A program made the translations under genes and the position numbers. Shown here one piece after another: positions 1 to 27,212 of a stretch of 27,212 nucleotides of DNA (positions are counted from its first letter, which is position 1; the number at the start of each line of letters is the position of its first letter). The stretch spans positions 1-27,212 of the forward strand of contig JBHJGN010000083.1 of NCBI GenBank assembly GCA_050331735.1. The letters run 5' to 3'. The DNA comes from Cyanophyceae cyanobacterium (GTDB taxonomy: Bacteria; Cyanobacteriota; Cyanobacteriia; Cyanobacteriales; JBHJGN01). Under the pieces are notes generated by a model. It worked only from the letters and a program-made list of their open reading frames with translations, ran no database searches and was not told where the DNA came from.

Positions 1-108
1 TGCCTCGCCTTGAAAAACATTACTCAGAAATGGACCATGCCCATTCCTCACTGGAAGAGAGCTTTAGCCTATTTTGCCATTGACAATCCTAGTGATTTTC
101 TTCCTTAA
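1..108 (+). CDS. IS256-family transposase, C-terminal end (5'-truncated by the window edge)
   Basis: Frame 1 reads CLALKNITQKWTMPIPHWKRALAYFAIDNPSDFLP*, matching the IS256/Mutator C-terminal pattern LAL.NI..KWTMPI..W..AL..FAI. Confidence 0.88.
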   Translation, partial: CLALKNITQKWTMPIPHWKRALAYFAIDNPSDFLP

Positions 109-141
109 ACTCTTCGCTTACACAAAATATTTGACACTCCC
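1..141 (+). mobile_element. Right end of an IS256-family insertion sequence, terminal inverted repeat at about 118..141
   Basis: TTACACAAAATATTTGACACTCCC lies just after the transposase stop and resembles IS256-family right ends (TTACAC-A/T-rich-TGACACTCCC). The left end is outside the window. Confidence 0.82.
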
Positions 142-166
142 CGATCGCTTGTTAAAGCAAAAGTAA

Positions 167-334
167 TCACTCCTCAGTTGGTTGGCTTTTTTTTCTTGGC
201 AGGAATCCCTTCTCTTTCAATTGTCGTTCTAAACTGCGAGTATAAGCTTTTTGAGAGTCAGCATCTCGCTTTTCTAGATAAATTTTAAGAAGATTTCTAT
301 GCTCGGTTTGACTAAGGTTGAAATGACTACTCAT
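167..334 (-). CDS. Small 55-aa protein, DUF6887-like (not in the ORF track)
   Basis: Hand translation gives MSSHFNLSQTEHRNLLKIYLEKRDADSQKAYTRSLERQLKEKGFLPRKKSQPTEE*. Its ATG overlaps the upstream stop (ATGAGTAG, 8 nt) and follows a GGAGAGG Shine-Dalgarno. The Y(L/V)L.+RD....AY pattern recalls DUF6887. Confidence 0.65.
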   Translation of the reverse strand: MSSHFNLSQTEHRNLLKIYLEKRDADSQKAYTRSLERQLKEKGFLPRKKSQPTEE

Positions 335-566
335 GAGCAATTACCTCTCCATCCTCAAATATAATGTACTCCAGAACTTGCTCCTCTGGGTCAGTAAACA
401 GTCTTCCCTCCAGCCTTACTTGTCTGCCTCCAAAAATGACGATTAGACACCCCTCGACTAAGCCTTGCTGAGCAACATAAGCAGCTAACAAAGGTTTGCC
501 TTGGAGGGTGGTGTTCGATTCGATTAGCCAATAAAGCGCATAAAGTTGTTGAGCAGTTGGTTTCAT
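327..566 (-). CDS. Small 79-aa protein, DUF6888-like
   Basis: N-terminal PT.QQL and C-terminal I..DGEV resemble cyanobacterial DUF6888 proteins. It abuts or overlaps both neighbouring ORFs. Confidence 0.62.
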   Translation of the reverse strand: MKPTAQQLYALYWLIESNTTLQGKPLLAAYVAQQGLVEGCLIVIFGGRQVRLEGRLFTDPEEQVLEYIIFEDGEVIAHE

Positions 567-776
567 CTACACTGAAACATGAATATCTGCCCAGTCTTGT
601 ATCTGGTCCAGGCAATGGTAGCGCAGTTGCCGATTCCACTGTTGGGCCGCAGTGAGGGCATCAGGAGCACAGGCGAAATCCTGTTGCTCTAAGTGCCGGA
701 GGTATTTTTGAGCTTTCTCAAGATGCTGCTGTAATTTCTGGTCGAGGTGATTGAGGCCATGAAACAAAAATACCAT
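567..776 (-). CDS. Hypothetical 69-aa helical protein
   Basis: ATG at 776 follows AGGAGAG. Its TAG directly abuts the next ATG (TAGATG). The sequence is Q/L-rich and amphipathic. No family recognised. Confidence 0.55.
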   Translation of the reverse strand: MVFLFHGLNHLDQKLQQHLEKAQKYLRHLEQQDFACAPDALTAAQQWNRQLRYHCLDQIQDWADIHVSV

Positions 777-913
777 AGCTCTCCTCTTCAACCTGCGGAA
801 TGTAGGGTTATTGGGCTTGAGCGGACGATAGTTAGGCGTTCGTTTACAAAACTTAGCTCTTGCAGATGCTCAAATTTAGCTCACTTAAAACAACGTGTCT
901 TGACAACGCGTCA

Positions 914-1633
914 TTAGTTACTGCTCATCTTTTGCTGAAACTGAATTAACTCTCTAACGCCCGTCTCTGCTAGATCCATCATTTGATTGAGCTGAGTGCG
1001 GCTATAGCTGCCTGCTTCTGCTGTTCCCTGAACCTCAATGATGCCCATGTTTCCATTCATAACAACGTTAAAATCTACCTCCGCCGCCACATCTTCTGCG
1101 TAGTTAAGATCTAAAAACGTTTCTCCTTGGATTAATCCAACCGAAACAGCAGCGACGGGAGCGAGCAGAGGAGAAGTTTCAAGCTCTCCTCTATCTAAGA
1201 GCTTTTGGATGGCTAAAGCCAGGGCAACATATCCTCCCGTAATCGATGTTGTGCGAGTGCCAGCGTCAGCTTGAAGAACATCGGCATCGATCGTAATCGT
1301 GCGTTCTCCGAGCGCCTGTAGGTTGAGGGCAGCCCGCAGGCTACGTCCGATCAGGCGCTGAATTTCCTGGGTACGCCCAGAGAGCTTCATAAATTCTCGC
1401 GCTTGACGTTGGGGAGTAGCGCTGGGTAACATGCGGTATTCAGCCGTGAGCCAGCCGCTCCCCGTATCTTGCAGAAACTTAGGCACTCCGGGTTGAACAC
1501 TGGCAGTACAGAGAACCTGGGTGTCTCCGCACCGAGTCAATACCGAACTGGCAGCAAATCGGGTGAAATTGGGTTCAAAACTGAATGGGCGCAGTTGATT
1601 GGGTTTTCGACCATCGGGACGTTGCCAGGACAT
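914..1633 (-). CDS. rph: Ribonuclease PH
   Basis: [43 protein letters not shown] and EVQGTAE motifs in a 239-aa protein. Confidence 0.97.
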
Positions 1634-1923
1634 GAGGTGATTATTTTGTCAGGACAACGCAAATTTTACCCTGAGATTTGGGCTTTTGCCGTTTTAATTG
1701 CAGTCGGATAAGGCGATCGCTATTCTGCTGTTTTTAGACTGCGATCGCCAGTGAAGCTTAATTCGAGTCATTTATCAATCATTGGCGTTTTTAAACTATC
1801 ACGTCTAGCCGGGATAATATAGAAAAGGCGTTAACAACAATCTTTGACTGAAGGGCGATCGCTACTTGTCAATAGAGGAAAAAATCAGTAGCAAGTCATC
1901 TGCTAGCACAGCCAAACACTTTG

Positions 1924-3342
1924 TCATGCTTTCGCCTGAATCTTCCTCACGAGTTCATTGAATGGTTCCCAGTCGTCTTCACCCGTAATCGAGTTCCACA
2001 CTGATTCAATTACGGGTCTAAGTAAAGCCGTTTTGGGGTTGTAAAAGTGGAGGCGATCGCCCACTCGTTCCATCTCCTCAGCGGGTAACTGAGTCAAAGC
2101 CTGATGGTAAAGATGTTGCCAATGCAAAAAGGACTCCGAACGAGGCAGCGAGAGATTTTCTAGGATCGTTGATTGCTCCTCCCGCCAGCCATCGTTAAAC
2201 TGTTCAGCCAGTTCAGCAAAAAAAGCATGGTAGCCGACCTGAGATTCACTGAGCACAGACACCGTTGACTCTACTAACTCGGCTGCCTGACTAGGTGTAT
2301 TCTCAATTCCTAGCTTATTCAGCATAAGCTGAGTGTAGAAGACCCCATAGTAATCATCGAACTGAGCTAACCCCGCTTGTAAATCCTCAGCAGCAATCAC
2401 CAGGGCTAACGGCAACTGAAGCATTTCTAAATTTAACTTGCAAATCAGCGGTTGATTACCGTAACTGTAGCGTCCAGCGTAGTCGAAATAGGCAGCGATA
2501 AATTGAGGATCGTAGGTGGGAATAAAGGCGTAGGGTCCATAGTCAAAGCTTTCCCCGGTAATCGACATATTATCAGTATTGAGCACTCCATGACAGAAAC
2601 CCGCCGCCATCCACTGTGCTGCCAGTCTTGCCCAGCGTTCCACCAACTCCGCGTAGAATTGAGCATAGCGGTCTGCATCGTCAATGGGTGAATAGTAGGT
2701 ATCAATAACATGATCCAAAAGCCGTTTGATTAAGTCAGGACGCTTGAAATAGTGCAGCCGTTCAAAGGTTCCAAAGCGCAGATGAGAACGACTGAAGCGC
2801 ACCATCACCGACGAACGAGTCGGAGACGGTTCATCCCCTCGCCAGAGGGATTCCCCCGTTTCAATTAAACTGAGGCATCGGGAAGTCCGCACTCCAAGCT
2901 GATGCAGCGCTTCTGCCGCTAGAACCTCTCGCACTCCGCCTTTAAGAGTGAGCCGACCATCGGCACTCCTAGAATAGGGCGTTCTCCCCGAACCTTTAGT
3001 GCCAAAATCATACAGCGTCCCATCAATGCCGCGTACCTGTCCGTACAGAAACCCTCTCCCGTCTCCTAAGAACGGATTGTACTCACCGAACTGGTAGCCG
3101 TGATACCGCAGAGCTAATAAAGGACGGACCTGCTGAAATTTCCCAAAAGCTTCTATAAAATGTTCGTCGGCTACGGCATCAGGTTTAAGTCCTAGCAGCA
3201 GCAGCAGTTGGTCGTTACGAAAGCGGAGAACGTGTTGAGGAAACTCCGCTGCTGGGACTTCATCATAGTAGTCGTTGCCCAAGCTTTCTAAGGCGGGTTC
3301 GTAGTTAAGATGGAGGAAGGGATTTGTCCCTGTTGCAGTCAT
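1924..3342 (-). CDS. selO: Protein adenylyltransferase SelO / YdiU family (pseudokinase AMPylase)
   Basis: Y.GYQFG....[42 protein letters not shown] and GRYSYGNQP motifs. Confidence 0.95.
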
Positions 3343-3367
3343 TAATACTTGGGATAAAACATCAACA

Positions 3368-3622
3368 ATGCCAGACTCAATTATGTATCAAGAGGACGGC
3401 TTCGTGGTCCTGGAAACCGATCGTCCAGAACAGTTCTTAAGCGCAGAAGAATTGCGGAATAAGCTTAAAGGCATTCTACAGTCTCAAGACGAACGACCGC
3501 GAGAACTGCAAAAATTTGACTCCATTGACGAACAGGCTCAGTACTTACTCGAAAACTTCTGCGAACTCGACGTCGGTGCCGGACAGTATTTGCAGTGGTA
3601 CGTGGTGCGACTAGAAAAGTAG
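3368..3622 (+). CDS. crr7: Chlororespiratory reduction protein 7 (NDH-1 assembly factor) family
   Basis: 84 aa with D.FVVLET..PEQFLS.EEL and C-terminal [19 protein letters not shown], typical of cyanobacterial CRR7. Confidence 0.85.
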
Positions 3623-3694
3623 TGAGATAGTGAGCAGTAACCAGATTCATCAGTTAATGTACAGACTTAGTCACCGATAATCCACTCAGCACAA

Positions 3695-4249
3695 TTAACC
3701 AGTAACCGATTGCTGCTTAATCAGTGCCACATCAATGCGGTCTTCTTCTGAGTGTACAATCTCTACCCGAATGCCGGGGCCGAAAAACTTTTCAATTTTC
3801 TCGCGCTTTTCCTGCCATTTCTCCAAAGAGATGAGCGGTGAATCAAACTCCATGATCAGAGTATAGTTGCCGTCTATTGCTGTTTCTCGCAGTCCGGTGA
3901 GTACCGGCCTTTCTTCATCTGTTGGACTGAGACCCAAGCGTTCTAAAGATTCGTCGAGATGAGCTTCCTGTCCGTAGCGATAGCGAGTGACATCGCTGCG
4001 TACCTGGTTCTGAGTAGATGTAGCCTGTTCCCGGAGGTCAATAATTTCAGGAGGAGTCGGCTGGCTAAACGGAACAGGCTTTAGTTCTGAGGCTTTTAGG
4101 GCTAAACCACCCAGTAGAATGGGAACTCCGTAGAATAAGCCAGCTAAATTTAAGGTTGCGTTTCCCGTCGCGTAAGCAATAAAGCCGACAACCGTTAATA
4201 ATCCACCGACAACTAAACCAACTGACCCCAAAGAGATTCGACGTAACAT
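3695..4249 (-). CDS. DUF2854 thylakoid membrane protein (APE1/Slr0575 family)
   Basis: Two N-terminal TM helices, GLALKASELKPVP, DVTRYRYGQEAHL and FFGPGI motifs. Confidence 0.88.
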   Translation of the reverse strand: MLRRISLGSVGLVVGGLLTVVGFIAYATGNATLNLAGLFYGVPILLGGLALKASELKPVPFSQPTPPEIIDLREQATSTQNQVRSDVTRYRYGQEAHLDESLERLGLSPTDEERPVLTGLRETAIDGNYTLIMEFDSPLISLEKWQEKREKIEKFFGPGIRVEIVHSEEDRIDVALIKQQSVTG

Positions 4250-4363
4250 TAAAAGATATTCATTGAATTGAGCGATAGCTCCATCGTAACGGGCGAGGTT
4301 CCTGTTTGCTCAAGCCGAGTCATCTTACTTTATGCTAAAGATGTCGCTAACCTTTTACCCTTC

Positions 4364-4540
4364 ATGGATCAAACAACTTTACAGGCAAGAATTAGCATCA
4401 TTAAAACTAAAAGGGAGTCTTTGGTCAGACTGCTCGAGGAGCCAAATTTAGGAACTCTGCGGATTGATGTTAACCAAGCCTTAGAAGAACTGGACGAGTT
4501 AATTCAAGAGATTGAACTGACTTTTCCGAATCAGGCTTAA
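4364..4540 (+). CDS. Small conserved cyanobacterial helical-hairpin protein (58 aa)
   Basis: MDQTTLQ...LLEEPNLGTLRIDVNQALEELDELI is a pattern I recognise from cyanobacterial hypotheticals. ATG at 4364 is preferred over the TTG at 4268. Confidence 0.75.
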   Translation: MDQTTLQARISIIKTKRESLVRLLEEPNLGTLRIDVNQALEELDELIQEIELTFPNQA

Positions 4541-4563
4541 CAGTCTCTGCCAGCTTTCTTAGC

Positions 4564-4983
4564 TTAATGAAAACGCTGGCAGAATCCTTGATGAAATTTT
4601 TGTGCTTGTCGCCCTAGCCGCAGGACTGAATTCAGCAAGATTTCGGAGGAAATATCTTTTGGATAAAACAAGTCTACGGGAACTGTTTGACTCATGACTT
4701 CGGCTTGAGGATCTTCAACGCAGGAATAGGCAATAACTTGAGTATGTCTGTTGAGCTTTTTAATCTCATAAGCCGCACTCAGACCATCCATCACGGGCAT
4801 TTGCAAATCCAAAATCGCAACATCAGGAGGAAACTGCTTGGCTAGCTCAACGGCTTCTTTCCCGTTACTGGCAGATCCCACCACTCGAATATTCTGTTGC
4901 CGAGACAACAATAATTTGAGGCTGATTCGCGTGAGTTCGTGATCGTCTACCACAAGAACGAATATAGGAAGCTGCTGCACCAC
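4564..4983 (-). CDS. Stand-alone response regulator receiver domain (NarL-like REC, no output domain)
   Basis: VLVVDDH, phospho-acceptor ILDLQMPVMDG, beta4 Ser (AYS) and beta5 Lys (YPK). The start is uncertain (GTG at 4983 or 4980; ORF open to 5022). Confidence 0.85.
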   Translation of the reverse strand: MVQQLPIFVLVVDDHELTRISLKLLLSRQQNIRVVGSASNGKEAVELAKQFPPDVAILDLQMPVMDGLSAAYEIKKLNRHTQVIAYSCVEDPQAEVMSQTVPVDLFYPKDISSEILLNSVLRLGRQAQKFHQGFCQRFH

Positions 4984-5093
4984 TTTTATGAAAAATTGTA
5001 AAGAAACTCTAACTATTAGCAAGGAGATTGAATTTAAGTGTAGACAGAGGATTTTCTTTCGTCGTCTATCCGTAGGTAAACATTGCGAAGAAC

Positions 5094-5783
5094 GTGTATC
5101 GAATCGTTATCAGTCCTGAACAGAAACAAGACGAGCAAATATTGCTGACGGCAGAGCAACAGCATTACCTTTATCGAGTTTTGCGTCTGAAAAAAGGAGA
5201 GCGCTTTGCGGCTATGGATGGACAGGGATTTACCTGGGTAGCCCAATTAGCTGGGGACATGGCTCAAGTATTAGCCCCTGTAGAGGCGGCAACTGAGCTA
5301 TCGGTTGCTATCACTCTGTTAGTGGCCCTTCCCAAAGGCAACGGATTTGAGCAGGTCGTGCGCTGCTGTACTGAATTAGGAGTGGCTACCATCGTTCCGG
5401 TCGTGAGCGATCGCACGTTACTGAATCCTAGCGCCAACAAACTAGCCAGATGGCGTAAAATTGCTCAAGAAGCGACAGAACAATCAGAACGTCAGTTGGT
5501 GCCGACGATTACAGAAGTCACCCAGTGGTCAGCAGCCGTAGCGATGGCGACGGGAAATCGCTACATCTGTGTTGCCCGTAAAAACGCTATTCATTTGTTG
5601 GCCCATCTACCACAACCCGAGATTGTCGTTGCCACCGGACCCGAAGGCGGCTGGACTGAGCCAGAAGTGGCTCTGGCGATGACAGCCGGGTTTCAACCCG
5701 TTTCACTAGGACAGCGGGTTTTAAGAGCAGTAACGGCTCCGATTGCGGCGCTTTCTCTGGTCGCTGCCGTCAACGAAGCGTAG
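5094..5783 (+). CDS. rsmE: 16S rRNA m3U1498 methyltransferase
   Basis: HYL.RVLRL, TELGV, EA.EQS.R, GPEGGW and SLG.RVLRAVTA SPOUT motifs. Confidence 0.95.
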   Translation: MYRIVISPEQKQDEQILLTAEQQHYLYRVLRLKKGERFAAMDGQGFTWVAQLAGDMAQVLAPVEAATELSVAITLLVALPKGNGFEQVVRCCTELGVATIVPVVSDRTLLNPSANKLARWRKIAQEATEQSERQLVPTITEVTQWSAAVAMATGNRYICVARKNAIHLLAHLPQPEIVVATGPEGGWTEPEVALAMTAGFQPVSLGQRVLRAVTAPIAALSLVAAVNEA

Positions 5784-6009
5784 AAACGCTCATCGCCCGT
5801 GTAAAAATACGGCAAAGTGGGAACACTACACGAGGCTGATTTGTCTTGAGTGTCTAGTGTCAAAATTGACTATTGTTGTTCATCATCGGTATAGTCACAG
5901 CCTGTCTGAGCGCAGGAGTGCCAAATTCGGACTGTACTTGCTCAGCCAGACATCATCCGTGATTACAAACAATATTTAAAAGCTTTATTTTTAAGGAGCG
6001 ACCAGATTA

Positions 6010-7266
6010 ATGATTAAACTATCACACCGCTTAACCGCCCTAGCCGCCGTGGTTTTTTCCACGCTCTCGTTTGGCTCCGCTAAAGCCGCCACCTTTGGGG
6101 AAACAGCTATGGAGCAGGATAGAGTTGTGGCGGTGGCAACACCTTTGGGCGAAAACAGATATGACTTGCTCGTTATCGAGCAAATTCCTGGGAAAAGAGC
6201 CTGCTGGGAAGAATCTGGTTCTAACCCAGTGGCGATTGAGCCACTGATGGTTAACTTTGATTTCACAGGGATCTGTCGGCGCGCGACCGACAGCAATGGC
6301 TACTCGATCCGCGTTGCTGGACAAGATTTAGGCATGGATTACATGCTAAGAGTTGTTGAACGCGATGGAGAACTGCTGCTGGTTGGCACTCCGCGTAACC
6401 TACGCGATCGCTCAGAAATTGTGATTGGCAGAGCGGCTGGTATCAGCGAAACTGGCTTTACCAAGCTGGAGCTAAATCCAGGTTGGGAGTTTGCCCAAAG
6501 AACCTATGAAGGGAAAACCCTCGGACACGTTTACTTTAGCGCGGCTCTCACCGCTACCGGAATTCCCGACAATCTCTTTCCCGCAGGTGCGCCTTTCCCA
6601 GACGTTGCTAACGACATTTACCTCTCAGAAATTGAGCAAGCCGTTGCTTTGGGCTTCATCGCCGGGTTTGACGACAACAGCTTCCGTCCAGAAGCGCCGT
6701 TAACCCGCGAGCAATTGGTTTCTATCGTAGTAGAAGCCTTAACCCCCCTAGAACAGCTTGACGTAACCGTACCAGCCCAGGTAGCAACCGCGCCCTATCC
6801 CGATGTAGAAGCTTCCCGCTGGAGCGCCGCTAAGATTGAATGGGCCAAGCAAAACCAGGTTGTTACTGGCTATCCTGACGGCACTTTCCAGCCCGCCAAA
6901 GAGGTCACGCGGGCTGAATTAATGGCGGTACTGCGCCGCGCTGCCGAATACGCCAAAGCTCAGCAGGGGCAAACCCCGCAACTCACGGCGCAGCAAACAG
7001 CGCTCAGCTTCGCCGACATTTCCGGTCACTGGTCGGAAGATTTAGTCACGCAAATGTCTGCTTACTGTGGAGTAGCGACCCCACTCAATGAAACGGGCAG
7101 CAACTTTAATCCCGATTCATCGGCTCTGCGCAACTACGCCGCCGCCGCCACGCTGCGAACGCTCAACTGTCTCGACGAGCAGACTAACATTGTCACCGAG
7201 GATGCTAGTCCGGTGACTGAAGAAGCCGCTCCAATGATGGACACGGAGTCGGTTGACGAGCAGTAA
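6010..7266 (+). CDS. Secreted DUF3747 protein with S-layer homology (SLH) domains
   Basis: Signal peptide (AKA-A). DUF3747 motifs LLVIEQIP..R.CW and FDFTGICRRATDSNGYSIR. SLH repeats GF.D.SFRP...LTR and GYPDGTFQP...VTRAE. Confidence 0.9.
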   Translation: MIKLSHRLTALAAVVFSTLSFGSAKAATFGETAMEQDRVVAVATPLGENRYDLLVIEQIPGKRACWEESGSNPVAIEPLMVNFDFTGICRRATDSNGYSIRVAGQDLGMDYMLRVVERDGELLLVGTPRNLRDRSEIVIGRAAGISETGFTKLELNPGWEFAQRTYEGKTLGHVYFSAALTATGIPDNLFPAGAPFPDVANDIYLSEIEQAVALGFIAGFDDNSFRPEAPLTREQLVSIVVEALTPLEQLDVTVPAQVATAPYPDVEASRWSAAKIEWAKQNQVVTGYPDGTFQPAKEVTRAELMAVLRRAAEYAKAQQGQTPQLTAQQTALSFADISGHWSEDLVTQMSAYCGVATPLNETGSNFNPDSSALRNYAAAATLRTLNCLDEQTNIVTEDASPVTEEAAPMMDTESVDEQ

Positions 7267-7295
7267 GTAGAACCGACTAACTAATCAGAAATATC

Positions 7296-7511
7296 CAGGG
7301 AAAAGGGAAAGCGTCTTCTCCTGCGGAGACGCTAACGCGTTTACGCAGTTCTTCCGCAGGAAGCACGGCGCAGGTAAAAGAGGAAAGGGAGGGACTCGAC
7401 AGTTATCGGTTAACAGTGATCAAATCAGCTAGTTAGCTTGGTCACTGGTCATTGTTTCCCCTTGCCCCGTTCCCCATCGCGCAGCGATATCCCCTTTCCC
7501 TTTTTCCCCTG
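7296..7511. repeat. Intergenic inverted arrays of heptamer (STRR-like) repeats interrupted by small GC-rich hairpin repeats
   Basis: Purine arm (CAGGGAAAAGGGAAA, 7296-7310; AGAGGAAAGGGAGGGA) is complementary to a pyrimidine arm (TTTCCCCTTGCCCCGTTCCCC...CCCCTTTCCCTTTTTCCCCTG, ending 7511). Inner CAGTGATCA pairs with TGGTCACTG. Embedded hairpins are GCGTCTTCTCCTGCGGAGACGC and ATCGCGCAGCGAT. Confidence 0.65.
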
Positions 7512-7598
7512 CCGTAGCATGTTAGCCTGAAGATACAAAACGGTTCTCCACAGTTGCTCAGAACCGTTGACGTTAACACTGGACAAGGAGATAAAGAC

Positions 7599-8435
7599 TT
7601 GAAAAGTCAGCAAAGTTGGCAATCACTGGTTGGGGGAATTATCGCGGCATTGATTGTGCTCGTCGGCTTTAATTCTTTTGTGATTATTAATCCCGGTCAG
7701 GCAGGAGTTCTGAGTATTTTAGGAAAGGCAAGAGACGGTGCTCTTTTAGAAGGCATTCACTTTAAACCGCCTTTGGTTTCTCAGGTGGATGTTTATGATG
7801 TCACCGTCCAAAAGTTTGAGGTTCCTGCCCAAAGTTCTACTAAAGATCTTCAGGATTTGTCGGCTAGCTTCGCCATCAACTTCCGTCTCGATCCGGTTCA
7901 GGTGGTTGACATTCGCCGAGAACAAGGAACACTACAGAATGTCGTCTCCAAAATTATTGCTCCCCAAACTCAGGAATCGTTCAAGATTGCTGCGGCGAGA
8001 AGAACGGTAGAGGAAGCGATTACGAAGAGGAGTGAACTCAAGGAAGATTTCGACACTGCCCTCAACTCGCGCTTGGAAAAATACGGCATTATTGTTCTCG
8101 ATACCAGCGTCGTCGATCTAAATTTTTCTCCAGAGTTTGCCCGGGCAGTAGAAGAAAAACAAATTGCCGAACAGCGGGCGCAGAGAGCGGTTTATATTGC
8201 TAGAGAAGCCGAACAAGAAGCGCAAGCAGACGTTAACCGGGCCAAAGGTAAAGCAGAAGCCCAAAGACTGCTCGCAGAGACTCTTAAAGCCCAAGGCGGC
8301 GAACTGGTGCTGCAAAAAGAAGCCATTGAAGCCTGGAGAAAGGGCGGTGCCCAGATGCCCCGAGTATTAGTGATGGGAGATTCTAAAGGAAGCGTTCCTT
8401 TCCTGTTTAATTTAGGGGACGTGCAGCAACAGTAA
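7599..8435 (+). CDS. Prohibitin / SPFH (band 7) family membrane protein
   Basis: N-terminal TM helix, EGIHFKPP, SSTKDLQ and FSPEFARAVEEKQIAEQRAQRA. TTG start at 7599 follows AGGAG (ORF open from 7554). Confidence 0.93.
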   Translation: MKSQQSWQSLVGGIIAALIVLVGFNSFVIINPGQAGVLSILGKARDGALLEGIHFKPPLVSQVDVYDVTVQKFEVPAQSSTKDLQDLSASFAINFRLDPVQVVDIRREQGTLQNVVSKIIAPQTQESFKIAAARRTVEEAITKRSELKEDFDTALNSRLEKYGIIVLDTSVVDLNFSPEFARAVEEKQIAEQRAQRAVYIAREAEQEAQADVNRAKGKAEAQRLLAETLKAQGGELVLQKEAIEAWRKGGAQMPRVLVMGDSKGSVPFLFNLGDVQQQ

Positions 8436-8451
8436 TAACGGTTCAATCTGT

Positions 8452-9918
8452 CTACGTCTGAATTACTAAAGTTCCCATCATGCCTAAATCTTCGTGGTCA
8501 AGAATATGGCAGTGATACACGGTCTGACCGGGAAAATCACGAAAAGGAATGCGCAGACGGACCGTTTCTCCCCGACGAACCAAGGCCGTGTCTTTCCAAG
8601 CGCGGTAGGGTTCTGAGCGACCGTTGCGACTTACTACTTGAAACTGATTGCCATGAACGTGAAAGGGATGATCCATCGTTCCGGTATTGACAATTTCCCA
8701 CTCTTCTACCGTACCGAGCTGAACTTGCGTGTCAAGGCGATCGCGCTCGTAGGGCTGTCCGTTGATCAAAAACACCATTCCCTTACCGGGAGACATGCCG
8801 TGATTCAGCTCAAAGCGTCGTCCCTGCTGCGGTGCGGGTAAAGGCGGTACGGCCAATAGCTGCGTGGGTAAGGCAACGGAGTCGCTGGCAGCATTGTAGG
8901 TCAGCGTTGCTATCGTTGCCGGATCGCTATTGGTGCTATTGCCTCCCATTCTGCCTCTCCGATTCATCATGCCGCCCATCCCCATCGTGCCTCGGTCGTA
9001 GGGCCAGTTGAGCAGGCGATACTGTCCTGGTTCTCGATTGCCCTGCACCAATACGTCCACCCGTTCTCCGGGTGTCAGCAGCAGTTCGCTCACTTCTACA
9101 GGTTCGGCTAACGCGCCTCCATCGGTGGCGATTAGATGAAAGGGGTGATTTTCTAAAGACAGCCGATAGAAGCGGGAAGGGGAAGCATTAAGGATGCGCC
9201 AGCGCAGTAACCCATTCGCTGGAATGGAAAAAGAGGAATGGGGTTGACCATTTACAGTAATTAATTCTCCTTCTCGCCCCGTCATTAGCGACATCTGTGC
9301 TGACGGCAAAGGCTTTCCTGCTTGGTCAAGAGCAAAATCTTGCAGCACCAAAAATTCTTCTGTAGCGGTTTTCACTTGAGGAATTTCATCTAACTCCCCG
9401 CGCACTACAAATAAACCCGCTAACCCGCCAAATAGCTGTTCGGCAACGAAGCCGTGACGGTGGGGATGATACCAAAACAAACCAGCCGGATGGTCTTGAG
9501 GAATTGTAAATTCGTAGTTGAATGTCTCCCCTGGCTCAATGCTGAGCAAAACGTTATCGGCATTGCCTGTGACCGGAATGTGCAGTCCGTGATAGTGAAG
9601 ATTTGTTGGCTGGGAGAGGCTGTTGGTAAAACGAATGCGAACCGTATCACCCCCTTTGTCTTCTAGACGGGGTGCCGGGACTTGACCGTTATAGGTCAGC
9701 AAGTTTGCCTGCTGACTTCCCAATTGAACAGGATGGTAGCTGGCTTCTAAATCTAACTCCAATAAAGCATCGCTACTTTTGTACAGCCGAGTCGCATTGA
9801 CAGAGTTCGGTTTGGATGAATTAGAGTCAAAGCGTGTTTGAACGCAACTAGAAATAACAGCAGTTCCCGCACTGGCTGCACTGAGGGTGAGGAACTGGCG
9901 ACGATTAATTTTTGTCAT
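8452..9918 (-). CDS. Tat-exported three-domain multicopper oxidase (CueO/CopA-like)
   Basis: Tat motif NRRQFL. All four Cu-binding motifs are present: HYHG, WYHPH, HPFHVH and HCHILDHEDLGMM. A Met/Gly-rich loop reads MGMGGMMNRRGRMGG. Confidence 0.95.
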   Translation of the reverse strand: MTKINRRQFLTLSAASAGTAVISSCVQTRFDSNSSKPNSVNATRLYKSSDALLELDLEASYHPVQLGSQQANLLTYNGQVPAPRLEDKGGDTVRIRFTNSLSQPTNLHYHGLHIPVTGNADNVLLSIEPGETFNYEFTIPQDHPAGLFWYHPHRHGFVAEQLFGGLAGLFVVRGELDEIPQVKTATEEFLVLQDFALDQAGKPLPSAQMSLMTGREGELITVNGQPHSSFSIPANGLLRWRILNASPSRFYRLSLENHPFHLIATDGGALAEPVEVSELLLTPGERVDVLVQGNREPGQYRLLNWPYDRGTMGMGGMMNRRGRMGGNSTNSDPATIATLTYNAASDSVALPTQLLAVPPLPAPQQGRRFELNHGMSPGKGMVFLINGQPYERDRLDTQVQLGTVEEWEIVNTGTMDHPFHVHGNQFQVVSRNGRSEPYRAWKDTALVRRGETVRLRIPFRDFPGQTVYHCHILDHEDLGMMGTLVIQT

Positions 9919-9933
9919 CTGCTCAAATCAGTG

Positions 9934-10515
9934 CTAATAAGACTGATATTCGTTAAATACTTCGACTGCGCCATCTTTGTTAAACGCTACGACTTCAAAG
10001 GGCTGTTTGATATCGCCCGACTCCATTCCCGGCGTTCCGATAGGCATTCCCGGTACGGCTAAACCAGCATAATCGGGCTTTTGGGTCAGGAAACGCTTGA
10101 TATCATCGACGGGAATATGACCTTCCATCACGTAGCCATCAATAACGGTAGTGTGGCAGGAGGCTAGCTGGGTCGGTAAATTGTACTTCTGCTTAATTGC
10201 TGCCAGGTCGTCGGTTTTAATGTCTGTCACTTCAAAGCCGTGGCGTTTAGCATGTTCGATCCATCCTCCACAGCAGCCACAGTTAGGACTGCGATAAACC
10301 GTCATTTCTTTCACTCCCCTGTAGGATGGTTCGGTCTCCTGCTGCCAAACGCTGGCAGTTGTCACTGATGCAGGCTCTACAGGCGAATGGTCATGGGAAG
10401 CAACGGTTCCACCAAACAGGGTTACGGCGGCGTAAGTCGCTCCTAACCCAATCGTTACGATTCCAACTACCATCGGACGCGACCATTGACGTATCCAGGA
10501 AGATTGTTTGCTCAT
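9934..10515 (-). CDS. DUF411 / CopG-type exported metal-binding protein
   Basis: N-terminal hydrophobic anchor, SPNCGCC..W, SCHT, EGHIP and GLAVPGMP.GTPGME motifs. It lies 15 bp upstream of the oxidase gene. Confidence 0.9.
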   Translation of the reverse strand: MSKQSSWIRQWSRPMVVGIVTIGLGATYAAVTLFGGTVASHDHSPVEPASVTTASVWQQETEPSYRGVKEMTVYRSPNCGCCGGWIEHAKRHGFEVTDIKTDDLAAIKQKYNLPTQLASCHTTVIDGYVMEGHIPVDDIKRFLTQKPDYAGLAVPGMPIGTPGMESGDIKQPFEVVAFNKDGAVEVFNEYQSY

Positions 10516-10617
10516 TCTCAATTATCAGTGATGTGTTGTATTGAAGCTGTTTTATGACGAAGTAAATACGTCGCACCATCTTATTAATCTTTAACTAGCT
10601 CAGATAGTTTTTCTACT

Positions 10618-11409
10618 TTACCGAGTATTTTGCAGTTGAACGATTGCGTCAGGTTCAACTTCTTTTAGCTTTGCGGATTCAGCTTCTCCTGTGACAGTAG
10701 AAAAAAGCAGAACTGCACCCATAACCGCCATGATTGCATTTTCTGCAAAGCTAACGATGCCTAATGGCGTTCTAGAACCGCCGCCAACACAGGCGCAGTT
10801 AAGATCTAGCTTGTCGATGTAAACTGCTTTGAAAACCGAAATTCCTCCGCTAACTCCAATCACCAAGGATGTTATGCCTGTTGCTAAGGGTGCAACTCCT
10901 GATAGAAAGCCCAATCCGATCGCAAGTTCTGCAAAGGGATAGACTCTAGCATAGGGTTTAAGTTTTTGAGTAATTAAATCGTATTTAGCAAATCCTTCGG
11001 CAAAAGAGTCAATATCCATGAGCTTGAGAGAAGCTAACAAGGATAGAGAAAAACCCATAAATCCCGTCAAGCCCATTGTGGTTGCTAAAGCCATCAGTCC
11101 GGCGGTAGAAAATACAGCAATAACGGGAGTATAGGAAGTTTCTGATTCTTCAGATGCTACTTCTACATCTAATTTTTCTGCCAAATCGGTATAGCCACCG
11201 ATTCTTTCCTCTCCGGCAAAAATCTGTGGAGTCATGCTAACACCGTGTTTAGCCTTAAAAGCATCGATTTCTTCGCGCGATCGCAATGTCCGATCTTCAA
11301 AGTCAATGCCTTGTTCCTTGAGTAAATCAACGGCTTTAAGTCCCCAAGGGCACTCGTGTTCTGGGGTAGACATCCGATACAGCCTGACTTTTTCTAAAGC
11401 TTTACCCAT
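10618..11409 (-). CDS. Glutaredoxin-like domain fused to a MauE/DoxX-family membrane domain
   Basis: ECPWG and TPQIF....IGGY.DL (Grx fold). MauE part has YDLI, YPFAEL and LNCACVGG...PLG.VS..EN. ATG at 11409 (ORF open to 11427). Confidence 0.88.
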   Translation of the reverse strand: MGKALEKVRLYRMSTPEHECPWGLKAVDLLKEQGIDFEDRTLRSREEIDAFKAKHGVSMTPQIFAGEERIGGYTDLAEKLDVEVASEESETSYTPVIAVFSTAGLMALATTMGLTGFMGFSLSLLASLKLMDIDSFAEGFAKYDLITQKLKPYARVYPFAELAIGLGFLSGVAPLATGITSLVIGVSGGISVFKAVYIDKLDLNCACVGGGSRTPLGIVSFAENAIMAVMGAVLLFSTVTGEAESAKLKEVEPDAIVQLQNTR

Positions 11410-11441
11410 CTTTTTAACCTGAATCAACTAGCGATAACTCT

Positions 11442-11473
11442 AAGATAGACTCTCCAGTCAGCTAGAGAGTCAA
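11442..11473 (-). promoter_or_regulatory. MerR-family (ZntR-type) metal-responsive promoter/operator driving the Grx-MauE / CopG / oxidase cluster
   Basis: The minus strand reads TTGACT-N20-TATCTT. The dyad GACTCTCTAG-CTGA-CTGGAGAGTC (9 of 10 arm matches) spans the spacer. Confidence 0.85.
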
Positions 11474-11550
11474 GAGATGGAATAATTAAATTGTGTGAAC
11501 AGTCCTCCACTTCGCGATGGGGCTTGCGTTTACTTTGACGGTACTGACTC

Positions 11551-12316
11551 CTATCCCTCTTCTGTCAAACTCCGCAGTTAAGAAGTAATAAATAGGCGAG
11601 TTTATCCGTCAGAAAAGTAAGATCAAAACTGATTCATGAGGGCAATGAGAGTCACGAAAGCCCAGCAATAGCTTAGAATTGAGAAAAACAGCTATCCAGG
11701 GATAAATACACCACAATAAGATGAGTGGTTGAAGAATCAAACGAAGATTATTGAGGGCATGTTTCCAGCCCCTTTTGATGATTCCATTGTGGATGACGAG
11801 GAAAATTCCTCGGAATCTTGTCAGCAGTAGGTAGGGTTTGAGATTAATTGAAAGAACAGAATACTTTCGTATTCAAACTAATCATCAAATAAGCACTCAT
11901 GATGATTTCCCACCACTTCTCAAAGTTCCGCCGGAAGAGGTTCCGGCGGCTGCTTTGAGCAAGCTCAATTTGCTCAAACTTGGTGAAGCGATAGTCGGTC
12001 CAACCCAACCCTTGTTTGTACTGTCGGAAGCTATATTCAACCCAGGTTCTCAATCCATAAAGATTGCCAAGAACCTTCTTGAGCTAAGAACTTTTACCAG
12101 CAAGGTTGGTCAGAACGAACGAAGTAGAATTGTCCGGCATTGTTTCCGGGTCAGTGGTAACTGCCCAATAGGTTCTCGCATCTCTCTTGCCGAAAATAAT
12201 TTCTCGGATATATCTAGTTTCAGCAGTGTGGTCGCTAAACACTCGCTCAAACTTACACCACTTGTTAACTCTCACCTTCTGCTCGGAGGGCATTAACACT
12301 CCATGATTACGAGAGA
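11551..12316 (-). pseudogene. Degenerate IS701-family transposase (C-terminal half) with a probable right IS end
   Basis: RNHGV..P...KVR.NKW, RYIREIIFGKR, LYGLRTWVEY.FRQ.KQ.LGWTDYR and EKWWEII.SAYLMISL are IS701-like. Lesions: in-frame TAG at 12084-12086, TAA at 11844-11846, a frameshift near HPQWNHQKG/WKHALNNLRLILQP and a missing 5' half. A terminus-like TGACAGAAGAGGGATAG lies at about 11551-11567. Confidence 0.85.
11919..11968. repeat. 45-bp palindromic insertion flanked by 5-bp direct repeats (CTCAA) inside the transposase remnant
   Basis: CTCAAAG-TT-CCGCCGGAA-GAGG-TTCCGGCGG-CTG-CTTTGAG forms a hairpin. CTCAA occurs at 11919-11923 and 11964-11968. It adds 15 codons between EQIE and KWWE. 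Confidence 0.8.
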
Positions 12317-12404
12317 TAAGTAGGTGGGCACAAAAAAACTCAAAATGAGCGCTGTCTTGCCTCCCCTGTCTCTGTTTTTAACTTGTATTACGCCTCCCTA
12401 CTTA
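12317..12404. mobile_element. 88-bp MITE-like element with TA ends
   Basis: Terminal inverted repeats TAAGTAGGTGGGC and GCCTCCCTACTTA match at 11 of 13 positions. TA at both ends, non-coding interior. It sits where the IS701 homology stops. Confidence 0.7.
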
Positions 12405-12642
12405 AAACCAGATTTGTGGCTAGAGCCGCTGCCTTAAAGACAAACTCCAATAATCTACTCCCTAAGCGATCAATCGGGCGCTTTCAGTAATTATGCTCAT
12501 TTCCGATAATGTTGTGTTTCAATTCGAGCTTTTTTTCCTAAATAACGCCGATTACGCCTTCTGAGAGTTTTTGTTATCTTTTGTAAACAGTATAATCGGT
12601 AACGAAAACTAAATGTGTAGGTGTGGGAAACCTCTCCTGGAT

Positions 12643-13209
12643 ATGGGAACTAACTTAAATCGACTAACGCCGCTCGTCACCAAGCTGGCTATAATTCCTT
12701 TCGTATTTCTGTCTGGAGGTGGATGTGCCGGACAGCAAATCCAAGCCAGCGACTCTGTAGAGGGAGAAACTCAGGTGGTTGGCTGGGTAGAAAACGGAAA
12801 AATTGCGGGAATTGAAGAAGAAATTAAGTTCAAGCTCGATACAGGAGCCACAACAACTTCTATTAACGCCGAAATCATAGAACAGCCCAATGCAGACACC
12901 GAATCTGGTGGAATGATTAAATTCCGCTATCTAGATGGAGAAGCCGTGTCTCGGGTTTACGAGCTTCCGGTCGTGCGGTGGGTTAAAATCGAGAGCCGCA
13001 CCCAAGACTATATTCGTCGTCCGGTTGTGCAGATGAAGATGTGCGTCGCTGGTCGCTGGATAGAATCCGAAGTTAACCTCTCTGACCGAGACGATTTTAA
13101 CTATTCTGTGCTGGTGGGACGCAACATGCTATCGAAAGGAAAATTAGCCGTCGACTCAGCTCAGACGTTCACGCAAGAGCCCACCTGTCCAGCGGAGGAA
13201 GGATCGTGA
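12643..13209 (+). CDS. Retropepsin-like aspartic peptidase (Zn_protease / RimB / RloA-like), probable lipoprotein
   Basis: VGWVE, KLDTGA.TTSI, RRPVV, E.NL.DR..FNY.VLVGRN.L motifs. Hydrophobic leader ending LSGGGC. Its stop overlaps the next GTG (GTGA). ORF open from 12613. Confidence 0.88.
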   Translation: MGTNLNRLTPLVTKLAIIPFVFLSGGGCAGQQIQASDSVEGETQVVGWVENGKIAGIEEEIKFKLDTGATTTSINAEIIEQPNADTESGGMIKFRYLDGEAVSRVYELPVVRWVKIESRTQDYIRRPVVQMKMCVAGRWIESEVNLSDRDDFNYSVLVGRNMLSKGKLAVDSAQTFTQEPTCPAEEGS

Positions 13210-14828
13210 AGCGGAACCTCCATGCCATTCTATTAGCCTTATTCTTATCAGCAGTGGGGCTGACGATCTTTGTTCACAAGCTGATGGCGGCAGATTTCCC
13301 GTTGCTGCCTGAGCGCACCTTTAGCAGTTGGTATGTCGAAGCCAAAATTGCCTTAACTTCGCAACTATCGCCTCTAGCAACAGCGGAATTACCAACCAGC
13401 ATTCGGTTTCATCTCCCTCAAGATTCTTCCCGCTATCGGATTGTTGCCGAAGATTTTGTTAACGTAGGATTTGAGCGTCAGCTCGAACAGCAAGACAACG
13501 GCAACCGCCTCGCTGTCTTTAGCAAGCAGCAAAACGACGACGGTAGCGAATTTATTTTTTATCGAGCGAATGTAGAACGGAACTCCGACTATTCCCCAAT
13601 CGAAAAGCCAGTGACTATTTCAGGCAGGCGGCTGGTGGACCAGCAGCTCGTTCAGTTTGGCGCTCATACAGAAAGAGTCAAAGAAAATCGGGCGGAAAAT
13701 TTACCAGCCCCAGAAATAGTGGGACTGATTCAGGAAGCCAAAGCTCAATCTAGCGATCACCTGTCTTTCGCTCGGCAGATCTATCAGCTAGCGCTACAAA
13801 CAGACGATATCCGCATCCAGTCTATTAGCAGAACGGTGAGAAAACCGGATTCTACGGTTCAGACCGCCGCCTTTTTGTTAGAACGAGCGGAGGTTCCTGT
13901 CAGAATCGGGAACGGCATTTTCCTGCGGGGGGATGAAGTTTATTCCACCGATTTTATTGAGTGGCTAGAAGTTAAAGACGGCGATCGCTGGCTGGCATTC
14001 GATCCGGTGGATGGCAGATTTGAAGAACAAGACCGCTACTTAACGTGGTGGTATGGAAGCGATCGCGTTTTGCAAGCCGCAGGAGCAGAAAACGTCACGC
14101 TTGCCGTCGTCGTTCAGCCGAACACCAATAGCGGACTGACTCGCTCCGTTTTACAGGACGAGCAAATTGAGAGTCCCTTCCTAAAGTATTCCTTTCTCAC
14201 ACTACCGCTGGCAACCCAACGAGTCATCCAAATTCTGCTGCTCATTCCCATTGGGGCTTTACTGATTTCTATTCTGCATCAGATAGGAGGCTTGCCGACT
14301 TTTGGGACATTCACGCCCATCTTAATTTCCCTAGCCTTTCGCCAAACGGGACTAGGAGTCGGGATTGGGCTATTCGTCCTCGTCGTCATCATTGGGCTAC
14401 TGTTTCGGGGCTATCTCAACCAGCTACAGCTATTAATCGTCCCGAGGCTCGCTGCCATTTTAACGGCAACAGTCTTAATCATCGGATTTTTGGCCATCCT
14501 CATGAATAACCTCAACCTCAATTTAGGGTTGTCCGTCTCTTTGTTCCCCATCGTTATCCTGGCGATGACCATTGAACGAGCATCGTCTATGTGGGAAGAA
14601 GATGGAGCAACAGAAACGATCGTTGCTGGACTCGGTACAGCGGTCGCCGCTATCGTTGGTTATTTTTTGACGACCAACGACTACGTTCAGCACTGGCTCT
14701 TTCTCTTCCCCGAACTCTTACTTGTTGTTTTAGGAATTAATATTTTGGTCGGACGCTACAGCGGCTACAAGCTAACCGAATATTTCCGCTTTAAATCTTT
14801 AGAGCAGCTCAAGCAAGCGAACGGGTGA
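13206..14828 (+). CDS. Inactive transglutaminase domain fused to a 7TM domain (Transglut_i_TM + 7TM_transglut; RloB-like)
   Basis: N-terminal TM, W.VEAKI, transglutaminase-like VPVRIGNG..L / EWLEV / WLAFDP lacking the catalytic Cys and His. C-terminal TM block with TFGTFTPILI.LAF, VPRLAA.L, LFP.VILAMTIER and GRYSGYKLTEY.RF. Confidence 0.9.
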   Translation: MKRNLHAILLALFLSAVGLTIFVHKLMAADFPLLPERTFSSWYVEAKIALTSQLSPLATAELPTSIRFHLPQDSSRYRIVAEDFVNVGFERQLEQQDNGNRLAVFSKQQNDDGSEFIFYRANVERNSDYSPIEKPVTISGRRLVDQQLVQFGAHTERVKENRAENLPAPEIVGLIQEAKAQSSDHLSFARQIYQLALQTDDIRIQSISRTVRKPDSTVQTAAFLLERAEVPVRIGNGIFLRGDEVYSTDFIEWLEVKDGDRWLAFDPVDGRFEEQDRYLTWWYGSDRVLQAAGAENVTLAVVVQPNTNSGLTRSVLQDEQIESPFLKYSFLTLPLATQRVIQILLLIPIGALLISILHQIGGLPTFGTFTPILISLAFRQTGLGVGIGLFVLVVIIGLLFRGYLNQLQLLIVPRLAAILTATVLIIGFLAILMNNLNLNLGLSVSLFPIVILAMTIERASSMWEEDGATETIVAGLGTAVAAIVGYFLTTNDYVQHWLFLFPELLLVVLGINILVGRYSGYKLTEYFRFKSLEQLKQANG

Positions 14829-14896
14829 AGCTTAATTAAACCAGAGAGCCTGCTGTCTCAAAAAGTAGGCAGAACGCAAGCGCAGTAGTCAGGGCG

Positions 14897-14917
14897 CAAT
14901 CAACAATCAACAATCAG
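14897..14917 (+). repeat. Short tandem heptamer repeat (CAATCAA x3)
   Basis: CAATCAA CAATCAA CAATCAG in the spacer, an STRR-like repeat. Confidence 0.55.
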
Positions 14918-14986
14918 CAAAAAAACAAACACCCCACATCCGACACTCACCTTCCCCATTTTTTCTTGAACGACACCCAGCCACTG

Positions 14987-15949
14987 ATGTTTCCTTTTTC
15001 ATTTCAGAATCACGGTATTTTAGGCATCAACGCCCGGAACCTTGATTATTTATTTCCTAACAACCCCCGTCGCCTCTACAGCTTGGCAGACTCTAAGCTA
15101 GAAACTAAAAAAATTGCCGAGAGTATTGGGGTTGCCGTTCCAGAAACTTACGGAGTGATTCGGTTTCAAAATGAGGTTAAAACCATCTCTAAGCTCGTTG
15201 GCGATCGCCAGTCTTTTGTTGTCAAACCAGCTAGAGGCAGTGGGGGAGACGGAATCTTGGTGATTAAAGAAGCGACAGCGGAAGAGTATCGGCAAGCCAG
15301 CGGTACTGTTCTCAGTCGCGACGACTTACAGTATCATCTCTACAATATCCTCGGCGGGATGTTTTCTCTCTCCGGAAGAGATGTTGTCATCATCGAAGCA
15401 GTCGTCGAGTTCGATTCGGTGTTTGATGAGATTGCCTATCAGGGAGTTCCCGATATTCGCATTATTGTCTATCATGGTGTGCCAGCAATGGCCATGCTGC
15501 GTTTACCCACGCAGGCTTCTGACGGAAAAGCTAACTTACACAGAGGCGGTGTGGGAGTGGGGATCGATCTGGCAACGGGCAAAACGACAACCGGAATTCA
15601 ATCCAATCGCTACATTAACAACCATCCTGAAACCGGTCATCCCTTGGGCGATCACCAAATTCCTGACTGGCACACTCTCCTCGAGATGGCAGCAAAATTG
15701 GGGGAAAAGACGGCCTTTAACTATCTAGGAGTCGATATCGTCCTCGATCGCCAGCAGGGACCACTGCTATTGGAAATCAACGCTCGCCCAGGGCTTTCGA
15801 TTCAAATCGCCAATGGAGAAGGGCTGATTGGCCGACTCGAAACGATTGATGCTGCCTTACCAAAGCTGACCAATGTTTCCGAAAAAATCGAGTTTGCCCA
15901 GAGGAATTTTAGCTTGCTAAACGCAGCCCTTAGAAGAAATTCCGAGTGA
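14987..15949 (+). CDS. Alpha-L-glutamate ligase-like ATP-grasp protein (RimK-related)
   Basis: GILGINARN..Y....NPR, FVVKPARGSGGDGILVI, YQGVPDIRII, SDGKANLH.GGVGVGID, YLGVDIVLD and LLEINARPGLSIQIAN. ATG at 14987 (ORF open from 14966). Confidence 0.93.
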   Translation: MFPFSFQNHGILGINARNLDYLFPNNPRRLYSLADSKLETKKIAESIGVAVPETYGVIRFQNEVKTISKLVGDRQSFVVKPARGSGGDGILVIKEATAEEYRQASGTVLSRDDLQYHLYNILGGMFSLSGRDVVIIEAVVEFDSVFDEIAYQGVPDIRIIVYHGVPAMAMLRLPTQASDGKANLHRGGVGVGIDLATGKTTTGIQSNRYINNHPETGHPLGDHQIPDWHTLLEMAAKLGEKTAFNYLGVDIVLDRQQGPLLLEINARPGLSIQIANGEGLIGRLETIDAALPKLTNVSEKIEFAQRNFSLLNAALRRNSE

Positions 15950-16180
15950 ACGTTTAGCGTGCTTGACAGTAGAAAAGTCTGTTCTCGATCAGAACGAGTC
16001 AAGCCAAACTATCTAGTCGTTTACTGAGCTAGCCGGCGATCTTCAGGCAATCTACTGAGAGGAGCAACGATAAGTTGAAGGCGATACTGGGCGATTTACG
16101 GAGGTAGCGCGAGGGTCAGCCCTCCTACAATGGAACGTGTTTTATCTGACTACGCATCCTCGTTCCTCTAGGAAATTGAC

Positions 16181-16924
16181 ATGGGCGTTACCAAAATTAA
16201 AGCAGCTATTACTTTGTCAATCTTGTTATCGAGTTGTCATGTCCTAGCAGATGACCCAGTTTTAGTCGATTATCGTTCTTCTCCAGAGCTAACGACCGAT
16301 TCAACTCACCCGGAGTCAGTGCTCACTCAAGCCGTTCCGGAAACTCCTTGTCCAGATGCTACGCCTCAAATTTTAGACGCTGCGGTTGGCTCCTTTACTG
16401 CTGCTAACACCTCTCAACGTGCCTACTTAATTGAGCTTGGCGATCGCTGTCGCGTCACTTCTCCTCGCAACACTAGCACCACAAGACTCGCTATTTTTTC
16501 CGGAACGGAGCTGATCGATCATCAAGACTTTGTTGGCTTCAACAGCATTAGAGCCGTTAAAGACAGCAATCGAGATGGGACAGATGAAATTGTCATCGAA
16601 GCAAGCTGGCTCGGTCAAGGGTATCAAACAATCTCTGCCCAGCTAATTGATATCAAGCCCGATCGCATCGCTATTCTCAAAGACTTAGAGCAAGTTTACC
16701 TAGATAACTTCGGGCTACCACAAAGCCAATATCGAGTGGCGTCCGTCATTTCTTTAAACAGTAGCTCTAGCACCGAGGGTTTTACTAGAGAAAACTATGT
16801 AGCATCTTGCTCTCAACCCACCAATCAACGTGATGCAGAATGCTCGCCGTATGAATACATCTCCTCTGGCGATTTTCCCACTCCTGATGAAATACAGAAA
16901 TTTATTAATACAGCAGATAACTAA
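16181..16924 (+). CDS. Hypothetical lipoprotein (candidate immunity protein)
   Basis: Basic N-terminus, hydrophobic core and lipobox LLSS-C. DxNxDG Ca-binding-type loop (DSNRDGTDEIVI). Four further Cys. Predicted beta-rich. No family recognised. Confidence 0.75.
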   Translation: MGVTKIKAAITLSILLSSCHVLADDPVLVDYRSSPELTTDSTHPESVLTQAVPETPCPDATPQILDAAVGSFTAANTSQRAYLIELGDRCRVTSPRNTSTTRLAIFSGTELIDHQDFVGFNSIRAVKDSNRDGTDEIVIEASWLGQGYQTISAQLIDIKPDRIAILKDLEQVYLDNFGLPQSQYRVASVISLNSSSSTEGFTRENYVASCSQPTNQRDAECSPYEYISSGDFPTPDEIQKFINTADN

Positions 16925-16961
16925 GCCCTCTGTTGCGACAAGCAATTGAAAACAACAACAA

Positions 16962-16996
16962 GCTTACAGCTAATCGCTAACGGCTAACAGCTAAAT
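16962..16996 (+). repeat. Five tandem heptamers (GCTAACA-like STRR)
   Basis: GCTTACA GCTAATC GCTAACG GCTAACA GCTAAAT. Confidence 0.7.
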
Positions 16997-17035
16997 TCAA
17001 ACCCTTGCATTAGCACTCAAAAGGAAAGGTTAATT

Positions 17036-19252
17036 GTGGTAACTCAAAAAGATTTAGTCCCGGTTCCTGGTATTGAAAACGTCAGTCAGGAATTTAAAGA
17101 TAAAGTAGTTCAAATTGCTAACGACCTTGGAACCGACCCCAATTATCTCATGGCCGTGATGAGCTTTGAAACGGATAGTACGTTTAGCCCATCGATGCAA
17201 AACTATGCTGGCAGCGGTGCTGTTGGTTTAATTCAGTTTTTGCCTTCCACCGCCGCCAGTTTAGGAACTAGCGCTGATGAGTTGGGGCAAATGTCAGCCG
17301 AGGCACAGCTAGACTTTGTTGCCAAATACCTCGAACCCTATAAAGGCAAGCTCAATACTCTCGAAGATACTTATATGGCGGTATTTACCCCGGCAGCAAT
17401 CGGGAAAGGAAAAGAACACGTCCTCTACGAACAGGGAACAACAGCCTACCGCCAGAATAACGGTCTCGACAGTGACCAGGATGGCAAAATTACGGTAGGC
17501 GAAGCCACCCAAAAAGTGAGAGACAGGCTAGAGCAAGGATGGTCCCGTCAGCAATCTCAGGCAGAATCCCTCATTCAGGGACCATCGAGCCAGTCAGCAC
17601 AACCCGTATTTAAGCACAGCGTTCCTGAACGACAGCTCGATGCTTCAAACTATCCCGCTTTTGACTCAACCGTGATTGGAAGCGGTTATTTTACGGGCGG
17701 ATTTTTTGAGCCAGACGGTCACGGTCAAAAAAGCTTTACGACCAAATACATTGCGGGCGACACCCCCGATGAGGTGCAGACCAAAGCACCAGGACGCTAC
17801 AACATCGGGGTTGATTACGTTGTCAGCGATAATCAGGTAAAAGCGCTATACGGTGGCACCGTGATTAAGGCCGGCAACGAGGGCGGGTATGGCAACCGCA
17901 TTCACGTGCAAACCGACCTCACTTATCAGTTTCAGGGTCAAGAATACCCACTCTACGCTGCCTATGCGCATCTGGCAGAAATTGACGTGAAGCCCGGTCA
18001 AGCCATTGAGCAAGGAGAGCACATCGGCATTCAGGGAAATACTGGTGCGAGTAGCGGTCCCCATGTCGATTTAGCCACCTGGATAGAGGTTAATGGGGAG
18101 AAAATTTACGTTTCGCCTAATGCGATCGACAAACAGCTCACGCAGCAGCGGCAACAAACAGGTATTGATGCCACCCTCAAGGCCACTGCGGTGACGGATG
18201 CGGCCCAAACAATTTTGACTCATTTGGGCAAAGACACCGCAGCGGGACGGGAATTTCAGGGCAACACCTACAGCTTTAGCCAGCAAGAAGGAGAGCTGAG
18301 CGTGACGAAGGGCGAAGCAGAAATTCTGCGAGTAGAAAATGGAGCTGTTACCGTTAATCAACTGTCAGATCGCGATTTGAGCAACCTATCTCGCGTTGCC
18401 TACGCACTCGATTATGAAAGACATCCCAATATCAACGGTCTCAGCGATCCTGGCTTGACTGCCTTAACCCTGGCTAATGTCGCAAGAACAGTGGCCGAAT
18501 TAGACCCAAGAAGCAGCAGGGAAGCCGGGGCATACTCGCTGCAAGGATACGATTACAATATTGAGCAACGCGGCAACGATCTGCACGTAGAAGCCAAAGA
18601 CGGACGCGGTACTATTTTAGAGATTCAAGATGGACGAGTTCACCTCAATCGAGCCACGGTTCAAGATGTGGCGGTGCTGAGCCGCACTAGCTTCGCTCAT
18701 AGCCAACAGGCAACGATGAGCTCTCCCGCTCAGGGGCAAGCAACCTTGCGCTCCGGCGATCGCGGTGAAGCTGTGCGATCGCTACAAACGCAGCTCACCG
18801 AACTTGGCTACCTAAAGGGCGACATCGACGGTCAATTTGGTCCCGAAACCACAGCCGCCGTCAAGGACTTTCAGCGCGAACACAATCTAGAGCCAGACGG
18901 CATTGTGGGACCGAAAACTTGGCAAAGCCTGGATGAGGTCAACCAGCAGCAGTCCGCTCCATCACCCCAGACCCCCTCTCTCCCCCCCGATTCCTACCTC
19001 CGCACTGCTCAGTACGTGCAAGACTCTCTCCAACGTCCCGTTTCTGGGGCAGAGCTCGATACCTACGTGGCTTTAGCCGTCCTCAACGGGACGCAAAGCG
19101 CTGAAATGGCCGCCCAGGTGGTCAGCCAAGGCCCCCAAGCCCAAGCCTTGCAGCAGAACCCAGAGAAAGCTCAGCACTACGTTCAGACCTGTTTAGAGCA
19201 GGCCAGCCAGCTCGCCGAACCATCCCCTCAAGCGGAGCCAGAACTGGGATAA
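17036..19252 (+). CDS. Multi-domain peptidoglycan hydrolase: lysozyme-like/SLT domain, atypical M23 peptidase, two internal repeats, PG_binding_1 and a Q-rich C-terminal domain
   Basis: aa 20-165: LMAVMSFET (E45), AVGLIQF and Y.QN.GLD.D.DG.IT. aa 250-362: GVDY, GYGN, YAHL and G.QGNTG.SSGPH. aa 571-632: LRSGDRG.AV..LQ..L..LGY....DG.FGP.T.AAVK.FQ....L..DGIVGP.TW. No signal peptide. Confidence 0.88.
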   Translation: MVTQKDLVPVPGIENVSQEFKDKVVQIANDLGTDPNYLMAVMSFETDSTFSPSMQNYAGSGAVGLIQFLPSTAASLGTSADELGQMSAEAQLDFVAKYLEPYKGKLNTLEDTYMAVFTPAAIGKGKEHVLYEQGTTAYRQNNGLDSDQDGKITVGEATQKVRDRLEQGWSRQQSQAESLIQGPSSQSAQPVFKHSVPERQLDASNYPAFDSTVIGSGYFTGGFFEPDGHGQKSFTTKYIAGDTPDEVQTKAPGRYNIGVDYVVSDNQVKALYGGTVIKAGNEGGYGNRIHVQTDLTYQFQGQEYPLYAAYAHLAEIDVKPGQAIEQGEHIGIQGNTGASSGPHVDLATWIEVNGEKIYVSPNAIDKQLTQQRQQTGIDATLKATAVTDAAQTILTHLGKDTAAGREFQGNTYSFSQQEGELSVTKGEAEILRVENGAVTVNQLSDRDLSNLSRVAYALDYERHPNINGLSDPGLTALTLANVARTVAELDPRSSREAGAYSLQGYDYNIEQRGNDLHVEAKDGRGTILEIQDGRVHLNRATVQDVAVLSRTSFAHSQQATMSSPAQGQATLRSGDRGEAVRSLQTQLTELGYLKGDIDGQFGPETTAAVKDFQREHNLEPDGIVGPKTWQSLDEVNQQQSAPSPQTPSLPPDSYLRTAQYVQDSLQRPVSGAELDTYVALAVLNGTQSAEMAAQVVSQGPQAQALQQNPEKAQHYVQTCLEQASQLAEPSPQAEPELG

Positions 19253-19289
19253 AGTCCGAAGGAGCAGTGACGCTAGCTAGAATAGAAGC

Positions 19290-20117
19290 ATGCTAGAACT
19301 CCACTGCCATACCACCCTTTCAGACGGAACTCTCACTCCCACCGAGCTAGTTAAAGCCGCGCAAGCAGCGGGCGTGAGGGCGTTAGCGATTACGGACCAC
19401 GATACTTTAGCCGGCTGGGACGAAGCTCACGCGGCGGCGGCCTCGACGGGGCTAGAAATTGTGCCCGGCGTTGAGCTGAGCACAGTTTACAATAATCGTT
19501 CGCTTCATATTCTCGGCTACTATCCCGATCCCGAAAAACTGCTGCCGCCGCTGCGCGATCGCGTGGAGGGACGCTACCGCCGCGCTCGGCAGATGGCGGA
19601 TAAGCTAGCCGCTTTAGGCTACCCGATCGAACTGCCGGAAATGCAGGGCATTGCGCCGGGTCGTCCTCACCTGGCGAGAGCTTTAGTGAAGGCGGGGTAC
19701 GTCCAGTCATCCCAGGAAGCCTTTGCCCGCTGGCTCGGAGATGACGGCCCCGCTTACGTCTGCTACGAGAAATTGACGGCGGCTGAAGGCATTGCGCTGC
19801 TGCGAGACTGCGGGGCAGTACCGGTGTGGGCGCACCCCTATCTGTTTCGCGGCGGCACCGTGACAGAAATTTTACCAGAGCTAGTGACGGCGGGTCTGAT
19901 GGGCTTAGAAGTCTATCACCCGTGTCATTCCCCTTCTCAGGTGCAAAAGCTTCAGAACTACTGTCGTCAGTGGCATCTAGTGGCAACAGGAGGCAGTGAC
20001 TACCACGGACCCCAGCGGGAAGCCAGCGGAAAGATCATTGATTCCCTCAATCAGCTTCAGTTGCCCCTCAATTTGCTTGCGCCTTTGCAGGTGGCAGTTA
20101 GCAGCCTCACGACTTAA
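19290..20117 (+). CDS. PHP-domain phosphoesterase (YciV/TrpH-like)
   Basis: LHCHT..SDG, AITDHDT, PGVELS, HILGY, GRPH, AHP and GGSDYHG metal-binding motifs. Confidence 0.92.
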   Translation: MLELHCHTTLSDGTLTPTELVKAAQAAGVRALAITDHDTLAGWDEAHAAAASTGLEIVPGVELSTVYNNRSLHILGYYPDPEKLLPPLRDRVEGRYRRARQMADKLAALGYPIELPEMQGIAPGRPHLARALVKAGYVQSSQEAFARWLGDDGPAYVCYEKLTAAEGIALLRDCGAVPVWAHPYLFRGGTVTEILPELVTAGLMGLEVYHPCHSPSQVQKLQNYCRQWHLVATGGSDYHGPQREASGKIIDSLNQLQLPLNLLAPLQVAVSSLTT

Positions 20118-20143
20118 TGCTTATTTAATCAGAGATTAAAACA

Positions 20144-21511
20144 ATGACGACAGTAAAGACGATCGGCACCACTCAATTACCAGAAGGACCAACAGCGCCT
20201 GCGCTAGTGCAGTTTGTCAACTGGCTCGCTCGACCTTTTGACTATCTAGAAGAATGCGTCGAAAGATACGGAGATGTTTTTACGATGAGGCTAATTGGTC
20301 TTCCGCCTCTCGTATTCATCGCCGATCCTCAAGGAATTAAGCAAATTTTCAGCACAGACTCTCAGTCTTTTGATGTCGGACAGACCAACGAACTGGCTCG
20401 TCCCATTTTAGGCGATCGCTCTATTATTTTAATGGACGGTTCTCAACACAAGAGAGAGCGTAAGTTACTGATGCCTCCGTTTCACGGAGAGAAGGTGAAG
20501 TCTTATGCTGAGTCGATCTGCCAAATTACCGCTGCCGTCACGTCCCGCTGGGAAATCGGCAAACCGTTGATTGCCAGAGATGTTGCTCAAGAAATCACCC
20601 TCAAAGTGATTATGCAGACGGTCTTCGGGGTTGACGGCAAAGAAAAATACGCCCAATTCGGCTCGCTGCTGGCTGAGTGGCTGAATATTACGGCTTCTCC
20701 AGTGCGGTCGAGCTTCATCTTCTTAAAATTTTTGCAGGTGGACTTGGGAACCTGGAGTCCTTGGGGCAATTTCATTAGAACCCGACAAAAAATCTACGAC
20801 CTGCTGCAAGCTGAAATAGACGAGCGACGAGCACATCCAGAAAAACTGGGCAACGATATTCTCAGCTTAATGCTGTCGGTCACTGATGAAGACGGTCAGC
20901 CCATGAGTGACGACCAGCTCAAAGATGAACTCGTAACCCTGTTAGTCGCCGGACACGAAACCACGGCGACCAGTCTAGCTTGGGCGTTTTACTGGCTCGA
21001 ACAACGTCCTGAGAGCAAAGCAAAACTATTGTCAGAAATCGATAGTTTGGGTAAAAATCCTGACCCCATAGAGATATCTCGCTTTTCCTACTTAACGGCA
21101 GTTTGTCAAGAGACATTACGACTTTATCCAATCGTGCCGATCGCTTTTGCCCGGATTGCTAAACAAGATATTGAAATTATGGGTCGCTTTTTTAAAGCTG
21201 GTACTACCCTCGTTCCCTGTATCTATTCCACCCATCATCGAGAAGATTTGTATCCGGATTCCAAACAGTTCCGGCCAGAAAGATTTTTAGAGCGTCAATA
21301 TACTCCTTACGAGTTTCTCCCATTTGGCGGTGGCGTGAGGCTGTGTTTGGGGTACGCTTTAGCGATGTTGGAGATGAAGCTAGTTATTGCTTCTGTGCTG
21401 TCTACATATACTTTAGAACTAGCGGGTCGCCAATCGATTAAACCAAAGCGTCGCGGCGGCACCCTTGCCCCCTCCAATGGTGTTCTTTTAGTGCCAACTG
21501 GTCTTCGCTAG
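20144..21511 (+). CDS. Cytochrome P450 (CYP110-like)
   Basis: I-helix AGHETT, ETLR, PERF and heme motif PFGGGVRLCLG. RKLLMPPFHGE is typical of cyanobacterial CYP110. Confidence 0.95.
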   Translation: MTTVKTIGTTQLPEGPTAPALVQFVNWLARPFDYLEECVERYGDVFTMRLIGLPPLVFIADPQGIKQIFSTDSQSFDVGQTNELARPILGDRSIILMDGSQHKRERKLLMPPFHGEKVKSYAESICQITAAVTSRWEIGKPLIARDVAQEITLKVIMQTVFGVDGKEKYAQFGSLLAEWLNITASPVRSSFIFLKFLQVDLGTWSPWGNFIRTRQKIYDLLQAEIDERRAHPEKLGNDILSLMLSVTDEDGQPMSDDQLKDELVTLLVAGHETTATSLAWAFYWLEQRPESKAKLLSEIDSLGKNPDPIEISRFSYLTAVCQETLRLYPIVPIAFARIAKQDIEIMGRFFKAGTTLVPCIYSTHHREDLYPDSKQFRPERFLERQYTPYEFLPFGGGVRLCLGYALAMLEMKLVIASVLSTYTLELAGRQSIKPKRRGGTLAPSNGVLLVPTGLR

Positions 21512-21591
21512 TTGGGGCTTTACCTAGGTCGGCAACAACCATTAACAGAAAACGATGCTATCAAGCTGACCCTCATTAAATTGAATCCCCA

Positions 21592-22479
21592 ATGATTCCA
21601 ATTCTGCCCCCAGACGCGAACAAGCTCACAGAACCGTCTGCCATTGCCTTACTGACTAAATTGGAGCAGCGGGCGATCGCCACTCCTTTAAGGACCGAAC
21701 CTGTTGCTACAATCTATGTTCGCCACGGTCAGGGCGGAATTCCCCTACTGCTGCTGCATGGCTTTGATAGCTCGGTGCTAGAATTTCGCCGCCTCCTGCC
21801 CCTGTTAGCAGTAGAGAATGAAGCGTGGGCCGTCGATCTTCTGGGATTTGGCTTTACGGAACGTTCTGCGACCCTTGCCTACGGTTCAGAGGCGATTCGG
21901 ACCCATCTATATGCCGTTTGGCAAACTCTCATTCAGCAGCCCGTTATCCTAGTAGGGGCTTCGATGGGCGGGGCAGTGGCTCTCGATTTTACCCTCACCT
22001 ATCCAGAAGCCGTTCGTAAACTGGTGCTGATCGACAGCGCTGGACTGGCTAATCCCCCCTTGCTCAGCAAGCTGATGTTTTTTCCCTTTGACACCCTAGC
22101 AACAGAATTTCTGCGCCGTCCGCAGGTGCGTCAAAGTATCAGTCGCGCTGCCTATTACGATAAAAGCTTAGCGACTTTGGATGCCTACCGCTGTGCGGCT
22201 CTTCACCTCCAGCAGACGGGATGGAATCGGGCGTTGGCAGCTTTTACGAAAAGCGGTGGCTATGGTTCCTTTGCTAATCGTCTCTCAGAAATTGTAGCGC
22301 CCACCCTCATTCTTTGGGGAACCGACGATAGAATTTTGGGGACTAAAGATGCACACAAATTTGAGCAAGCTATTTCCCACAGTAAACTAGCGTGGGTCGA
22401 AAACTGCGGTCACGTTCCCCATTTAGAAAAGCCTCAAGTGACTGCTCAAGAGATTCTGAAGTATTGTCATGAAGGCTAA
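21592..22479 (+). CDS. Alpha/beta-fold hydrolase
   Basis: HGFDSS oxyanion motif, nucleophile elbow GASMG, acid WGTDD and catalytic His in CGHVPHLE. Confidence 0.92.
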   Translation: MIPILPPDANKLTEPSAIALLTKLEQRAIATPLRTEPVATIYVRHGQGGIPLLLLHGFDSSVLEFRRLLPLLAVENEAWAVDLLGFGFTERSATLAYGSEAIRTHLYAVWQTLIQQPVILVGASMGGAVALDFTLTYPEAVRKLVLIDSAGLANPPLLSKLMFFPFDTLATEFLRRPQVRQSISRAAYYDKSLATLDAYRCAALHLQQTGWNRALAAFTKSGGYGSFANRLSEIVAPTLILWGTDDRILGTKDAHKFEQAISHSKLAWVENCGHVPHLEKPQVTAQEILKYCHEG

Positions 22480-22644
22480 TCGCTAGTCATAAATACAGTG
22501 GGGACTAAGTCAGTCAGATTCACTTGGCGATATTCAAACATACCATCAACAATCAACGCTCGACAGAAATCAGGATGCAAATTTATCCCTCATCCAGTGA
22601 ACCATGACAGAATCAAATCAGTCGTCCTGGAGATTGGACTAATT

Positions 22645-23424
22645 ATGCCCTCTCCTTTCCCTGGCATGGACCCGTACCTTGAAGGCTATCTTTGGCCAGA
22701 CGTGCATAGTGCCCTAGCCAACAAAATCCGCCAGCAGCTTACTCCCCTACTGCGTCCTAAGTATACGGCTCGCCTGGAAGTCTATCTGGCTGAAGATCCT
22801 TTTCCCGAAGGTGAAATCGGCATTCTTTATCCTGATGTTGAAGTGATAGAAACCCCAGCCCGTCAGCTTCCCGCTCAAGCAGCTACCACTAGTAATACTC
22901 TCATCATTACGCCACCCGCCCTGACTCTGCCCGTGCCTCAAGCGGTACAGGTACGTCTGACTAGCGTAGAAATCCGCGATACTGCTAAAAATCGACTGGT
23001 TACCAGCATTGAGATTCTTTCTCCCGTCAACAAGCGAGAGCCAGGGTTGACCGCTTACCGACAAAAACGGCAACGAATTTACCAAGCTAACGTTCACCTG
23101 CTCGAACTCGATCTTCTCCGGCGCGGGACTCGCCCCTTTGCCCAACCCCGTTTGCCTGCTGTTCCTTACTGCATTGCCCTCACCCGCGATCGCGCCAAAC
23201 AGATCGAAATTTGGCCTGTCGAACTGCCAATGACCTTACCCGTCGTCCCCGTTCCCCTGCCAGACCCCGATCCAGATGTGCCCCTCGATTTGCAGGCTGC
23301 CCTCACGGCTATCTATGACGAAGCTGCCTACGATCTGTCTGTGGACTATAGCCAGCTACCGCCACCTCCTGCTCTTTCGAGTAATGACAGTGAGTGGCTA
23401 CAGGCTCAGCTACAGCAGCGCTAG
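22645..23424 (+). CDS. DUF4058 family protein (PD-(D/E)xK / Uma2-like fold)
   Basis: Signature start MPSPFPGMDPYLE, PDV...IEILSPVNK and HLLELDLLR.G. ATG at 22645; the ORF-track extension to 22498 is unlikely to be coding. Confidence 0.88.
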   Translation: MPSPFPGMDPYLEGYLWPDVHSALANKIRQQLTPLLRPKYTARLEVYLAEDPFPEGEIGILYPDVEVIETPARQLPAQAATTSNTLIITPPALTLPVPQAVQVRLTSVEIRDTAKNRLVTSIEILSPVNKREPGLTAYRQKRQRIYQANVHLLELDLLRRGTRPFAQPRLPAVPYCIALTRDRAKQIEIWPVELPMTLPVVPVPLPDPDPDVPLDLQAALTAIYDEAAYDLSVDYSQLPPPPALSSNDSEWLQAQLQQR

Positions 23425-23433
23425 CTGACTCGC

Positions 23434-24222
23434 TCAAGCCGTATAGGTGACTGTGCGATTTAGCTTTGGTCTGCCGAAGCGTTCCCAGGCGTTGCCGCCG
23501 CGCAGAAACAGCTCCATCCAGCGCACTTTCTGGCCGTTTGATAATTCCCAACCGGAACTGCCAGGAGCAAAGGCTAACGTTCCTTCAGATACTTGAAAAC
23601 TGCCGTCTGAATACACGGCATCGCTAACAACATCTCCCACCCGCACCACGACTTGAGAAGATGGTTCTACCTTAACAGTGTAGTCAGGAATGGTGGTTTT
23701 GATGTTTCCGTAGCCATCCACCCAGGCAATCCGCTCAGTGGGAGCGTCGGGAATATCCTCTGGCTGAAGTGCGTCGCCGATCAGAGAGCGATCGCCTTTG
23801 GCAATGGCCGCCGCAGCCTGGGGAAACACGTCGCGGGAGCGAAACTGAGAGCCTCCCCGCGAGACATCTAAGGGGTAAATTTCCTTCGCTGAGTTCTTAA
23901 TAAAAGAAAGGGTATATCCCGCTAGCACTCCCACCACCTTGACCTGATTCGGCAACAGCGCATAGGTGAGACCTTCCCCTTCGTTATCTCTCCTCGCTTC
24001 CGGGTCATCCTGGCGAGGAGCGCAGTTGTGGTAGATCAGTCGCTCAGAGGGACCGGGGGTAAGACCAAGTTGAGCGATCGCAAATCCCGTTGCTAAGGTA
24101 TTAAAAGGAGGTACTGAGAGACTGGCAATCTGAGCAGATGGCAGCTCCTTGAGTAGCCGTTGAGTCACTTCGGCAAAAGCTAAATCTCCAGTTCCATAAT
24201 CAGCGATTAGATTAATCAGCAT
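23434..24222 (-). CDS. SAM hydrolase / SAM-dependent halogenase (DUF62) superfamily protein, divergent active site
   Basis: LIADYG.GD, F.SRDVF, WVDGYGNIKT and GSSG....ELF..GG.A...F match the DUF62 fold. ATG at 24222. Confidence 0.85.
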   Translation of the reverse strand: MLINLIADYGTGDLAFAEVTQRLLKELPSAQIASLSVPPFNTLATGFAIAQLGLTPGPSERLIYHNCAPRQDDPEARRDNEGEGLTYALLPNQVKVVGVLAGYTLSFIKNSAKEIYPLDVSRGGSQFRSRDVFPQAAAAIAKGDRSLIGDALQPEDIPDAPTERIAWVDGYGNIKTTIPDYTVKVEPSSQVVVRVGDVVSDAVYSDGSFQVSEGTLAFAPGSSGWELSNGQKVRWMELFLRGGNAWERFGRPKLNRTVTYTA

Positions 24223-24315
24223 AGCGCAGCAGGTAATTTCCCCCTTAATCCTATGGCGACTCTGAGCTTCTGGAGCAACTCTCACTAAAATTTCTGCGCA
24301 TGCTCACTTCATGGT

Positions 24316-24411
24316 TCAGCGAACGCTAATCAATGGCTGTAGTAACAGGGTAATTGCTCCAACAACAACAAAGGATATCGTTACCCAAATCAGAATGTTG
24401 TTCAATCTCAT
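24316..24411 (-). CDS. Putative 31-aa single-TM microprotein (not in the ORF track)
   Basis: MRLNNILIWVTISFVVVGAITLLLQPLISVR* has one uninterrupted hydrophobic helix, is co-oriented with both neighbours and fills part of a 350-bp gap. Confidence 0.5.
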   Translation of the reverse strand: MRLNNILIWVTISFVVVGAITLLLQPLISVR

Positions 24412-24576
24412 GGTTTCTTAGGGTGTAAGGTGTATTTATCAAAAAAACAGCTTTTTCCCTAAAGAACATCTTTCTAGGGAAACACATTATTAGAGGTAGT
24501 GGAGGGAGCAGAGTTTGCTTCCGGTTCAAAAAGTCTAAACCCTTCCCGTTTAGGTGGCGCTTAAGGCGATCGACTG

Positions 24577-24945
24577 TTAATCGAGGGGCTGATCTCCAAT
24601 AACTTGACTAATGCGACGTTCCAGGCGATCGAGATCGAGACCGCCCTCATCGCGGCTGATTCGCCGGACAGTCCGATTCACGTTGGTCAAATCGGATAAC
24701 AAATCTTGCAGAATTTCTTGTTGCTGCCGAGCCATAATCACTTCCTGGGGTTCCTGTACCAGGTCGCGTACGATGGTATTTTCAGACCGTGAAGCGATAA
24801 TCGGCTCGCTTTGTCCTTCCAGATGGACGTGGGTGCGCCGTCCCGGTCCTCGGTCTTCTTCAATGGGCAAAATTGCTTTTACCTGATCGGAGCGCACGTA
24901 TTTCCCAAATCCTAAATGGACGAGCGCTGCTGACTTGATCTTCAT
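24577..24945 (-). CDS. Conserved hypothetical protein, RemA/DUF370-like N-terminus plus C-terminal helical extension
   Basis: LVHLGFG.YV....V.AI and GRRT.V......II.S....TI resemble RemA (LINIGFGN.V...RI.AI / GRRTRAV...S..V.LS...ET). The family call is tentative. Confidence 0.7.
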   Translation of the reverse strand: MKIKSAALVHLGFGKYVRSDQVKAILPIEEDRGPGRRTHVHLEGQSEPIIASRSENTIVRDLVQEPQEVIMARQQQEILQDLLSDLTNVNRTVRRISRDEGGLDLDRLERRISQVIGDQPLD

Positions 24946-25243
24946 ACGGATTAAAATAGGTTGCGTGTAGCATTTTTGTCGCTTCTTTAATTATACCGTT
25001 GGGGAAAAAGTTCCAATGCCCTACTGGAGTGGGTTTATACGAATTTTCCTGCCGTAATTTCCTCTAGCGATGAACAAAAAAATGAGCTAATTGAGAGAGC
25101 TGTCTACTGACAATTGGGCTGTTGAGAGGAAAGTTTGTTTTCCCTCTCCAGGGTGATGAATGAAGCTATATCAATTAGAAAAATGATGCTGTAACGACCG
25201 CGACCATCTCGGTCTCAATAGAAAGTTCACTAGAGGAAAAAAG

Positions 25244-25810
25244 ATGCTTACGAATGAAATTAGACATGCTGTTGGTGTTTTTCCAACTCGTCAAGACGCA
25301 GAATATGCCCTCCGCGAACTTCAAGATGCGGGGTTCAATATGGATCAAGTCTCTGTCATTGCCCAAGATGCTGGTCGCCAGGGAGACATTGCTGGTGCTG
25401 GAGTTAGCAAAACTCCTGAAGAACAGGCAGAAGGAGGCGCGGGAGCAGGAGCCACTGCCGGAGCAGCGACTGGAGGTCTTTTGGGCTTAATTGGAGGCTT
25501 AGGCATCCTGGCAATTCCAGGAGTTGGTGTCGCCGCTGAAGCCGGAATTGTGTTGGCAAATACTCTTTTAGGAAGCGGCATTGGAGCCGCCGGTGGTGGT
25601 TTAGTTGGGGCGCTCATCGGTTGGGGCGTACCAGAAGAGAGAGCCAATTACTACAACGAACGGCTGGGTGCGGGAGAGTACATTGTTTTGCTAGAGGGCA
25701 CTGACGCTGAGATTCGTAGTGCTGAAGCTATCTTGAACAATCGAGGGATTCGCGACTGGGGGATTTATGGAACTCCTGGAGCGACGAGCGATAGAAGTAC
25801 AATTATTTAA
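25244..25810 (+). CDS. General stress protein (YflT/17M-like domain with glycine-zipper)
   Basis: AVGVF..RQDAE.AL.EL...GF..DQVSVI, Gly/Ala-rich zipper, GGLVGALIGWGVPEE.A..Y. SD GAGG upstream. Confidence 0.88.
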   Translation: MLTNEIRHAVGVFPTRQDAEYALRELQDAGFNMDQVSVIAQDAGRQGDIAGAGVSKTPEEQAEGGAGAGATAGAATGGLLGLIGGLGILAIPGVGVAAEAGIVLANTLLGSGIGAAGGGLVGALIGWGVPEERANYYNERLGAGEYIVLLEGTDAEIRSAEAILNNRGIRDWGIYGTPGATSDRSTII

Positions 25811-25826
25811 CGGTTCGTGGTTGACT

Positions 25827-25852
25827 GTTGATTGTTAATTGAAACAATCAAC
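25827..25852 (+). terminator. Heptamer-derived hairpin after the stress-protein gene (possible terminator or processing stem)
   Basis: GTTGATTGTT-AATTGA-AACAATCAAC is a perfect 10-bp stem 17 bp after the stop. It is AT-rich with no U-tract. Confidence 0.35.
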
Positions 25853-25910
25853 GAAAAACATCGATGGCAGTCGGTCAGATAAAATAGTTAAAACTAGCGG
25901 AGACAGGCGC

Positions 25911-26774
25911 GTGAAAATTGGATTGATCGGCACTGGGTTGATGGGACAGCCAATGGCAAAACGGCTTTTGCAGGCTGGTTTCCCTGTAACGGCCTACAAC
26001 CGCACTCGGTCAAAACTGGCACCCCTTGCTGATGCTGGAGCCAAAATTGCTGATTCTCCCGCCGCTACCGTCGAAGCTGCCGACTGCCTCATTTTGATGC
26101 TGACGAACAAAGAGGCCATCGAGGAAACCCTGCTGTCTAATGCTTACAAGTCCCTAGCTGAGCGGACCGTCATTCAAATGGGAACCATTGCTCCCTCTGA
26201 AAGTCAAGCTCTTGGAGAGACAGTAGCGGCGGCGGGAGGAGACTACCTTGAAGCACCTGTGTTGGGCAGTATTCCTCAAGTTGAAAGCGGTGAACTATTG
26301 GTGATGGTGGGAGCGACTCCAGCTCAGTTTGAGCGCTGGAGCGTTCTGTTAAAGCACTTTGGTCCTGAACCGATGCACATTGGTCCGGTTGGCACTGCTG
26401 CCGCCACGAAGCTTGCCTTAAACCAACTGATCGCCGCCCTTACAGGAGCTTTTGCCCTCAGCTTTGGGTTTGTTCAGCGTCAGGGGGTTGATGTGGAGAA
26501 ATTTATGCAGATTCTGCGGCAAAGTGCGCTGTATGCACCTACCTTCGACAAAAAACTCCAGCGCATGAGCGATCGCAACTTTACTAATCCGAACTTTCCC
26601 ACAAAACATCTCCTCAAGGATATCGATCTTTTTCTGACAGAAGCTCAACAGAATGGACTAGCTGTCAGTAGCCTTGAGGGAGTTCGTCACGTTGTCCAAC
26701 AGGCAGTAGAGTCAGGATGGGCTGATTCCGATTACTCATCACTCTACTGTGCCGTTAATCCCGAAATTAAATAG
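25911..26774 (+). CDS. NAD(P)-dependent beta-hydroxyacid dehydrogenase (3-hydroxyisobutyrate DH / glyoxylate-succinic semialdehyde reductase family)
   Basis: KIGLIGTGLMG Rossmann motif, YNRT, EAPVLGS, catalytic KLALN and NFP.KHL.KD. GTG start at 25911. Confidence 0.93.
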   Translation: MKIGLIGTGLMGQPMAKRLLQAGFPVTAYNRTRSKLAPLADAGAKIADSPAATVEAADCLILMLTNKEAIEETLLSNAYKSLAERTVIQMGTIAPSESQALGETVAAAGGDYLEAPVLGSIPQVESGELLVMVGATPAQFERWSVLLKHFGPEPMHIGPVGTAAATKLALNQLIAALTGAFALSFGFVQRQGVDVEKFMQILRQSALYAPTFDKKLQRMSDRNFTNPNFPTKHLLKDIDLFLTEAQQNGLAVSSLEGVRHVVQQAVESGWADSDYSSLYCAVNPEIK

Positions 26775-26892
26775 GACACTGCATTGATTCTGTTCTGAGC
26801 AAGATTGTTGACGAGGCCAACAGAAAGAACTGAGTAGTTCGGTGACTGCAAAGGCCACACTATGTGGGAAGATCTTGTAAAATATCATAGAA

Positions 26893-26907
26893 TGATAATC
26901 ATTGTCA
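26893..26907. promoter_or_regulatory. Zur (FurB) box
   Basis: TGATAATCATTGTCA is one mismatch from the cyanobacterial 7-1-7 consensus TGATAATNATTATCA. It overlaps a TAGAAT -10-like hexamer upstream of a ZnuA-like gene. Confidence 0.85.
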
Positions 26908-26952
26908 AAAAAAGTCCGCCTTTAATTGAGAGAATGAACAGAGGAAAACACT

Positions 26953-27212
26953 ATGCGTTGTTTATCTATCGGGTTTTTGTCAGTGCTTGCTTTGGGGTTA
27001 GGAAGCTGTGGGTCAAATCCCTCCCCATCAGAATCGCCGTCAACGGATGCGTCTGAAGACACAACAGAGGGCGAGCTGCAGGTGGTAACCACGTTTCTGC
27101 CGATGACTCAATTTACTAAAGCCGTCGCGGGCGATCGCGCTGAGGTCGAGCAACTGATGTCAGCCAATACCGGACCCCACGACTACCAAGCAACGCCAGA
27201 AGATGCTCAAAA
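26953..27212 (+). CDS. znuA: Metal (Zn) ABC transporter substrate-binding lipoprotein, ZnuA/TroA family (3'-truncated; not in the ORF track)
   Basis: Hand translation MRCLSIGFLSVLALGLGSCGSNP...LQVVTTFLPMTQFTKAVAGDRAEVEQLMSANTGPHDYQATPEDAQ shows a lipobox LGSC and the PHDY metal-site motif. SD GAGG and a Zur box lie upstream. Confidence 0.88.
   Translation, partial: MRCLSIGFLSVLALGLGSCGSNPSPSESPSTDASEDTTEGELQVVTTFLPMTQFTKAVAGDRAEVEQLMSANTGPHDYQATPEDAQ

What the first reader, a model, noticed from the sequence alone, without database searches (positions are those of the whole stretch)
16181..19252. Candidate cyanobacterial antibacterial immunity-effector pair: lipoprotein plus signal-less dual peptidoglycan hydrolase
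Seen: a lipobox-bearing, Cys-containing protein with a DxNxDG loop is encoded 111 bp upstream of a 738-aa protein. That protein has two wall-cleaving domains (lysozyme/SLT-like with E45 and GLIQF; M23-like) and a PG-binding domain, has no Sec/Tat signal, and ends in a Q-rich tail with ...AEPELG. Known: Xanthomonas bactericidal T4SS effectors such as XAC2609 have the order hydrolase - PG-binding - C-terminal secretion domain - Q-rich tail, and their Ca-binding immunity lipoprotein (XAC2610) is encoded immediately upstream. Inference: a signal-less PG hydrolase needs a dedicated export route, and no holin or phage gene lies nearby. This could be an orphan effector of a type IV or other contact-dependent system, with periplasmic immunity. 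I do not know of such a system described in cyanobacteria.
Basis: partly seen in the sequence, partly recalled or inferred. Interest (0 to 1): 0.85.

Follow-up and report, generated by a model that had tools for sequence, protein, structure and literature searches.

The report
Signal-less wall hydrolase with inhibitor lipoprotein
A cyanobacterium encodes a cell-wall-cutting enzyme that has no export signal next to a lipoprotein predicted to plug its active site, and the enzyme's tail recurs on one other protein, encoded inside the genome's type IV secretion gene cluster, so this looks like a weapon-and-antidote pair of a kind not yet described in cyanobacteria.

Summary
ORF A (16181-16924) is a lipobox protein with no family hit. 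ORF B (17036-19252) is a 738-aa, signal-less protein with a lytic-transglycosylase domain, an M23-like domain, a PG-binding domain and a Gln-rich tail. One correction: the M23-like domain lacks two canonical zinc ligands (NIGVD, HVD).

Four new results bear on the reading.
- A complex prediction places ORF A loops in the lysozyme active site, touching E45 and GLIQF. Score 0.79, best control 0.14.
- ORF A-like genes sit next to lysozyme-domain hydrolases in at least four other lineages. Most family members are unlinked, and the domain also occurs fused to kinases.
- The last ~95 residues of ORF B recur in one other protein of this genome. That protein follows a signal-peptide protein and lies inside a type IV secretion cluster (coupling protein, VirB4-like ATPase; a VirB10-like gene on another contig). 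No relaxase was found with three Pfam families.
- Relatives of the hydrolase almost never carry signal peptides and are rarely in phage contexts.

Best reading (about 0.45): a T4SS-delivered antibacterial hydrolase with a periplasmic immunity lipoprotein. This is analogous to Xanthomonas X-Tfe/X-Tfi, with no homology detected in the tail or the hydrolase. Nothing has been tested experimentally.

The parts
16181..16924 (+). ORF A: 247-aa lipobox protein, predicted partial beta-propeller; candidate periplasmic inhibitor (immunity protein) of the ORF B lysozyme domain
   Evidence: ORF. No family hit. Model pLDDT 87.2, pTM 0.83, all-beta. Family of 503 representative clusters. Predicted complex with ORF B residues 1-180 scores 0.79 against a best control of 0.14.
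16181..16237 (+). Signal peptide with lipobox L-S-S-C19
   Evidence: Read directly from the translation. No signal-peptide predictor was available. Relatives carry either signal-peptidase-I type leaders (P0122-P0127) or lipoboxes (L121 FAAC, L126 LNAC).
16457..16474 (+). ORF A loop, residues 93-98 (TSPRNT); R96 is predicted to touch the catalytic E45 of ORF B
   Evidence: Contact list (1:45 with 2:96, expected error 1.0 A). Residues.
16562..16588 (+). D128-x-N-x-D-G133-x-x-E136 loop, resembling an FG-GAP/integrin calcium loop
   Evidence: D128, G133 and E136 are nearly invariant in 65 family members. Integrin alpha propellers are among the fold matches. Calcium binding was not tested.
16601..16636 (+). 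ORF A loop, residues 141-152 (ASWLGQGYQTIS), predicted to insert into the substrate groove of ORF B
   Evidence: The lowest-error contacts link ORF A residues 144-148 to ORF B residues 66-72, 98 and 116-120. S142, G145, Q146 and G147 are invariant in alignment A1.
16925..17035 (+). 111-bp spacer with a Shine-Dalgarno-like GGAAAGG (17023-17029)
   Evidence: Sequence. No + strand terminator-like or promoter-like site between the genes. Co-transcription is inferred, not shown.
17036..19252 (+). ORF B: 738-aa signal-less multidomain peptidoglycan hydrolase; candidate secreted effector
17048..17554 (+). Lytic-transglycosylase/lysozyme-like domain (residues 5-173) with E45 and GLIQF 64-68
   Evidence: PDB 9udh_A at E 5e-42. 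phrog_4928 at 8e-53 and phrog_196 'baseplate hub' at 1.6e-46. SLT at 27 bits. 45-70% identical to the same domain in more than 100 listed proteins, the named ones from Acidobacteriota/Pyrinomonadaceae.
17720..18145 (+). M23-like domain (about residues 229-370) with non-canonical metal-site motifs NIGVD and HVD
   Evidence: Pfam at 58.9 bits. Motifs. P0002 and P0005 carry the same variant, while P0003 and P0004 have the canonical HKGID and HLH.
18233..18730 (+). Two copies of a repeat of roughly 60-80 residues of unknown function (residues 400-565), shared with P0002-P0004
   Evidence: Smith-Waterman score 75, against shuffles of 25.6 +/- 5.0; 0 of 500 shuffles reach it. Alignment A3. BLASTP of the two halves found nothing.
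18761..18931 (+). PG_binding_1 domain (residues 576-632)
   Evidence: Pfam at 1.8e-22. Matches to PDB PG-binding domains.
18956..19249 (+). C-terminal domain (residues 641-738), helical, with a Gln-rich tail ending EPELG; candidate recognition signal for the type IV coupling protein
   Evidence: Shared only with G000:C31:107823-108698 (E 4e-8; 3e-9) and with metagenome protein P0002. The C31 protein lies inside the T4SS cluster. Not found in 300 other genomes of the order.

Best explanation
ORF B is a cytoplasmically made peptidoglycan hydrolase. ORF A is its cognate periplasmic inhibitor, an immunity lipoprotein.

Predicted mechanism: ORF A, a partial beta-propeller, pushes two loops (residues 93-98 and 141-152) into the catalytic cleft of the N-terminal lytic-transglycosylase domain. 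These loops cover E45 and the GLIQF motif. This would protect the producer's own wall from enzyme that leaks out or is delivered by kin.

Inferred export route: the roughly 95-residue helical C-terminal domain with its Gln-rich tail is recognised by the genome's single type IV coupling protein. ORF B is then exported through a relaxase-less, cyanobacterial-type (MPF_C-like) type IV secretion machine, into or onto neighbouring bacteria, whose wall it cuts.

A second substrate would be the 291-aa protein with the same C-terminal domain. It carries a different, toxin-like N-terminal domain, follows its own signal-peptide protein, and has been inserted into the T4SS locus itself.

Shown by computation: the domain content, the lack of a signal peptide, the predicted complex, the shared tail, and the presence and layout of the T4SS genes.

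Inferred only: inhibition, recognition by the coupling protein, export, and an antibacterial role.
For: 1. Binding. The predicted complex of ORF B 1-180 with ORF A 25-247 scored 0.76, 0.79 and 0.79 in three runs, against a best control of 0.14. The runs agree in at least 67% of contacts and the partner pLDDT is at least 78. That mark was reached by 116 of 157 solved complexes and 2 of 215 mismatched pairs; these counts hold only roughly, because my own alignments were used. The interface includes ORF B residues 44-49 (E45), 62-72 (GLIQF) and 116-121.

2. Recurrent adjacency. ORF A-like genes lie immediately downstream, on the same strand, of lysozyme-domain hydrolases in L121/L122, in L126/L127 (4 of 109 loci), and in G712 and G713. 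All four of these neighbours that were read have lipoboxes or signal peptides. L121 is an array of signal-less multidomain hydrolases interleaved with small secreted proteins.

3. Fold. ORF A is a partial beta-propeller. It matches the lysozyme inhibitor PliI-Ah at Foldseek probability 1.00 and TMt 0.52, and at VIA Z 7.0, rmsd 3.2 A, 111 of 122 residues. The literature describes X-Tfi XAC2610, Tsi1 and PliI-Ah as beta-propeller-topology inhibitors that insert a loop into the active site (PMC10933484, passages read).

4. No Sec route. ORF B and its relatives lack signal peptides. Of 60 relatives with complete 5' ends, 5 were flagged by a crude rule, and in all 5 the hydrophobic window lies at or within the start of the lysozyme domain.

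5. Shared tail and T4SS.
- The C-terminal domain occurs in only two proteins of the genome.
- The other protein lies between a VirB4-like ATPase and VirB6/VirB8-like genes, 4.8 kb from a coupling protein (TrwB_AAD_bind 2e-27, T4SS-DNA_transf 5e-24, TraG-D_C 6e-22).
- A TrbI/VirB10 homologue and two further conserved cluster genes lie on contig C8.
- In 11 relatives' loci the order p199-p122-VirB4L-p418 is kept, and none has the p150/p291 pair (3 clusters read in full). The pair is therefore an insertion.

6. No relaxase of PF03432, PF08751 or PF03389 was found in a genome that is 99.98% complete by marker genes.

7. No T6SS TssC and no contractile sheath were found.
Against: - The tail has no detectable sequence similarity to any solved chain. 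[quoted passage not shown]
- The tail was found in no other genome of the order (0 of 300) and in no other protein by word search. Its link to secretion therefore rests on two proteins in one genome plus one metagenome protein.
- PF03135, the standard VirB4 model, does not match in this genome. The 952-aa ATPase is called VirB4-like from a weak DUF87 hit, Walker motifs read by eye, and synteny.
- ORF A-like genes are usually not next to hydrolases: 0 of 19 loci. At genome level there is no enrichment: both families occur in 4 of 101 genomes, where 5.1 are expected. Of 5 genomes holding ORF A-like genes, 0 hold the lysozyme domain.
- The ORF A domain is also the C-terminal module of Ser/Thr kinase-trypsin fusions (7 of 20 scanned), trypsin-only fusions (3), a TIR fusion and a hydrolase fusion. 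It is therefore not dedicated to immunity.
- Beta-propeller blade matches at Z 7-9.5 are common and non-specific.
- The lysozyme domain also occurs in phage virion proteins (L134).
- In two related cyanobacteria it is a membrane-anchored protein next to a membrane-anchored M23 gene. This shows that a housekeeping or machine-assembly use exists.
Confidence: 0.45

Rival explanations
1. The two genes are a hydrolase-inhibitor (effector-immunity) pair, but export does not use the T4SS. ORF B would leave the cell by a type I (ABC/HlyD/TolC) exporter that reads a C-terminal signal, by leakage or lysis of a subpopulation, or by an unknown route. The shared tail would serve some other purpose, such as oligomerisation or wall targeting.
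For: The evidence for binding and adjacency is the same as for the best explanation. Relatives of the hydrolase in Acidobacteriota and other metagenome loci sit among housekeeping genes, with no T4SS or T6SS family nearby in the 25 long loci scanned. These relatives must therefore use an unlinked or different route. One locus (L119) has HlyD_3, ABC_tran and FtsX genes just upstream of a hydrolase array. XAC2609 itself reaches the periplasm independently of its T4SS (PMC10933484 passages).
Against: This does not explain why the only other carrier of the tail is inserted in the T4SS locus behind its own secreted partner. No RTX or GG repeats, typical of many type I substrates, were seen in the Pfam scan. 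No exporter gene lies in the window.
Confidence: 0.25
2. ORF B works on the producer's own wall. It would be a T4SS-associated or general remodelling enzyme, a functional analogue of VirB1 that opens the sacculus for the machine or during growth. ORF A would be a regulator that keeps it in check, not an immunity protein against attack.
For: In two cyanobacteria of the same order, the closest lysozyme-domain relatives (55% identity) are small membrane-anchored proteins encoded directly after membrane-anchored M23 peptidases. This is a lysozyme-plus-M23 set that looks like a resident wall tool. MPF_C systems have no recognised VirB1 homologue (PMC4027160 passages). ORF A-like domains on kinases suggest a sensing or regulatory use.
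Against: ORF B has neither a membrane anchor nor a signal peptide. G083 has the anchored pair but gave no VirB4-like match with this query. A tight active-site plug encoded alongside the enzyme, several catalytic and binding modules, a variable architecture across relatives and a patchy distribution (3 same-order genomes with a match) all fit a weapon better than a housekeeping enzyme.
Confidence: 0.15
3. ORF B is a remnant of a phage tail or virion lysin, or an endolysin, stranded in the chromosome. ORF A is an unrelated neighbour.
For: The N-terminal domain hits the phage families phrog_4928 and phrog_196 'baseplate hub' strongly, and the PG-binding and M23 parts hit endolysin and tape-measure families. 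PDB 9k2v_E is a phage 'internal protein'. L134 is a T7-like virion module with this domain at the end of an 876-aa protein.
Against: No phage family was found in the whole 27-kb contig. Only 1 of 25 long relatives' loci scanned is phage. The reading frame is intact, and a 58%-identical full-length orthologue exists. The predicted ORF A complex and the recurrent adjacency argue against a chance neighbour.
Confidence: 0.05

Closest known systems
[quoted passage not shown]
   Same: The layout matches: a signal-less PG hydrolase, then a PG-binding domain, then a C-terminal domain of about 100-120 residues with a Gln-rich tail. The immunity protein has a lipobox and is encoded next to the effector. 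It has a beta-propeller-type fold and is predicted to insert a loop at the catalytic Glu. Effector genes lie both inside and away from the T4SS locus, and recognition is by the coupling protein (PMC10933484 and PMC8740702, passages read).
   Different: The hydrolase is a 9udh-like lytic transglycosylase plus an M23-like domain, not GH19. The tail shows no sequence match to any solved chain and is probably all-helical. The machine is of the cyanobacterial VirB4 lineage, not the Xanthomonadales VirB/D4 type. ORF A shows no sequence similarity to any solved chain. Nothing here has been tested experimentally.
PliI-Ah (periplasmic inhibitor of i-type lysozyme, PDB 3od9) and Tsi1 (T6SS immunity protein)
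   Same: Small periplasmic beta-propeller-like proteins that block a wall hydrolase by inserting a loop into its active site. PliI-Ah is a structural match of the ORF A model: Foldseek probability 1.00, TMt 0.52; VIA Z 7.0, rmsd 3.2 A, 111 of 122 residues.
   Different: Identity is 17-18%. ORF A is twice as long. The match sits among hundreds of generic propeller-blade matches of equal or higher Z. Tsi1 and XAC2610 were not among the rows listed.
MPF_C class type IV secretion systems of cyanobacteria (model: Nostoc sp. PCC 7120 alpha plasmid; Guglielmini et al. 2014, PMC4027160)
   Same: A compact locus with VirB3-, VirB4-, VirB6- and VirB8-like genes, a VirB10/TrbI homologue and a coupling protein. 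The VirB4-like protein is found in 94 of 300 other genomes of the order.
   Different: Here no relaxase of three families was found. The locus is split over two contigs. It carries an inserted pair of a secreted protein and a tail-bearing protein. The paper reports no experimental work on MPF_C function and no protein substrates (passages read). The MPF_C profiles themselves were not available to me.
PDB 9udh 'lytic transglycosidase' and the phage virion lysozyme domain (phrog_196, phrog_4928; PDB 9k2v chain E 'internal protein')
   Same: The same catalytic domain (E 5e-42, about 50% identity over 155 residues) with the conserved Glu and GLIQF.
   Different: Those are a single-domain chain and the C-terminal modules of large virion proteins. 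ORF B is chromosomal, multidomain and paired with an inhibitor. No paper citing 9UDH was found.
Signal-less SLT-PG_binding_1-Peptidase_M74 proteins of Pyrinomonadaceae (Acidobacteriota), annotated 'penicillin-insensitive murein endopeptidase'
   Same: The same N-terminal lysozyme domain at 55-70% identity, the same lack of a signal peptide, and a modular build of hydrolase plus PG-binding plus endopeptidase.
   Different: A different endopeptidase (M74), and no repeats or C-terminal tail. No ORF A-like neighbour was seen in the loci examined, and the contexts are housekeeping. Their export route and function are also unknown.

Membership tests
X-Tfe effectors of X-T4SS (Xanthomonadales type) | C-terminal XVIPCD: about 120 residues with conserved motifs, an alpha-alpha-beta-beta-beta fold, then a Gln-rich tail | tested here: not met
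   A profile of the tail against all PDB sequences found only one unrelated chain, at E 0.82. The PDB should include the XVIPCD NMR structure reported in PMC8740702, but I did not verify that it is in the copy searched. The model is all-helical but low-confidence, pLDDT 49.5. A Gln-rich tail is present (16.3% Q).
X-Tfe effectors of X-T4SS (Xanthomonadales type) | Direct binding of the C-terminal domain to the all-alpha domain of the coupling protein, and T4SS-dependent translocation | not tested
X-Tfe/X-Tfi-like effector-immunity pair (functional class) | A signal-less wall hydrolase encoded next to a periplasmic (lipobox) protein that binds and blocks its active site | tested here: met
   Met at the level of prediction only. 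No signal peptide. Lipobox by inspection. Predicted complex 0.79 against a best control of 0.14, with an interface over E45 and GLIQF.
Lytic transglycosylase / lysozyme-like domain (Pfam SLT clan; PDB 9udh type) | Catalytic Glu in the conserved E-[ST] context, and family-level sequence match | tested here: met
   SLT scores 27 bits against a cut-off of 21.3. 9udh_A at E 5e-42. E45 is invariant in 47 sequences.
Peptidase M23 (LytM/lysostaphin type) | The zinc-site motifs HxxxD and HxH | tested here: not met
   The Pfam score is above its cut-off (58.9 against 28.7). However, the motifs read NIGVD and HVD, whereas P0003 and P0004 have HKGID and HLH in the same columns. What the motifs do is recalled knowledge of the family. 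Activity is uncertain.
PliI / Tsi1 / X-Tfi structural class of wall-hydrolase inhibitors | A beta-propeller-like topology with an inhibitory loop entering the enzyme's active site | tested here: inconclusive
   PliI-Ah matches at Z 7.0 (111 of 122 residues), but generic propellers score up to 9.5. Loop insertion is predicted, not observed.
Type IV secretion system, MPF_C class | VirB4-family ATPase, coupling protein, and VirB3/6/8/9/10 homologues in compact loci restricted to cyanobacteria | tested here: inconclusive
   The coupling protein is clear. TrbI/VirB10 scores 39.3 bits against a cut-off of 35. The 952-aa ATPase has only a weak DUF87 hit and no PF03135 match, but it is conserved with the same gene order in 94 of 300 genomes of the order. 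VirB3/6/8 likeness rests on size, membrane topology read by eye, and order. The MPF_C profiles were not available.
Conjugative element | A relaxase encoded in the genome or near the T4SS | tested here: not met
   PF03432, PF08751 and PF03389 gave no match in G000. Other relaxase families were not searched, and the assembly has 99 contigs.
Phage lysis or tail module | Neighbouring phage structural, holin or lysis genes | tested here: not met
   No phage family was found in the window ORFs of 120 aa or more that were scanned. The gaps flanking the pair are too short for a gene.
Type VI secretion or contractile injection system effector | TssC or sheath genes in the genome | tested here: not met
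   PF05943 and PF04984 gave no match in G000, and the control genomes rang.

The most novel reading that the evidence does not exclude
Relaxase-less MPF_C-type type IV secretion machines of cyanobacteria are protein-delivery weapons. This genome shows their first candidate substrates: two unrelated toxic modules, a multidomain wall hydrolase and a TseH/Rhs-tip-like domain. Both carry a new helical C-terminal recognition domain with a Gln-rich tail, and each is paired with a periplasmic antidote. The ORF A-type propeller domain would be a widespread inhibitor or sensor of this lysozyme family, including as the outer domain of Ser/Thr kinases that could sense attack.
Probability: 0.35. Interest if true: 0.85.

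Novelty: new variant of a known kind. Interest (0 to 1): 0.72.

Why it matters
I found no description of contact-dependent antibacterial weapons or effector-immunity pairs in cyanobacteria. This rests on two literature searches. A five-term full-text search returned four papers, all on type VI or contractile injection systems. The MPF_C search returned five papers, none on substrates.

Cyanobacterial MPF_C type IV secretion systems are common: a VirB4-like gene was found in 94 of 300 genomes sampled from this order. According to the paper that defined them (PMC4027160, passages read), they have no experimentally known function.

If the shared C-terminal domain is a coupling-protein signal, it gives that machine a testable function and a handle for finding more substrates. 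It would also show that the weapon architecture worked out in Xanthomonas arose again with different parts.

Separately, the work defines two uncharacterised families:
- a signal-less lysozyme-domain hydrolase family that is abundant among the Acidobacteriota-labelled proteins and MAGs found here;
- a propeller domain of about 200 residues that is predicted to inhibit it.

Tried and rejected
- Word-index search with the tail alone, against longer proteins: only the query itself came back. This is weak evidence, as the tool says.
- Profile of the tail in 300 other genomes of the order: no match.
- First metagenome scan, with P0003: no relative found. The allowed second scan used alignment A3.
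Whether they have an ORF A-like neighbour is therefore unknown.
- ORF A profile against PDB sequences: nothing at E up to 1.
- Tail profile against PDB sequences: one chance hit.
- Tail structure model: pLDDT 49.5, too poor for a fold search.
- XAC2610 (4QTQ) and Tsi1 (3VPJ) did not appear among the rows listed by Foldseek or VIA-align. That does not exclude them.
- Paper search for '9UDH': none found.
- PADLOC for ORF A, ORF B, p150 and p291: none.
- BLASTP of the two halves of ORF B's repeat region: no alignment. Smith-Waterman with shuffles does detect the repeat.
- Promoter and terminator scan of 15800-19500: nothing on the + strand, counts at chance level.
- Sequencing runs: no RNA holder is listed. 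The only holder of the stretch is a DNA run that may be the source of the assembly.
- Earlier-findings look-ups by words and by the lysozyme sequence: nothing. The genome-wide look-up returned three unrelated notes.
- The idea that the membrane-anchored lysozyme/M23 pair of G083 and G212 belongs to their T4SS: G083 gave no VirB4-like match, and in G212 the two lie on different contigs.
- Genome-level co-occurrence of the two families in one Acidobacteriota family: no enrichment, 4 observed against 5.1 expected.

Full report
**What is there**

The window is a whole 27,212-base contig (C83) of a 5.57-Mb genome in 99 contigs, 99.98% complete by marker genes. Two same-strand ORFs match the finding. 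ORF A is 16181-16924, 247 aa. ORF B is 17036-19252, 738 aa with a GTG start. They are separated by 111 bp, with a GGAAAGG six bases before the GTG.

The neighbours are ordinary chromosomal genes:
- upstream, a retropepsin-like RloA, an RloB-like inactive-transglutaminase membrane protein and a RimK-like ATP-grasp;
- downstream, a PHP phosphoesterase, a P450 and an alpha/beta hydrolase;
- elsewhere on the contig, RNase PH, SelO, DUF3747-SLH, a multicopper oxidase and others.

No phage, holin or secretion family appears in the window ORFs of 120 aa or more that I scanned. The gaps around the pair are 232, 111 and 38 bp, which leaves no room for another gene.

**ORF B**

Pfam finds three domains: SLT at 29-112 (27 bits), Peptidase_M23 at 256-349 (58.9 bits) and PG_binding_1 at 576-632 (79.7 bits).

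The N-terminal domain is much better defined than the weak SLT score suggests:
- it matches PDB 9udh_A, 'lytic transglycosidase', at E 5e-42 over residues 15-169;
- it matches the phage families phrog_4928 (8e-53) and phrog_196 'baseplate hub' (1.6e-46);
- E45 and GLIQF (64-68) are invariant in 47 aligned sequences.

The M23-like domain is atypical. ORF B reads NIGVD and HVD where relatives P0003 and P0004 have HKGID and HLH. P0002 and P0005 carry the same variant. From what I recall of LytM-type enzymes, these positions supply two of the three zinc ligands. The domain may therefore be inactive or use a different site.

Residues 400-565 hold two copies of a repeat of unknown function. The Smith-Waterman score is 75, against 25.6 +/- 5.0 for shuffles, and 0 of 500 shuffles reach it. 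BLASTP did not detect the repeat.

Residues 641-738 form a further region with 16.3% Gln, ending AEPELG.

There is no N-terminal hydrophobic segment. P0002-P0004 start at the same position as ORF B.

**ORF A**

ORF A has no hit in Pfam, NCBIfam, PHROGs, PADLOC or PDB sequences. Its N-terminus has a plausible lipobox, L-S-S-C19, by inspection.

A profile search of 1.84 billion representative proteins found 503 relatives at E up to 1e-3, of which 43 are at 1e-30 or better. I scanned 20 of them with Pfam:
- 7 are Ser/Thr kinases that carry this domain at their C-terminus, 6 of these with a trypsin-like domain in between;
- 3 are trypsin-like fusions;
- 1 is a TIR fusion;
- 1 is a dienelactone-hydrolase/S9 fusion;
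- 8 have no other domain.

It is therefore a general extracytoplasmic domain, not a family dedicated to one job.

With a 65-sequence alignment, AlphaFold gives a confident all-beta model (pLDDT 87.2, pTM 0.83). Structure searches find propeller blades:
- DDB1, up to Z 9.5;
- integrin alpha FG-GAP propellers;
- the periplasmic lysozyme inhibitor PliI-Ah, at Foldseek probability 1.00 and TMt 0.52, and at VIA Z 7.0, rmsd 3.2 A, 111 of 122 residues.

These Z values are in the range the tool calls common. The fold is consistent with the propeller-type inhibitor class that the literature describes for XAC2610, Tsi1 and PliI-Ah (PMC10933484, passages read), but it does not prove membership.

**Do the two proteins bind?**

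- The scores were 0.76, 0.79 and 0.79, and the best of three controls was 0.14.
- The runs agree in at least 67% of contacts, and the partner pLDDT is at least 78.
- The tool states that this mark was reached by 116 of 157 solved complexes and by 2 of 215 mismatched pairs. These counts hold only roughly, because my own alignments were used.

The interface covers ORF B residues 44-49 (including E45), 62-72 (GLIQF) and 116-121. On the ORF A side it covers residues 93-98 (R96 against E45), 141-152 (the invariant S142, G145, Q146 and G147 loop) and 177-180. This is an active-site plug. I know of no solved complex of this lysozyme type with an inhibitor, so a pass from memory of a known structure seems unlikely. 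It remains a prediction.

**Is the pairing conserved?**

Only partly.
- ORF A's closest relatives are 19 genes in Pyrinomonadaceae/Acidobacteriota MAGs. None has any ORF B segment within 8 kb (0 of 19).
- 0 of 5 of those genomes hold the lysozyme domain at all.
- Among 109 loci holding the lysozyme domain, 4 have an ORF A-like gene immediately downstream on the same strand. The 109 are 29 loci from the phylum search with only 1.5-kb flanks, plus 80 metagenome loci. The 4 are L121 and the near-identical L122, and L126 and the near-identical L127, so two independent cases. Both neighbours have lipoboxes.
- In a sample of 101 genomes of one Acidobacteriota family, 27 hold the lysozyme domain, 19 hold an ORF A-like domain and 4 hold both, against 5.1 expected if the two were independent. 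The 27 include the unpublished genomes G648 and G629, counted only as present. Two of the four (G712, G713) have the genes about 2 kb apart on the same strand. The other two are kinase fusions on other contigs.

There is therefore no genome-wide correlation. Adjacency does recur in four lineages besides this one, for a domain family that is very rare overall.

L121 is instructive. It is a run of signal-less multidomain hydrolases interleaved with small signal-peptide or lipobox proteins, and the ORF A-like domain is fused to a copy of one of those small proteins.

**The hydrolase family**

Of 158 relatives found by word search, only P0002 is full-length (58% identity, 98% coverage). P0003 and P0004 share 77% of the length, with a different domain order and no tail. 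The rest of the 120 listed share only the N-terminal domain, at 45-70% identity, mostly combined with PG_binding_1 and Peptidase_M74.

In 80 metagenome loci I found 66 hydrolase ORFs, 60 of them with complete 5' ends. A crude hydrophobicity rule flagged 5. In all 5 the hydrophobic window lies at or within the start of the lysozyme domain, not in an N-terminal leader.

I ran Pfam on the neighbours in 25 of the 27 loci of 7 kb or longer. L125 and L127, near-identical to L126, were left out. The contexts are housekeeping. Only L134 has phage hallmarks (nozzle protein, T7 gp14), and there the domain ends an 876-aa virion protein. No T4SS or T6SS family was seen.

Within the window's own order, only three genomes had a match to the lysozyme domain (G083, G212 and, weakly, G196). 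In G083 and G212 it is a 217-222-aa membrane-anchored protein directly after a membrane-anchored M23 gene.

**The export question**

The genome gave no match to the standard VirB4 model, to TssC or to a contractile sheath. However, the tail of ORF B (641-734) matches one other protein of the genome, at G000:C31:107823-108698 (E 4e-8). A six-frame search finds only these two carriers. The alignment, which also includes P0002, runs to the very C-terminus: EPELG, EPEMRLE and QPEMVLG.

That second protein is 291 aa. It has no signal peptide and no Pfam hit, and it follows a 150-aa signal-peptide protein. This is the same layout as ORF A and ORF B.

It also lies inside a type IV secretion cluster. 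In order, the cluster holds:
- a coupling protein on the opposite strand (TrwB_AAD_bind 2e-27, T4SS-DNA_transf 5e-24, TraG-D_C 6e-22);
- a 199-aa membrane protein;
- a 122-aa VirB3-sized membrane protein;
- a 952-aa ATPase, with Walker motifs read by eye and a weak DUF87 hit;
- the 150-aa and 291-aa pair;
- two secreted proteins;
- a 418-aa polytopic, VirB6-like protein;
- a 252-aa bitopic, VirB8-like protein.

Homologues of the remaining conserved cluster genes of relatives lie on contig C8. They include a TrbI/VirB10 protein at 39.3 bits against a cut-off of 35.

The 952-aa ATPase has relatives in 94 of 300 other genomes of the order. In 11 of their loci the order p199-p122-ATPase-(about 1 kb)-p418 is kept, and none holds the 150/291 pair. 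Three clusters were read in full. In this genome the pair is therefore an insertion into the machine's locus.

No relaxase of PF03432, PF08751 or PF03389 was found.

This matches the published description of cyanobacteria-only MPF_C systems, for which the defining paper reports no experimental work (PMC4027160, passages read). I treat that as a lead, not as evidence.

The N-terminal domain of the 291-aa protein has only weak leads:
- Atlas neighbours include TseH-like, DUF3750, YD-shell-tip and eCIS-core clusters, at scores of 0.89-0.93;
- there are faint matches in 4 of 300 genomes, in open frames of 159, 407, 893 and 1563 aa.

**Weighing it**

The hydrolase-inhibitor pairing is the best-supported step; I put it at about 0.75. 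The link between the tail and the T4SS is circumstantial but specific. There are only two carriers in the genome, both are signal-less, both are preceded by a secreted partner, and one sits inside the T4SS locus.

Against the link:
- the tail is not a detectable XVIPCD, and its low-confidence model is all-helical;
- it was found in no other genome of the order;
- relatives of the hydrolase in other phyla clearly manage without a linked T4SS.

I put the full reading, a T4SS-delivered antibacterial effector with periplasmic immunity, at about 0.45. The rivals are:
- the same pair with another export route, 0.25;
- a self-directed or machine-assembly hydrolase with a regulator, 0.15;
- a phage remnant, 0.05.

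The remainder covers unrelated neighbours.

**Comparison and novelty**

The system works like Xanthomonas X-Tfe/X-Tfi. It shares the signal-less hydrolase, the PG-binding domain, the C-terminal domain with a Gln-rich tail, the adjacent lipobox inhibitor and the coupling protein. It fails the sequence test for the defining XVIPCD, it uses a different hydrolase, and it uses a T4SS of another class. I therefore file it as a new variant of a known kind, not as a member.

My literature searches found no description of such a system in cyanobacteria. These searches cover open-access full text only. No supplements were consulted.

Noticed in passing
G000:C31:101290-112815 (L139:2288-13819) and G000:C8:51370-54840 (L157:5371-8841): A relaxase-less type IV secretion gene set split over two contigs. 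C31 holds the coupling protein, a 952-aa VirB4-like ATPase, and VirB3/6/8-like genes. C8 holds a TrbI/VirB10 homologue and two more conserved genes. The standard VirB4 Pfam model does not detect the ATPase.
   Followed up: yes
L139:8326-9699 (G000:C31:107325-108698): A 150-aa signal-peptide protein plus a 291-aa signal-less protein, inserted after the VirB4-like gene. The 291-aa protein has ORF B's C-terminal domain and an N-terminal domain with weak toxin-like leads (TseH-like, DUF3750, Rhs-tip). This is a candidate second effector-immunity pair.
   Followed up: partly
L121:1-6341 (metagenome contig): An array of signal-less multidomain wall hydrolases, interleaved with small signal-peptide or lipobox proteins. 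One hydrolase is LysM, an M15-like region and an SLT-like region (read by eye; Pfam found nothing). The other is LysM, the lysozyme domain, PG-binding and an M15-like region. One of the small proteins is fused to an ORF A-like domain. It looks like a multi-effector, multi-immunity island.
   Followed up: partly
P0132, P0134, P0140, P0141, P0184, P0188, P0219 (about 770-840 aa): The ORF A-like propeller domain forms the C-terminal, presumably extracytoplasmic, module of Ser/Thr protein kinases, usually after a trypsin-like domain. If the domain binds this lysozyme family, these kinases could be sensors of wall attack.
   Followed up: no
window:17801-17815 and 18062-18070 (ORF B residues 256-260 and 343-345): An M23-like domain with NxxxD and HxD in place of HxxxD and HxH. 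The variant is conserved in P0002 and P0005, so it is a subfamily with a changed metal site rather than random decay.
   Followed up: partly
family f35 of the same phylum (genomes of about 1.7-2.3 Mb): The lysozyme domain occurs in most sampled genomes of this small-genome family. 116 of 225 genomes in the pooled non-listed families have a match. There are often two oppositely oriented copies within about 3 kb (for example G151:C9:27409-27855 and 30364-30834). The context was not examined.
   Followed up: no
L028 (G083:C29:133739-137200) and L029 (G212:C10:37321-40764): In two cyanobacteria of the same order, a membrane-anchored M23 peptidase gene is directly followed (with an 82-aa ORF between them in G083) by a membrane-anchored lysozyme-domain gene (55% identical to ORF B's domain), among small membrane-protein genes. 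G212's copy contains a TGA.
   Followed up: partly
window:12613-15949: A three-gene set: a retropepsin-like RloA-type peptidase, an inactive-transglutaminase/7TM RloB-like protein and a RimK-like alpha-L-glutamate ligase. NCBIfam names these 'osmotic stress tolerance' genes. The set lies directly upstream of ORF A, with no evident link to the pair.
   Followed up: no
window:18001-20000: G+C rises to 0.54-0.59 over the 3' half of ORF B and the PHP gene, against 0.43-0.50 over most of the contig. This is compatible with foreign origin but was not analysed further.
   Followed up: no
L095, L096, L099, L113: A subgroup of larger hydrolases (SLT plus muramidase, amidase_2 or VanY, with PG-binding domains, up to 1105 aa). 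In L095, L099 and L113 it shares a conserved context with an Amidohydro_2 gene, and in L095 and L113 also a sigma-54 activator. L096 was grouped by its N-terminus and neighbour size only.
   Followed up: no
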